DNA of 57,650 nucleotides. Source: Candidatus Micrarchaeota archaeon (GTDB taxonomy: Archaea; Micrarchaeota; Micrarchaeia; Micrarchaeales; CABMGC01). The position numbers and the translations under genes are program-made. The DNA is taken from the NCBI GenBank assembly GCA_021817125.1, contig JAKAWC010000003.1, positions 1-57,650 of the forward strand, given 5' to 3'. Shown here in pieces: positions 1 to 57,650 of the stretch (the first letter of the stretch is position 1; each line of letters opens with the position of its first letter). Below the pieces are notes generated by a model. It saw only the letters and a list, made by a program, of their open reading frames with translations. It was not told the DNA's origin and searched no databases.

Positions 1-1
1 C

Positions 2-103
2 TTTTATGAAAGGATAGTTACACCGTTCGGCAATTCTGCCAAAGTTGACTCAAATAGAAAATATATCGGTAGACGAGCGTACGTAATTATACTAAAACGA
101 TAA
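2..103 (+). CDS. 3' end of small DUF2080-like (transposon-associated) protein, truncated by window edge
   Basis: Manual translation FYERIVTPFGNSAKVDSNRKYIGRRAYVIILKR* matches the V-T-P-F-G-N-S-A...K-Y-I-G-x-R-A-Y-V-I-I pattern; AT-rich. Confidence 0.55.
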   Translation, partial: FYERIVTPFGNSAKVDSNRKYIGRRAYVIILKR

Positions 104-269
104 TATTTGACTTATGTCCCAATCCCGAATTAGTGGACCCGCCTCGATTCCACAAAAATAGGGCATATCCGCCGATATGCAGTCGATATAGACTTAATTT
201 GATGAAAAGATATATAAGACTTTAAGCGAAAGTCCATATGACCAGTAACGGATTTTCGCCCGCGGTACC

Positions 270-782
270 ATGGAACAGATACTAATACCCCATAAGAGGT
301 CAAAGATACTGCTAGAGGACAAGAAGCTCGTCGCCGACCTAAAGAAGAGACTGAAGTGCGGCGTCAGTGTCGAGGATGAGAATCAGGTAGTGCTAGACGG
401 GGACCCGTTCGATGAATACACTGCCAAGACAGTGATCCAGGCGTTTGGCAGGGGCTTCGACCTGCAGAAGGCATACAAGCTGCTTCAGGACGAGTATTTC
501 TTCAAGTCGATAGACCTGAAGCAGTTCTTTAAGACCAAGGATCAGATCCATCGTGTGGAAGCCAGGATAATAGGCCGCGAGGGGAAGACCAAAGAGTACA
601 TAGAGACTGTCAGCGGAACCGACGTTTCCATCTTTGGCAATTCCGTGAGCATAATCGGCACATTGGAGCAGATGAAGGTAGCAGAAGCGGCACTCCAGGT
701 ACTTCTTGATGGAGGAACCCATAAAAAGGCTTACAGGGTAATGGAAGGCGCAAGGCGAAGGCTGAGAGGGGCGTTGAGGTAG
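270..782 (+). CDS. KH-domain RNA-processing protein (archaeal Dim2/Pno1/Krr1 family)
   Basis: AFGRGF and RIIGREGKTK (GxxG) motifs, C-terminal GxxHxxAY; typical position upstream of top6B. Confidence 0.9.
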   Translation: MEQILIPHKRSKILLEDKKLVADLKKRLKCGVSVEDENQVVLDGDPFDEYTAKTVIQAFGRGFDLQKAYKLLQDEYFFKSIDLKQFFKTKDQIHRVEARIIGREGKTKEYIETVSGTDVSIFGNSVSIIGTLEQMKVAEAALQVLLDGGTHKKAYRVMEGARRRLRGALR

Positions 783-2408
783 ATGGCAGCGACAAGCGTA
801 GCGGACGAGATATTTAAGGAGTTTAAGGAGCACTCGATATCAGAGTTCTTCAGGAAGAACAGCCAGATGCTGGGCTACGCCGGCAAGGTAAGGTCACTCA
901 CAACCATAATCCACGAGTACGTGACGAACGGCCTCGATGCGTGCGAAGAGGCAGGCATACTGCCAGACCTAAATGTGGAGCTGAAGGAGATCGGGGAGAA
1001 CAAATACTCGATAAAGGTCAGCGACAACGGCCCAGGCATACCTCAGACACACGTGGGGAAGGCACTCGCATCGGTCCTGTCCGGCACCAAGTTCCATCGA
1101 TACATGCAGCAGAGAGGGCAACAGGGAATCGGCGCTGCAGGATGCACTCTCTTCGCGAAGATAACGACAGGCAAGCCGATACACGTGAGGTCCAGCACCG
1201 GCAAGCAGGCGTTCGAGTGCGACATAACCATAGACATCAAGTCCAACAAGCCGCTATTGACGAACGTCCTGAAGATCGATGCCGATTTCAGGGGCGTCGA
1301 GATAACCGGAGAGTTCGGCGAGGTTAAATATGAGCAGAGCGACCACGGGGTGCTAGAGTATCTGCGAAGGACGGCGCTCTCGAACCCGCATTGCAGCATA
1401 CGCCTGCTCGCGCCGGATGGGCAAGAATCGATATTCCCAAGGTCTGCCGCAGAGATGCCAAAGCGTCCGCGCCAGATCAAGCCCCACCCTCTCGGAATAA
1501 ACACGAACGACCTTGTGGAGTTCGCGCACAAGTCCACTGTGAGCAGGAAAGTCTCCTCTTTCATGATAGACACCTTCTCAAGAGTCACCCAGAACAAGAT
1601 AGATGAGCTGAGGACAGCTGCCCCGGACGTAAACTTTGACAAGAATCCCGCAGAGCTCACCTGGGACGAGGCTGAGAAGATAGTGAAGGCGATCAAGCAG
1701 ATCAAGTGGATAGCGCCCGACTTGGATTCGATGTCGACAATCGGCGAGAAGCAGATAGAGGCGGCGATAAAGAACATACTCAGTCCAACTTTCCTGAGCG
1801 TAGTCGAACGGAAGCCGCGCGTCTTCCGCGGCGGGATACCATTCGTGGTCGAAGCGGGAATCGCATACGGCGGCTCGGCCGGCAAATCAAGCGGTCAGTT
1901 CGTAGAGGGAAACATACTCCGGTTCGGGAATAAGGTCCCTCTCCTGTTCGACAGCTCGGTGTGTGCAATCACCGAGGCGGTGAAGAACATAGATTGGAAG
2001 AGGTACGCCATCCAGAAGTTCGATGAGGAGCCTGTAAGTGTCATGGTGAACGTCTCGTCAGTTTACATTCCGTACTCCGGGGTTGGCAAGCAGGCCATCT
2101 CGCAGGAGGATGAGATAATAGAGGAGATAAAACTCGCGGTCCAGGAGGCCGGCAGGAATCTGCAGCGTTACCTGCACGGCATGAAGTCGAGATCCATACA
2201 GGAGACCAGGTACAAGACCATAATGCGATATGTCGACCAGCTATCGGCTGACCTGAGCGAGATAACCGGAGAGAAGAAAGAGGCGATTGAGGTAAAGCTC
2301 AAGGCGCTCATAGAGGGAAAGTACAAGAAACTGTTCGAAGCCCCTCCCGCGCTGGATGAAAGCGACGACAAAGGGGTCCAGAAGGTCGACAGCGAGTCAG
2401 ACGATTAG
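783..2408 (+). CDS. top6B: DNA topoisomerase VI subunit B
   Basis: GHKL motifs EYVTNGLDACE, DNGPGI, RGQQGIG; GIPFVVEAGIAYGG and RFGNKVPLLFD. Confidence 0.97.
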   Translation: MAATSVADEIFKEFKEHSISEFFRKNSQMLGYAGKVRSLTTIIHEYVTNGLDACEEAGILPDLNVELKEIGENKYSIKVSDNGPGIPQTHVGKALASVLSGTKFHRYMQQRGQQGIGAAGCTLFAKITTGKPIHVRSSTGKQAFECDITIDIKSNKPLLTNVLKIDADFRGVEITGEFGEVKYEQSDHGVLEYLRRTALSNPHCSIRLLAPDGQESIFPRSAAEMPKRPRQIKPHPLGINTNDLVEFAHKSTVSRKVSSFMIDTFSRVTQNKIDELRTAAPDVNFDKNPAELTWDEAEKIVKAIKQIKWIAPDLDSMSTIGEKQIEAAIKNILSPTFLSVVERKPRVFRGGIPFVVEAGIAYGGSAGKSSGQFVEGNILRFGNKVPLLFDSSVCAITEAVKNIDWKRYAIQKFDEEPVSVMVNVSSVYIPYSGVGKQAISQEDEIIEEIKLAVQEAGRNLQRYLHGMKSRSIQETRYKTIMRYVDQLSADLSEITGEKKEAIEVKLKALIEGKYKKLFEAPPALDESDDKGVQKVDSESDD

Positions 2409-4739
2409 CTGGTCAAGGTGCTCCGCATCGATAAGCCTGATGTAGCTGTAAGCAATCCCTGTCTTCAGCACCTCGGCTTGCTCTCCGTAGGATGCATAAA
2501 GCCGGTCCATGAATGCCAGCCTCGCCTCCTCGTTTATGAAGACGACGAATATCCGTGAGTCGTCAGTCACTTTCATCTCCTTCAGCTTTGAGCCGCGTGA
2601 GTATATGTAGACAAGGCTCTGCGACCCGGACTTGGTGACCTGCATGTCGCAGGTGGCATTAGTGTCAAGGTCAGTGAATAAGGTTGCATGGGAGACGCAG
2701 TAGTCCCTGAGCTTCCTGAAGACCACCAGGTATTCGATGTCGTGCTTCGAGTCGTCCATCCACTTCTTCGGCGCATAGTAATCCATCGAGGTCACGAGCA
2801 TGCCCTTCGCAACCAAGACGCTCATGACGTTGACGGTGTTCTGCAGTGTTATCGCAATCGGGACATTGTTGACGCGGACGTTATTGCTTATCCCCGCCTT
2901 GACTTCCTCAGCGGTAAGAGGCATGTACCTCCACCTGTAATAGAAATTGACCTTGTCGAACACGCCAAGCACGATATCCGCGCCGATGCTGACCGGCGTC
3001 TTCTTCACCGGGGGCAGCGTGGGGACATCTATGTAATAATCATCGCGGTTCGGAGGCTGCAGTATGATGTTCAACAGGATTATCACGACAGCTGCGATGG
3101 CGAACTCTATGTATATCGGCTGTATGTAGAATGATGGAGAGGGGTAAGGGTAGTTAGCCACGATATTTGAGCCGAACACGCCGAGTGTGAACTGCTGGTT
3201 ACCATAGCTTACCAGAGATCCCTTTGGCAGGTCATAAACCACTGTGCCGTCTGTGATCGTACCCTGCTGGGGGTACTCCCCGTTAAGGCTGAGCGTGTAG
3301 CTGGTGTTGCCTATGGGCAGGCCAAGGCTGGTCAGCTGGAACGCGAACGTGCCATTGTTGAAGCTCAGGTAGAGTGGCGTGATTGTCGTGTTCGCTATGT
3401 CGAATAGCGCCCCGGAGTAGAACCTGTCGTTAAAGTCGCGCAGCATCAAGATATGGTAGCCGCCGGTCAGGTAGAACGTCTCTATCTTTTCTATTCCTGC
3501 CGAGCTGTTGAACGAGGAGACGGGTATACTGCCCAGGTACGTGAAGTTGCTGTCGTATATGTCTATGTGGGGAGACTGCAGCGTCGGAGTTCGGAGGTTG
3601 ACCTCAAGGGATATCGGGACCGCCTGGGTTTGGCCCACCTGCGGCGTAATGGCCACAGTGCCATTCGGCAGGTACGATGCGGAAAACTCGATGTTCTTTC
3701 CGAGAAAACCTGTAGCGTTATGCAGTTTTACGTTGAGCAGGGAGTAAACATTCCCCAGCGAGCTCCCAAGGAATGGCTGCCCCACCGTAAACTCGTCATA
3801 TACTCCCGATCTTTTCGCCATCGAGAAGTTCAGTACCGACCTCCCGTATGCGATAGGCGTCATCCAGAAGCGCGCGTCTATTGCTGCCGCTATGTCGCTG
3901 GCCATCTGGGCGCTGGTGCTCCAGGCAGATGTAGGATAGTTCGTAAACGCCACAACGGTCCCATTCCCTGCAGTCGCATAGGGTATTGGCCCGTACAAGG
4001 AACCTTGGGCGAACTCGAATGTGCGTGCTGAAGAGTTAAAGAAGAGCGGTATGCCGGCAGGGGTAAATGTGCTCTTCGCCGATATCTGTCCCTGCGTGAG
4101 ACCCAGGCCCTGGATCGCCGCGGTCGTCTGCGGAGAGTTTATGGTTATCTGCCCCGCCGAGCTGACAGAGTCGCTGAAGTTGCGCCCCACATATATAATC
4201 GTATCTCCATTCGCCAGCAGGTTGGCGATGGTGAATGTGCTCCCGGCCGCTCCTGGCGTGACTGCAAGCGGTAACAGACCTGTCGGCATGACTATCACCG
4301 AGTCTCTCGGCAGCCCTTGCAGGCCGCTGAGCTGTACTGTCTGCATGCTCGTAACGTTGATTATCAGGCCGTACTCCGTTAGTGCATTCTGCAGGGCGGT
4401 CCTAACTGTAGGGAATGGGAAACAGTTGAGGCACGCCTGACTCGCATTGACCAGATAGATGTTCACTATTGGCTTCTCCTGGTAGACCGTAAGCGAGACA
4501 TTCGCATAAGTGCCGTTGCTGAAATTGTACGCCATCAGCGCGTACTCGACCAGGCTCTGCGCGTTGCTGTATGTCAGGAACCCGTCCTGCTTCAGCGAGA
4601 TGGACGCCCCGAGCGCGCCGGGGGCTGCGGCGCCTGGCGTTATGATATGGGGCAGCTCACTCTTCACATAAAGGCTAAGCACACCTATCGCAATGACGAA
4701 CGCGATGACGCCGAGTAACAGCAAATATTTCTTTTGCAT
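2397..4739 (-). CDS. Large membrane protein: N-terminal anchor, ~510-aa extracellular domain, second TM, ~220-aa cytoplasmic domain; last gene of T4SS-like cluster
   Basis: 780-aa ORF; hydrophobic N-terminus, many N-x-S/T sequons, TM IEFAIAAVVIILLNIIL, charged C-terminal domain. Confidence 0.8.
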   Translation of the reverse strand: MQKKYLLLLGVIAFVIAIGVLSLYVKSELPHIITPGAAAPGALGASISLKQDGFLTYSNAQSLVEYALMAYNFSNGTYANVSLTVYQEKPIVNIYLVNASQACLNCFPFPTVRTALQNALTEYGLIINVTSMQTVQLSGLQGLPRDSVIVMPTGLLPLAVTPGAAGSTFTIANLLANGDTIIYVGRNFSDSVSSAGQITINSPQTTAAIQGLGLTQGQISAKSTFTPAGIPLFFNSSARTFEFAQGSLYGPIPYATAGNGTVVAFTNYPTSAWSTSAQMASDIAAAIDARFWMTPIAYGRSVLNFSMAKRSGVYDEFTVGQPFLGSSLGNVYSLLNVKLHNATGFLGKNIEFSASYLPNGTVAITPQVGQTQAVPISLEVNLRTPTLQSPHIDIYDSNFTYLGSIPVSSFNSSAGIEKIETFYLTGGYHILMLRDFNDRFYSGALFDIANTTITPLYLSFNNGTFAFQLTSLGLPIGNTSYTLSLNGEYPQQGTITDGTVVYDLPKGSLVSYGNQQFTLGVFGSNIVANYPYPSPSFYIQPIYIEFAIAAVVIILLNIILQPPNRDDYYIDVPTLPPVKKTPVSIGADIVLGVFDKVNFYYRWRYMPLTAEEVKAGISNNVRVNNVPIAITLQNTVNVMSVLVAKGMLVTSMDYYAPKKWMDDSKHDIEYLVVFRKLRDYCVSHATLFTDLDTNATCDMQVTKSGSQSLVYIYSRGSKLKEMKVTDDSRIFVVFINEEARLAFMDRLYASYGEQAEVLKTGIAYSYIRLIDAEHLDQLIV

Positions 4740-4757
4740 TTCAGATCCTCTACTGCG

Positions 4758-4907
4758 CTAAATGCCAGTCTTCCTCTTTGCCACGTATTTGTCGATGAAT
4801 TTTGCCACGGCTTTGGACAGGGCGTTGGTGTTGTCATGGATTCTCTTGTTTATCTTCACTACCTTTACGTACTTGAACCGCTTGTTTACTCGGAGGGTGT
4901 ATCTCAT
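4758..4907 (-). CDS. Small highly basic protein (49 aa), below the ORF-track cutoff
   Basis: MRYTLRVNKRFKYVKVVKINKRIHDNTNALSKAVAKFIDKYVAKRKTGI*; fills the gap between two co-oriented genes. Confidence 0.6.
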   Translation of the reverse strand: MRYTLRVNKRFKYVKVVKINKRIHDNTNALSKAVAKFIDKYVAKRKTGI

Positions 4908-4915
4908 CCAAACGC

Positions 4916-5647
4916 CTAGCTCTTTACCTCAACGTAGCCCATAGACACCATCTTGTCGAGGACCTGCTCAACTCTTGGGGGAGGTATCTTGTAAGCCTGT
5001 GCGAACTCGTTGATGTCTATGGCGTTGTTGTGGACCTCGACCCAGTCCTCGATCATCGCCATCAGGCTGTCGTCGGAATACGTCTGCAGGGTCTTGAGCT
5101 GGGAATCGATGGCCTTGTTCTGCTCGCTCAGCTGTGCGGTCTGTATCGTGAGGTTCCTATTCGCCGCGGAGAGCTCCAGGGCAAGTCTCTTAAGCTCCCT
5201 GTAATCGTTGAGCAGTGCGTCGTACTTGTTGTACAGCTGGTTGGCGTTCTGCGATAGCGATGTCAGCACATTGTCTATTACCGAGTCTATGTACTGGTAG
5301 AACTTCTCTTCGTCTATCCTGAACGACTCCGAGACAATCGCGAGTATTCCAGCGACGCTCTTGAGCACATACGCTCTTCTCATCTTGTCGCTCGTGTCCG
5401 GGGCTATGGAGTAGGTCACCTTTATGCCATCGGACTTGAATGCCACTATGTAGAACAGGTACGGTTTCTTGTGGATGTTCCTACTCTCAACGCGTACCAC
5501 TGTCAGCTCGCCAGTGTCCATCTTGACAGCATAGAAAGGCATGGCAGATACCTTTTTCTTTACCTCCTCGAGCGTGCCGATCAATTGTCCGGAGAAAGCG
5601 ATCTCTTCGACGCGTGGGACCAGCTCCGCAGGTTCATCTGGCATCAA
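4916..5647 (-). CDS. Hypothetical protein with coiled coil and C-terminal winged-helix-like domain
   Basis: Heptad-rich segment LYNKYDALLNDYRELKRLALEL...LKTLQ; C-terminus IDINEFAQAYKIPPPRVEQVLDKMVSMGYVEV. Confidence 0.75.
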   Translation of the reverse strand: MMPDEPAELVPRVEEIAFSGQLIGTLEEVKKKVSAMPFYAVKMDTGELTVVRVESRNIHKKPYLFYIVAFKSDGIKVTYSIAPDTSDKMRRAYVLKSVAGILAIVSESFRIDEEKFYQYIDSVIDNVLTSLSQNANQLYNKYDALLNDYRELKRLALELSAANRNLTIQTAQLSEQNKAIDSQLKTLQTYSDDSLMAMIEDWVEVHNNAIDINEFAQAYKIPPPRVEQVLDKMVSMGYVEVKS

Positions 5648-5694
5648 TTATCCCTCGTTATAACTCGATTGTTAAGCTATATATTCTTTTGCCA

Positions 5695-6057
5695 TCACTT
5701 CCGAGAGCGAATCGACTTATTTCCGGTGTCGAGCCTTGGCATGTAAGAGAGCAATGAGAGCAGGTACAGGAAGATTATAAGGGCAGCTGCGGCCACGAGT
5801 GTTCCGAGCCTTGGCGATACCACGAGAGAGACTATGGCGAACACCAATCCGAGTCCGACATAAAGTATCCTCCTGGTCTCAAATCTGCCGCGCTGCTTCT
5901 TATATTTCAGGTAGCAATCCTTGCACACCACCAGTTTGTTGCCCTGTTCGTTCTTGGTCACGTTGGTCTTGAACCAGCGTATCACATCCAGGACGTGGTC
6001 GCCCATTACTGGAAGGCCGTCCCTCCTGTTTCCGCATACTATACAATATGTAGCCAT
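5695..6057 (-). CDS. Putative Zn-binding (CxxC...CxxC) protein with two C-terminal TM helices
   Basis: CIVC and CKDC motifs followed by two hydrophobic helices. Confidence 0.75.
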   Translation of the reverse strand: MATYCIVCGNRRDGLPVMGDHVLDVIRWFKTNVTKNEQGNKLVVCKDCYLKYKKQRGRFETRRILYVGLGLVFAIVSLVVSPRLGTLVAAAALIIFLYLLSLLSYMPRLDTGNKSIRSRK

Positions 6058-6062
6058 ACAAT

Positions 6063-6359
6063 CTACTCTATCCTAAGCTCCACAATCTTTCCGAAAGTGC
6101 TGTTTATCTTCTCCTCATCGAGCGTGTTGAACAGGTCGGTTATCGTGACGTCGTCTATGCCTATCCTCCTGAGCACGTTCGTCACGTCCTGCTGCTTGAG
6201 CCCCGCCTTGGTGAGCAGTCCTGCGAATGTGACTGCGTTGACGTGCCTGTGCATCTTGTCGAGCTGCAGCAGAAGCCCCTCGATAGAGCTCTCTCCCAGT
6301 CCAAGGTTTGACAGCATCCTCTTGAGGTCAAGCTTGTTAACTATAAATGTCGCTCCCAT
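6063..6359 (-). CDS. Small helical protein paralogous to the C-terminal domain of the upstream ATPase
   Basis: Likely start MGATFIVNKLDL at 6359, 2 nt after the ATPase stop; aligns with the ATPase C-tail. Confidence 0.75.
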   Translation of the reverse strand: MGATFIVNKLDLKRMLSNLGLGESSIEGLLLQLDKMHRHVNAVTFAGLLTKAGLKQQDVTNVLRRIGIDDVTITDLFNTLDEEKINSTFGKIVELRIE

Positions 6360-6361
6360 GG

Positions 6362-7873
6362 TCAGGTCACCCCGGAGTACATGAATATCCTGGTTATTAT
6401 CGTGTCTGGGAAGTGCATGCTCCTGAAGAAGGCGACCACCGCGTCCTTGCTGCACCCCTCGCCGGTCATGATCTGTGCCATACCCCTGGCGTCGACAAGC
6501 CTGTTCCTGGCTCCGAGCTGCTTGTATATCCTCTCCACCACGTCCGATGCGATGTTGGCCTCGACGAACTTGTTATTCAGGTCTATTTTCTCCAGGTAAT
6601 ACTCCTTCTGTATGGTCGCGTCGCCGAGCTCATCCTGGTTCAGCAGGTCGCCTACAGTCACCGTATAAACGTCGAGAGGTATCTCCCCTATTATCCTGTC
6701 AACGATGAACGTCTCCGGGAACTGCACGCTCGTCTGGAACGACATCTCCACGGCAGCCTGCCCGACCCCGAACCTGCTTATCTCCTTTCGTATGAAGTCT
6801 GAGAAGTTTATCGAGCTCTGCAGATAATTCATGAACTTCTCGAACTTCACCCTTAGCATTATGGTCGTGCCGACGTTCGAGAATATCGCCTCGTTTATGT
6901 CCGTGGGGTTCTGCGACGCCACGATGAGCCCGAACTGGTACTTCCTTCCCTCCCTGACTATCATGATGGCGTCGCTCCTCTCGTCATTAGCTATCTTCCA
7001 CGCCTCGTCGAGCACGACTATGGCCTTGAGCCCCTTCGATGCACTCCAGCCCTCCATCCTCATCTTCTCCTTCAGCGACTGCAGCACGAACAGGGCCGCG
7101 AGTGCCCGGAACTTCTCGTCCGGCAGGGCGGACAGGTCAAGGTCGACCAGACCCGATGACGCAAGTTTGCCCAGGTCTATCGACGACTTCCTTGCGAAGT
7201 AGTCCTCCCCCTCCCTGGCGAACTGTCTCAGCCTGTAAACCGCGTTCTCCAGTTCTGCAGGATACTCGTAAGTCCCCTCCTGGACCTTCTCCTCCAGGAG
7301 CGTGATGACATCCTTGAGCGTCGGTGCCTCTCTCTTTGGGTCGGGGACAGCTGCAAGGTTGAAGCCATGGTTCAGATACGTCTGTTCGATCGCCTCTATG
7401 GTGAGCCTCTTCTGTTCTGGGTAGTCTGATATGTCCGTGAGTATCTCCAGTGATGTCAGTATCTGCTTCGCCCTGTCTAACGGCTTCATTCCGGAAAGGT
7501 CCATGACATTGAGATAATCCCCCTTCGCCAACGCGACGACAGTGCCGCCACTCTGCTTCACCCAGTCTCTGTATTCTCCTGCCCAGTCTATTATTATGGC
7601 GTTGGTGTTCCAGATGTAGCTGGCGCGGATCAGAAACGTCTTGACCAGGAACGACTTTCCAGCTCCAGATATTCCGACTATCGCAATGTGCGGGTTCGTC
7701 AGCCCGGAGAACGTCCACGTGAAAGGCACGCCGAACCTCTTGGTTATGCCTATCATTATCGAGTCGGTGGGGTCGTTGAGCAGGAACTCCGGCGGCGGCT
7801 CCGGGGGCCGTGTGAGGAACACCCTCTTCGCCAACTCGTTTGACATTATGTTCTGGATCTTTACGAGGCTCAT
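6362..7873 (-). CDS. VirB4/CedB-like (FtsK-HerA superfamily) secretion ATPase
   Basis: NPHIAIVGISGAGKS (Walker A), IIDWAGEY, IVVLDEAW (Walker B), REGRKYQFGLIVASQNPTD. Confidence 0.88.
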   Translation of the reverse strand: MSLVKIQNIMSNELAKRVFLTRPPEPPPEFLLNDPTDSIMIGITKRFGVPFTWTFSGLTNPHIAIVGISGAGKSFLVKTFLIRASYIWNTNAIIIDWAGEYRDWVKQSGGTVVALAKGDYLNVMDLSGMKPLDRAKQILTSLEILTDISDYPEQKRLTIEAIEQTYLNHGFNLAAVPDPKREAPTLKDVITLLEEKVQEGTYEYPAELENAVYRLRQFAREGEDYFARKSSIDLGKLASSGLVDLDLSALPDEKFRALAALFVLQSLKEKMRMEGWSASKGLKAIVVLDEAWKIANDERSDAIMIVREGRKYQFGLIVASQNPTDINEAIFSNVGTTIMLRVKFEKFMNYLQSSINFSDFIRKEISRFGVGQAAVEMSFQTSVQFPETFIVDRIIGEIPLDVYTVTVGDLLNQDELGDATIQKEYYLEKIDLNNKFVEANIASDVVERIYKQLGARNRLVDARGMAQIMTGEGCSKDAVVAFFRSMHFPDTIITRIFMYSGVT

Positions 7874-7906
7874 GATTATACATCCATCTCGATTGTTAAA
7901 TACTCT

Positions 7907-8731
7907 TCACTTCTGCGTGTTAAACACCTTGCCGAGCCTACCCTTAGGCTCGAGCCTGTAGTTCAACGTGAACAGCTCATACATCTCACGTCCGACGACC
8001 CTTGTCGTGCTCAGGTCGAACGCGTTGAACGTGGTCTGGATCTGCGCTATCTGACTCGAAAGGTTGTCCAGCGCCTCCTTTTCGCTGACTCCCACTGCCA
8101 CCGTCTCTATGTACATGAGCGCGTTGACCGGTCTCTCCCCGGCAGATATCCGGTCTATTCTGGTCTGCAGGATATTGATTCTTCTCTGGAGGTCCTGTAT
8201 CGCCATCTGGCTGGGTTTTCCGCTCGACATCTCCTTGCCCAGTTGGAACTCAAGGAAGCCGCGCTTGCCTTCAAGCTCGTCCCGGAAGGACTGTACGTCC
8301 TGCGACATCGATATCAGGTGGAACTTGAACGGGAAGCGCACGCTCATCACCATCCTCTCCCAGATGTCTGGTGCATCCGCGAGCCTCTGCTCCTCATTCT
8401 CCTGCATTATCTCCGCCTCGAAGACGTACTTGTAAATGTTCGCCGTCACATAGCCTGTCGCATAGTATATTCCGCTTACATTCTTCAGCAGCGCGTTCTG
8501 GCTCTTGTTTATCGTATAGTTCTTCGCCGGAATCATCTTTATGTTGAGGAGCCCGGTCATCGCTGGAAATATGAGGTAGTCCACATATTCTATCGCAAGT
8601 ATCGCTGCCAGGGCGATCCCGGCGAGAGCGATGGCTATATCCTTAAAGCTGCCGTAGCTAGATGAGGTGAATATGACTATCAGTACCAACATGCTCGTAA
8701 TGGACAGGTACATTATCGATTCTTCGTCCAC
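7907..8731 (-). CDS. 2-TM membrane protein with cytoplasmic domain resembling VirB3/VirB4 N-terminal region; paralog of 8740-9591
   Basis: Two N-terminal TMs; YYATGYV, PFKFHLIS, YIETVAVGVSEKEA pattern shared with neighbour; GTG start. Confidence 0.7.
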   Translation of the reverse strand: MDEESIMYLSITSMLVLIVIFTSSSYGSFKDIAIALAGIALAAILAIEYVDYLIFPAMTGLLNIKMIPAKNYTINKSQNALLKNVSGIYYATGYVTANIYKYVFEAEIMQENEEQRLADAPDIWERMVMSVRFPFKFHLISMSQDVQSFRDELEGKRGFLEFQLGKEMSSGKPSQMAIQDLQRRINILQTRIDRISAGERPVNALMYIETVAVGVSEKEALDNLSSQIAQIQTTFNAFDLSTTRVVGREMYELFTLNYRLEPKGRLGKVFNTQK

Positions 8732-8739
8732 GTCTACAC

Positions 8740-9591
8740 CTATATGCCGCTACCAACAGTCTTCTGCCGTATCTGCTCGCTCACTGTGCCGACAGGTATT
8801 ATGTACTCGGGCTCCACGAACGCGAGCATGTCCGTCCCCTGCACCATTGTTGGTGCTACTCCGAATATCGCCCCTATGCCCGATGCAAGCTCGTCCGCCT
8901 TCCTGAGCACTATGTTGACCGCCTCGTCCTCGCTGCCGCCGTAAGCGCTTACCATCACATAAGTCGAGAGTGCGTTCGACTGCGCCTTTGTGACATTGTC
9001 AAAGAGGTTGTGCCACATGGTCACCTCTCCCTTGACCCGCTCCACTGCCGGTTTCTTGGCAGCCTGGTCGCCGACAATGCGCTGGTACCTCTCTTCGGCA
9101 GCGTTCATCTTGTCCCTTATTCGGTTGAGGTAGTCATCCTTGTTGATTACGGAAAGCTGCGTCGCGATCCTGAACGGGTCCTTGCTAAGCGTAACGACCC
9201 TGCTGAAGAGCGACGAAAAGTCGACCTTCTCCTCCGGGCTCATCTCTGTGCCCGACTTGTACACGGGCACCCGTATATAACTCGTTGCCCACACTCCCTC
9301 TCCTTCCCTCACTATTATGGCGTTGCCCGAAGGGGACAGGGTGAATGCCTCGGAGTCGTTGAGCGTGACTTTGCCGTTCTTCATCTTGAAGAAAGGTCCG
9401 AACATGTATGCATAATATCTGGTGGAAAACGCCACGACGTCTGCCGCGAGTGCTATTACAAGAAGGAATATCTGGACTGCCGCAGGGAGCGGCACCACTA
9501 TGTTGATGGCTATGATGCCGAAAGCGACCACAAGGAAAGAAGCGAACAGTATATTCTGTGATATTGCCATCTGATTCCCCATCAAGACCAT
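8740..9591 (-). CDS. 2-TM membrane protein, VirB3/VirB4-N-like; paralog of 7907-8731
   Basis: Two N-terminal TMs; VWATSYI, PFRIATQL, YVMVSAYGGSEDEA; coiled-coil insert. Confidence 0.7.
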   Translation of the reverse strand: MVLMGNQMAISQNILFASFLVVAFGIIAINIVVPLPAAVQIFLLVIALAADVVAFSTRYYAYMFGPFFKMKNGKVTLNDSEAFTLSPSGNAIIVREGEGVWATSYIRVPVYKSGTEMSPEEKVDFSSLFSRVVTLSKDPFRIATQLSVINKDDYLNRIRDKMNAAEERYQRIVGDQAAKKPAVERVKGEVTMWHNLFDNVTKAQSNALSTYVMVSAYGGSEDEAVNIVLRKADELASGIGAIFGVAPTMVQGTDMLAFVEPEYIIPVGTVSEQIRQKTVGSGI

Positions 9592-9652
9592 CTGCGATAA
9601 GCCAAGCGTATTGTTATAAGTAGAAAAAGCATTTAAAGCAGATGCTATCGGG

Positions 9653-10765
9653 TCATATCAGCGCCCTGAGCCTGCCCGAAGACGACGACATGCCTCCTAT
9701 GAACTCCGCGATGGTCAGTATCGAGGCGTATGTGACCCCGAGTATCAGTGCGGGGTAAAATATTATCATCAGCCAGAACTGGCTCATGCACCCTCCCTGC
9801 AGCTGGCTGAGGTCAGAGACGAGCGGACTCGTCGGGCTGACCGCGTTGCTCTGCGAGTTGCCTCCCTGGCTCTGCTGCACCACGTTGTTCGAGACTTGGT
9901 TTAGGCATGTATTCGTTCCACCGCTATTGAGCTCGAACGCAATGCCGAAGATGAGCGGCATTATCATGTAGAAGCCTATCGCCATGGCGATTAGCATGCC
10001 TCCAACTGTCCTTGTCGGTAGGAACGACCTGAATAGTATGCCGGGTATGAGGAAGATGGGCAGGGCTGCGTACATGAAGAACAGGATCATGTAAAACTCC
10101 GACGTGAGTATGAGCAGCCCGTCCATCAGGAGCAGGGTGACTGCCGTGGTGGGCAGCACGAACAGGAACATCAGCGGCGCGGCGTATATCTGCGGTATCG
10201 TCTGGCATGCATCGTAGCCCAGGGTGGCGACATCGCCGCACACTGTCAGCTGGAACGACGAGTAGTATGCCGGCAGGTTCTGCGCGAAGAACAGGTTCGT
10301 TATGAGGCCGCCCGTCGTCCCTATGGTATTGTTCATCAGCGTGAGCGACGTGTTGTATGGGTTTATCGGGACGAAGAGCCCCGGTATAAGTCCGAAGAAC
10401 ACGGATGTGATGAACAGGAACAGTGCGACTATGATCGTGGTCGCGAGCGCCTCGTAGAACTCGCCTACCCCGAAAATGCGCACCTTCTCGTTGCGCAGCA
10501 CTATTCCCGCGATGAATATCACCGTAGCTATCATGAAGGAGAACAGTATCGCCACGTAAGCGAAGGGAGACCACTGCGCCCAGTTGCTCGTCACTGCTGG
10601 GTATATATTCTGGCAGTACCACGATGCGGCGGCGTTTATCACGCTAGCCGATGCGCACGGCTGGTTGAGGTATATCTGGAGGCCCAGCAATGACGGCGCT
10701 GCTCCGTTCGTGCAGACCAGCGCTGCAACAGCGAGCAGGGCAACAACCGTTTTCAGCATCGTCAT
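9653..10765 (-). CDS. VirB6/CedA-like polytopic membrane protein (paralog 6)
   Basis: Signal peptide; motif GILFRSFLPTRTVGGMLIAMAIGFYMIMP. Confidence 0.7.
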   Translation of the reverse strand: MTMLKTVVALLAVAALVCTNGAAPSLLGLQIYLNQPCASASVINAAASWYCQNIYPAVTSNWAQWSPFAYVAILFSFMIATVIFIAGIVLRNEKVRIFGVGEFYEALATTIIVALFLFITSVFFGLIPGLFVPINPYNTSLTLMNNTIGTTGGLITNLFFAQNLPAYYSSFQLTVCGDVATLGYDACQTIPQIYAAPLMFLFVLPTTAVTLLLMDGLLILTSEFYMILFFMYAALPIFLIPGILFRSFLPTRTVGGMLIAMAIGFYMIMPLIFGIAFELNSGGTNTCLNQVSNNVVQQSQGGNSQSNAVSPTSPLVSDLSQLQGGCMSQFWLMIIFYPALILGVTYASILTIAEFIGGMSSSSGRLRALI

Positions 10766-10766
10766 A

Positions 10767-11834
10767 TCATATCACGCTACCAAGCAGCGACAGGAAGTCC
10801 ATCCTCTCGCCTATCGCCTGCGAGAAGTCAACTATGAACGCATCGAGTATCATCAGGTTGAGGAATGCTATAAACGTGAGCGCGACGTAGACCGAGCCAA
10901 TGAACAGTACGAAATCCGTCAGCCAAGGCATCTGCCCGAAGACGCTCGGCAACGGCTGGAAGATGAAGTCGAGGAATAGCACCACCACCGAGCCGAAGAA
11001 GCCTGTGCCGTAGATAGTGTTGTCGAAGACCGTCCGCGTCTGGGCTATGGTGTAATCTATGAAGCCGTATGTGGTCACCGCCAGCAGGGGATATATTATG
11101 CCTATGCCTATGGCAAAGGCTATCATCGCCCCGCCAAACGAGCGCGTCACCCCGAAGACCCTGGCTATAAGTCCGATGGCCATGAAGACCGCAAAGATGA
11201 GCGGCGCGACCGCGAGCAGGAATGTCTGCACGTAATTGAGCAGTATCAGTGCGTACGTGGCGTTTATCGCCAGGCTGGCGAAGTTCTCTATCGAGAGTGG
11301 CGAGAGCGATATGCCGCCGAACTCTATGCCCACGTTAGGCGACGCCCCTATCTTGAAAGTTGCCGAAGGCGTTATGGAGAACGCCAGGGTGAGCCCGAAG
11401 ATGGCATTGTTTATGTCCTGTGCCGAGTCTGTGACCTCGCTTATGTCGCACAGCGCCAGCCCGTTGAACGTATTCTGGCTGGTGCACTGGTTCACCGGGC
11501 CAAGCACCGTGCCCCCTGTCCCATAGACATTGCTCACAAGGCCGACGTTCTGCAGGATCGGCTCTGGGTTTATCGTGCATATCGTTGTGGCAAGCGCAGC
11601 GAACGCGACTATCAGTACGATCGAGAATATCGTGTCGAAGAACTTGATCCTGCACCACGTCCTCAGGTCGGACCTGCCTGCGAGCGGAGCCAGCGCGAAT
11701 ATCGCCCCGATGACTCCTGTCACAAGCAGCGCCGCTGCCATGACCACAGGAAACCAGGTGGTGTAAGGCGACGAGATGAAGCCGCTGACGCTGCCACAGC
11801 CATTGAAAAGCAGGTAGTACAGGCTTCCGGTCAT
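10767..11834 (-). CDS. VirB6/CedA-like polytopic membrane protein (paralog 5)
   Basis: Motif GLIARVFGVTRSFGGAMIAFAIGIGIIYP. Confidence 0.7.
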   Translation of the reverse strand: MTGSLYYLLFNGCGSVSGFISSPYTTWFPVVMAAALLVTGVIGAIFALAPLAGRSDLRTWCRIKFFDTIFSIVLIVAFAALATTICTINPEPILQNVGLVSNVYGTGGTVLGPVNQCTSQNTFNGLALCDISEVTDSAQDINNAIFGLTLAFSITPSATFKIGASPNVGIEFGGISLSPLSIENFASLAINATYALILLNYVQTFLLAVAPLIFAVFMAIGLIARVFGVTRSFGGAMIAFAIGIGIIYPLLAVTTYGFIDYTIAQTRTVFDNTIYGTGFFGSVVVLFLDFIFQPLPSVFGQMPWLTDFVLFIGSVYVALTFIAFLNLMILDAFIVDFSQAIGERMDFLSLLGSVI

Positions 11835-11835
11835 G

Positions 11836-13035
11836 TCATATCACCTTCTGCAGGAGCCCCTTCCTCTGAAGTGACGGCGCGCCCAGCAGGTCTCCAAGCA
11901 GTTCCATCATATCCATCGATATTATAAATGCTATCGCGACGCCAGACAGCTTCAGTATTGGCGGCGTTATCTCATTGACAGTTATGTACACGAGCCCGAC
12001 AAACGTGGCTCCTCCGTTGAACGCAGGTCCGAGCAGCGAGACGAAGTTGGTGAGCAGGTTTATCCCCCCGCTGGATATGCTGTTCCAGATGCTCTGCGGG
12101 TTGCAGACGCTCGTGTTGCTGAGTCCAAGGGGCAGGGATATGTTCCCGCATGTCGGCAGCTGGAAGATGGTGAACGGGTACAGTATCGCTGGGAAGACCA
12201 CATAGAACGATATGAACAGCGCTATGAACGCGCCACCCGCCGCGCGCGTCCACGGGAACGAGCGGAACAATATGCCAAGGTACAGGAAGAGAGGGAATAG
12301 GAAGAATATGACAGTCAGCAGCACCGCTATGCCAACCTCGAGGGCCATGACCGTGTCGATGACGCCCACCATCGTGTTCACGCTAATGTAGGCCGGCCAG
12401 AGTCCCCTGTAGGGATCGAACTCGAAGCCAGGTGTGAAGGGTATTATGCCCTGGCCCATCGGGTCCATGCTCACCTTGAAGCCTATGAGCAGGTTGATTA
12501 TGGTGATGTGCAGCGTCAGTGTAGCCGAGTCGATGAACAGCCCGACCACATCGCTCTGCAGGTTGTTGCACAGCGCAGTGTAGAGGTCCGTCGCCCCATT
12601 TATGTTTGTGTTGCCATTGATGTTCGCATTGGGTATGTTTGAGTTCTGTAGCCCTGCGACCCCTATGCTAGTGATGAACGCGACCCCGCTGTCCACGGCG
12701 GCTATGCTCCCGACAAGGAACACTATCAGGACGATGTTCAGCACCTGCTCGAGCGACTCTGTCCTGCAGAATGCTATGAGCTTGTCTATCCTGAACGCGT
12801 AGCCTATCGCGTACACCATTCCAAGGATTATCAGCACCGCAATTATCACGACCAGCGAGTAGTCGAGTATCCCGAGGTACACTCCAGTGCCGCCGCTTAT
12901 GCTCGGGTTGAACTGCGTGTTGAATGCGGTGTCTCCGCTCGAGTAGAGCAGCTGGCAGTCCAGCACCTGCGCATTGGCTGCGCTGGTCAGCGCGAACAGC
13001 GCGATTACAGCCAGCAATATCTTGACGTTGTTCAT
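11836..13035 (-). CDS. VirB6/CedA-like polytopic membrane protein (paralog 4)
   Basis: Signal peptide ending ANA-Q; motif GILFRSFPWTRAAGGAFIALFISFYVVFP. Confidence 0.7.
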   Translation of the reverse strand: MNNVKILLAVIALFALTSAANAQVLDCQLLYSSGDTAFNTQFNPSISGGTGVYLGILDYSLVVIIAVLIILGMVYAIGYAFRIDKLIAFCRTESLEQVLNIVLIVFLVGSIAAVDSGVAFITSIGVAGLQNSNIPNANINGNTNINGATDLYTALCNNLQSDVVGLFIDSATLTLHITIINLLIGFKVSMDPMGQGIIPFTPGFEFDPYRGLWPAYISVNTMVGVIDTVMALEVGIAVLLTVIFFLFPLFLYLGILFRSFPWTRAAGGAFIALFISFYVVFPAILYPFTIFQLPTCGNISLPLGLSNTSVCNPQSIWNSISSGGINLLTNFVSLLGPAFNGGATFVGLVYITVNEITPPILKLSGVAIAFIISMDMMELLGDLLGAPSLQRKGLLQKVI

Positions 13036-13036
13036 G

Positions 13037-14392
13037 TCACACCAGTTTCCCCAGCCCGGCCATCTCTGTGTCCCCTCCGAGCAGGCTGGACAGGCCCTTC
13101 GCGGCGGAGAGCGTTATGAGCACGTTGAGTATCGGCAGCAGGAAGCAGCTGACCATCATTATCCCGTAAACGTTCACCAGGTTGAGCAGCGTGTTAATCG
13201 CAGCTGGCGAGTTGCATCCGTTGCCCACGAAGGCCGGCAGCTGCGGCTCCGAACCTATGAAACCCCCGAAGAATGTGGTGAGTGTGGAGTATATTCCGGT
13301 GCCCGGTATCAGGTAGAACGCGGCGTAGTTCAGCTCCATCAGAGGCACGCTGCCGCCGTAAGGCCAGCAGCCGTCGTCGCTTATGATCTTCTGTGCGTTG
13401 GGGAACGAGTAAAAGTTCACCCTGTCGGGCGCTGGGATGTCGCTACCAGGTCCGTTAGCAGCCGGGTTTGGCAGGGTCTGGCTGCCGAGCCCGATCGGCG
13501 CTACGGTCCCGCTAGTAAGCGTCGTGTACTCCAGCGTCATCATCAGCGGCAGTATGATTATCGCGGCAACCGCGATCCCTATCAGTAAGCCGCCGACCCT
13601 TCTCCCGAAGATGGTGACCCGGAGTATGAGTCCAGCAGCTATTATCCACGGCCACGCGTTGATTATGAGCAGGATAACTATCAGCTGCAGGGTGAGTGAG
13701 TAGTACGATACTATCGCCTCTCCCTCCAGTGGCCTGGCGACGTTCCTGAGAAGCGCGTATCCTGCCAGCGGTGCATCGGTTATCTGGAGACTGAAGACCC
13801 TCAGCTCTGGGAAGGACTGGCAGTCGAACGGCGCACACACCCCGACCTGCGGGGTAAATTTCTCGAGGAAGCCGAGGTAGCTCTGGAATACGTACATCGC
13901 GTTCAGGTTGGCCGCATCCTGCTGTAGCAGGTTCGCCGTTATGATATAACTGGCATCAAGGCCGTAGTTCACTCCGCCGCCGGAATACTGGGAACATATC
14001 GTACTAGTCGGCTGCCCGTATATGATCACGAGGGCGCTGAGCGGGTTCGTATCGCTGCCAAAGCCGTTGCAGAACCCGTTAAGGGTCGCCTGCGGTATCA
14101 GGTCCTGGGACATTCCCGCGTACATGTAGAGCACGGAGATGATTATCATCACAGCGAGGACTGTGGTGAAGACCTGGCCGAACTCGGCGATCGCAGCCGA
14201 CTTCACCTTCTTGCTGTTGAGTACCACTCCCATCATGTAGTACACTCCAGCCAGCAGTATGCCTAAAGCGACAGCCGCCATTATCGCAGGCACCCATGCC
14301 TGCAGGTCTGTTATCGCGGTCTGCGCGCTGACGCTGCCGACAAGCGCGGCTGCGAAGAAGAGCAGCGCGAGCGAAGTGATAAGCCTATTCAT
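13037..14392 (-). CDS. VirB6/CedA-like polytopic membrane protein (paralog 3)
   Basis: Signal peptide ending VSA-Q; motif GLILRVTIFGRRVGGLLIGIAVAAIIILP. Confidence 0.7.
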   Translation of the reverse strand: MNRLITSLALLFFAAALVGSVSAQTAITDLQAWVPAIMAAVALGILLAGVYYMMGVVLNSKKVKSAAIAEFGQVFTTVLAVMIIISVLYMYAGMSQDLIPQATLNGFCNGFGSDTNPLSALVIIYGQPTSTICSQYSGGGVNYGLDASYIITANLLQQDAANLNAMYVFQSYLGFLEKFTPQVGVCAPFDCQSFPELRVFSLQITDAPLAGYALLRNVARPLEGEAIVSYYSLTLQLIVILLIINAWPWIIAAGLILRVTIFGRRVGGLLIGIAVAAIIILPLMMTLEYTTLTSGTVAPIGLGSQTLPNPAANGPGSDIPAPDRVNFYSFPNAQKIISDDGCWPYGGSVPLMELNYAAFYLIPGTGIYSTLTTFFGGFIGSEPQLPAFVGNGCNSPAAINTLLNLVNVYGIMMVSCFLLPILNVLITLSAAKGLSSLLGGDTEMAGLGKLV

Positions 14393-16843
14393 TCATCCAC
14401 CCCACACCGGACCGCTACTTATCAGTCCGCTTATCGCATTTAATCCTTTCGCTAGGCCCACCGCGAAGCCGAGCGTCACCGCAAAGTCGAGCGCAAGGAG
14501 CACCACCCCCTCGAACATGTACTCCGCTATCACCGCAGCGAAGTTCTGCGCAGCCGTGGGTGCGGCGAGCAGGGTGTTCAGGTTCGCCCACGACATCCCG
14601 CCGCTGCCCAGGTTGATGAGGTTGAGCGGAAGACCGATGTCGAAGAACCCGCCAGTGTTCACCGTGCCCTGCGTGAACAGCGATGATGGGGTCAGCGAGT
14701 TCAGGGGGTTGCATGCGCCGTTGGCGCAGACGAACGCGGGGTTGTTGTTCGCATACATCCAGCCGACAGCGTAGCTGTTGAACGATATCATTATCGGCAG
14801 TATGAAATAGAATGCTATGGCTATCGCGAGCAGCTGCTCGGATGCCTCCCTGAGCTTCGGCCCGACGAAGCCGAACGAGCGCGCGATTATCGCGATGGGC
14901 ACGACCAGCGTAAGCGATATCGAGTAGATAAAGAAGAGGAGCAGCCAGAGCATGAACAGCCCTCCGAACGTAAGCACCGTAAGCGTGCCGTAAAGGTCTA
15001 CGAAGAGGGTGCTGTAGCTGAGGTATATCAGCCCTATCTGGAAGCTCGGTAATATCTCGACCTCGACGGGCCCGAAGGCGAGGGGCTTGAAGCTGCTCTG
15101 GAGGATGTTGGTTATCGTAGTGCCTCCAAGCTCGATGACGTCAGCGTTGATGGAGTAGTCGACCGCAGTGCTGTAGAGATTGGTGCTTATGGTGAGTCCC
15201 TTCTGGTAGAGCAGCGACGCGAGATAGTTCTCGGCGTACTGGAAAGGCCCCTGGTAGTTGAGGTTGGACGTGAACGCAGCCCCGCCTCCGGTTATCTGCG
15301 ACGCCATCGTCTCCCCGGCATAGCACACCGTGGAGGCGAAGAGGATGAGTATCATTATTATGAGCACGCTGACGACTCCCTGTATCGCCTCGTATCTCGC
15401 CGCGCCCCTCAGCTTCTCTCTGGTGCTGGTCGGCATGATGCCCGATATGGCATACAGCAGGCCCGCAATCATTATCGTCACTAGCACGACTACGTAGTTT
15501 ATGGCTATCCAGTTGTTCGCGTTGACATAGTTGCCGCCGGGGCCTCCGCTCGCAGCGTAGCCGCACGAGTTCTGCGTAGGCGCAACGTATCTTGGCACGA
15601 CCGTGACAAAGTCAGGCGGCGACAGCTGCACCACGCCAAGCGAGTCTGTCACGGCGTAGCAGTAGATTGCGTTGGACGGCGGAGAAGCCACAAAGTCCAC
15701 GTTCGTCGCCCCGGGTATTGCATCTCCTGGGTCGTTGATGCACCGTGGCGTGCCGGATGGTTCAGAGCCAAGGTACCATTGGTAACTGTATGGCGGTGTG
15801 CCACCATAAGCATCGGACTGCAGAGTCACGCTTCCCGGAGCGTCGATCGTCGGGCCGCTAGGAGTTATCGCTCCGGCGACCAATGCGGGGTTGACCATCA
15901 CCAAGGATGGGACGTTCGAGACCGCGGTTGCCGCCGGCGTGCCTATAGACGAGTCGCCAAGGGTGTAGCAGTACGCCGTGTTGGACGGCGGTGATACAGA
16001 TATGCTCTGTGCATTGGAGCTCGGCACCGGACTAGTCACAGTGCCGCAGCTTGTCGGTGGAGTGCCCGTGAATGCATCATATGTCCACTGATAGCGGTAT
16101 GGCGTAGTGCCGAGCTGAGGCTGTGCCTCCACTATGGCGTTTATCTGACCCAAGTCTACCATGTTTGTTGCAGGTATGATCGCTCCCGCCTGCGGGTCCT
16201 GGCTGATAGGCAACTGCGCGGCTGGGGAGGCAGCGTTCTGTCCGCTGCTGTCTCTCAGGGCATAACAGACGTAATCTGTGAGCGGGCTGCCAAGATTTGG
16301 AGGGCTGGTAAAGGAGAAAGTGGATCTCGTCTGCCCCGGTTCCAACGTCCAGCCGCTCTGCCCGCATGCGGCCGACGGCGCAGAGCCGGAGGCCTCGAAC
16401 CATTGGTAACTATACGGGGTTCTTCCGCCGCCAGGGGCTGCCGTCATTACGATGCTCTGTCCGGAGTCGAGCGCTGCAGGGCTGGGATATGGCTGATAAG
16501 CCTGCAGGGGAGGTATCACCGTGATGGTTGTCACGGTGGACACGGTGTTCGGTAAACAGGCGTACCACACCCCGCCCGAGCACAGCCTGTCCGGCGGATT
16601 GCGCTCTTGGGTGCAGGTGTAACCGCCCTGGCACAACCCATATCCGCAACCAGAGCCTGTAGGCTGGTTGCCGCACGTTGCACCGATGCTTATCGTCGTG
16701 ACAGTGGTCACCGTACGCGTAGTCGTGCTGGCCCCAGGGGGCGGAAGCGCGTTTAGCGTGCCCGTGGCCAGGATGGCGCCGAGCACCGGCAGCACCACTA
16801 GCACGAATGCGAGCAGGACTACCAGCCGCTGGTTGTTTATCAT
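14393..16843 (-). CDS. VirB6/CedA-like membrane protein (paralog 2) fused to N-terminal Cys-rich module and three Ig-like repeats
   Basis: Repeats GGRTPYSYQWF / LGTTPYRYQWT / GGTPPYSYQWY, each followed by a Y-(V)-C-Y...DS motif; C-terminal IIARSF...LLAIAIAFYFILP. Confidence 0.72.
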   Translation of the reverse strand: MINNQRLVVLLAFVLVVLPVLGAILATGTLNALPPPGASTTTRTVTTVTTISIGATCGNQPTGSGCGYGLCQGGYTCTQERNPPDRLCSGGVWYACLPNTVSTVTTITVIPPLQAYQPYPSPAALDSGQSIVMTAAPGGGRTPYSYQWFEASGSAPSAACGQSGWTLEPGQTRSTFSFTSPPNLGSPLTDYVCYALRDSSGQNAASPAAQLPISQDPQAGAIIPATNMVDLGQINAIVEAQPQLGTTPYRYQWTYDAFTGTPPTSCGTVTSPVPSSNAQSISVSPPSNTAYCYTLGDSSIGTPAATAVSNVPSLVMVNPALVAGAITPSGPTIDAPGSVTLQSDAYGGTPPYSYQWYLGSEPSGTPRCINDPGDAIPGATNVDFVASPPSNAIYCYAVTDSLGVVQLSPPDFVTVVPRYVAPTQNSCGYAASGGPGGNYVNANNWIAINYVVVLVTIMIAGLLYAISGIMPTSTREKLRGAARYEAIQGVVSVLIIMILILFASTVCYAGETMASQITGGGAAFTSNLNYQGPFQYAENYLASLLYQKGLTISTNLYSTAVDYSINADVIELGGTTITNILQSSFKPLAFGPVEVEILPSFQIGLIYLSYSTLFVDLYGTLTVLTFGGLFMLWLLLFFIYSISLTLVVPIAIIARSFGFVGPKLREASEQLLAIAIAFYFILPIMISFNSYAVGWMYANNNPAFVCANGACNPLNSLTPSSLFTQGTVNTGGFFDIGLPLNLINLGSGGMSWANLNTLLAAPTAAQNFAAVIAEYMFEGVVLLALDFAVTLGFAVGLAKGLNAISGLISSGPVWGG

Positions 16844-16846
16844 ATG

Positions 16847-18031
16847 CTACACTTTGAATTTGCCGCCTATCTGCAGCTTCACACCGGCAGGGTTGCCGAG
16901 CAGCTTTGCAGTATAGTCCATCACAGGGTAGACTATGATTATGTCCACCACAAAGAGCACGAAGTAGGTCATCAGGCTGAAGTTGGCAATATTGATGTAG
17001 TTGAGGCACGGGTAGAGCGCTTCTGTGCACGCGAACGCGGTCAGTGCGGCCGGGATGCCGAACGGCGACACGGTATTGAGGAAGCTTATGACTATGCAGA
17101 GGAAGTTGGCGTTACAGCCGTTTGTCGCACCGCCATAGCCGTTGACGGAGAGTGCGTTAATCATGCTCTGGTTGACTATTACCAGCACCGCAGGATATAC
17201 TATCGAGACGCCTATTCCTATGGCTATCAGCGTGCCGCCTATCCCCCGTATGAACGGGAACGCGCGCATGACCACGCCGATTGGTATCAGGACGCCCAGG
17301 CCTAGCATCGTAAGGTCTGGAAGCAGCGTTATCTGTGCGACGTTTATCAGGCTGAAAGGTGTGAGCACGATGTTGATCAGGTCATTCAGCACCGACTCGT
17401 ACTGCGCCACCCCTACTGCGTTCGACTCGAGCATGACGTTCGTATAGAAATTGAGAGTCCATCCTGTGGTGAAGACTATCGGTATGAGCGGCACAGGCAC
17501 CGGTGGCAGGTCGAGGTTGTAATCTATCTTGAGGCTCTTCAGCGCCCCAGTCGCTCCGGCAAGGTCGACGACGTTGACGTCCTGGGCGTTGAGCGTCGAC
17601 TGTACCTGCGTCAGGTACTGCACGGCGCACTGTGACAGCGTCGAGAACGGGTCGGAGTTCCCGCAGCCGGACGCCCCTATTGTCGGGCCGCCGACCGCGA
17701 CCGCGATCTGGCCCACGAGCACTAGTATAGCATATATCCCGACTATGATCAGCGCGGTCTTGCCCACCTCCCATACCTCGTTGTTTATCCAGCCCGAGAT
17801 GCCTGTCGAAGGGATGACCTTGGCTATTATATACCCTATCGCGATGACGTCGAGCGAGACCGTAAGCGCTATCAGCGCCACCCCGACGAACCAGAGGGGT
17901 ATTTCGGAATAGGTCTGGAACGCGAGAGGAGCGACCTGTCCGAGCGAGAGCTGCGATGCGGAAACGCTGCCCGAGACGCAGAGGATGCCCAGTGCTAATG
18001 TTATGGCTGAGAGCCAGGTAGGCAGGCGCAT
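16847..18031 (-). CDS. VirB6/CedA-like polytopic membrane protein (paralog 1)
   Basis: Signal peptide; motif GVVMRAFPFIRGIGGTLIAIGIGVSIVYP. Confidence 0.7.
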   Translation of the reverse strand: MRLPTWLSAITLALGILCVSGSVSASQLSLGQVAPLAFQTYSEIPLWFVGVALIALTVSLDVIAIGYIIAKVIPSTGISGWINNEVWEVGKTALIIVGIYAILVLVGQIAVAVGGPTIGASGCGNSDPFSTLSQCAVQYLTQVQSTLNAQDVNVVDLAGATGALKSLKIDYNLDLPPVPVPLIPIVFTTGWTLNFYTNVMLESNAVGVAQYESVLNDLINIVLTPFSLINVAQITLLPDLTMLGLGVLIPIGVVMRAFPFIRGIGGTLIAIGIGVSIVYPAVLVIVNQSMINALSVNGYGGATNGCNANFLCIVISFLNTVSPFGIPAALTAFACTEALYPCLNYINIANFSLMTYFVLFVVDIIIVYPVMDYTAKLLGNPAGVKLQIGGKFKV

Positions 18032-18057
18032 TTAATCTATGGTATTTACTAAAGAGC

Positions 18058-18067
18058 TATTTAAAAA
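18058..18067 (-). promoter_or_regulatory. Putative archaeal TATA box for the six-paralog transcription unit
   Basis: TTTTTAAATA on minus strand ~27 nt upstream of the ATG at 18031 (leaderless-type spacing). Confidence 0.5.
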
Positions 18068-18105
18068 GGCTCACGTTATCCTGTCTTTTACCATGTACCT
18101 GCCGT

Positions 18106-18861
18106 TCAACGCCTCAGCATGGGGAACTTGCGCATGTACGCCTCAGCCTGGAAGATTATGAAGTAGGGTAGCACGAAGAGCGAGTTGACCACCAGCAGAA
18201 TGTACTGCGAGAAGAGCGTCCCCGAGAGCGCTATGAGTACGAAGTCGAGCACCGATACGGTCACCGTTATCAGCGTGAGCCAGAGCATGAAGTACTGCGG
18301 CGCTCCGGCCATGAGCTTTGCGCTGTCCTTGACCGCGCGCCAGATCCTCTTGTCGTCAACGACTATCGCGCTGGGTGCGTAGAAAATGAGAGCGAATCCG
18401 AAGAAGCCCACAACCGCGGTCAGCATGTCGCTCACCCCCAGGTAGTAGCCTACGATGTTCGTCACGGCGAGCACAATCATGTATGCGAGCAGCACCGTGA
18501 AGACCTTCGCCGTGTATCCCTCTATGCCGCGCATCACCTTTCCCGGAGTCTTGACGTGGGTCTTCTCCGCCTTGACTATCAGGCTTATCGCCACGAACGC
18601 GAAGCTTATGAAGAGGAGCGAGAGCACTATGCCCAGAACTATGACCGCGAGGCTCGTCACGCTGAGGTTCACGAATATCGATGCGCTGCGCAGGAAGATC
18701 GCGCCGGCGCTTATGTATGTTGGCAGCGGAGCGAGCGCGGGTATCGCGAAGGCGATGATAAATGGTATCGAGAAGAGCAGCACGAGGCTGATGTGCTCCT
18801 TGTACGTCTCCCATGTGCTCTCTACAATGCTGGCCATAGTGAGCTCTGTATGTGCATTCAA
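18106..18861 (-). CDS. Polytopic (~6 TM) membrane protein of unknown function
   Basis: 251-aa hydrophobic ORF; YAPSAIVVDDKRIWRAVKDS motif typical of a widespread uncharacterised membrane family. Confidence 0.75.
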   Translation of the reverse strand: MNAHTELTMASIVESTWETYKEHISLVLLFSIPFIIAFAIPALAPLPTYISAGAIFLRSASIFVNLSVTSLAVIVLGIVLSLLFISFAFVAISLIVKAEKTHVKTPGKVMRGIEGYTAKVFTVLLAYMIVLAVTNIVGYYLGVSDMLTAVVGFFGFALIFYAPSAIVVDDKRIWRAVKDSAKLMAGAPQYFMLWLTLITVTVSVLDFVLIALSGTLFSQYILLVVNSLFVLPYFIIFQAEAYMRKFPMLRR

Positions 18862-18888
18862 GTAATAAAAAGATATGCCCTCAGTGCC

Positions 18889-20775
18889 TCAGTGCACCGC
18901 CGCGGTGATGTAGACGTCCTGTGCGTTGTAGATGAGCGATGCGACGTCAGAGATGCGCTTGGTCTTGTTCGGCCACGCCAAGGTCACTAAGGTGTCATAC
19001 CTGCCTGTGCCGTTGAGCACCATCCTGTTGACATTGACCTTGCAGATATCCTCGCTGCACTGCGCCTTCGCGCCGGGAATCACGCTCTCGTTTATGATGC
19101 CTCTGAAGTTCATGCCACCAGTGTCGAGCTCGACAGGGATGAGATAGACAGTGTCGTTGTTCAGGCTGCCGTACCTTATGTGCAGCTCGTAGCTGGACGA
19201 GTTCGTCGCGTTGTTGATGGTGAAGTTGCTCTCGTATGCGGATACCCCGAAGCGGTCCGCATACTGCATATGCGAGACGTATATCAGCGCCGCGGCAGTC
19301 ACCACGATGAGCGCCATCGGTGCGCAGAGCAGGACCGGTCTCTCCTTCATGAGCCTGCCTATCTTCCCGATGCCCGCAAACTTCTCCTTCGCCGCGAGGA
19401 CGAAGAGGAATACGAAGATGAACGAGAAATAATACGTATCGAGCCCGCGGGACATGAAGAAGAGCGGTATTATGGAAAAGATTGGTATGAGCTCTTTCCT
19501 GTTGGTGCGCAGGAGCACCAGCACGAGCGCCATGGTTGCGAGCCCGAAGAGTAGCGTATACAGCCCGCCTAGCGTTGTGCCAACGCCTGTGGCGATGAAG
19601 TAGCCTATAGGCGAGGTGGGGTTGGGTATCAACACCTGATTTAGCGGCGTGATCACCGAATAAAGGTACGCACCTGGGTTCATCGCTATGAAGTACCCGT
19701 TGAAGACCAGGAAGACGGCAAGCGTACCTACGGCATTCCTCAGCCCTGCCCCGATGCCCTGATTGTTGAGCGAGTACGCCAGCAGGAATATGACCGGGAG
19801 CCAGAGCTCCTCCTGCATGGATGCGCATACTCCGAGCAGGATGAACGAGTACTTCCGGTCTATCTTGAAGTACGCGAGCAGCAGCACCGCGAACATCAGG
19901 TAGGCCGCTATGGATGCGATGAACCTCATCAGTATCGCCAGCACGAAGAGCATGGCGAAGTTCGGCGTAAGGTTCTTGCGCCCCGACAGGTAGGCCACAG
20001 TGAGCAGCAGTATGAAGAGGAGCACCACCGTCTCGACTTTGAGGTCGTAGCCAAGCAGGCCCGCCAGCGTTGGCGGCCCTATAAAGTAGAATGGGAGAAA
20101 CGTAAGGAAGTAAAGCGACGGATAGTCCATGACGCTCACTATGTTGTTGTTAAGGGTGACTGATACGCCGACTGTGGTGGCGTTGGAGAAGAGACTGTTG
20201 AAGACAGACGCGGTGTACGGGTCCTGCCCGTGCAGTATGCTCTGCACCGCAGTGTAGGAGAGATAGACCTCATCGTCGATCTTGTACTCGGTGAAGATAT
20301 ATCCAGAGAAGTAGTAGAACAGAAGCAGCGCCAGCAGACCGGCCATGAGCGTGCATCCGAGCAGTCTCGCATTCCTGCCCTTCCTGCATGCGAAGTATAC
20401 CCCGAAGAACGCCAGGAAGAATGCCGGGAGGAACAGTATGAAGTAGAAACCCGAGTTGTCGAAGAGGCCGAGGGCGCTCTGGAGCAGGTGTCCGGACACT
20501 TCCGGAGCAATGCCGTAATACGCGACGAACAAGACCGCGAACAGCAGGAAGAGCGCGTGGAGCGCGTTGCTGTAGAAGCCGCCCCTCGCCGCCGCGTCTA
20601 TCCTCAGCACGTAGAGCACCGAGAACGCCACGAAGAGCAGCGTTGCCAGGATGTATGCCCCAAGCAGGCCGTCTGTGGAGAAGTATATGTAGAGTGCGCC
20701 AGTGGACATGGCTATGAAGCCGAGAAGCACCACTAGGAGCTCAGCGTAATGCAGGCTCTGCCTGGAGAATCGCAT
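18889..20775 (-). CDS. GT-C fold membrane glycosyltransferase (GT87/DUF2029-like)
   Basis: DDE...A...ILHGQDPY...DYPSLYFL extracellular loop, LGVCASMQEELW, many TMs. Confidence 0.65.
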   Translation of the reverse strand: MRFSRQSLHYAELLVVLLGFIAMSTGALYIYFSTDGLLGAYILATLLFVAFSVLYVLRIDAAARGGFYSNALHALFLLFAVLFVAYYGIAPEVSGHLLQSALGLFDNSGFYFILFLPAFFLAFFGVYFACRKGRNARLLGCTLMAGLLALLLFYYFSGYIFTEYKIDDEVYLSYTAVQSILHGQDPYTASVFNSLFSNATTVGVSVTLNNNIVSVMDYPSLYFLTFLPFYFIGPPTLAGLLGYDLKVETVVLLFILLLTVAYLSGRKNLTPNFAMLFVLAILMRFIASIAAYLMFAVLLLAYFKIDRKYSFILLGVCASMQEELWLPVIFLLAYSLNNQGIGAGLRNAVGTLAVFLVFNGYFIAMNPGAYLYSVITPLNQVLIPNPTSPIGYFIATGVGTTLGGLYTLLFGLATMALVLVLLRTNRKELIPIFSIIPLFFMSRGLDTYYFSFIFVFLFVLAAKEKFAGIGKIGRLMKERPVLLCAPMALIVVTAAALIYVSHMQYADRFGVSAYESNFTINNATNSSSYELHIRYGSLNNDTVYLIPVELDTGGMNFRGIINESVIPGAKAQCSEDICKVNVNRMVLNGTGRYDTLVTLAWPNKTKRISDVASLIYNAQDVYITAAVH

Positions 20776-20812
20776 AAAAAGAAAAGGAATAAAAGAAATT
20801 TAAAGTGCTTTA

Positions 20813-21169
20813 TCAGCAGGTCGGTGTGGCTATCTGCGTTCCGCCGAATCCCACTACAAGGCTGACCACGTACGGCGCAAGGAGGACCAGGATTATTCCT
20901 ATGATTCCACCGAGTACCATTCCCATAGACCATCCCTGTAGGTTGCCCTTTATCTGACCCGCAGTAGGCAGGAAGTGCGCTACCGCGTAGAGCACGCCAC
21001 CAATTATGAACAGCACGAGCGCAAGGACGCCGATCACTCCCCTGACGTCTCCGACGAGTACGCAGAGCTGCGATGATACAGCGGCTACCTGGGCGCCTAC
21101 TATTGGTGTTATAATGCTTCCGAGTACTGCCAGATAAAACAGAGTCTGGAGTTGTCTTGCTATATTCAT
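20813..21169 (-). CDS. VirB2/CedA1-like pilin, copy A
   Basis: Signal-like N-terminus ending VGA-Q, two hydrophobic helices split by a short basic loop; GGTG RBS before ATG 21169 (ORF track extends to 21196). Confidence 0.72.
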   Translation of the reverse strand: MNIARQLQTLFYLAVLGSIITPIVGAQVAAVSSQLCVLVGDVRGVIGVLALVLFIIGGVLYAVAHFLPTAGQIKGNLQGWSMGMVLGGIIGIILVLLAPYVVSLVVGFGGTQIATPTC

Positions 21170-21273
21170 ATTTACACCGTATTTTTCGTTTATCATATAA
21201 CGAAGCCCCTTTTTATACCTTTCTTTTGCGGCATCAGAGCCAGGTACTCGGGCGCTTCATCTCTTGGTGACGG

Positions 21274-21627
21274 TCAGCAGCCGACCGGCGCTAGAGTATT
21301 GCCCCCGAAACCTATTATCATGTTTATGGCGAACGGAGCGATGAGCACAAGCACCACGCCTATTATGCCGCCGAGTACCATTCCCATAGACCATCCCTGC
21401 AGGTTCTGCTTTATCTGCCCGGCCTGCGGTAGGAAATGACCGACAGCGTAGAGCGCGCCGCCTATTATGAACAGCACGAGCGCAAGGAGCCCGATGAGCG
21501 CCCTGACTATGCCCACGATGTTGCAGAGGTCGCTGCTTATCGCGGCCACCTGCGCGTTGGCAACAGAGGCGACGTACAGGAGAAGGAATGCCGCATAGAG
21601 TATTATCTGGTGGTTCGTATTTTTCAT
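21274..21627 (-). CDS. VirB2/CedA1-like pilin, copy B
   Basis: Same architecture; shares LALVLFIIGG.LYAV.HFLP.AGQIK.NLQGWSMGMVLGGIIG with copy A; GGTG RBS. Confidence 0.72.
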   Translation of the reverse strand: MKNTNHQIILYAAFLLLYVASVANAQVAAISSDLCNIVGIVRALIGLLALVLFIIGGALYAVGHFLPQAGQIKQNLQGWSMGMVLGGIIGVVLVLIAPFAINMIIGFGGNTLAPVGC

Positions 21628-21696
21628 AGATGCACCGTGTGTGGTACTATGTGCCCAGATATTATTATATAGGTTGCGCAGATTGTACGGTTTTCA

Positions 21697-22611
21697 TCAG
21701 TTCTCGAGAGACGCCACGAGCCCGTCTATTATCCCGTTGACGCCTATGCCTCCCGTCGACCTCACAGCTATCCGGTGGCTGAGCACCGGCCTGGCGAGCC
21801 ACTTCACGTCGTCTATGGTGCATGCCTTCCTGCCCTCTATGAGCGCCTTAGCCTTTGCGCACTTCATGAACGCGATGTCCGCCCTGGGGCTTCCGCCCAT
21901 GACTACGTGTATGTCGGTCCTAGAGAGCCCTACTATCTGGGTGATGTACTTGACCACGTCGTCTGGCATCTGTATGCCCTTTGCGTCATTCTGCATCTGG
22001 ATTATATCCGCAGTGGTGGCCACCTTCTTCACCTCTATCTTTTCCTCCCTCTCCTTTATGCGGAGCATGTTCTGCTCCTCCTCCATCGACGGGTATTTCA
22101 CCTCGATGCGGATGAGGAACCTGTCGGCCAGCACCTTCGGGATCGGGACGGTCCCCTCTATGTTGAGCGGATTCTGGGTCGCGAACGCTATGAACGGAGG
22201 GGGTATCTTCATGGTCTCCGTGCCCGTGGTCACCTGCTTCTCCTCCAGCGTCTCCAGGAGGCCGTTCATCGTCTTGGGCGCAGCCCTGTTCAGCTCGTCA
22301 GCGAGCAGTATGTTCGTGAAGACCGGTCCACGCTTGAACTTCACCTTCCCGTCCTGTTCGTCCATGTAGGTGTAGCCGTTTATGTCCCGCAGGTCGAGGT
22401 CGCCGGTGCACTGGATCCTCTTGAACTCTGCCTGGAGTATTGAGGCGAGCGTCTTCGTCGTGGTCGTCTTGGCCGTTCCTGGGACCCCTTCCAGCAGCGC
22501 ATGGCCGTCAGCTACGAGCGCGATGACCAGAAGCTCCATTACGTCCGTCTTTCCAGCTATGTGCTTCTTCATCTCCTGCAGGACGGCCCCATAAATCTCG
22601 CTCGCGTTCAA
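21697..22611 (-). CDS. moxR: MoxR-family AAA+ ATPase
   Basis: GHALLEGVPGTAKT, FKRIQCT, GPVFTNILLADELNRA, ATQNP, DRF, GGSPRA; probable TTG start at 22611. Confidence 0.92.
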   Translation of the reverse strand: MNASEIYGAVLQEMKKHIAGKTDVMELLVIALVADGHALLEGVPGTAKTTTTKTLASILQAEFKRIQCTGDLDLRDINGYTYMDEQDGKVKFKRGPVFTNILLADELNRAAPKTMNGLLETLEEKQVTTGTETMKIPPPFIAFATQNPLNIEGTVPIPKVLADRFLIRIEVKYPSMEEEQNMLRIKEREEKIEVKKVATTADIIQMQNDAKGIQMPDDVVKYITQIVGLSRTDIHVVMGGSPRADIAFMKCAKAKALIEGRKACTIDDVKWLARPVLSHRIAVRSTGGIGVNGIIDGLVASLEN

Positions 22612-22699
22612 GCATTTCCCTCTCGTCAAGACAGTATATACACGATACAAAAGCTTAATAATACTTACAGCCCATAAGATACGTATTCTAGGTGCAAAA

Positions 22700-23038
22700 A
22701 TGATAGGAAAGAGTAGTTCTGACGCTGCAGTAGTCACTATGCCGGAAGTGCTGGAGATACTCGAAGCCAGGAAGAAGGGCGGAGAGCTCGGATACGAGCA
22801 GCAGCTCGCTTACGATTACGTCAAGAAGTTCACCAAGATCAGCGAGGCTGATGCCAAGAAGATGAGGAAGGAGATCGAGGAGCTCGAGCTCAGCCCAAAG
22901 GTCGCCGCCAAGGTGGTGGACATAATGCCACTGGACCAGATCCAGTTGAGGCAGGCTCTAATCCTCGAGAAGAAGACCGTTGCCGACGATGTGGTCGTGA
23001 AGGTCATGGTTATAGTGGAGAAGTACAGGGGGAAGTAA
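22700..23038 (+). CDS. rpo4: RNA polymerase subunit Rpo4 (RpoF)
   Basis: MIGK...EV.EIL...ELGYEQQLAYDY..KF..., KVVDIMP; adjacent to DUF655. Confidence 0.92.
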   Translation: MIGKSSSDAAVVTMPEVLEILEARKKGGELGYEQQLAYDYVKKFTKISEADAKKMRKEIEELELSPKVAAKVVDIMPLDQIQLRQALILEKKTVADDVVVKVMVIVEKYRGK

Positions 23039-23063
23039 ACGCGGCGCGTGCCGGGGTGCTCTG

Positions 23064-23660
23064 ATGGAGAGGGATCAACGAAAGGGGGATTTGGAGGAGT
23101 ACGCTGTCGTACTGGACTACCTGCCTACCGGCAGGTCGTTCGCAGCCAAGTCTGAGCCGCTGGTCCAACTGATAGGGGAGAACAAGTTCACGCTCCTAGA
23201 AGCAATTCCAAAGGGCACAGACCTCCGGGTCATGGAGCGCGTCTACATAGGGAAGGGCGAGCGCGACAAGATATCGCTCATCAAGTCAAGGATACCATAC
23301 GAAGAGCTTACAGAGGGCTCGAAGAAGGAGGTGTACAATGTCATCTATGAGGTTATCAAGAAGAATGAGCCCAGGTTCGTAGATCTCTTCAACACCGCAT
23401 CGCCGCTCAACATACGGATGCACTCGCTCGAGCTTCTGCCAGGAGTTGGCAAGAAGCATCTCGATGCGATACTCAAGGCCAGGGACGAGAAGAGGTTCGA
23501 GTCTTTCGCCGACATAGCCGCCCGTGTGCCGCTCCTGCAGGACCCTGTAAAGCTGCTGGCGGAACGCGTGCTCATGGAGCTCAAGGGCGAGTCCAGATTC
23601 TACGTCCTTTCGCGACCGTACTCTACGCACCAGGAGGAGCGCGGAGGAATGCACAGATAG
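23064..23660 (+). CDS. DUF655 putative nucleic-acid-binding protein
   Basis: EEYAVVLDYLP, QLIGENKFTLLE, RMHSLELLPGVGKK (HhH). Confidence 0.92.
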   Translation: MERDQRKGDLEEYAVVLDYLPTGRSFAAKSEPLVQLIGENKFTLLEAIPKGTDLRVMERVYIGKGERDKISLIKSRIPYEELTEGSKKEVYNVIYEVIKKNEPRFVDLFNTASPLNIRMHSLELLPGVGKKHLDAILKARDEKRFESFADIAARVPLLQDPVKLLAERVLMELKGESRFYVLSRPYSTHQEERGGMHR

Positions 23661-23668
23661 GTATTACC

Positions 23669-24244
23669 ATGGCGAGCGGCGATATAGAAATCGAGATCAA
23701 ACTGCCGCTGAAGAACGCCGACACGGTGCGTACATTCCTCAATAAGAACGGCACCTCCCCAAAGAGCAGCTCCCAGAAGGATACCTACTACAACCATCCG
23801 GGCAGGGATTTCCTCCTGCCGAAGCATCCGTTCGAGTGGCTCAGGATACGGGAGACTGCACGCACTGCGTCGATAACATACAAGCACTACAGGCCTGACG
23901 GCGCAGAGGTCCACGACTATGCCGACGAGTTCGAGACCAAGCTCGAGAAACCAGCGCAGATGCACAAGATACTCCTCAACCTGGGCTTCAGGGAGATAGC
24001 AGTGGTCGACAAGAGCAGGGATACGTGGGAGTTCAGGGATGTGGAAGTGGCCTTAGATGACGTGAACGGCATAGGTCAGTTCATAGAGGCAGAGTCGCTG
24101 AAACAGTTCCCAGATCCAAAGGAGGGGAGACGATATCTGTTCGCCATCGTAAAGGAGATAGGCGCAGAGTGCGGACCGGAAGAGACATATGGTTACCCTT
24201 ACATGGTCCTGGCGAAGAAGGGGCACAAGTTCAACCGAGGATAA
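23669..24244 (+). CDS. cyaB: CYTH-domain (class IV adenylate cyclase-like) protein
   Basis: EIEIK, QKDTYY.HP, WLRIR, ITYK, VDKSR, LDDVNGIGQFIEAE. Confidence 0.88.
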   Translation: MASGDIEIEIKLPLKNADTVRTFLNKNGTSPKSSSQKDTYYNHPGRDFLLPKHPFEWLRIRETARTASITYKHYRPDGAEVHDYADEFETKLEKPAQMHKILLNLGFREIAVVDKSRDTWEFRDVEVALDDVNGIGQFIEAESLKQFPDPKEGRRYLFAIVKEIGAECGPEETYGYPYMVLAKKGHKFNRG

Positions 24245-24276
24245 TGACTGCAGGTTCATTCTTAGTAAGTGATTTG

Positions 24277-24516
24277 ATGGGAAACAATAAAGAAATCGTC
24301 AAGATGTTCTCGAAGCAGCTCACCGCTCTTATAACGACCGCATTCGGTCTGGTGGCGGCGCTCGCGTGGAACACAGCAATACAGAGCCTGTTCCAGACGC
24401 TCTTCGGCAGCACGACCGCGCTGGTCCCGATGTTCTCGTATGCGCTCCTGGTGACTTTGATCGCCATAGTGGCAATATACTACGTATCCAAGCTTGATGC
24501 AAAGATCAACACGTGA
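24277..24516 (+). CDS. DUF5654-like small membrane protein
   Basis: LITTAFGLVAALAWNTAIQSLF...YALLVT motif. Confidence 0.8.
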   Translation: MGNNKEIVKMFSKQLTALITTAFGLVAALAWNTAIQSLFQTLFGSTTALVPMFSYALLVTLIAIVAIYYVSKLDAKINT

Positions 24517-24609
24517 TGCGCAGGGGCGCAGTGCCAGCGCCACACCAATCGACGTTGGCACCTGGAACCTTTTTAGTCCCTCCCATCGTTGTCTAGACAA
24601 GGTGGTCTT

Positions 24610-24783
24610 ATGGCAATGGATGGAAAAACAAAAGGAATGGTATCGAAGGGAGCAGGAATCCTGATAATCCTGCTGGATCTGTACTGGATATATACCGGGC
24701 CTGGATTCGGAACGTCCATGTTCGCGATAGTCGGATACATAATCCTGCTGCTGTCGCTGGTCTGGCTCTGGGCAGACATGTAA
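24610..24783 (+). CDS. Small 2-TM membrane protein
   Basis: GGTGG RBS then MAMDGKTK...; two hydrophobic helices. Confidence 0.6.
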   Translation: MAMDGKTKGMVSKGAGILIILLDLYWIYTGPGFGTSMFAIVGYIILLLSLVWLWADM

Positions 24784-24801
24784 ACTTCTTGCAAGAAGTT
24801 T
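24782..24801. repeat. Perfect 20-bp palindrome AAACTTCTTGCAAGAAGTTT (dispersed element copy 1)
   Basis: Read directly; near-identical copy at 28076-28098. Confidence 0.75.
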
Positions 24802-24817
24802 GCTCAAGAACCGGTGT

Positions 24818-24842
24818 GTGGCTTATCGAGCCACCTTTTTTT
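24818..24842 (+). terminator. Hairpin plus T-tract, terminator-like
   Basis: GTGGCT-TATCG-AGCCAC then CTTTTTTT. Confidence 0.45.
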
Positions 24843-24955
24843 ATTTTACCTTCTTCTTACAGGTACCATACGCCCCGACAGGGCGCACCGCCGGCTTGCG
24901 CCCTCCCCCGAGATGGAAGACTGGCTGTCGCTATGCGACATTAAAAAAGTCAGGA

Positions 24956-25243
24956 TCACGGCTTGTTCAGGTGCATCTGGGGGACGATTATCGTCCTCTT
25001 CGTGTACTTCGAGACGTTGAACTGGACAACGTACGAGCCGCCCCTCTTCTCGATCACCGTAGCCACCTGCCCCCTGTACCTCGGGTGTGGTATGTTCCTG
25101 AAGTTGGACTTCGGCACGATGACTACCTTGTCGCCGACCTCGAAGCTCTTGATGAGTTGGCTTATGCCTAACCTTGACGGCTTGTGGTGCCTCGCCAAGT
25201 TGCGGGTCCTGCCTATGAACGTGCCGTGTGAACGCTGGGTCAT
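24956..25243 (-). CDS. rpl21e: 50S ribosomal protein L21e
   Basis: MTQRSHG...TR..L...FEVGDKVVI...PHPRYRGQVATVIEKRGGSYVV...IIVPQMHL. Confidence 0.93.
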   Translation of the reverse strand: MTQRSHGTFIGRTRNLARHHKPSRLGISQLIKSFEVGDKVVIVPKSNFRNIPHPRYRGQVATVIEKRGGSYVVQFNVSKYTKRTIIVPQMHLNKP

Positions 25244-25331
25244 GCTAGTCACTAATAAAACGATAGCAAGTGAGTATTGGACTACCAATATCTAAATACC
25301 TTTCAGTCTTATTTAAATAGGGGTTTTATAA

Positions 25332-25652
25332 ATGGCAAAGCGAAAGATAGTGCTCCATCCTGATTTCAAAATTGAGAACATAGTCGCCAGCGCCGACCTT
25401 GGCGTTGACCTCGACCTGTATGGGATAGCCAAGGACTCTACCGACGTCGACTACGAGCCGGAGCAGTTCCCCGGAGCGATATGCAAGATACACGACCCCA
25501 AGACCGCGCTTCTGCTGTTCAAGAACGGAAAGATAATCTGCACCGGGGCGAAGACCGAGGCCGACATAAGGCGCGCCATCGACCAGGTGATAAAGGTTGT
25601 CAGGCATCATATCCTAGAAGTGCAGTCGGTAGACGATGTGAAGAAGAAGTAA
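25332..25652 (+). CDS. TATA-binding-protein-like protein with only one TBP repeat
   Basis: IENIVASADL...LDL...YEPEQFPG...PKTALLLFKNGKIICTGAK; 106 aa, a single repeat. Confidence 0.85.
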   Translation: MAKRKIVLHPDFKIENIVASADLGVDLDLYGIAKDSTDVDYEPEQFPGAICKIHDPKTALLLFKNGKIICTGAKTEADIRRAIDQVIKVVRHHILEVQSVDDVKKK

Positions 25653-25655
25653 CTC

Positions 25656-26291
25656 TCATATCCTGGTCCTTACGTATCTATAGAGCAGGTACATCGCGAG
25701 CGCGAAGGCTGCGGCTGCAAACGATGTCACGTATATGTTCGTCATCAGGGCGTAGTATCCGAATCCCACTAGGACTACCTCCCAGATTACGACACCTGCA
25801 ATGGAGTACATATAGAACTTGTCGATGGGCATCATGGCAAAGCCCGCCGGGAAGTTGATGAATCCCCTGACGACCGGCAGCATCCTTGATATGAATACCG
25901 TTATGGGCCCGTTCCTATAGAACCACGCGTCGAACCTCTCGAGCTGCGCCTTCTTGATGTGGAAGAACTGGAGATGGGTGTAGATGACCTCCTTCTCGAA
26001 GAAGTAAGCCAGATAGTAGTCGATGCCCATGCCGATTATGCTGCCCGCGAGCGCGACGAGCAGCGCCACCACCACATTGATGTCCCCCTGTGCAGCGAAG
26101 TATCCTATGGCGGGTAGCACCATCTCGCTGGGTATCGGTAATGACGCAGATTCGAGAATCATCAATAGGAATATGGCAACGTAGCTGTACGCTCCTATAA
26201 AACCCGCTATTGACGCGTAGCTGCCGTGGAACAAGGCGAGCAGGTCTGCGACAATGTCCATCAGGATAAAGAACATGCTACAATACGGCAA
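25656..26291 (-). CDS. DedA-family membrane protein
   Basis: LESASLPIPSE, VFISRMLPVVRGFINFPAG; true start may be a downstream Met. Confidence 0.92.
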   Translation of the reverse strand: MPYCSMFFILMDIVADLLALFHGSYASIAGFIGAYSYVAIFLLMILESASLPIPSEMVLPAIGYFAAQGDINVVVALLVALAGSIIGMGIDYYLAYFFEKEVIYTHLQFFHIKKAQLERFDAWFYRNGPITVFISRMLPVVRGFINFPAGFAMMPIDKFYMYSIAGVVIWEVVLVGFGYYALMTNIYVTSFAAAAFALAMYLLYRYVRTRI

Positions 26292-26332
26292 CTCATCCTT
26301 TTAAGCGTTATCCGTGAATTAGATACGAGCCC

Positions 26333-27376
26333 ATGCGAGTAATACGATTCAACAATGTCGCCCAGTCACTCAAGCTTGAGCCCGAGTCGTTCGACGACCT
26401 CTACCTGATAGCAAGGGTCGTGTCAGGCGGGGATGTAGTCGAGGCAAAGAGCCTGAGGCGTTTCAGGGCGAGCGAAGGAGACGTCGGGGAGCAGAAGGAG
26501 GTCACGATACGGCTCCAGGTGGAGCGTGCGGAGGTCGACAAGAGCGCGGACATGCTCCGCATCACCGGCAAGATAGTCGGCGGCCACCCAGAGGAGTTCA
26601 TCCGCATGGGCAGCTACCATACGATAAACCTCGGTGCCGGGGAGATAATTGATATACAGAAGCCTGAGTGGAAGGACTACCTATTAAAGAGGATAAAGCA
26701 GGCGATGCTCGACTCGAAGAAGCCGAAGCTCGGTATCATAGTGATGGACGACGAGCTCGCAACAATCGCGTACGTGAAGGGATACGGCATAGAGATTCTG
26801 TCGCAGCTCTATAGCAAGCTCTCAAAAAGAATGAAGGAGAAGGACTTCGAGAAGCAGAAAGAGCAGTACTTCAATGACCTAATCAAGTCGGCCAACAACA
26901 TGAAGGTCGACATAGTGGTGCTCGCCGGACCCGGCTTCACGAAGGACGACCTCAAGAAGCACATAGCGCAGAAGGGGGCGAAGGTCGAGAAGAAGGTGTT
27001 CTACACCGCGGCGAGCGATGCTGAGCGCTCTGGCGTGCGGGAGGTGATGCAGAGCGACATAGTGGCAGACATATTCGAGAAGGAACACGTGAGGAAGGAG
27101 TTCGAGTACCTCAACATCTTCCTGCAGGGGGTCCGCACGAGCGGTGCGTTCTACGGCAACGCACAGGTGCGCGAGGCGCTCGAGTCGTACAGGGCAGGCA
27201 TAGTGCTGGTCAACGACTCCGTTCTTGACGACAAACAGGTAAAAGAGTTGCTCGATATTGCCGATCAGAGCAAGGTACGGATAGAAATATTCAACTCGGA
27301 GGATGACGCGGGCATGCAGTTGAAGAACTTCAAGGACATAGCCGCGATATCCAAGCTGCTGATGTCAAAGGAGTAG
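26333..27376 (+). CDS. pelA: Pelota/Dom34 mRNA surveillance protein
   Basis: PESFDDLY, LRITGKI, GSYHTI, LAGPGFTK. Confidence 0.95.
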   Translation: MRVIRFNNVAQSLKLEPESFDDLYLIARVVSGGDVVEAKSLRRFRASEGDVGEQKEVTIRLQVERAEVDKSADMLRITGKIVGGHPEEFIRMGSYHTINLGAGEIIDIQKPEWKDYLLKRIKQAMLDSKKPKLGIIVMDDELATIAYVKGYGIEILSQLYSKLSKRMKEKDFEKQKEQYFNDLIKSANNMKVDIVVLAGPGFTKDDLKKHIAQKGAKVEKKVFYTAASDAERSGVREVMQSDIVADIFEKEHVRKEFEYLNIFLQGVRTSGAFYGNAQVREALESYRAGIVLVNDSVLDDKQVKELLDIADQSKVRIEIFNSEDDAGMQLKNFKDIAAISKLLMSKE

Positions 27377-27407
27377 TAATTAAAAATCCTATCGTTTTAT
27401 AGATATC

Positions 27408-27953
27408 ATGCCCAAGCGAAAGGCGGCGGCAGGCAGGCGAGCAGGCAGGCGAGCCCGGGCAACGCCGGCAGCGCGCAGCACTGTCAAGGACACCGCACGG
27501 CTTGTCGTGTTGATAATCATTATCGAGCTGATAGGGCTGTTTGCGTCGATATTCACACAGAGTTCGGTCTCGGTGTGGTATGCGACGCTGCAGAAGCCCG
27601 CGTTCATTCCGCCAAACTATGTTTTCGCTCCTGTTTGGGTGGTGCTGTTCGCGCTCATGAGTACGGCAGCGTTCATGGTGTGGAAAAAGGGAACCGAACG
27701 TCAGGACGTGCGCGTGGCTTTGAACTCATTCGGAATGCAGTTCCTGCTTAACGTGCTCTGGTCCCTCATATTCTTTGGCATGCGCTCGCCGCTCTTCGGA
27801 CTTATCGAGGTAATCCTTCTCTGGATTGCGATAGCGATCACGATGATGGAGTTCAGGAAAGTCTCGGAGCGTGCTTTCTGGTTGATGGTCCCGTACATCC
27901 TCTGGGTGACTTTCACAGTAGTGCTGACGTACTACATCTGGATCCTGAATTGA
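27408..27953 (+). CDS. tspO: TspO/MBR tryptophan-rich sensory protein
   Basis: WY..LQKP.F.PP..VFAPVW, QFLLNVLWS..FF, LMVPYILWVTF. Confidence 0.93.
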   Translation: MPKRKAAAGRRAGRRARATPAARSTVKDTARLVVLIIIIELIGLFASIFTQSSVSVWYATLQKPAFIPPNYVFAPVWVVLFALMSTAAFMVWKKGTERQDVRVALNSFGMQFLLNVLWSLIFFGMRSPLFGLIEVILLWIAIAITMMEFRKVSERAFWLMVPYILWVTFTVVLTYYIWILN

Positions 27954-28002
27954 GCAAAGCGTCGGTTCTAAATTCCTAACCTTACGAATAGATATCCATT
28001 AT

Positions 28003-28074
28003 GGGCTCGTGGCTCAGTAGTAGAGCGTTCCGTTCGCAACGGAAAGGTCGCGGGTGCGATCCCCGCCGAGTCCA
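28003..28074 (+). tRNA. tRNA-Ala(CGC)
   Basis: GGGCTCG/CGAGTCC acceptor with G3:U70; anticodon arm TTCCG-TTCGCAA-CGGAA; no encoded CCA. Confidence 0.92.
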
Positions 28075-28075
28075 A

Positions 28076-28098
28076 TAAACTTCTTGGAAAGAAGTTTA
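28076..28098. repeat. Palindrome TAAACTTCTT-GGA-AAGAAGTTTA (dispersed element copy 2)
   Basis: Immediately 3' of tRNA-Ala; matches 24782-24801. Confidence 0.75.
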
Positions 28099-28136
28099 AT
28101 CAGAAAGTCCGGATGCATGGCGCAGGGTTGGGTAGG

Positions 28137-29468
28137 CTACCTGAAGAGCCTCACCCGTGCGGACTTCTTTCTTTCGACTTCGCACATTGCGTAGTAGAAT
28201 GCTATGAGCAGCATTATCGTCACGCCGCCTACGACTAGCGCTTCCTTCGGCATGCCCACGAAGAACGCGAGTATCGCAACGGTGCCTGCGATGGGCAGAT
28301 AAGGATATAGCGGAGCCACGAAAGGTGCCTTAACGCCGCGTCTCCTGAAATGCACCAGGTCAAACCCTATCATCAGGTAGTTGAACAGGAGCCCGAAGTT
28401 CGCTATCGATGCGATCACGTATATGTTCCCAGCGAAGAGCATCGCTATGCCTATCATTGCAGACACCACTATGCCGTTGATGGCGACATCCTTCTTCTGG
28501 TTGTACTTCCTCATGAATCTAGGCAGCAGGCCGTCCTCGCTCATCTGGAGCAGCGACCTCGATGCCGTCAGTATCATGGCTATCGTTGCTGAAGCTGTGG
28601 CTATGAGCGCGCCTATGTCTACGACTATAAGCAGCCACTCCGGGGCTCTGCTGTTCGTCAACGCGAACGAGAGCGGGTCTGCGTTGACGCTGTATGCGGA
28701 AGGCGGGTTGAGCACCAGGAGGCTCGCGACGACAAGCACGTAGATGATAATGCTTATCAGGACTGCACCAAGCAGTGCCTTCACGTATCCGGCTGCGCCG
28801 CCCTTTATCCTGTCGGTCAGCGTAGATATGGCTTGGAACCCAGAGTAGGCAAAGAATATGGCGACGCTCGCGGCGAAGATCCCACCTATGCCACTGCCCG
28901 AGAAGTTGAAGGCGAAGCTCTGCGGTGAGATATGCACTCCGCCGAAGAACGCCAGGTACATGGCGAAGCCGATGAAGAGCAGAAGGATCGCTATCTTTAT
29001 AGTGACGAGCCCGAAGTCGGCCTCTGCAGCCTTCTTGACGCCCAGTATATTGACGAGCGACAGCAATATTATCAAGCCGATAGCGAACGGTATCGCGTAC
29101 GCTGAAACCGAGAGTCCTATGATACTCGACAGATACGAGCCGAAACCAAGGGCTATCGCACCTATCGCCGTCGAGAGCGCCATGTACCTCAGCATGCCCG
29201 TTATGAAACCCAGCTCGCTGCCGAAAGCGGCGTAGGTATAAGAGTACGACGCACCTCTCTTGTCCGGAAGGAGTGAACCGAGCTCGCCCAGTTCAAGCGC
29301 CACTATGAGCGCAACAGTGCCGACGAGCACGAACGCCAGCAGCGCGTCCGCGCCGGCTAGCACCACCGCAGTGCCGCTGAGCACGAATATGCCGGCGCCT
29401 ATTATCGCACCCAGGCCTACCGCAGTGGTAACAGCCACGCCGATATCCTTCTTGCCGCGCCCTGCCAA
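28137..29468 (-). CDS. APC-family amino acid permease
   Basis: GAIIGAGIF, ELGS..P...G.SY.Y, FFAYSGF, PF.APLYP. Confidence 0.93.
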   Translation of the reverse strand: MAGRGKKDIGVAVTTAVGLGAIIGAGIFVLSGTAVVLAGADALLAFVLVGTVALIVALELGELGSLLPDKRGASYSYTYAAFGSELGFITGMLRYMALSTAIGAIALGFGSYLSSIIGLSVSAYAIPFAIGLIILLSLVNILGVKKAAEADFGLVTIKIAILLLFIGFAMYLAFFGGVHISPQSFAFNFSGSGIGGIFAASVAIFFAYSGFQAISTLTDRIKGGAAGYVKALLGAVLISIIIYVLVVASLLVLNPPSAYSVNADPLSFALTNSRAPEWLLIVVDIGALIATASATIAMILTASRSLLQMSEDGLLPRFMRKYNQKKDVAINGIVVSAMIGIAMLFAGNIYVIASIANFGLLFNYLMIGFDLVHFRRRGVKAPFVAPLYPYLPIAGTVAILAFFVGMPKEALVVGGVTIMLLIAFYYAMCEVERKKSARVRLFR

Positions 29469-29589
29469 TGCATCACCTATAATCTGGCTATCGATGCGAC
29501 TATGGCCTGCATCCCAACGTCCATGACTTCCTCTCTTATTAGCAATCTAAATACTTTCGGGTAGCAAGGCAGATTTATCCGATGATGCG

Positions 29590-30141
29590 ATGGACGACAC
29601 TCCTGCATGGATGCTCTGCGAGGACATGCTCAATAAGATACGTGAGGAGCTTCTTGTTGAGGCGACAGAGGTGCTCCACAGGGAAGCGGACGCAGGCCGC
29701 ATAGCCATAAACGGATATGTAGTGACGACCCCAGACAGGCCGTCAGATATGGAACGGGATTTCTTTGTCATAAACAATCTCCTCGCGCAGGAGCAGGAAA
29801 TGCGCGAGAAGTATGCGTCGTTCATACGTGAGAAGGAGGCGGATCCGAAGTCGATGGATACATACACAGTCGGTAGGGTAGAGGAGATGAAGAAGTTCCT
29901 TACCGCGCTGACAGAGATCTCGATGCTCATGCACTGTAGCCACGAGATGAACGAGTGGATAGATGAGCTGAGAAAGATCCCAAAGATCCAAGAACCGGAG
30001 AAGATAATCGCTACGATAATCGCACACAACGAGCCGAGGCAGGAGCTGCTGCGCTTCGTGCTGAAACGAAAGGCGCTCGTCGACGAGGAGGTGCTCACCG
30101 TCGATGAAAGGGCCATACTTGAAAAAGCCTTAAATAGCTAG
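29590..30141 (+). CDS. Hypothetical acidic helical protein
   Basis: 183-aa ORF with host-like codon usage filling the gap between genes. Confidence 0.7.
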   Translation: MDDTPAWMLCEDMLNKIREELLVEATEVLHREADAGRIAINGYVVTTPDRPSDMERDFFVINNLLAQEQEMREKYASFIREKEADPKSMDTYTVGRVEEMKKFLTALTEISMLMHCSHEMNEWIDELRKIPKIQEPEKIIATIIAHNEPRQELLRFVLKRKALVDEEVLTVDERAILEKALNS

Positions 30142-30172
30142 GTATACAACTGAGTTGTATCTGGTCTTACTA

Positions 30173-30940
30173 ATGGTAAACGATTACCTTACTATAGCAC
30201 TGTCCTTCGTAATGGGACTGGCGGTGTTCGCATCGATGCCGCTCATCTTCAACAAGAAGATGATCAAGCACATGCTCTTCCTGAACGCGTTTGCCATAGG
30301 CATACTGGTCTTCCTGCTGTTGGACATATATGGCGATGTAGCCGGGGTATTCGGGAACAGCAGCATAACAAACCCTCTTGAGATAATCTTCATAGTGGGC
30401 TTCGCGCTCTCGTTCCTGTTCTTCATAATGCCGAAAGAGAGCAGGGACCCCGAACTGAGCCCGAAGCGTACATCGATGCTCGCGGCGATCGGCATCGGGT
30501 TCCAGAACCTGACAGAGGGCCTGCTCTTCGGCTCGGCCGGTGCAGCTGGTCTAGTGCCAATATATGTGCTATCAATAATCGGCTTCACGCTCCAGAATAT
30601 GACCGAAGGCTTTCCGATTGCAGCGCCGATGGTCGGGGCAAAGCAGGCTATCGAGAAGAAGTTCATTGTCGGCGCATTCATAATCGGAGGCGCACCGACC
30701 GTGGTGGGCACAGTAATCGGGATATTCTTCTTCTCAAACGCGTTTATAACTCTCTTCGATGCGCTCGCGAGCGCCGCGATACTCTACGTCGTCTTCGTGC
30801 TGTTCCATGTTAACATAAATCGTGGGAGGGCACTGATGGACGGGAAGGGGGTGCACAACTTCATGTGGACGACCTATGCGGGCATACTCCTTGGATTCGT
30901 AATCGCGTACGTAGTAAACTATACCCTCGTCATACCCTGA
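30173..30940 (+). CDS. ZIP-family metal transporter
   Basis: AIGIGFQNLTEGL and GFTLQNMTEGFPI (HN.xEG motifs with H->Q). Confidence 0.85.
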   Translation: MVNDYLTIALSFVMGLAVFASMPLIFNKKMIKHMLFLNAFAIGILVFLLLDIYGDVAGVFGNSSITNPLEIIFIVGFALSFLFFIMPKESRDPELSPKRTSMLAAIGIGFQNLTEGLLFGSAGAAGLVPIYVLSIIGFTLQNMTEGFPIAAPMVGAKQAIEKKFIVGAFIIGGAPTVVGTVIGIFFFSNAFITLFDALASAAILYVVFVLFHVNINRGRALMDGKGVHNFMWTTYAGILLGFVIAYVVNYTLVIP

Positions 30941-32195
30941 CTACTCCTTTGTAGTATCCGAGCCTCGCCCTGATGAAACTGGTCACCGATAGGAGTGTGA
31001 CCGCGATTGCCAGCACGAATGTATACATGTATCCGAGCTGCGCGGATATCACCCCAGAACCAAATGCACCCAGGACTGTCGACGCACCTATGATTGCAAC
31101 CCAGAGGCCGACATAATAACCCTTATTCTTTCCTCGTATGTGGTCATATATCATCACTGAGGCCGTGACATTCCAGAGTGCGTATGCAAAGCCTCCGATT
31201 ACATACGCCAGGATGTTCACATAGAAGAACGCACCGGTCAGAAAGAACAGGGGCAGCATCACCAGGAGATAACACGCACACCTAAGGAAGACTGAAGCAT
31301 GATAGTACCTGTGCAAGTCTATCCGCCTCGCCAGCAGCAATACGATTGCATATACCGACACCTGGCCCACCGCGTTGAATATGTTTATTGAGAAGATGTT
31401 GCTGTATGACAAGCCAAACGCCCGCAGGAACGGGATGTATGACGTGTTGAAGAGGTTCATGCCAAGGCTGAACAACGCTACGGAGACGAGCAGCGCAGCC
31501 GTGCCATTGAGTCCCGTGCCGTCGATAGTCTCGTGTATCCTCTTGGTCAGAGATATGGTGGTCAGGACGTTGGGCACATGCGTCAGCATGTTAAACGGTG
31601 CAAAGAACAGGCTGACCAGTCCCCTGGTTGTAGACGTGGTCCGCACATGCCTGTCTCTTATCAGCGTGAGTGCAAGCACCAATGCACTCAGGTTGAGGAG
31701 CAGCAATAAGACCAGGTACATCTTTATGTATGCCGACGTCACAAAGTACCCTGGCAGAAATGCAAGAAGAGTGCCGCCTATCGCCCAGATGCTGTACCTG
31801 CTGAAATATTTCGGCAATGACGGATCCCGCTTCTCGCCCATCAGCATTATGTTTATCGCCGGGGAAGCAGCCGTGGCGACGAACGCGAAGAGTGCATAAG
31901 TGATCTGCAAAGTGGCAACGTGGTCTAGCAGGTACATTATCGCTATGATGGGGAAGGTGCCCAAGAGCGAAAGGAGGATAAGCTCCTTTGTCATCCCCGA
32001 GTCGTCGGTCACCTTGCCCCAGAGTATGGACGCAGGGATGCTGATAAGGCTATAAAGCGCGAATGCGACCCCAACGTCGAACACCGTCCCACCAAGATCC
32101 AGTATGTAGATGGGGATGATTATGCTGAGTCCGCTGCCGACCGCGGATAACGGGAGTATCGTGTATATCCAGCTATAGTCTGGTTTCTCAGCCAT
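30930..32195 (-). CDS. MFS transporter
   Basis: 12-TM profile; WGKVTDDSG motif A. Confidence 0.85.
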   Translation of the reverse strand: MAEKPDYSWIYTILPLSAVGSGLSIIIPIYILDLGGTVFDVGVAFALYSLISIPASILWGKVTDDSGMTKELILLSLLGTFPIIAIMYLLDHVATLQITYALFAFVATAASPAINIMLMGEKRDPSLPKYFSRYSIWAIGGTLLAFLPGYFVTSAYIKMYLVLLLLLNLSALVLALTLIRDRHVRTTSTTRGLVSLFFAPFNMLTHVPNVLTTISLTKRIHETIDGTGLNGTAALLVSVALFSLGMNLFNTSYIPFLRAFGLSYSNIFSINIFNAVGQVSVYAIVLLLARRIDLHRYYHASVFLRCACYLLVMLPLFFLTGAFFYVNILAYVIGGFAYALWNVTASVMIYDHIRGKNKGYYVGLWVAIIGASTVLGAFGSGVISAQLGYMYTFVLAIAVTLLSVTSFIRARLGYYKGVVRV

Positions 32196-32396
32196 GACTA
32201 CTTTCTATGCGGTCAAGAAATAAAAAGACAGCGCTTAGGTTCTTCGTCACGGAAGGAGACGCGTTCGTATGGCAGATCCCCGATTTCGTCATGCCGCTGG
32301 ACCAGAGCGTCATAGAATCTGGCGCCAGCCTGGTGCGGCTGGACTATAGTAATATAAGTCTAACTTAGCCAATATATTCTGCTATTTAGTGGTTAG

Positions 32397-33089
32397 ATGA
32401 AGGCGGTAATAATAGCAGGAGGCCACGGCAAGAGGATGAGACCGCTGACGGAAAACGTCCCAAAGACGATGGTGGAGGTAGGGGGCAAGCCGTTCATCGA
32501 CTGGATAATCAAGTGGTTCATGTCTTGCGGAGTGAACGATTTCGTCCTTCTTGTCGGTTACAAGAAAGAGGTCCTGATGGAGCACCTCGACTCGAAGAAG
32601 GATGAGCTCGGGATAAGCGTGCGATACTCTGCAGAGGAGGTTCCGCTCGGCACCGGAGGGGCGCTGAAGAATGCACAGCACCTACTGGACTGCGAGAAGG
32701 AGTTTGCAGTCGTCAACAGTGATTTTGTCACGAACATCGACATCCGGAAACTCTCCCTTCGGAATGGCGCTGTCGCATCAGTAGCGATTATGCCCATGAA
32801 AAGTCCATACGGCATAGTAGAGATGCAGGGAGACCTGATAACGAGGTTCAGGCAGAAGCCTGTGCTCAATGACGTGCTGATGAACGCCGGCATCTACGTA
32901 ATGAGCGACAAGATGTTCGGCTACCTTCCGGACAAGGGCGAGTTCGAGACCCACGGATTCCCGGAGCTGGTCGCGCAGGGCAAGCTAAACGGATACAACT
33001 TCGCAGGCTCCTACTGGAGGACAGCCGACACCATCAAGGAGGTCGAGGAGATAAACGCAGACATACAGGGCGGGGTCGTCTTCAAGTAG
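32397..33089 (+). CDS. Sugar-phosphate nucleotidyltransferase
   Basis: AVIIAGGHGKRMRPLT..PK, EEVPLGTGGAL. Confidence 0.92.
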   Translation: MKAVIIAGGHGKRMRPLTENVPKTMVEVGGKPFIDWIIKWFMSCGVNDFVLLVGYKKEVLMEHLDSKKDELGISVRYSAEEVPLGTGGALKNAQHLLDCEKEFAVVNSDFVTNIDIRKLSLRNGAVASVAIMPMKSPYGIVEMQGDLITRFRQKPVLNDVLMNAGIYVMSDKMFGYLPDKGEFETHGFPELVAQGKLNGYNFAGSYWRTADTIKEVEEINADIQGGVVFK

Positions 33090-33090
33090 T

Positions 33091-33885
33091 GTGCGTATGC
33101 TCGTCAAGACCGGTATGTTTGTAAGGCCCAAGAAGTCGCTGGGTCAGAACTTCCTCGTCAATGAAAAGGTAGTCGAGGCGGAAGCCGTGCACGGTGTGGG
33201 AAAGAACGTCCTCGAGATGGGTCCCGGATACGGAATCCTCACGAAGATGCTCTGCTTGAAGGCGAAACGCGTCGTCGCCGTAGAAAGAGACCAGAATCTC
33301 TTCAAACACCTGAAGGCGGAGATAAAGAGCAGGAAGCTAAAGCTGATAAACGCAGATTTCTTCGATGTGAGCGATGCGGATCTCGAGCTTAGCGACACGG
33401 ACATACTGATATCGAATATCCCATATGCGCTCTCGAGCAAGACGATAGAATGGCTATCCGAGAAAGACATGCAGGCTGTGCTCTGTCTGCAGAAAGAGTT
33501 CGTGGAGCACATGCTTGCGAAGGAAGACACCAGAAAGTACTCGAAGCTCAGCGTAATAACCTCCTTGTCGTTCTCGGTGACGAAGATAATGGACGTGCCA
33601 AAGGGCAACTTCAGGCCGATGCCGAAGGTCGACTCTGCGCTCATCTATGTAAAGCCAAAGGGAGCCCAGATAACAGCGCTGGAGATGGCGGTCATATCCG
33701 CATTGATGCAGCACAAGAAGAAGACTGTCCGCAGCGCGCTGATAGACTCGCACAGCCACCTCGGCAGGAGCAAGGAGCAGCTGTCAAAGATTGCAGATAC
33801 GCTGGACGGAAAAGAGCAAAGGCTCTTCAAGATGCGCCCGCACGAGATACTCTCTCTGGCAAAAGAGATAAGCGCAAGATTGTAG
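33091..33885 (+). CDS. rsmA: 16S rRNA m6,2A dimethyltransferase RsmA/KsgA
   Basis: KKSLGQNFL, LEMGPGYGILT, SNIPY, FRPMPKVDS. Confidence 0.95.
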   Translation: MRMLVKTGMFVRPKKSLGQNFLVNEKVVEAEAVHGVGKNVLEMGPGYGILTKMLCLKAKRVVAVERDQNLFKHLKAEIKSRKLKLINADFFDVSDADLELSDTDILISNIPYALSSKTIEWLSEKDMQAVLCLQKEFVEHMLAKEDTRKYSKLSVITSLSFSVTKIMDVPKGNFRPMPKVDSALIYVKPKGAQITALEMAVISALMQHKKKTVRSALIDSHSHLGRSKEQLSKIADTLDGKEQRLFKMRPHEILSLAKEISARL

Positions 33886-34578
33886 CTACCGAGAAGAGGG
33901 CTCCGGGGGTATAACCTCTCTGAGTATTATCCCGTTCTTCGCGCCATTCTTGAAGAGCTGCTCGGCATCTCTCGCTCTTTGTTCTCCAAGCAAGCCCCTA
34001 TAGTGCATCGGCGCAATCCGGACCGCATCTATGGCTCTCGATGCCTCTATCGCCTCGCCAACGTCCATTGTATAAGTGCCGCCCATAGGGACCAGGCCAA
34101 GGTTCGGCTTTAAGCCGTGCATCTCCTCGACCAGGTCTGTGTCTCCAGCATGATAGAGTGGCATGTTATCGAAATCGATTATGTAACCGACCCAGCCATT
34201 CTCCTTAGGGTGGTAATGCAGCCTCTCCTTCTTCACGTTGTATGCCGGGATGGTGTCAAACTCCAGCCCGTTTACACTGTACTCGTCGCCAGGTTCGACC
34301 GCCTCCACTCTCGGATACTGCAGCTTCAGTTTCTGCGCAACATCCTTCGGAGCCACGAACTGCGTATCCGCATCCGCGATCCTCTTTATATCGTCAGGGC
34401 TGAAATGGTCGTAGTGGCCATGCGTTATGAACACAAAATCGGCGTGCGGAGCATTGAGCTCGCGGAGATGGTAAGGATCGATGTAAATGTTTCTTTTCCT
34501 GTCTTCGATAAGGAACGACGCATGCCCTATCCACTTCACCGAACTCAAGTCCATAGAATCACACTCAATATTGCTCAA
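33886..34578 (-). CDS. Metallo-beta-lactamase fold hydrolase
   Basis: WIGHASF, IDP, THGHYDH, YHAGDT, PMHY. Confidence 0.92.
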   Translation of the reverse strand: MSNIECDSMDLSSVKWIGHASFLIEDRKRNIYIDPYHLRELNAPHADFVFITHGHYDHFSPDDIKRIADADTQFVAPKDVAQKLKLQYPRVEAVEPGDEYSVNGLEFDTIPAYNVKKERLHYHPKENGWVGYIIDFDNMPLYHAGDTDLVEEMHGLKPNLGLVPMGGTYTMDVGEAIEASRAIDAVRIAPMHYRGLLGEQRARDAEQLFKNGAKNGIILREVIPPEPSSR

Positions 34579-34614
34579 CGAACTCCTTTAATCCTTTCCG
34601 GTTGCAAAGGCGGC

Positions 34615-35760
34615 TCAGCGCTTACCGGGATGTTCGTTATTCCCCGTCACCACCAAGACGACGTTCTTTCCCTCGAATCGCCTCCGGTTTTCCTGATACA
34701 TCTTAATAAAGCCGGCAAACCCCGCCGCGCCGCCAGGTTCAGCGGATAAGCTCTCCCTGTTCTGCAATCTCCTCCGAGCAGCCTCTATCTCGTCATCGCT
34801 CACCCCGACAGCGTCGCCTCCGGTCTCCCTTATGGCGGCAATTCCCTCAAATCCGAACGTAGGGTAGCCAACCGCGATTGCATCGGCATAAGTCTGCGGG
34901 CGTACGTACCTCACCTCCTGCCCTTCCCGGAATGCTCTTACCAACGGATCACAGCCTTCGGACTGCACCGCGATTATTCTAGGAAACCCGTTGATCCATC
35001 CCAGCTGTCTGAACTCCATAAGCCCCTTGTACACTGCAGCAAGGAGCGTCGCATTGCCGACCGGAATGAAAAGATAGTCAGGCAGGTTGTATCGGAACTG
35101 CTCTATCAACTCAAATATGACCCCCTTCTGGCCCTCTTTCCGATAATGGAAGTCCCCGCAGAGAAAAGCGCGTTCGTCCGCCGCAAATCTCTCCGAGGCA
35201 GCCACAGCGTCATTGAAGTCCCCATCGATCTCGACAACATCCGCCCCCGCCTTCTTGATCTTCCCAACCTTTTCGCGGTTTGCGCCCGTGCTCACGAATA
35301 TGGTGCTGTGCAGCCCCTCATGCTTCGCATACGTGGCAACCGAAAGGCCCATGTTGCCCGTGGACCCGCAGCACACGCTGCCGAATCCGAGTTCGACAGC
35401 CTTGCCGATCTCTACCGCCGATCCCCTATCCTTGAACGACCTTGTCGGGTTCTCGTCCTCCCTCTTAAGATATATGTTTACTCCCTCAACGTCCAGGCTC
35501 TTCGCCTTTAGCAGGCGCGTGCCGCCCTCATTGAGCGAGGAAAGCTTTGCCGGGAAGAAGGGTCCGTATTTCCTCTGCCTTATCGGCATCTTCCTGAAGT
35601 CCTTCGGCAGCCTCAGGGTAGAATAATCATACACGATTTCCAAGACGCCACCGCATCTGGCGCACCTGCCGACGGAACCCGCCTCACCCGTCTTCAATTT
35701 GCAGGACATGCAGACTAGGCTGTAATCCATGAGAGGACCATTACAAGACTCTGACCCCAC
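34615..35760 (-). CDS. thrC: Threonine synthase-like PLP enzyme
   Basis: N-terminal CxxC..CxxC, EGGT.L, NPTRSFKDRG, STGN, PVGNA, VTGN. Confidence 0.85.
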   Translation of the reverse strand: MGSESCNGPLMDYSLVCMSCKLKTGEAGSVGRCARCGGVLEIVYDYSTLRLPKDFRKMPIRQRKYGPFFPAKLSSLNEGGTRLLKAKSLDVEGVNIYLKREDENPTRSFKDRGSAVEIGKAVELGFGSVCCGSTGNMGLSVATYAKHEGLHSTIFVSTGANREKVGKIKKAGADVVEIDGDFNDAVAASERFAADERAFLCGDFHYRKEGQKGVIFELIEQFRYNLPDYLFIPVGNATLLAAVYKGLMEFRQLGWINGFPRIIAVQSEGCDPLVRAFREGQEVRYVRPQTYADAIAVGYPTFGFEGIAAIRETGGDAVGVSDDEIEAARRRLQNRESLSAEPGGAAGFAGFIKMYQENRRRFEGKNVVLVVTGNNEHPGKR

Positions 35761-35784
35761 CTATAAAAGCCTTATCCATGGAGG

Positions 35785-36762
35785 TCAGTCATAGATTACG
35801 TCAACCCTGACCCTTTCCTCCATTCTTGCCCGCTCCGTGCGGAGCATCTTCTCGAAGTTGGCGTCGGTCTCGCTCAGCCTGAGCAGTTTTCCGCCCTCAA
35901 AGTATTTCGGGTCGACGTACCTGTACTTCTTCCTAAGCGGTATGCTCCCCCTATCCGACCTGCTATATTTAAGTCCGCTCCTCAGTGCGCGCAGCCTCTT
36001 GTTTATCTCCTCGTTCTGCGCCTCCTCCAGCATGCCCGTTACCTCAAGGTCCCCGCGGTGCAGCAAGTCATCCGCGGTTATTACCCCCGCATCAAATCCT
36101 ATCTTTATCGCCTGGGCAAGTATCTCGTACTCTGTCTTCCTCCTGTCGCTGCCCCATATCTCCTCCTGGCAGCGCATGTAGCCTTCCCCAAAGATCTGTG
36201 CGGGTCTTTTCGAGTCAAACACGATCTCATCCTTGTAGCTCCGCAGCCCGTTGACCACCGCGTTCACGTCGTAGTCATAATAGTAATGAAAGTCTTTCAG
36301 CGCGTAGTCAACCCTATCCGCGCAGAGCATCGGCAGCTCCCGCTCGAGCAGCGGAAACGTTTCCAGGTGGGCAATCCTCTCCGGATCAAGATCGTTAGAC
36401 TCCAGAATACGCTTCAGCTCAGAGTGAATTATGTAATCCTTGTGGATGCTGTCCTGATAATTCTCTGCTTCTACGCTGCCGAACACCCAGTCTGCCACAT
36501 GGGAGAAGGCGGTATGCGATACATCATGCAGCAGACCGGCCACCTGCTCTTCGAGCGGTGCTCCCAGTTTCTTCAGGAGAAGCATGACACCGACGCAGTG
36601 GTCGAACCTGCTGTAGTACGGCATCTCCTGCTTTATGCCATCGTTCGGTATACCCTGCTGGGACACGCCCCGGATCCTCTGCATCGGCGCGGACGCCATG
36701 AGCTCGAGCATAACCCTTTCACGTACCTCAAACGAGCCATATACCGGATCATTTACCTGCAA
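35785..36762 (-). CDS. HD-domain phosphohydrolase (SAMHD1/YwfO-like)
   Basis: DPVYG, QR...Q, SRFDHCVGV, GLLHDVSHTAFSH, ADRVDY. Confidence 0.9.
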   Translation of the reverse strand: MQVNDPVYGSFEVRERVMLELMASAPMQRIRGVSQQGIPNDGIKQEMPYYSRFDHCVGVMLLLKKLGAPLEEQVAGLLHDVSHTAFSHVADWVFGSVEAENYQDSIHKDYIIHSELKRILESNDLDPERIAHLETFPLLERELPMLCADRVDYALKDFHYYYDYDVNAVVNGLRSYKDEIVFDSKRPAQIFGEGYMRCQEEIWGSDRRKTEYEILAQAIKIGFDAGVITADDLLHRGDLEVTGMLEEAQNEEINKRLRALRSGLKYSRSDRGSIPLRKKYRYVDPKYFEGGKLLRLSETDANFEKMLRTERARMEERVRVDVIYD

Positions 36763-37090
36763 GTATTCACCTGGGTAGGTACTACTTAAGCGCCAATCTT
36801 TTTATAATAAATAGACGACCCTGGGTGCCACGAAGGCACCGCAACAGGTCAAGTTCACGCCACACAAGGGCGTGGAACACAAAGCGACCGCAGCGGCAAA
36901 ACCGTCATAGACCGTCGCAGTCGCAACTTTTGCACCCATTCCTTGGCTTTCCTTTAGGGTGTAGCATAAACTGTTTGCCTTGTCGAACCACCTCTCACAA
37001 TAATAATATACGCTCCCGAGCCGTATATATGCTAGCGTCTAAAGCGGCAAGCTAAAGAGGACAAGTTAAAGCCAATGCTTATATACCGCG

Positions 37091-38323
37091 CTAAAGCGCA
37101 GATTCCGCATAAGTCTGTGCGGAGGGTTCTATCCACGAGGTAGATCCCTCCAGTGTTATATGTATATTCAGTGCCTGGTGCCCGCGCTCCGCCATGTTCT
37201 GTATAAACTCGTCACGCTTCTCCGAGTGCACCACTGCCAGTAGGTACCCGCCGCCTCCTGCACCTACGAGCCTGCCGCCAATCATGCCGGCAGATTTGCA
37301 AAGAGAGTAGAGCTTGTCTATCGCAGGATTCGTTATTCCATCTCCGAGCTGCCTCTTGATCTGCCAGCCTTGGTCAAAGAGAGTGCCGATTAGCTCAGGA
37401 TCCAAGTTTTTCTCCAAGAGTGCATCTCTAAAGCGCACGGATATCTCCCTCTGCTTTGCAGCCAAGTCCGCTTTCTCTTTTGCACTGTTCGCCTGTTTGG
37501 TTATGAGGTCGGTGCCAGTCCTTCCCCTGACGTTTGTCGGGATTAGCACGAACATGGAGTCCAGCCTCTTTCCCTCCTCTGCGGTGAAGCCTATGTGCAT
37601 GACATCGGTTCTCCCATCAGCGTGGAATGTGAACGAGTTCCACCCTCCGTATGCTATTGCATATGGGTCCTGCCTGCCGACGCCGTCGGAGGTGCCTGGC
37701 GGCACTTTATCCTCGTCCGGGGGTAGTTTCCTGTACGCCTCCATCAGGGCAGCCCTTCGGTCTATGGCGATAGCATCCTGTGCCAATTGTTCTGCCGGAG
37801 CCCGCTTGCCGTCCCTTGCCATGTACAGCGCATCAAGTACGGCTACCGTAAGCGCGGAGCTCGATGAGAGTCCGGTTCCCTCTTCAGAAGACATGGATCC
37901 GGTGCTGCTTATCTCGATATCACATTTCTTGAGGCTCTCAATATTCCCCAAAACAGCATCGCTATCGACTATCTTGCCTCCCCTATCCTTTCTCGGTGTC
38001 AGGACCCGCTTCAGAGCTTCTCTGAATAAATCGTGCCTTATCTTTTCCGCTTTCGGCCAGTTCTCTTCAGCATTATGGTACTTGGCTATGAACCCTCCCT
38101 TGCTGGGGTACCTTACCTTCACCTGCACCCGGTGGAATTCGTCAATCGTAGCCGTAGTTGCGACTCCCCAGCCCCCCTCGATGCTCTTAAGGGTGCCCTC
38201 CAAGTCCTGCGCGCCAGTGCTTATCCTGTATGGCGCTCTGGCGTTTACCACTACCTCCTTCGGACGGTGCGCAACAAAGTGCGGCGCCTTAGCTACAGGG
38301 TCCGGCATATAATCGAAAGACAC
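37091..38323 (-). CDS. GHMP-family sugar kinase (HddA-like)
   Basis: APYRIS, GTGLSSSSA, GRQDPYAIAYGG, GGRLVGAGGGGY. Confidence 0.85.
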   Translation of the reverse strand: MSFDYMPDPVAKAPHFVAHRPKEVVVNARAPYRISTGAQDLEGTLKSIEGGWGVATTATIDEFHRVQVKVRYPSKGGFIAKYHNAEENWPKAEKIRHDLFREALKRVLTPRKDRGGKIVDSDAVLGNIESLKKCDIEISSTGSMSSEEGTGLSSSSALTVAVLDALYMARDGKRAPAEQLAQDAIAIDRRAALMEAYRKLPPDEDKVPPGTSDGVGRQDPYAIAYGGWNSFTFHADGRTDVMHIGFTAEEGKRLDSMFVLIPTNVRGRTGTDLITKQANSAKEKADLAAKQREISVRFRDALLEKNLDPELIGTLFDQGWQIKRQLGDGITNPAIDKLYSLCKSAGMIGGRLVGAGGGGYLLAVVHSEKRDEFIQNMAERGHQALNIHITLEGSTSWIEPSAQTYAESAL

Positions 38324-38423
38324 TATATTTTAAGTGGTATTTAATGGTTTGTCCTATTCCGTACAGGGCGTCCGCCGTCAGCTTCCTGAGCGTGAGCTGC
38401 TCCATCCTCTCGAAGAAGAAGTT

Positions 38424-38563
38424 TGGGGTTGCTGGGATTTGAACCCAGACTTGCTGGTAACGCCTGATCATATATCAATGCTCCAAATCCTAATCATCGC
38501 TAGTCGCTCAATCCGTTATGAACATCTGGAGCCAGCCGCGCTGCCAGGTTACGCAACAACCCC
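38424..38563 (-). tRNA. tRNA-Trp(CCA) with 67-nt intron at 37/38 (intron 38459-38525)
   Basis: GGGGTTG/CAACCCC acceptor; GCTGG-CTCCAG|A-CCAGC anticodon arm; T arm CTGGG-TTCAAAT-CCCAG; BHB-like junction. Confidence 0.93.
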
Positions 38564-38663
38564 TGTAGCATAGTTGTTATCATCTAACGTTTTTATATAT
38601 ACGTGTTGTCTTAGTAGAGAATGTTTATTAAGGCAAATCAAGGAAGCATTAACTGGTGTCAGC

Positions 38664-40118
38664 GTGGCTAAGGATGAGAAGATGGATAAGGGCATCACTG
38701 TAAAGAAGGGCGATGACCTTTCGGAATGGTATACGCAGGTCGTGCAGAAGGCGGAGCTCGCTGACTACGGCCCCGTCCAGGGTACCATCGCTTACAGGCC
38801 TACGGCGTACGCAATATGGGAGCACATACAGGAGATATTCAACGGCATGATGCGCAGCACCGGGCACCGGAACGTATACTTCCCGATGTTCATACCTGAG
38901 AACCTGCTCACGAAGGAGAAAGAGCACATCGAGGGATTCGCGCCGGAAGTCTTCTGGGTCACGCATAGCGGCGATAACAAGCTCGCGGAGAGGCTCGCGG
39001 TAAGGCCCACATCAGAGACGATAATTTATACGTTCTACTCAAAGTGGGTCAGGAGCTGGAGGGACCTGCCCCTTCTGCTCAACCAGTGGTGTAACATAGC
39101 CCGGGCAGAGATAAAATCGACAAAGCCTTTCATCAGGGGAAGTGAGTTCCTCTGGCAGGAGGGCCACACCGTACACGCCACGAAGGAGGAAGCCGATGAG
39201 GAAGTGATGCGGATGCTCAACTTCTATAAAGAACTTGTTGAAGAGTACCTTGCCATTCCCGTGATAATGGGCAAGAAGAGCGAACGCGAGAAGTTCGCTG
39301 GTGCACTCTACTCTGCGACATTCGAGCCCATGATGCCTGACGGCAAGGCGCTGCAAGGCGGAACGTCACACAACCTAGGCCAGAACTTCTCAAAGCCGTT
39401 CGACATAAAGTTCCTCGACAAGGATAACACTTCGAAGTATGCGTGGACCACCTCATGGGGCATATCGACGCGCCTGATAGGCGCCACGATAATGGTGCAT
39501 GGGGACGACAAAGGGCTGGTGCTGCCCCCAAAGATTGCACCTGTCCAGGTGGTCATAGTCCCTATATTCAAGACCGGCGAAGACGCCGCCGTGCTCAAGA
39601 AGGCAGACGAGATAAGGAAAGCACTCGCATCGCACGGCATCTTGGTGCTGCTTGACGCTAGTGAGGGCAAGACTCCAGGCTGGAAGTTTAGCGAGCACGA
39701 GATGAAGGGCGTGCCGGTCCGGATAGAGATTGGTCCGAAGGACATCGCCTCGAAGAGCGTTGTCGCCGTCCGCAGGGACACCGGCGAAAAGAAGGGTATC
39801 CCAGAGAGGGAGGTTGGGGCATCGGTAATGGCGTTGCTTGCCGCAATTCAGAGTAACCTGCTTGCGAAGGCACGTGACGCGCTCCAGAAGCAGATTACCG
39901 AGACCGACGATTATGCCAAGCTCAAGAGCACAATAGAGACTAAGGGGGGATTCGTGGTATCTTCCTGGTGCGGCGCTGACGCATGCGAGCTAAGAGTCAA
40001 GGAGGAGACCGGGGCGACGATACGGGCAATCCCGTTCGAGGAACCTAAGAAGCTCGGCAACTGTCTCATCTGTGGAAAGAGGGCAAAGCACAAAGCGTAC
40101 TTCGCAAGGGCTTACTGA
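38664..40118 (+). CDS. proS: Proline--tRNA ligase (archaeal/eukaryotic type)
   Basis: SEWY, LAVRPTSET, EFLWQEGHT, QGGTSHNLGQNFS, TSWGISTR, C-terminal ARAY; GTG start after GGTG. Confidence 0.97.
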   Translation: MAKDEKMDKGITVKKGDDLSEWYTQVVQKAELADYGPVQGTIAYRPTAYAIWEHIQEIFNGMMRSTGHRNVYFPMFIPENLLTKEKEHIEGFAPEVFWVTHSGDNKLAERLAVRPTSETIIYTFYSKWVRSWRDLPLLLNQWCNIARAEIKSTKPFIRGSEFLWQEGHTVHATKEEADEEVMRMLNFYKELVEEYLAIPVIMGKKSEREKFAGALYSATFEPMMPDGKALQGGTSHNLGQNFSKPFDIKFLDKDNTSKYAWTTSWGISTRLIGATIMVHGDDKGLVLPPKIAPVQVVIVPIFKTGEDAAVLKKADEIRKALASHGILVLLDASEGKTPGWKFSEHEMKGVPVRIEIGPKDIASKSVVAVRRDTGEKKGIPEREVGASVMALLAAIQSNLLAKARDALQKQITETDDYAKLKSTIETKGGFVVSSWCGADACELRVKEETGATIRAIPFEEPKKLGNCLICGKRAKHKAYFARAY

Positions 40119-40226
40119 GGCGGTAAGCGGTAGTGTCAGCGACTCTCTTTTGCATCACTAAATCAGCAATACCTCGTAGTCTTCATCATCCGAAGTATAC
40201 ATCGCGCCAATGCTATTTAAAGCTGC

Positions 40227-41102
40227 TTACGGACCTACGACCAGCAAGTAGAGCGCCATGAGCAATACTATAGAAAGCACCATCCGTCTCCCAAAGTCCT
40301 TTTCATTGAACATAACGCTTCCGGAGACTACCGTCATAAGGACGTACGCTGTGTTTCGCAGTGGGGTGACCAGCGCGATAGGTGCAAGCGTAATTCCAAG
40401 GTAGTAGAATATCCGGTACATGTTCGTCAGCACAGCGGTCGATATGATTGCCTCCTTGTATCTCATTAGGTTCCGTATGGTCTCCCTGAGCCCTCCATAC
40501 ACGAGCTGCATATATATCAGGAAATAGACCGCAATCAGGGCCTGCGACACTATAAGGAACGTGATGTAATCGACCCCGTTCGAGAGTATGTACTTAGTCT
40601 GCACCGCTGTAATCGCGGTGATTATCACCGTGGCAAAGATGAATATGACGTACTTTTTCTTCCCGACTGCGCCGAACCCGCGCCTGTCCTTCTGAAACAT
40701 GAGCGCATATGTAGCCGCGACCATTATGCCTATGCTAAGATACTGCACCACCGATAGTTGCTCTCCGAGGAAGACGAACGCAAAGATGACCGTGAAGAGG
40801 GACGGCAGTGAACTGAAAATTGGGGAAGCAACCGAGAGGCTCTCGTGCTTGAATATCCTGGAGTTCAGCAGGTATGTCCCTGCGGATAAGAGTGCGTTCA
40901 GGGCGATCATTGCCCATATCCACAATGGTAGACTCTCATAGCCGGCGAATGGCAGTAGGAAGAGCCCGACAATCGCGGCAATCACTGAGAAACTTGCGCT
41001 ATACGCCGATGCGTGCTCTTTGATCAGGGTCTGCTTCTGGATTATGGTGGACAACCCCATCAGGACTGACGAGATGAGCACCAGGTAGTACCACTGCAAC
41101 AT
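40227..41102 (-). CDS. EamA/DMT-family transporter
   Basis: Two 5-TM repeats with FVFLGEQL and VMFNEK. Confidence 0.85.
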   Translation of the reverse strand: MLQWYYLVLISSVLMGLSTIIQKQTLIKEHASAYSASFSVIAAIVGLFLLPFAGYESLPLWIWAMIALNALLSAGTYLLNSRIFKHESLSVASPIFSSLPSLFTVIFAFVFLGEQLSVVQYLSIGIMVAATYALMFQKDRRGFGAVGKKKYVIFIFATVIITAITAVQTKYILSNGVDYITFLIVSQALIAVYFLIYMQLVYGGLRETIRNLMRYKEAIISTAVLTNMYRIFYYLGITLAPIALVTPLRNTAYVLMTVVSGSVMFNEKDFGRRMVLSIVLLMALYLLVVGP

Positions 41103-41123
41103 TATTCCACGCCCGAAATATCA

Positions 41124-41196
41124 TAGCCCCGATCGGATTCGAACCGATGTACATGGGTCCAAAGCCCATGGTCCTTGGCCGCTAGACGACGGGGCT
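41124..41196 (-). tRNA. tRNA-Gln(TTG)
   Basis: AGCCCCG/CGGGGCT acceptor (A1-U72); ATGGG-CTTTGGA-CCCAT; ATCGG-TTCGAAT-CCGAT. Confidence 0.95.
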
Positions 41197-41232
41197 GCTG
41201 ACGCTATTAATTACAAGTAAACGTTTATGGAC

Positions 41233-41640
41233 TTATAGCTCTTTTGTCGCAGCGTCGACCGGTTTCTTTGCGTAAGCGAATACCGCCTCCTTTATCGCCC
41301 TGAGCGAGAGGCTCGCGCAGTGCAGCCTGACCGGCCCCGGGTCGAGACCTATGATGTCAAATAAGTCTCTCTTGCCCAGACTCTCTATCTCCGCAAGGCT
41401 CTTTCCCTTGAGCGCCTCCGTGACAAGGCTGGCAGATCCCATCGATATCACGCAGCCCTTCCCCTCGAACCTGACCTCCTTGAGCCTCTTGCCCTCCAAC
41501 TTCAGGTAAACAGTTATATCATCCCCGCATGTGCTGTTCTCCTCGTGTATCTTCGCATCCGCATCTGCGATGCTGCCCTTATTCCGTGGGTGCTCGTAGT
41601 TCTGTATGAGCGTCTCTGCGTAAAGGTCTTCTATTGCCAT
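41233..41640 (-). CDS. Fe-S cluster scaffold (IscU/SufU-like)
   Basis: LY...HPRNKG, CGD, FEGKGCVIS.GSAS, RLHCA; start MAIEDLY at 41640. Confidence 0.92.
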   Translation of the reverse strand: MAIEDLYAETLIQNYEHPRNKGSIADADAKIHEENSTCGDDITVYLKLEGKRLKEVRFEGKGCVISMGSASLVTEALKGKSLAEIESLGKRDLFDIIGLDPGPVRLHCASLSLRAIKEAVFAYAKKPVDAATKEL

Positions 41641-41648
41641 GCTCTCAG

Positions 41649-42224
41649 TCAGAAGTCTTTTATGAACGGCAACGGCTTCACCACGCTGAAGAAAATGCCG
41701 CCGAGCGTCTTGTTTATGCTTTGCCTCTTCATGTATATAATCGCGCCTATCACGATGCTCAGTACCGCTCCTGCGACCACGTCCGTGAAGTAGTGCTGGC
41801 CTAGATATACTCTCCCGAACAGGGTGACAAGCATCCATATGACGTAAAGCGCCTGCAGTCTCCTGTACTGCTTCATGAACACGAACAAGCCCGTGAGCAC
41901 AGTGGCATGGTTGGACGGGAAAGAGAAACCGCTCTCGCAGCCTACGTGGTTTATCCAGGATAAGCTGCTTACAGTGCATGGTCTGGGCTCCATGAAGATA
42001 TCCTTGAGAATCTCGGCGATGACCAGCAGCGCAACTACGGCAAATGCATAAGAGAAGACGTCCCTGTCTTTCTTGAAGAAGAGGTATATGCCTATCAGTG
42101 GCAGCACAACCAAGAAGCTCTCTGCCCAGTAGCCCATCATCGTGTTGAGCAGGGAGCTGGCTATAGCACCGACCGCCCGGAACACCGGGTCGTTAATGAC
42201 TGGCAGAACCTGAAGGAGAATCAT
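41649..42224 (-). CDS. PAP2-family membrane phosphatase
   Basis: K......RP, SFPSNHA, RVYLGQHYFTDV. Confidence 0.92.
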   Translation of the reverse strand: MILLQVLPVINDPVFRAVGAIASSLLNTMMGYWAESFLVVLPLIGIYLFFKKDRDVFSYAFAVVALLVIAEILKDIFMEPRPCTVSSLSWINHVGCESGFSFPSNHATVLTGLFVFMKQYRRLQALYVIWMLVTLFGRVYLGQHYFTDVVAGAVLSIVIGAIIYMKRQSINKTLGGIFFSVVKPLPFIKDF

Positions 42225-42247
42225 AGCATCACGATGCTCATATTTAT

Positions 42248-42640
42248 ATGGGCAGATTCTTATATGCTAGCATGGACTGGATTATCCTCGACACGAGTTC
42301 CATAATATTCTCGCTGTCGAACCACTTCGACCCGTTCGCATACGTGCGGGACAACATGCCCACTTACAGGATCCTGATATCCAGCGGCGTGGTCACCGAG
42401 CTCGGCAAGCTCGGCAGCGGCAGGAAGAAGGAGAAGAAGTACGCCAATGTGGCGCTGGCGCTGCTTGGCAGGTACGACCTATCTATAGCCAAGTCCCCGC
42501 TCCCTGTTGACAGGTGGATAGTCAAGGAGGCAATCTCAAGGCACTGCCTGGTCTGCACGAACGACATAAAGCTCAAGGAATCGCTGAGGGATAAGGGGGT
42601 AAACACAGTCTCAGTTGCCCGGAACGGGTCTCTGCGCTGA
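42248..42640 (+). CDS. PIN-domain protein (Fcf1/VapC9-like)
   Basis: ILDTS, VVTEL, VD..I, VCTND..LK. Confidence 0.85.
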   Translation: MGRFLYASMDWIILDTSSIIFSLSNHFDPFAYVRDNMPTYRILISSGVVTELGKLGSGRKKEKKYANVALALLGRYDLSIAKSPLPVDRWIVKEAISRHCLVCTNDIKLKESLRDKGVNTVSVARNGSLR

Positions 42641-43501
42641 CTTCAACCGCTCCAGCACTGCATCGGCCAATTCTGTGGTGGCCGCTGAGACCACGGCAAC
42701 GTGCGAGTCTTGCCCGAAGTGCAGGAACTTTCTTGGGCCGATGGATTCCCCGTCCGAGGTCACCATCACTCCTCCTGCAGCCCTCACGATGCCGAATGCC
42801 ACTCCCAGTTCGAGGTTGCCCTTCCTTGTATACTCGAGGACGACGTCGACCTTCCCCAACGCAAAGTCTACAAAGTGCGATGCTGTCGAGCGCAGGCAGG
42901 TATAGCTGCTGCCGTCAGGAAACATGTTCAGGTACGTCTGCCCGACAAATGCCCTCTCGCTTGGTCCGCAGCCTGGCCAGTAGTTGAGATATATCTTGAT
43001 GCTGGCATCAAGTCTTCTTGCCCCGGAGGTCCTTAATGGCGTCTTCGTCCCGGTGGTAAGGTCTCTTGCGAAGCTCCCTTCCCTGCTTGCAAGGAGCAGC
43101 ATGGCCGTCGGGTGCTCTACTATGCCTCCGACAAGAAAGTCAAGATACCTGGGATTCGAGCCTTCGAGAATGGAGAACATCGTGCCGTACCTGGCTGTCT
43201 TTTTGCCATTCATCAGATCCACGTACTGGTTTGTGCCATCGAGTCCGTCGAGCACTCCCGTGAAGCGGTTGCCCATCGCCACGCGCCCGTGCTCTTCCGA
43301 CATCACCGTTATCGGGACCTTGTGGCTCCGCATCATGTCCAGAATAATGCGCTCTGCCTCTATGTCAGCCCTGAGGCTGGTCTCGCCGAACTGGTTCCCG
43401 GCAACCTTCTGCACGCCTGCCTGGCCCATCTCCTTATGGGACCTGAAAACGCTAGTAAGTGCCCGGTCCACCGTCCTGACGATATGCACTTCTCCAGCCA
43501 T
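42611..43501 (-). CDS. Inositol monophosphatase/FBPase-family protein
   Basis: ADIEAE, SEEHG, LDGLDGTN, AAGG. Confidence 0.85.
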   Translation of the reverse strand: MAGEVHIVRTVDRALTSVFRSHKEMGQAGVQKVAGNQFGETSLRADIEAERIILDMMRSHKVPITVMSEEHGRVAMGNRFTGVLDGLDGTNQYVDLMNGKKTARYGTMFSILEGSNPRYLDFLVGGIVEHPTAMLLLASREGSFARDLTTGTKTPLRTSGARRLDASIKIYLNYWPGCGPSERAFVGQTYLNMFPDGSSYTCLRSTASHFVDFALGKVDVVLEYTRKGNLELGVAFGIVRAAGGVMVTSDGESIGPRKFLHFGQDSHVAVVSAATTELADAVLERLKSAQRPVPGN

Positions 43502-43661
43502 GGGAATGGATTGACTGTCCTCCTATATAGATGTTAATAATGCATGAGGGCGCGACGTCGCAGCGAAACTCTTATAAATGGATACGCCTTAATATAATAG
43601 CGGGGTTTAGTCTGTACAGGCTACGCCCAGCCAGACTTTTTATCCTTAGACCGGTGGAATC

Positions 43662-44249
43662 TTGTATTACATAAACACTATAAGGGACTCGATAAGCATC
43701 TCTCCGAAGTACATGGGGGAGGACATCACCAAGGCCGTCGAAGAGACTCTCAGGAACAAGTACGAGAGGACTATGGACAGGGACCTCGGGGTGGTGCTTG
43801 CGGTGTTCAACGTAAGGGACATAAGCGACGGCATGATAATGCCCGAGGACCCCAACACGCACCACCATGTCGTATTCGACGTGCTCACGTTCAGCCTCGA
43901 GGTAGAGGAAGTGGTGATAGGGGAGGTATCGGAACTGGTCGACTTCGGTTGCTTCGTAAGGGTAGGTCCGCTGGACGGGCTTGTGCACCTTTCACAGATT
44001 ACGACCGACTTCGTCAACTATGACAGAAAGACTCTTCAGTTTGTATCAAAGAACAGCGGCAAGTCGCTCAAGAAGGGCGATGTGGTATATGCCAAGGTCT
44101 CGACAATAAGCATGAGGTCGAACCTCAAGGACACGAAGATCGCGCTCACGATGCGCCCAGACGGTCTCGGCAAGCCCGAATGGATCAAGGAGGCAAAGTC
44201 GAACGCGAGAAGGGCGGCAAAGGCACACGGTGGCCCAAGAAGGAGGTAA
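43662..44249 (+). CDS. rpo7: RNA polymerase subunit Rpo7 (RpoE')
   Basis: EVVIGEV..LVDFGCFVRVGPLDGLVHLSQI, KIALTMRPDGLGKPEW. Confidence 0.96.
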   Translation: MYYINTIRDSISISPKYMGEDITKAVEETLRNKYERTMDRDLGVVLAVFNVRDISDGMIMPEDPNTHHHVVFDVLTFSLEVEEVVIGEVSELVDFGCFVRVGPLDGLVHLSQITTDFVNYDRKTLQFVSKNSGKSLKKGDVVYAKVSTISMRSNLKDTKIALTMRPDGLGKPEWIKEAKSNARRAAKAHGGPRRR

Positions 44250-44253
44250 TCCG

Positions 44254-44442
44254 ATGGAAAAAGCTTGCAAGGTATGCCGTTACATAATCTCGCAGGGAGA
44301 GCTCTGCCCGGTCTGCGGATCGACGAGTCTTACCACGAAGTGGAACGGCTACATCGTAATACTGAATTCTGAGAAATCAGACATAGCAAAGAAACTGAAC
44401 ATCAAGGCGAATGGCACATACGCGCTGAACGTCGGAGAGTGA
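44254..44442 (+). CDS. spt4: Transcription elongation factor Spt4 (RpoE'')
   Basis: ACKVC...CPVCGS...W.GYIVI...S.IAK...G.YAL. Confidence 0.95.
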   Translation: MEKACKVCRYIISQGELCPVCGSTSLTTKWNGYIVILNSEKSDIAKKLNIKANGTYALNVGE

Positions 44443-45162
44443 TTACTTCTCCGCAGCCGTCTGCTCGGTGTCTTTCTTGCCCTCCTTCTCTTCGCGGACG
44501 TATTCCTCGCTGATGACCACCTTCGACACGTTGGGAAGGTGCTTCAGTATCGCGGCGACCATGACGTCCTTGTGTATGAAATAATCAGCGTCCTTCTTGA
44601 CCTTCTGTCCGAAAGATATCCTGGCAACGCCGCCCTCTATCGCGACGCTGTCCGCCGGAATGTCATAGTTCTCCGCGAATGTGGTAACTTTCTCCTTGTC
44701 TCCATCTATCTTGGCGATGACCTTGACTTCGCAGACGAGCTTCTCTCCCGCAAGCGGATGATTCGCGTCCACGAGGACCCTTCCGCCGTTCACGCTCTTT
44801 ATCGTGACCGGCACGCCATCTATGTCGAGCCGCATGCCCGGATACGGGTTTATCTCTCTCGCCCTGAAGTCCGAGAGCGGCATGACGCGGACAGCATCCT
44901 GACTTCTCTCTCCGAAAGCATCCTTGGGCTCAAGCTCGAGCTTCTTAGACTGGTTGAGCGACATGCCCCTGAGCTCCTTCTCTATCCCTGGGATTACAGT
45001 GCCCTTCCCGACTATCACGAGCTCCGGCTTGTACCTCGCCTTCTCATCGAAGGCGTCGTTCTTCTTGGCGACCTCCTTGTCCGTTGTGTAGACCAGGCTG
45101 TTGTCTGCCGCCCTCCATGTGGTGTACTCTATCCTTAGAAAATCCCCTTCGTTAAAACCCAT
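44443..45162 (-). CDS. FKBP-type peptidyl-prolyl isomerase (long archaeal SlyD-like)
   Basis: GDFLRIEYT, VIPGIE, P.DAFGER, VDANHPLAG. Confidence 0.92.
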   Translation of the reverse strand: MGFNEGDFLRIEYTTWRAADNSLVYTTDKEVAKKNDAFDEKARYKPELVIVGKGTVIPGIEKELRGMSLNQSKKLELEPKDAFGERSQDAVRVMPLSDFRAREINPYPGMRLDIDGVPVTIKSVNGGRVLVDANHPLAGEKLVCEVKVIAKIDGDKEKVTTFAENYDIPADSVAIEGGVARISFGQKVKKDADYFIHKDVMVAAILKHLPNVSKVVISEEYVREEKEGKKDTEQTAAEK

Positions 45163-45268
45163 AAGACTACCTATCGTATCGCTATTTATATCCGTATGTG
45201 CAGATAAGATATGCTCTAGCTACTTATGGCTCTATTTGCATCAGCTAAGCTAAAAACCTTGTGATGTC

Positions 45269-45880
45269 GTGGACAAGAAGAAGATAGAACTGCTCGCATC
45301 GATATTCGTAGCTGTGATATTCCTCACATCTTACGCTGCGTTCGGCAGCAATGGCAGCAATACGACCACCACCACTGTATCATCCAATCCCGGCCAGACT
45401 TTCTACGCGGTCGGCAACGTGACCGGCGCGATAACCGGCTATGGGCCGGCGCTGAGCCTGACGATGAAGTGCAACGCGAGCGCCATGAGCAATGAATCCG
45501 CGATGCTCAACGATCTCCTAGCAAACCTTGAGGCGAACAACAGCATAAGCAACTACTACTCGCCGACACAGAGCCAGTTTATGATCGAGACCGGCAATCT
45601 TAACTCGTCAGGCGCATACAGATACATATACCCGAAGCTCACGCAGACGGAGCAGGGCTGCACAACCTTCTCCTCACAGGCAGTATTGCAGCTGGCACCG
45701 CTGGCGCACTTCACGGCGCAGGGCCAGAAGATCGCCGTGCCATTGACCGGCGCGAGGCAGTATGGCATGCGGCTCAACCTAACGCAGAACATGCAACAGA
45801 GCTATAACCTCAGGATAGCCGCGCTGCTCACCATCAATGGGACGATATATGGCAACGTGACTGTCCTGGGCATAAAGTGA
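45269..45880 (+). CDS. Membrane-anchored secreted hypothetical protein
   Basis: Basic plus hydrophobic N-terminus, Thr run, many sequons. Confidence 0.75.
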   Translation: MDKKKIELLASIFVAVIFLTSYAAFGSNGSNTTTTTVSSNPGQTFYAVGNVTGAITGYGPALSLTMKCNASAMSNESAMLNDLLANLEANNSISNYYSPTQSQFMIETGNLNSSGAYRYIYPKLTQTEQGCTTFSSQAVLQLAPLAHFTAQGQKIAVPLTGARQYGMRLNLTQNMQQSYNLRIAALLTINGTIYGNVTVLGIK

Positions 45881-45884
45881 CAAT

Positions 45885-47606
45885 ATGGCCACAGACAACA
45901 AGGTCAAGGACGCCGCGCGAAAGTTCGCGCTGAAGAACGCCATGGATTATGGCAAGGCCAACCAGGGTGCTGTCCTAAACAAGGTCATATTCGCGTTTCC
46001 CGAGGTAAAGTCGAACATGAAGGAGGCCGCCCTCACAGTAAAGGAGGTGGTCGACCAGGTCAACAAGCTGCCCACAGCCAAGCTGGAGAAGGAGTTTGCG
46101 GCGTTCGCCAAAGAGTTCGAGGATGCCGACAAAGAGAAGGCGGAGCAGGCAAAGCCAAAGCTTGACATCGAAGGTGCAGAGAAGGGGAAGGTCGTAACCC
46201 GCGCACCGCCCGAACCAGGTGGCTACATCCAGATTGGGAACGCCAAGCAGGCAATCCTCAGCGATGAGGTCTCGAGGATGTATGACGGCAAGATATACCT
46301 CTACTTTGACGATACCAATCCGGAGAAGTGCAAGCAGGAGTTTGTCGACGGCATAAAGAAGGACTTCTCATGGCTCGGCATAACGTTCGCGAAAGAGTAC
46401 TATGCGAGCGATCACATAACGGAGGTATACGATGCAGGCAGGAAGATGCTTGCGCAGGGTGACGCATACGTCTGCATGTGCAGCGACGACGACGTAAAGG
46501 CGGGCAGGGAGAAGAAGACGGAGTGCAAACACAGATCGCAGCAGGCGCAACAGAACCTCTCCCTCTTCGAAGACATGCTGGCCGGCAAATATGGCGAAGG
46601 TCAGGTGATTGTAAGGCTCAAGGGAGACATGAAGTCCGACAATGCCACATTCAGGGACCCGACGCTGTTCAGGATAAAGAAAGATGAGCACTACCGGCAG
46701 GGCAAGAAGTACATAGTCTGGCCGACATACCACATAAACACGATGGTTCTCGACAGCCTTTATGGCGTCACAGATGTCATACGCGGGAAGGAGTACGAGA
46801 TCTGGACCGATGTCAACAAGAAGCTCATTGCATCGCTCGGCCTCAAGGAGCCAAGGTTCCACTACGAAGCCAGGCTCAGGATAAGGGGCAACACGACGGC
46901 AAAGAGGATAATAAGGAATCTGCTCAAGGACGGGGTTATAACGAGCTGGGACGACCCGAGGCTCGTCACGGTCATAGCGCTGAGGCGGAGGGGAATAATG
47001 TCCGATGCGATAAGGGAATTCGTGCTCAGGGCAGGCTTCAGCAAGACCGACGCACTGGTGCCGATGGACATGCTGCTCGCGTCTAACCGGAAGATCATCG
47101 ACCCGATCGCGAAGCATCTCTTCTTCGTTTCCGACCCAGTGGAGCTGAGAGTATCGGGCGCAGAAGGCATCCACGCAAGACTGCGGCTCCATCCGACTGC
47201 AGATTATGGGTCCAGGGAATACCTGACCGACGGCAAGTTCTACATAAGCAAAGAGGATGCGGATGCGCTCAAAGTCGGTGACATTGTTAGGCTGAAGGAT
47301 CTCATGGAGGCCAGGATCACTGACAAGTCCCATGGCGTGGTCTCGGCGGAGAAGGCGATCGGTGGAAGCGGGAAGATAATCCAATGGGTCCCGGCAGGCG
47401 ACAAGGTGGAATGCAGCGTGTTGGTGCCTGGGGACCTTCTTCTGGACGATGAGGCATATAATCCGGACAGCATGAAGATCTGGAACGGCAGAGTGGAGGG
47501 ATACGCCAAGCAGCTGGAGGAGCACGACATAGTGCAGTTCGAGCGGGTCGGGTACTGCATTCTAGACGACAAAATGAAGAACCAGTTCATCTTTATATCC
47601 AAGTAG
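45885..47606 (+). CDS. gltX: Glutamate--tRNA ligase
   Basis: ALKNA..YGKA, PPEPGGY, FDDTNP, RDP.LFRI, WPTY, WDDPRL.T..LRRRG, QFERVGY. Confidence 0.93.
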   Translation: MATDNKVKDAARKFALKNAMDYGKANQGAVLNKVIFAFPEVKSNMKEAALTVKEVVDQVNKLPTAKLEKEFAAFAKEFEDADKEKAEQAKPKLDIEGAEKGKVVTRAPPEPGGYIQIGNAKQAILSDEVSRMYDGKIYLYFDDTNPEKCKQEFVDGIKKDFSWLGITFAKEYYASDHITEVYDAGRKMLAQGDAYVCMCSDDDVKAGREKKTECKHRSQQAQQNLSLFEDMLAGKYGEGQVIVRLKGDMKSDNATFRDPTLFRIKKDEHYRQGKKYIVWPTYHINTMVLDSLYGVTDVIRGKEYEIWTDVNKKLIASLGLKEPRFHYEARLRIRGNTTAKRIIRNLLKDGVITSWDDPRLVTVIALRRRGIMSDAIREFVLRAGFSKTDALVPMDMLLASNRKIIDPIAKHLFFVSDPVELRVSGAEGIHARLRLHPTADYGSREYLTDGKFYISKEDADALKVGDIVRLKDLMEARITDKSHGVVSAEKAIGGSGKIIQWVPAGDKVECSVLVPGDLLLDDEAYNPDSMKIWNGRVEGYAKQLEEHDIVQFERVGYCILDDKMKNQFIFISK

Positions 47607-47683
47607 CGCACTTCCACTTAGTAAGAGGGTTTTTAAGCTTCAGTATAATAGAGAATATCCGTGCATCACATCGGGGCGACAAT

Positions 47684-48364
47684 GTGAGTATACTACTAGA
47701 GCGAGACAAAGCCGTTATCCAGGAGGATGAAGCGCAAAGGGCACCAAAGCATCAGGCAGTGACCAGTTTCGAAGCCGAGATCTTCAAGAGGGTGATCAAG
47801 GAGAACTGGAAGAGCAAGGTGAGCGATGAGAACTCCAAGCAGATAGTCGCGATGCTGGAGGAGCATGCATCCTCAATGCAGAAGCTGCTGAACAACTATG
47901 AATATGAGATACTCAGCCTCCCGCATGTCATTGCATCATGCAAGAGGATGACCAGGGGCGAAGCGGCAAGATACCTGCGCGTCCTCGAAGCGATAGCTGT
48001 CGGTTACAAGCAAAGATACACCCCGGACATGCTCTCGCTGCTCGTGTGCGGGCTCGCGCTGAAGGCGAAGGATGCAGAGAGCGCAGCGAAGTACCTGCGC
48101 CTGCTCACCAGCGACCTCGAAGGAAAGGTTACCTACTACACTACGGTATCTAATGCCGAGGCAAGGTCGATAGATAACCTCGCCCTGACCCTGAAGTACA
48201 TGGAGGCAAGCCTGATGCACAGGATATTCAAGAGGGGCGAGCTCGTAAGGATACGCAGAAGGATAGATGTGAGGATAAGGCGCAAGAGGAAGTTCGACCA
48301 TAAGCGGATCAGGTACGACAGCGTCCTGTCGAAGGTCAAGGGCACGGCCAACTCTCACGCGTAG
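47684..48364 (+). CDS. Hypothetical protein with basic C-terminus
   Basis: 226-aa ORF, host-like codon usage. Confidence 0.7.
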   Translation: MSILLERDKAVIQEDEAQRAPKHQAVTSFEAEIFKRVIKENWKSKVSDENSKQIVAMLEEHASSMQKLLNNYEYEILSLPHVIASCKRMTRGEAARYLRVLEAIAVGYKQRYTPDMLSLLVCGLALKAKDAESAAKYLRLLTSDLEGKVTYYTTVSNAEARSIDNLALTLKYMEASLMHRIFKRGELVRIRRRIDVRIRRKRKFDHKRIRYDSVLSKVKGTANSHA

Positions 48365-48858
48365 AACTTGCTGTAGAAGAAGATTCCCTGTATCGTCTTT
48401 GCGTCTATTATCTTGCCTGTCTTTATCATGTTGATTGCGTCGGCCAGTTTCACTTTCTCCACTCTTATGAATTCGTCAGGCTCCAGGTGCTGCTTCCTCT
48501 TCTCAAGGCCGGTCGCCACAAAGTAATTCAGTAGTTCGGTGGACATGCCCGGCGTGGTCCACGACTTGAACGCGAACTTCATGCTCCTGGCAGAGTACCC
48601 CGCTTCCTCCAGAAGCTCCCTCCTGGCCTGTTTCATGGCGTTCTCGTTCGGTTCAATCCTTCCTGCAGGAAGTTCGTAAAGCCACTTCCCTATGACGAAC
48701 CTATACTGCCGGATAAGCAGTATGGTGTCATGGTCTATCACGGGGACGATGACCACACCTCCCCGGTGTATGATCTTGGAGATCATCCTGCGTTTCCCGT
48801 TCGGCAGTTTGACTAGCTCCAAAGAAACACTGAAGATCTTAGAGTTGTAAAACTGCAA
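48355..48858 (-). CDS. NUDIX hydrolase (ADP-ribose pyrophosphatase-like)
   Basis: QYR...ELPAGRIE..E....ARRELLEEAGY Nudix box; I.DAKTI. Confidence 0.92.
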   Translation of the reverse strand: MQFYNSKIFSVSLELVKLPNGKRRMISKIIHRGGVVIVPVIDHDTILLIRQYRFVIGKWLYELPAGRIEPNENAMKQARRELLEEAGYSARSMKFAFKSWTTPGMSTELLNYFVATGLEKRKQHLEPDEFIRVEKVKLADAINMIKTGKIIDAKTIQGIFFYSKFYA

Positions 48859-48945
48859 CCTACCCCACTCTGCAGCTACGTGTGTAGCCCTCTCCTACTC
48901 ATTACCTGAGACGTGAGAGATTATAATGCTTTTGGTGGGGTAAAA

Positions 48946-49869
48946 CTAATTCTGGTCGTCGCCTGCCGCTGCGCCACCTTTCTTCTGCACTCGCTTTGCC
49001 CTTGGGCCGCTCGCCTGGCCGGATGGCTGGGTCACATTGGGTATTATGTTCCGCACAGCCTGCTCGTCAATCCCGTCCGGAAGCCCCTGCCCGCGAATGT
49101 ACTCATAGAGCACGAACCTGTAGACCTGACCTATCACCGATGCCGTAAGCGCGCCGAAGATTATCAGTATGAGTCCGAGTGCGCCGAGCCCGATCGAGAC
49201 GATAGCTCCAGCCATTCCTGCTGTGGCTGTCGCTCCAACGATGCATAGGACCCCGAGTATGATCATCCCCAAGCTGTACATCTCAGAGGCGCCCAAGCCC
49301 ACAGCCGATGATCCTATATTGTGTGCGACCATGTCCGCGCTCTCCTTCAGCGCACCGAATGGTCCCTTCTTTTCGTCGAGTATTATCGGGAGCACGAAGA
49401 AGGTTATGCCTGTTATCGCCACAGAGGCGCCTATGCCGAAAGCGAGCCTGCCTATGCCTCTAAGCCTGCTCTCTATGAGCCTGATTATGGTTACTAGTAT
49501 CAAGTTCACGAGCGTCCACTGGAAGAGAAGACCGGCGTACGGCGCGGTCTGCCTAAGCGCTGCCATCACGCCTATCTTGTTGCCCGCCTGGTAGCTCCTG
49601 AACGCAATCAGCATCGCCATCGTGACGTACATTGATATGAAACCGACAAGGATGTAAAATAGTATTATGAATCCGATTATAACGTAACCTCCAGGGCCTC
49701 CAGCCAACGCCGTGGCTATCCCCGCGCCCAGCGCCACCAGCAGGGTGACGCCAAACAGAACGATTGCAGCAATCAGCGATATTACCGGGTATAACAGAAG
49801 CTGCTTGTCCTTGAACACCAACTGTCGCGTCTGGTTTCCCAGAGTCCATCCTTGTCCTATTCCGAACAT
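48946..49869 (-). CDS. Polytopic membrane protein (DUF6159-like)
   Basis: DKQLLLYP, FFVLP.I.DE..GP..ALKES, FVLYEY...GLP. Confidence 0.7.
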   Translation of the reverse strand: MFGIGQGWTLGNQTRQLVFKDKQLLLYPVISLIAAIVLFGVTLLVALGAGIATALAGGPGGYVIIGFIILFYILVGFISMYVTMAMLIAFRSYQAGNKIGVMAALRQTAPYAGLLFQWTLVNLILVTIIRLIESRLRGIGRLAFGIGASVAITGITFFVLPIILDEKKGPFGALKESADMVAHNIGSSAVGLGASEMYSLGMIILGVLCIVGATATAGMAGAIVSIGLGALGLILIIFGALTASVIGQVYRFVLYEYIRGQGLPDGIDEQAVRNIIPNVTQPSGQASGPRAKRVQKKGGAAAGDDQN

Positions 49870-49956
49870 CTATGCACCGCTTCTCTATTGCATCTGCCAT
49901 CTATAAAAACCTACCCGTTGCAAGCTCATCGTGATTGCTTGCATCGTCCATACTGG

Positions 49957-51114
49957 ATGACAAAAGACGTCTTCTACATATCATTCTCCGCGTTCTTCGC
50001 AGACCTTGGCTACCAGGCAGCGCTCGCAATATTCCCCATATTCCTTGTCGTGACTCTCGGCGCGCCTGCGTCCGCTTTCGGCACGGCAAACGCGATAGCG
50101 TTCGGCATAGGCTCCGCATTCGGATACCTCGGCGGGCTAATGAGCGACAGGTTCAGCGACAAGAAGGTTGCGATATTCGGCAACGCGCTCATCCCGCTCA
50201 TATCGCTGATGGGGCTCGCATCCAACCCTACGACAGCGGTGCTGCTCTTCTCCGGCGGGTGGTGGGCGAGGAACTTCAGGACTCCTGCGCGAAGGGCAAT
50301 GCTGGTAAAAGCCTCTGCCAAGGAAGACCGCGGCAAGTCGTTCGGCTTCCTGCACGCTCTTGACATAGGCGGAGGCATGCTGTCAGTGGCGTTCGTGCTA
50401 GTCATGGCCTACATCGGTCTTGCATACAGCACGATACTGCTGCTGACGGTCTTGCCCCTGATAGTGTCCACTATCCTGCTCTTCTTCACGCGGGAGACGC
50501 GCAAGGCCGCGCATGCCGCCGTGGCAAAGGCAAAGAGCGTCGCACGGGGGACAAGGATAGCCGGCAGCACATACAAGGGCATAATAATATCAACGTCGCT
50601 CTACGGCTTCAGCTCGTACAGCCTCGGCTTCCCGATACTCACCATAGCGCAGAGCTCGAACGCGCTGCTGGGCATAGGCTCGTATGGTGTGTACCTAGGC
50701 ATATCTGCGGTAGTCGGCTATAAGATAGGCTCGATGAAGGCGCTCAACAAGGTCGGGGCGCTGGGCATACTCGGCTACGTCCTGTCTGGGCTGGGGACGC
50801 TGATACTCGCCCTGGGTTACGCACTCCACGAGAGCGTGCTGATGCTCTACATCGGAGTGGCGGTGCTGGGTTTTGCCCTTGGCGTGGTGGAGACGCTCGA
50901 GCCCACGCTGATATCGTTCATCAAGGGCGTACGCGAGCTCGGCAGGGGGATGGGCGCGCTCGCCGGGTCGAGGAGCTTCGGCATCTTCTTCGCAAACCTG
51001 ATAATGGGCGTGCTCTACGTAATTAACCCGTTCGACTCCTACGTATATGCCACAACGGTCTCTCTGGTCGCAGGCGCGCTGATGTTGTACCTGGGCAGGG
51101 GCTTCAAGGCATGA
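49957..51114 (+). CDS. MFS transporter
   Basis: SAFFADLGY, GGLMSDRF..K, RTPARRAML, RGKSFG.LHALD. Confidence 0.9.
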   Translation: MTKDVFYISFSAFFADLGYQAALAIFPIFLVVTLGAPASAFGTANAIAFGIGSAFGYLGGLMSDRFSDKKVAIFGNALIPLISLMGLASNPTTAVLLFSGGWWARNFRTPARRAMLVKASAKEDRGKSFGFLHALDIGGGMLSVAFVLVMAYIGLAYSTILLLTVLPLIVSTILLFFTRETRKAAHAAVAKAKSVARGTRIAGSTYKGIIISTSLYGFSSYSLGFPILTIAQSSNALLGIGSYGVYLGISAVVGYKIGSMKALNKVGALGILGYVLSGLGTLILALGYALHESVLMLYIGVAVLGFALGVVETLEPTLISFIKGVRELGRGMGALAGSRSFGIFFANLIMGVLYVINPFDSYVYATTVSLVAGALMLYLGRGFKA

Positions 51115-51141
51115 GCGATTCTATTTATTCCTTAGCGTTGA

Positions 51142-51753
51142 ATGCCTAACATGCGCCTTATCATAGTTCGTCATGGGGAGACGGAAGAGAATGTCAGCGG
51201 CATAACCCAGGGCCATATCCACGGGCATTTATCAAAGGCAGGCATAGCGCAGGTCAAGAAGCTGGCAAAAGAACTTAGTGGCGAGAAAATAGACGCCGTA
51301 TTCTCCAGCGACCTTGGGCGTTGCATCGACACCACGCATGCTATATTGAGGTTTCACTCCTCTCCTGTGCATTACACCCGCGCACTGAGGGAGAGAAGCT
51401 ACGGCGTGTATGAAGGCGGCCCCCACACGAAGTTCCGCGAAGATGCGATGGCTGCCAGCGACACTCCATACCACAAGCTCAAGCCAAAAGGCGGAGAGAG
51501 CTATGTGGATGTGAAGCGCAGGGTGTCGAGACTGACCAGCAGACTGCCGAAGCGGTACTCCGATAAGTCCGTCCTCCTCGTCACCCACGGAGGCGTAGTG
51601 AGGTGCCTGGTTTCCATATACCTCGAGATTCCGCTCATACGCGCATCACAAATCCCGACCCCGAAAAATGCTGGCATGCTTGTGCTTGACGTAAGCGGCG
51701 TCAGAACACGCGTAGTAAAGAATACGCTGGTAAACCTCCCAAGGTCAACTTAA
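51142..51753 (+). CDS. Histidine phosphatase (PGM-like)
   Basis: IVRHGET, SSDL.R...T, LRERSYG, GGES, LVTHGG. Confidence 0.93.
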   Translation: MPNMRLIIVRHGETEENVSGITQGHIHGHLSKAGIAQVKKLAKELSGEKIDAVFSSDLGRCIDTTHAILRFHSSPVHYTRALRERSYGVYEGGPHTKFREDAMAASDTPYHKLKPKGGESYVDVKRRVSRLTSRLPKRYSDKSVLLVTHGGVVRCLVSIYLEIPLIRASQIPTPKNAGMLVLDVSGVRTRVVKNTLVNLPRST

Positions 51754-52036
51754 TCCGGACTCGCCCCTCCATATTCCCAGGGTGTTGCTCTGATTCTGGA
51801 TATGCCTCTATGCGGCGCCTGTCGCCGTGCTTGCAGGGATAATCTCCCTCATATCAAGAAAAGGATTCAAGCCATAGTCGAAGCGTAAAGATGTGGCCGG
51901 GAAGGAAGGCGCACACGCGCATTGAAGGTTTCCTCGGATATTATCCTTCAGGCCACACATACCTTCAATTATATTGATGACTTTTCTGATATATACGGCT
52001 TTCCATGACCCGTGCGGAATGTCGTTGGCGCCAGAC

Positions 52037-52213
52037 TTACTTGACGTCCCTGCTTATTATCGTGAAGTAAAGCAAGAAGACCGCACCCATCACTGCGAAC
52101 ACCGCGGCTACCGTAGTTATCCCGGACAGGGCGACCGTGACGCCCGCGATGACTGTTCCGAGTATCCTTCCGAGATCGTAGCTGACGGTCTCGAATGTAT
52201 AGAACTCAGCCAT
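52037..52213 (-). pseudogene. Short 2-TM ORF resembling an MFS C-terminal fragment
   Basis: MAEFYTFETVSYDLGRILGTVIAG...LLYF; starts exactly at the edge of the direct repeat. Confidence 0.4.
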
Positions 52214-52327
52214 GCGTAAAATGAAAATGGGGGATGCGTGATTTGAACACACGTCGCCGCGACCCGAACGCGGTAGCCTACCAAACTAGCAGAATCCCCC
52301 ATTAAAGCACAAGCGCACCGTCCTTGG
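52211..52327 (+). repeat. Direct repeat copy 1 (>=117 bp identical to 57534-57650)
   Basis: CATGCGTAAAATGAAAATGGGGG...CCGTCCTTGG identical at offset 5323. Confidence 0.95.
52228..52300 (-). tRNA. tRNA-Pro(CGG), copy 1
   Basis: GGGGGAT/ATCCCCC acceptor; CCGCG-TTCGGGT-CGCGG; GTGTG-TTCAAAT-CACGC. Confidence 0.92.
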
Positions 52328-52802
52328 TCACGAGGACGTCGTCTTCTATCCTGACGCCGCCGAAACCCGGCAGGTATATACCCGGCTCAACGCTGGTCAC
52401 CATTCCTGGCTTGAGTATTATTTTGGAGGAAGGGGATAAAAATGGATACGGTCCATCGTGCACGTCCAGCCCAATCGAATGCCCGAGCGAGTGGATGAAC
52501 TTTCCCCGGTACTTGCCGTCTGCCGCGGTGTCGATGTGCTTCTGTGCGATCGCGTGTATGCTCTTCGCCTTGACACCGGGTCTTATCGCGCGTATCGCCC
52601 TCACCTGCGCCTCCTTGACTATCCGGTGCATCTCATCCATGGTCTTGAAGTCGTGGGTCGCATCCGCCTTGTGCCCGAATATGAACGTCCTCGTTATGTC
52701 CGAGCAGTAGTTGTCTACCCTCGCGCCGGCGTCTATGAGTATGAAGTCCCCTGCCCTGAGCTTGGTGTGGTCTGGGGAGTGGTGGGGCTCTGCGGCATTC
52801 TT
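52302..52802 (-). pseudogene. pepQ: 5'-truncated M24 Xaa-Pro peptidase (C-terminal catalytic portion only)
   Basis: NAAEPHH, LIDAG...YCSDITRT, HSLGHSIGLDVHD, EPGIY, GVRIEDD; in-frame TAG immediately upstream where AT-rich DNA begins. Confidence 0.85.
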
Positions 52803-52820
52803 ATGCTAATCTTTACACCC

Positions 52821-53318
52821 TTATCCTGTTACGACCGTTGCCGCTGTCGTAATAAGTGCTGTGTGATATGGATTGCTGGAAGAGGGTAGTGTATTATTTA
52901 GAGTATACCTAATCCAGAGCCAGAAAATAAAATGTTGACCCCTAGTTAAGTTTACCACCATGCTACTATTTTGATTATAACAATGAAGATTTGTAACCGA
53001 TGTCGGTCTGCCGCTCATAAGCGTTAGATTGCTAATAGAAACAAACATGGTGGCATTTCCATTATAAGTGACACATCCGTACCCAACATTGTAAGTAGGA
53101 TGTCCTATATCTTGTCCGACCACAAGCGAAAGGTTTCCAGAAGTAGTCATATTTATAGGCGTGTCGCAAAAGAAATCTGTTTGAGCGATGCATGCATAAC
53201 CCCCTAGATAGGAAGCGGATGGCAATATTACCCCGAGTTCATAAAGAGTGGCAAACACAATCCCCACGAAGACAGTAGTAGCTACTAACCAGTACTTGCC
53301 GATTGATTTGTGCGCCAA
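52821..53318 (-). CDS. AT-rich membrane-anchored secreted protein, possibly archaeal type-IV-pilin-like
   Basis: Hydrophobic N-helix ending LYELGV, CIAQTDFFC, GNLSLVVGQ, four Cys; no clear class III cleavage motif. Confidence 0.55.
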   Translation of the reverse strand: MAHKSIGKYWLVATTVFVGIVFATLYELGVILPSASYLGGYACIAQTDFFCDTPINMTTSGNLSLVVGQDIGHPTYNVGYGCVTYNGNATMFVSISNLTLMSGRPTSVTNLHCYNQNSSMVVNLTRGQHFIFWLWIRYTLNNTLPSSSNPYHTALITTAATVVTG

Positions 53319-53392
53319 TTTACCCCTCTAATAACGTATAATATCCAAAGCATTAAATAGCAGAGTATTAGGAATAAGTTAACAGGAACGTT

Positions 53393-56300
53393 ATGCCATT
53401 TAGAATTATTTCCTTATGCACTCTTCTGTTTCTAATATCTACGACATGTGTTGCAAGTGTATATAAAACATCTGCACCATCGCAGCAACCTGTTCAATCC
53501 GTAAACGATAGTATCTACTTTCCTGAAAACATAGCATCCGCAACAAATATTACACTTTGGAAAGTTAATGGATTTACGGTATATAATCTAACCGAGATGG
53601 TCAATAGTCCTAATAATAAAACTCATTCAGTCCAAACCAATTTCAATTTCAAGAAACATATCTTCTTGGAGAACAACTCCGCAAATTTATTGGGCGTAGC
53701 GGCGCAATGGGCTGGCTATCTGGTTACTACCGTTAATGCATCTGGACCAAGTTATATGCCTAATAGCGTTACTATGGTGCGTGGGTCATGGGTAGTCCAA
53801 CCTGTGCCTCAGCTAACTTTTCCGCCAACATACTCTGCACAATGGATAGGCGTGGGCGGAGCAAAGGATTCTGATTTAATACAAGTGGGCACAGAATCCA
53901 CGAGTATATCGGGCGTTGTCCATGGGTCCTATTACGCTGTGTTTGAATTAGTTTCAGGAATTAACGGGAACCAAACGCTGCTTACAACTAATAATTCCCT
54001 TGGAAGTAATGGGATTTTTGCATTACCCATCCGTGGCGGAGACATAATCAATTCAGAAATAAGCCTTATGTCTCAGAACGCTACAAATCAGAATTGGTTT
54101 ATACTTATTTCAGACCAGAATCAAAGATGGGTAGCCGATGGCACCCTTACCTTGAATTCCTTCTCTATGGAGAATTCTGCAGAATTTATAGAAGAGGACC
54201 CGTGTGAGAATAGCGGTTGCGGGGAATTGCAGCCGTTTGCAGACTTCGGTTCAAGCAGCTATGGATATGACTTCACACATAACTTCCTTAGTAATCAGGT
54301 TACGTTATCAAATAAAACGGTTTTTATCGGCAGCCTCCCAGAAATTCCAATATACATGCAACACAATGGGCAATTCTCAGCAAAACCAGATCCGATAACA
54401 CCGGATGGCACATCATTCGGTGTTACATACGGAAACCTAAGCATAAATGTCACGAAGTCCCTCTTAGGCAAAGGCAATAGCGGCATAGAAACGCTAAACC
54501 TAAGCGCAATCCCATCGGGCTACTCCAGCTTGGGCAACCTTACCTACACCTGGTACAATTCGACAGATAGTTTCCCAGGCTTGCAGATAGGCAACGGCAA
54601 GAAGGACTACATTCACATAAATAATATCTCTGCAAACGCCATCTACACCGTCTTCGTTACTGACAAGGGATTAAGCCCACACCCACAGGCTTATAACTAC
54701 ATCGAGCTGCGCCCTCTTGCCACAAGCCTGGAGTCGCCGGTCATAACCCCCTCTCCCATCATGCTTGACTCTGGCCAGTCGATAAACCTAACTGCATGGG
54801 ACAACTTCACACCTGTCGCCGGCACGTTGGTCTGGCAGTGGTACAAGCAAGCAGCAAATGGCAGCTTTGTTGCAATACCTAATGCCAACCATAGTGTACT
54901 TCAGATAAGTAATGTTACTGCAGATGCGAACTACGAGGTTTCCGTCTACCTATCTACGAAGAATAAGAATACCGCGCTTTTCTCACTCCCTACTCAAATC
55001 ACGGTGTACCCCTCACTCGGCATTCCGACAGTTGCGCCTAGCAGCATAACGATACGTAAGGGGCAGTCAGTTAACCTGACTGTACTCGAGACAGGTGGCA
55101 CCGGCGACTATATCTATGCGTGGTATACTGTTGCTGCAAATTCCCTGTTAACCCCAGTCGGCGAAGTCAGCAGCAAGGTCTTCACCGTATCTCCGAACGC
55201 CACTACGACCTACGAGGTAGCCGCCTTGGATCTGGGCGTTACGCCAAATGCAACGCCTCCTGCCCGAGAGTTTTCTGCACCAGTCAGCGTGATAGTCGCA
55301 CCGCCAGTGACTTATGTGGTGGTCAACACCACATTCACCACAAAGGTGCTTAACAACACTCCGATACAGATCCACGTTAATGAGTCAAAGTACGGGCTGC
55401 CGTATGCTGACTCAGGCTGCATCGCTGCAGGCGTGACAAGCTGTCAGGAATGGCAGCTGCCCAATGGCACGGTGGTCAACAGTTTTCTGGAGGGGATAAT
55501 GAACAACGTAATCGATTCCAATGCATCTGCCCTGTCAAACAGCGTGGTCACCTACTGGCTGAACTATAACTGGGGCACAGCAGCCTCATGGCCATACAAT
55601 GAGACTGAAAGGATATATGTATCAAACATCGTCTGGGGGCCGGTAGGCAATTTTATCAGTTATGCCAACGGTACGGCAAGCCTGATTATCTACAACACCG
55701 CCCCCCGGCTTCTCCTGCTCAATTTGACGCACAGCCCCGCGATGGGCGTCGGCTGCCACGACGTGTATATGCAAGGATGGAACGGTCTCTCCCAGACGAG
55801 CCTGGGTTCGCTCAACTTCTCGGTGATAAACTGCACAGGAGCGGTTGCGAGCTTCGTGGTAAGTGCATACTCGCGAGCGAACCAGACATTCAACGCATTG
55901 TACCTCTATTATGGCAATAACGCGGTATCCGGACTAGCCGATGCTGCACTCGGCGCTGAATACTACGGGCCACAGTCGGTCACTGATGCAGAAGGGCATA
56001 TTGGCAGGTACTTGGTGATGAACTCCATCGAAAACGTAAGCCTTCTGGTGATGCCAGGAAACGGAGAGGACATCATAAACCTTGCGCATCCGCTCCCAAA
56101 TGGGGCGCAGATACTTCTTAACAGCTTTACTGGAGGGGTGGGGAACGGAAGTTGCGGCGGATACGGGCCAGGGTATCCGTCATTGTATGGTTCTTCCGCT
56201 AGCGTCTGCCTTCAGGGAGGCCCAGGCAACAACCTGTCGGCATACTCATTCGGAGGCAACACGAGGTTCGACGTCCTCCATTCATTGGAGATATACGACT

Positions 56301-57385
56301 CACCGGAAACGAGCTTCTTGTACCAACAGACAACAATACTTAATAGCACTTCGACTTCGGCATACCTGAACCTGTCGTCTTCAATAGCAGGCAGTGATAT
56401 ACTGGGGGGCATGTTCTGGGACGGGCAGATATCCCCTCGCTCGCGTCCTCTGCTGTATTGCAATAACTGCGCGGTTTATCCATATGTCTCGAATACAGTT
56501 GAGAGGATAACCGGTCCAGGCTTCGCAGGCAGTCCGACCGGAATGTCGTACGTTTCGCAAGTTCCAACATCAGTAGATTTTGTAGGTATAAATGGCAACG
56601 CCATGATAGTGGAACCTACGACTACAAGCTACACTCTTGGCAGCGTCCAGAGCTTCTTCACCTCCCACAGTTCTGAGACATACAACGCAATCACGGGGAA
56701 CTACACCATAGCGCTGCGTCTGGCGATCGAGGGGTCCCCCGTCTTGAACGGCCTGACTACCGGCGAAGCCCCGCAGATAAGCCAGGTCTATGCAGAGTTC
56801 GATGACTGTGCCTCGGTCTTCACTTACTGCAATGACTTTGCCGGCTCATCGCTGAGCGGCTGGACTTCGTATTCGCAGGACTCGCTTCCGACAGTCACTG
56901 TCGACAACAGGCTCACGATAGATCCGACTGGGAACGGCTGGGCTGGCATATACAGCGACTCCGTCGACCTTCCTTCCAGCTATGCCATAGATTTCCTTGC
57001 CCGCTCGAATGGGCCGCAGCACGTCCTCGGAGGACAGTACAATGGTTATGGATTCGATTACGTGACAGACCACAATAACTACACCATATGCAGGATGGTC
57101 CTCGGGATCTGCAATAATGGCCTGATGAACGGCGGAACCAGCCCTCCCGCTGACGTATGGCAGGTGATAACAGGTTATACCAGGACAGGAGGCGCAGAGT
57201 TGCTGGCAAACGGTACTCTGGTCACTTCCACGGCATCTGGCACGGGAACCACCAGCTCGCTGATACTCGCGGCAGCGGGCAATGACGCCCATCCTGCAGT
57301 GTTCCAGTGGGTGCGGACAAGGCAACCTGTATCGTCCTCGGACGTCGAGAACCTGCCAAACGCCACTACCTTCAACATCGCGTGA
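53393..57385 (+). CDS. Large secreted protein: G1 glutamic peptidase domain + Ig-like repeats + DUF2341-like C-terminal region
   Basis: Signal peptide; QWAGY, GSWVV, SAQWIGVGG, LIQVGT, SAEFIEEDP; TYTWY/WQWY/YAWY repeats; YLYYGN, VF.YCNDF, FQWVRTR. Confidence 0.8.
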   Translation: MPFRIISLCTLLFLISTTCVASVYKTSAPSQQPVQSVNDSIYFPENIASATNITLWKVNGFTVYNLTEMVNSPNNKTHSVQTNFNFKKHIFLENNSANLLGVAAQWAGYLVTTVNASGPSYMPNSVTMVRGSWVVQPVPQLTFPPTYSAQWIGVGGAKDSDLIQVGTESTSISGVVHGSYYAVFELVSGINGNQTLLTTNNSLGSNGIFALPIRGGDIINSEISLMSQNATNQNWFILISDQNQRWVADGTLTLNSFSMENSAEFIEEDPCENSGCGELQPFADFGSSSYGYDFTHNFLSNQVTLSNKTVFIGSLPEIPIYMQHNGQFSAKPDPITPDGTSFGVTYGNLSINVTKSLLGKGNSGIETLNLSAIPSGYSSLGNLTYTWYNSTDSFPGLQIGNGKKDYIHINNISANAIYTVFVTDKGLSPHPQAYNYIELRPLATSLESPVITPSPIMLDSGQSINLTAWDNFTPVAGTLVWQWYKQAANGSFVAIPNANHSVLQISNVTADANYEVSVYLSTKNKNTALFSLPTQITVYPSLGIPTVAPSSITIRKGQSVNLTVLETGGTGDYIYAWYTVAANSLLTPVGEVSSKVFTVSPNATTTYEVAALDLGVTPNATPPAREFSAPVSVIVAPPVTYVVVNTTFTTKVLNNTPIQIHVNESKYGLPYADSGCIAAGVTSCQEWQLPNGTVVNSFLEGIMNNVIDSNASALSNSVVTYWLNYNWGTAASWPYNETERIYVSNIVWGPVGNFISYANGTASLIIYNTAPRLLLLNLTHSPAMGVGCHDVYMQGWNGLSQTSLGSLNFSVINCTGAVASFVVSAYSRANQTFNALYLYYGNNAVSGLADAALGAEYYGPQSVTDAEGHIGRYLVMNSIENVSLLVMPGNGEDIINLAHPLPNGAQILLNSFTGGVGNGSCGGYGPGYPSLYGSSASVCLQGGPGNNLSAYSFGGNTRFDVLHSLEIYDSPETSFLYQQTTILNSTSTSAYLNLSSSIAGSDILGGMFWDGQISPRSRPLLYCNNCAVYPYVSNTVERITGPGFAGSPTGMSYVSQVPTSVDFVGINGNAMIVEPTTTSYTLGSVQSFFTSHSSETYNAITGNYTIALRLAIEGSPVLNGLTTGEAPQISQVYAEFDDCASVFTYCNDFAGSSLSGWTSYSQDSLPTVTVDNRLTIDPTGNGWAGIYSDSVDLPSSYAIDFLARSNGPQHVLGGQYNGYGFDYVTDHNNYTICRMVLGICNNGLMNGGTSPPADVWQVITGYTRTGGAELLANGTLVTSTASGTGTTSSLILAAAGNDAHPAVFQWVRTRQPVSSSDVENLPNATTFNIA

Positions 57386-57533
57386 CCGCAGGTGCTATCT
57401 ACACGCGAAAGCCACGAAACATGCACGACTTCATCTAAAACTTCGCTTGGAACTTCGGTTGATCAATGTGGAGTCATGCCGTCGGAGGTATACAAACATG
57501 TATGAATATTAGCGGCGGAGAGTCGAACTCGGT

Positions 57534-57650
57534 CATGCGTAAAATGAAAATGGGGGATGCGTGATTTGAACACACGTCGCCGCGACCCGAACGCGGTAGC
57601 CTACCAAACTAGCAGAATCCCCCATTAAAGCACAAGCGCACCGTCCTTGG
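57534..57650 (+). repeat. Direct repeat copy 2 (runs off window end)
   Basis: Identical to 52211-52327. Confidence 0.95.
57551..57623 (-). tRNA. tRNA-Pro(CGG), copy 2
   Basis: Identical to 52228-52300. Confidence 0.92.

Follow-up and report, generated by a model that had tools for sequence, protein, structure and literature searches.

In archaea other than those considered here, as well as in eukaryotes, the TATA-binding protein (TBP) has two repeats, and the TATA box is read by two TBP lobes (one lobe would cover only half of its 8 bp). As stated in the accessible text of PMC7221094, no archaeal or eukaryotic transcription proceeds without TBP, whose two lobes are part of one chain; single-lobe archaeal versions are mentioned there in one methods sentence. 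The closest described single-domain proteins are covered by the accessible parts of PMC3597702. The halobacterial TbpA has a single TBP domain close to true lobes, coexists with full-length TBPs and is not essential, while the monopartite TBP-domain proteins of Thermococcales (its Table 3; about 90-100 aa, single domain) are strongly diverged, cluster apart and accompany a normal TBP. The protein described below (TBP-A) is like both in having a single domain. Unlike TbpA, it was found without a full-length TBP in its source assembly and is encoded by a gene that in relatives is often the sole tbp; unlike the Thermococcales kind, it scores about 101 bits on PF00352, with no strong divergence.

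TBP has been counted as present in DPANN (PMC8407392, consulted portion), and the one-lobe form is treated as ancestral or is not raised in the accessible parts of PMC4910066, PMC12917281 and PMC8131849. Within its accessible text PMC3597702 makes no mention of ARMAN or Micrarchaeum, TBP and TATA are absent from the available main text of PMC5498576, PMC8561730 and PMC8784108, and the portion of the PMC8975820 supplements at hand contains nothing relevant. A literature search conducted mostly at the level of titles and abstract openings (with subscription journals thinly covered) returned no description of a lineage whose only TBP is one-repeat. Published one-repeat TBPs accompany a normal TBP, and a sole one-repeat TBP appears to be new. 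As several of the one-repeat tbp genes are labelled hypothetical proteins in databases, they are easily missed.

The window (the whole stretch of 57,650 nt analysed here, from a contig of a Candidatus Micrarchaeota assembly) encodes TBP-A in the gene tbpA (Table 1). An earlier sequence-only reading had described a 106-aa frame with one TBP repeat, a clean start and stop, and no room for a second repeat, and both parts of this description held: a single PF00352 match was recovered, and, since the convergent DedA/VTT gene ends 3 nt past the tbpA stop (rpl21e being divergent on the other side), there is no space for another repeat. Logan contigs from two sequencing runs cover positions 24500-26600 unbroken, with 0 differing letters and no joint looping back (both runs come from a single study, which may also have supplied this DNA, and are not independent). 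The genes rpoF and DUF655 lie 2 kb upstream. In the loci compared, at least one of rpl21e, rpoF and DUF655 turns up no more than about 1.5 kb from the A gene in 35 of 41 cases, from other one-repeat genes in 31 of 39, from two-repeat genes in 19 of 20, and from the paralogue B (see below) in 0 of 31, and by this shared neighbourhood tbpA is the orthologue of the normal tbp, occupying the slot of the two-repeat gene of relatives. By eye, about 14 of 28 listed family loci also show the palindromic AT element downstream of the TATA-like element, with much the same spacing; it is probably the region melted near the start site.

Table 1. Features of the tbpA locus and of its unlinked paralogue (window positions, except for tbpB)
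Feature	Position	Strand	Basis
tbpA (P0001), one-repeat TATA-binding protein, 106 aa	25332..25652	+	ORF, ATG at 25332, TAA ending 25652
PF00352 repeat, residues 11-91 (profile 1-83 of 85)	25362..25604	+	profile match, 100.8 bits, E 3e-29
N16-I17-V18, strand 1	25377..25385	+	invariant in 42/42 aligned one-repeat proteins; aligned to 2Z8U/1AIS
Stirrup E42-P-E44-Q-F46	25455..25469	+	invariant in one-repeat alignment; glutamates are TFB contacts per PMC7221094
F63-K-N-G-K, second conserved Phe and KNGK signature	25518..25532	+	one-repeat alignment
TATA-like predicted promoter element of tbpA	25288..25302	+	similar position in most family orthologues
Palindromic AT element, ~20 nt downstream of TATA-like element	25310..25319	.	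sequence
rpl21e (PF01157), divergent neighbour, ancestral tbp locus marker	24956..25243	-	ATG at 25243 by sequence; profile match
rpoF (Rpb4), ancestral tbp locus marker	22700..23038	+	ORF, profile match
DUF655 gene, ancestral tbp locus marker	23064..23660	+	ORF, profile match
DedA/VTT gene, convergent, family-level neighbour	25656..26291	-	adjoins 20/41 A loci
Pelota/eRF1-like gene, family-level neighbour	26333..27376	+	adjoins 14/41 A loci
tbpB, one-repeat TBP, 102 aa	G000:C21:237-545 (L002)	-	PF00352 match, unlinked to tbpA

TBP-A reached none of the 10 cut-offs of the NCBIfam TBP models (best 97.2 bits vs 278), because half of the protein is absent. Its AlphaFold2 model (pLDDT 86.4, pTM 0.70, built on a 42-sequence alignment) was matched by Foldseek to the M. 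jannaschii TBP (2z8u_A) with an rmsd of 0.8 Å over 79 columns (E 1.1e-7), and to solved archaeal TBP lobes in general with rmsd 0.8-1.5 Å and identities of 38-46%; the model thus predicts the helix-grip fold of a TBP lobe. Residues N16, V18, E42, E44, F46, L61, F63 and G72 are invariant in the 42 aligned one-repeat proteins (42/42) and have identical counterparts in solved archaeal TBPs, and T71 is present in TBP-A (Ser in one clade). We take the DNA-contact set to consist of the N-x-V of strand 1, two Phe per lobe and the T-G of strand 5, with strand 1 presumably facing the DNA and forming the centre of the lobe-lobe sheet, as in solved TBPs, and F46 presumably being the first intercalating Phe of the lobe. 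The KNGK signature is common to the repeats of Micrarchaeota and Iainarchaeota. According to the available text of PMC7221094, the two stirrup glutamates are TFB contacts and a conserved Phe at position L5.1 is the key DNA contact; in our own mapping F63 would correspond to L5.1. The gene is under purifying selection (dN 0.050, dS 0.777 and dN/dS about 0.06 against a same-genus orthologue, 85 codons) and the one-repeat length is kept in relatives; both comparisons had been proposed by the sequence-only reading. Compared with canonical archaeal TBPs (M. jannaschii 2Z8U, P. woesei 1PCZ/1AIS, S. acidocaldarius 1MP9; PRK00394), TBP-A is alike in lobe sequence (69-76 bits per lobe), fold, DNA- and TFB-contact motifs and the genomic slot held by the two-repeat gene of relatives. 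It differs in having one lobe per chain, below all NCBIfam cut-offs, so that its saddle would either be built with exact two-fold symmetry from two identical chains or combine A and B chains.

The source assembly (G000; 893 kb, 30 contigs, 85% complete) contains exactly two PF00352 matches, both one-repeat (tbpA and the unlinked tbpB), and a profile search of its contigs found no two-repeat TBP. The genome search that the sequence-only reading had called for thus returned another one-repeat gene and no full-length protein. TFB was not found in this 85% complete assembly either, and was present in 60 of 60 other genomes searched (60/61 with G000 included), which led us to reject a linked loss of TFB. 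As G000 is incomplete and lacks even TFB, the absence of a two-repeat TBP there proves little alone, and the case rests on relatives.

Among 61 genomes (G000 and 60 others at least 90% complete, with all matches listed), 41 carried one-repeat TBP genes (two genes in 27, a single gene in 14), 19 a two-repeat gene, and one gave no match. The single-gene state was confirmed with a B query as well in two single-contig genomes (G033 and G018) and in G004, G020 and G011. All one-repeat open reading frames examined (111/111, of which three are open at a contig start) end 49-72 residues past the stirrup, which leaves no length for a second repeat. The cultured ARM-1 (which may already be among the counted genomes) has two tbp genes only, of 306 and 288 bp, and one tfb (PMC8784108, Dataset S4), in a genome described as complete and circular and built from long and short reads (PMC8784108). 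Two unpublished genomes (G050 and G035) sit in our tallies; with both left out, one-repeat genes occur in 40 of 60 genomes and B in 35 of 83 f1 genomes, and none of our conclusions depends on them.

These counts bear on the reading in which TBP-A would be a TFB-titrating accessory regulator, or would owe its length to a collapsed assembly or a recent truncation, while a normal TBP went unassembled. Such an accessory is known in halobacterial TbpA (PMC3597702, accessible part), G000 is incomplete, and assemblies do falter at near-identical TBP repeats (in G088, G019 and probably P0089). The one-repeat state, however, is consistent by family (among the matches listed, 150 of 239, and fetched loci, 23 of 29 family codes are one-repeat and six, f5, f10, f13, f14, f16 and f19, are two-repeat, with many families represented by one to four genomes), it is found in single-contig genomes and in a published long-read circular one, and the tbp slot is occupied. 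Closed genomes without a two-repeat TBP already contradict this reading, which we regard as extremely improbable; the titrating function suggested by the sequence-only reading is left with no full-length TBP found for it to regulate and with a gene that sits in the tbp slot. That same reading had held that a two-repeat TBP at this locus in relatives would point to truncation or misassembly. Within the order, every A or B locus examined in families f1 and f3 has a single repeat (72/72, bar a duplicate at a contig end of G019), and two-repeat genes at the locus were met only in the six more distant families named above (among the matches listed).

The two-repeat tbp of G088 is broken by an N gap, which explains its odd match. 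In 40 of the 41 one-repeat genomes no two-repeat TBP was found, while in the other (G113) one was recorded; it stands on a 3.7-kb contig, forms the longest branch of the repeat tree and is a probable contaminant. At the end of G019:C39 (L024:1485-1897) an exact duplicate of the 3' part of the repeat (99 nt, ~35 residues) is joined in frame, via a linker, to a full repeat, and reflects either an overlap in the assembly or a recent tandem duplication that has produced a two-repeat TBP. In family f8 (G083, G089; L074-L078) each genome has three one-repeat tbp genes, two of them 1 kb apart and near-identical, which we read as a second, independent expansion.

The paralogue tbpB lies near a thermosome gene and, in many relatives, between the thermosome gene and a glycosyltransferase-like gene. 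In G000 its product is 49% identical to TBP-A over 94 residues, and it evolves under purifying selection (dN 0.066, dS 1.007, dN/dS about 0.065). The presence of two half-size genes in one genome, together with some residues of B that by eye recall canonical C lobes, would fit the proposal of a split TBP gene, its N-terminal half being A and its C-terminal half B. Against it, the A and B repeats of f1 and f3 fall into a single clade (SH-aLRT 99), B being a subclade of it (100), in a quick tree of 85 columns in which 81 of 148 forks are open and one of two tandem copies at L075 was left out, and B is equally near the N and the C repeats of two-repeat relatives (identity 0.45-0.52 for both). Furthermore, B is dispensable across genera: among 84 genomes of family f1, 44 have A alone, 35 both genes, one B alone and four neither, and 12 genera (41 genomes) are without B. 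Hence, the part of the split-gene idea that foresaw a second one-repeat gene stood, while the part that made it the missing half did not, as B is by these comparisons a duplicate of the one-repeat gene, absent from whole genera, dispensable in much of f1 and conserved where present. The split-gene reading is largely refuted, and we give it the least credence of all those considered. The remaining irregularities, G006 and G060 with B alone and G076 with no TBP match, are most simply incomplete assemblies. In G255 (C2:19561-19845) an A-type match carries one internal TAA, with B also present (sequence error or a broken A).

If B is no missing half, it might still be a partner. In such a reading the working TBP here would be mainly an A-B heterodimer, the copies having specialised after duplication so that an asymmetric saddle is assembled from separate chains. 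In its favour, a conserved B is present in 36 of 84 f1 genomes as well as in the f3 genomes examined, G000 itself carries it under purifying selection, it keeps the EPEQFPG stirrup and both Phe, it differs consistently from A in strand 1 and in strands 3-4, and the A-B identity (about 55%) is like the N-C identity of two-repeat relatives (0.55-0.74). In family f3, the two genes nearly always occur together (in all 19 genomes at least 90% complete) and A is more diverged, so that a heterodimer fits there. On the other hand, A stands alone in more than half of the f1 genomes, single-contig ones included, the A consensus is nearly the same in f1 genomes with and without B, and the two genes are unlinked. 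We consider this arrangement unlikely for the genome at hand, though it is the main rival of an A-A homodimer.

We reason that TBP-A is probably the main, essential TBP of the cell and that it likely works as a putative A-A homodimer; of the three options offered by the sequence-only reading, the symmetric homodimer is, judging from single-gene genomes, the best fit. Since the TATA box is read by two lobes, we infer that two copies of the protein are required wherever the only tbp gene encodes one lobe, and since the A of this genome is almost unchanged from the A of single-gene cells, the A-A form is the likely default. Strand 1 and the long C-terminal helix would provide the contacts between two TBP-A chains related by a two-fold axis, the four Phe (F46 and F63 of each chain) would kink the TATA box, and both lobes would present an identical E42/E44 stirrup to TFB. 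B would be an accessory duplicate, possibly pairing with A or with itself. Because a symmetric saddle gives no direction, orientation would be set by TFB reading the BRE, and not by TBP; the TFB-BRE contacts would suffice. Orientation is indeed described as relying on TFB contacts with the BRE in the accessible text of PMC7289017. A natural two-repeat protein (P0002) has repeats identical over 67 residues, so near-symmetric saddles exist in sequence data.

A further alternative is that the single lobe works as a monomer, or with a non-TBP partner, TFB doing most of the promoter recognition. Single TBP-fold domains are known to bind nucleic acid in RNase HIII (PMC7221094, accessible part), and TFB frames are longer in f1 and f3 (about 350-420 aa from stop to stop). 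Upstream of G000 genes (526 upstream regions, crude gene calls), however, promoters retain 8-bp TATA-like boxes, half of which one lobe would cover: the words TTTAAATA (20 vs 1.3 expected) and TTTATAAA (11 vs 1.3 expected) are enriched, with a maximum at -45 to -26 and A-rich bases in front of them. Strand 1, through which the lobes meet, is moreover invariant, and we hold a monomeric mode to be very improbable. The TFBs of one-repeat lineages keep the PRT motif (28 of 29 at first match, the remaining row having matched elsewhere) and motifs of the VTEVTIRNR type; we take PRT to be the partner of the TBP stirrup glutamates, and the VTEVTIRNR-type motif to belong to the C-terminal helix-turn-helix. 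Only in this order does the first cyclin match of TFB start at profile position 11 (3-5 elsewhere).

A phylum-scale group with only a one-lobe TBP breaks the rule of two lobes per chain. It offers a natural test of whether a symmetric one-lobe ancestor could work and of whether TFB and BRE alone can set direction. As the cultured ARM-1 has the one-repeat state and the proteins (about 100 residues) are expressible, ordinary biochemistry suffices.

As to origin, the sister phylum is informative. In a 61-genome sample of Iainarchaeota (from which L156, titled Micrarchaeota, was left out), nearly all strong matches are two-repeat, the exception being a 90-aa one-repeat TBP beside rpoF and DUF655 on a deep Iainarchaeota branch (G185, L296/L303, G185:C38:27624-27869), the sole such case among 26 relatives searched. 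The two-repeat TBPs of the six micrarchaeal families and of Iainarchaeota share with TBP-A the locus, the EYEPEQFPGAI and FKNGK motifs and 49-65% lobe identity, and differ by having two repeats per chain (N-C identity 0.55-0.74) with signs of gene conversion. In 12 of 19 such genes (L113-L132; L117 was left out of the DNA comparison owing to a gap mismatch) the two repeats share identical DNA runs of 37-95 nt, while synonymous sites between repeats differ at 31-84% overall; identical runs despite diverged synonymous sites suggest gene conversion. The one-repeat state most likely arose from a two-repeat gene through recombination between repeats that gene conversion had kept alike. Between two-repeat groups the N/C positional signal amounts to little: NN+CC minus NC+CN came to about +0.03 to +0.07 for five of six comparisons and to -0.03 for the sixth.

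At least three state changes are needed on RpoA' plus partial RpoB' trees rooted on Iainarchaeota as the sole outgroup. In a mixture-model tree the two-repeat Micrarchaeota group together as a clade (99) that branches from within one-repeat lineages (95, 94, 85, 83), which suggests a one-repeat ancestor and re-duplication, as opposed to five or six separate collapses by our own count. The AU test did not reject the one-repeat Micrarchaeota as a single clade, i.e. a single collapse (p 0.327, LG+G4); we favour, without regarding it as proven, a re-duplication in a single clade of Micrarchaeota. Whichever history holds, the one-repeat state is most likely a secondary reduction or reversion from a two-repeat TBP and not an ancient relic, since other archaea, eukaryotes and the sister phylum are two-repeat; the link to a primordial single-repeat ancestor that the sequence-only reading had drawn is for this reason probably wrong. 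A more far-reaching history is conceivable, though we lean somewhat against it: a putative one-lobe homodimer in the ancestor of Micrarchaeota (perhaps with Iainarchaeota), after which the origin of the two-lobed TBP was replayed, by tandem duplication and fusion in f5/f10/f13/f14/f16/f19, by unlinked duplication into specialised A and B partners in this order, and perhaps once more in G019. If true, the whole series from symmetric dimer to asymmetric saddle would be represented in living cells. Repeat similarity, used as an indicator of closeness to the ancestral TBP gene (PMC4910066, accessible part), may here reflect gene conversion.

Several minor observations accompany these results. Many Iainarchaeota have an extra, weak one-domain PF00352 match (20-32 bits, in a frame of 90-130 aa, e.g. 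G230:C2:7851-8030) that may be of the divergent, Thermococcales-like monopartite kind. The source labels of close one-repeat relatives read Micrarchaeota, Micrarchaeia or Micrarchaeaceae, and Marsarchaeota for three; the RNA polymerase tree joins this family to the rest of Micrarchaeota, opposite Iainarchaeota, at odds with the Marsarchaeota labels, and we assign the family to Micrarchaeota. RpoA' frames of 1128-1330 aa, instead of about 850, were seen in f4, f9, f12, f15, f17, f22 and f26-f29 (L231-L236, L256, L259-L261), a clade in which RpoA' and RpoA'' may be fused. Within the window, a MoxR-like AAA ATPase (21697-22737) precedes two tandem small membrane proteins with near-identical cores (20813-21196 and 21274-21627, minus strand), which presumably resemble pilin/TrbC-type subunits.
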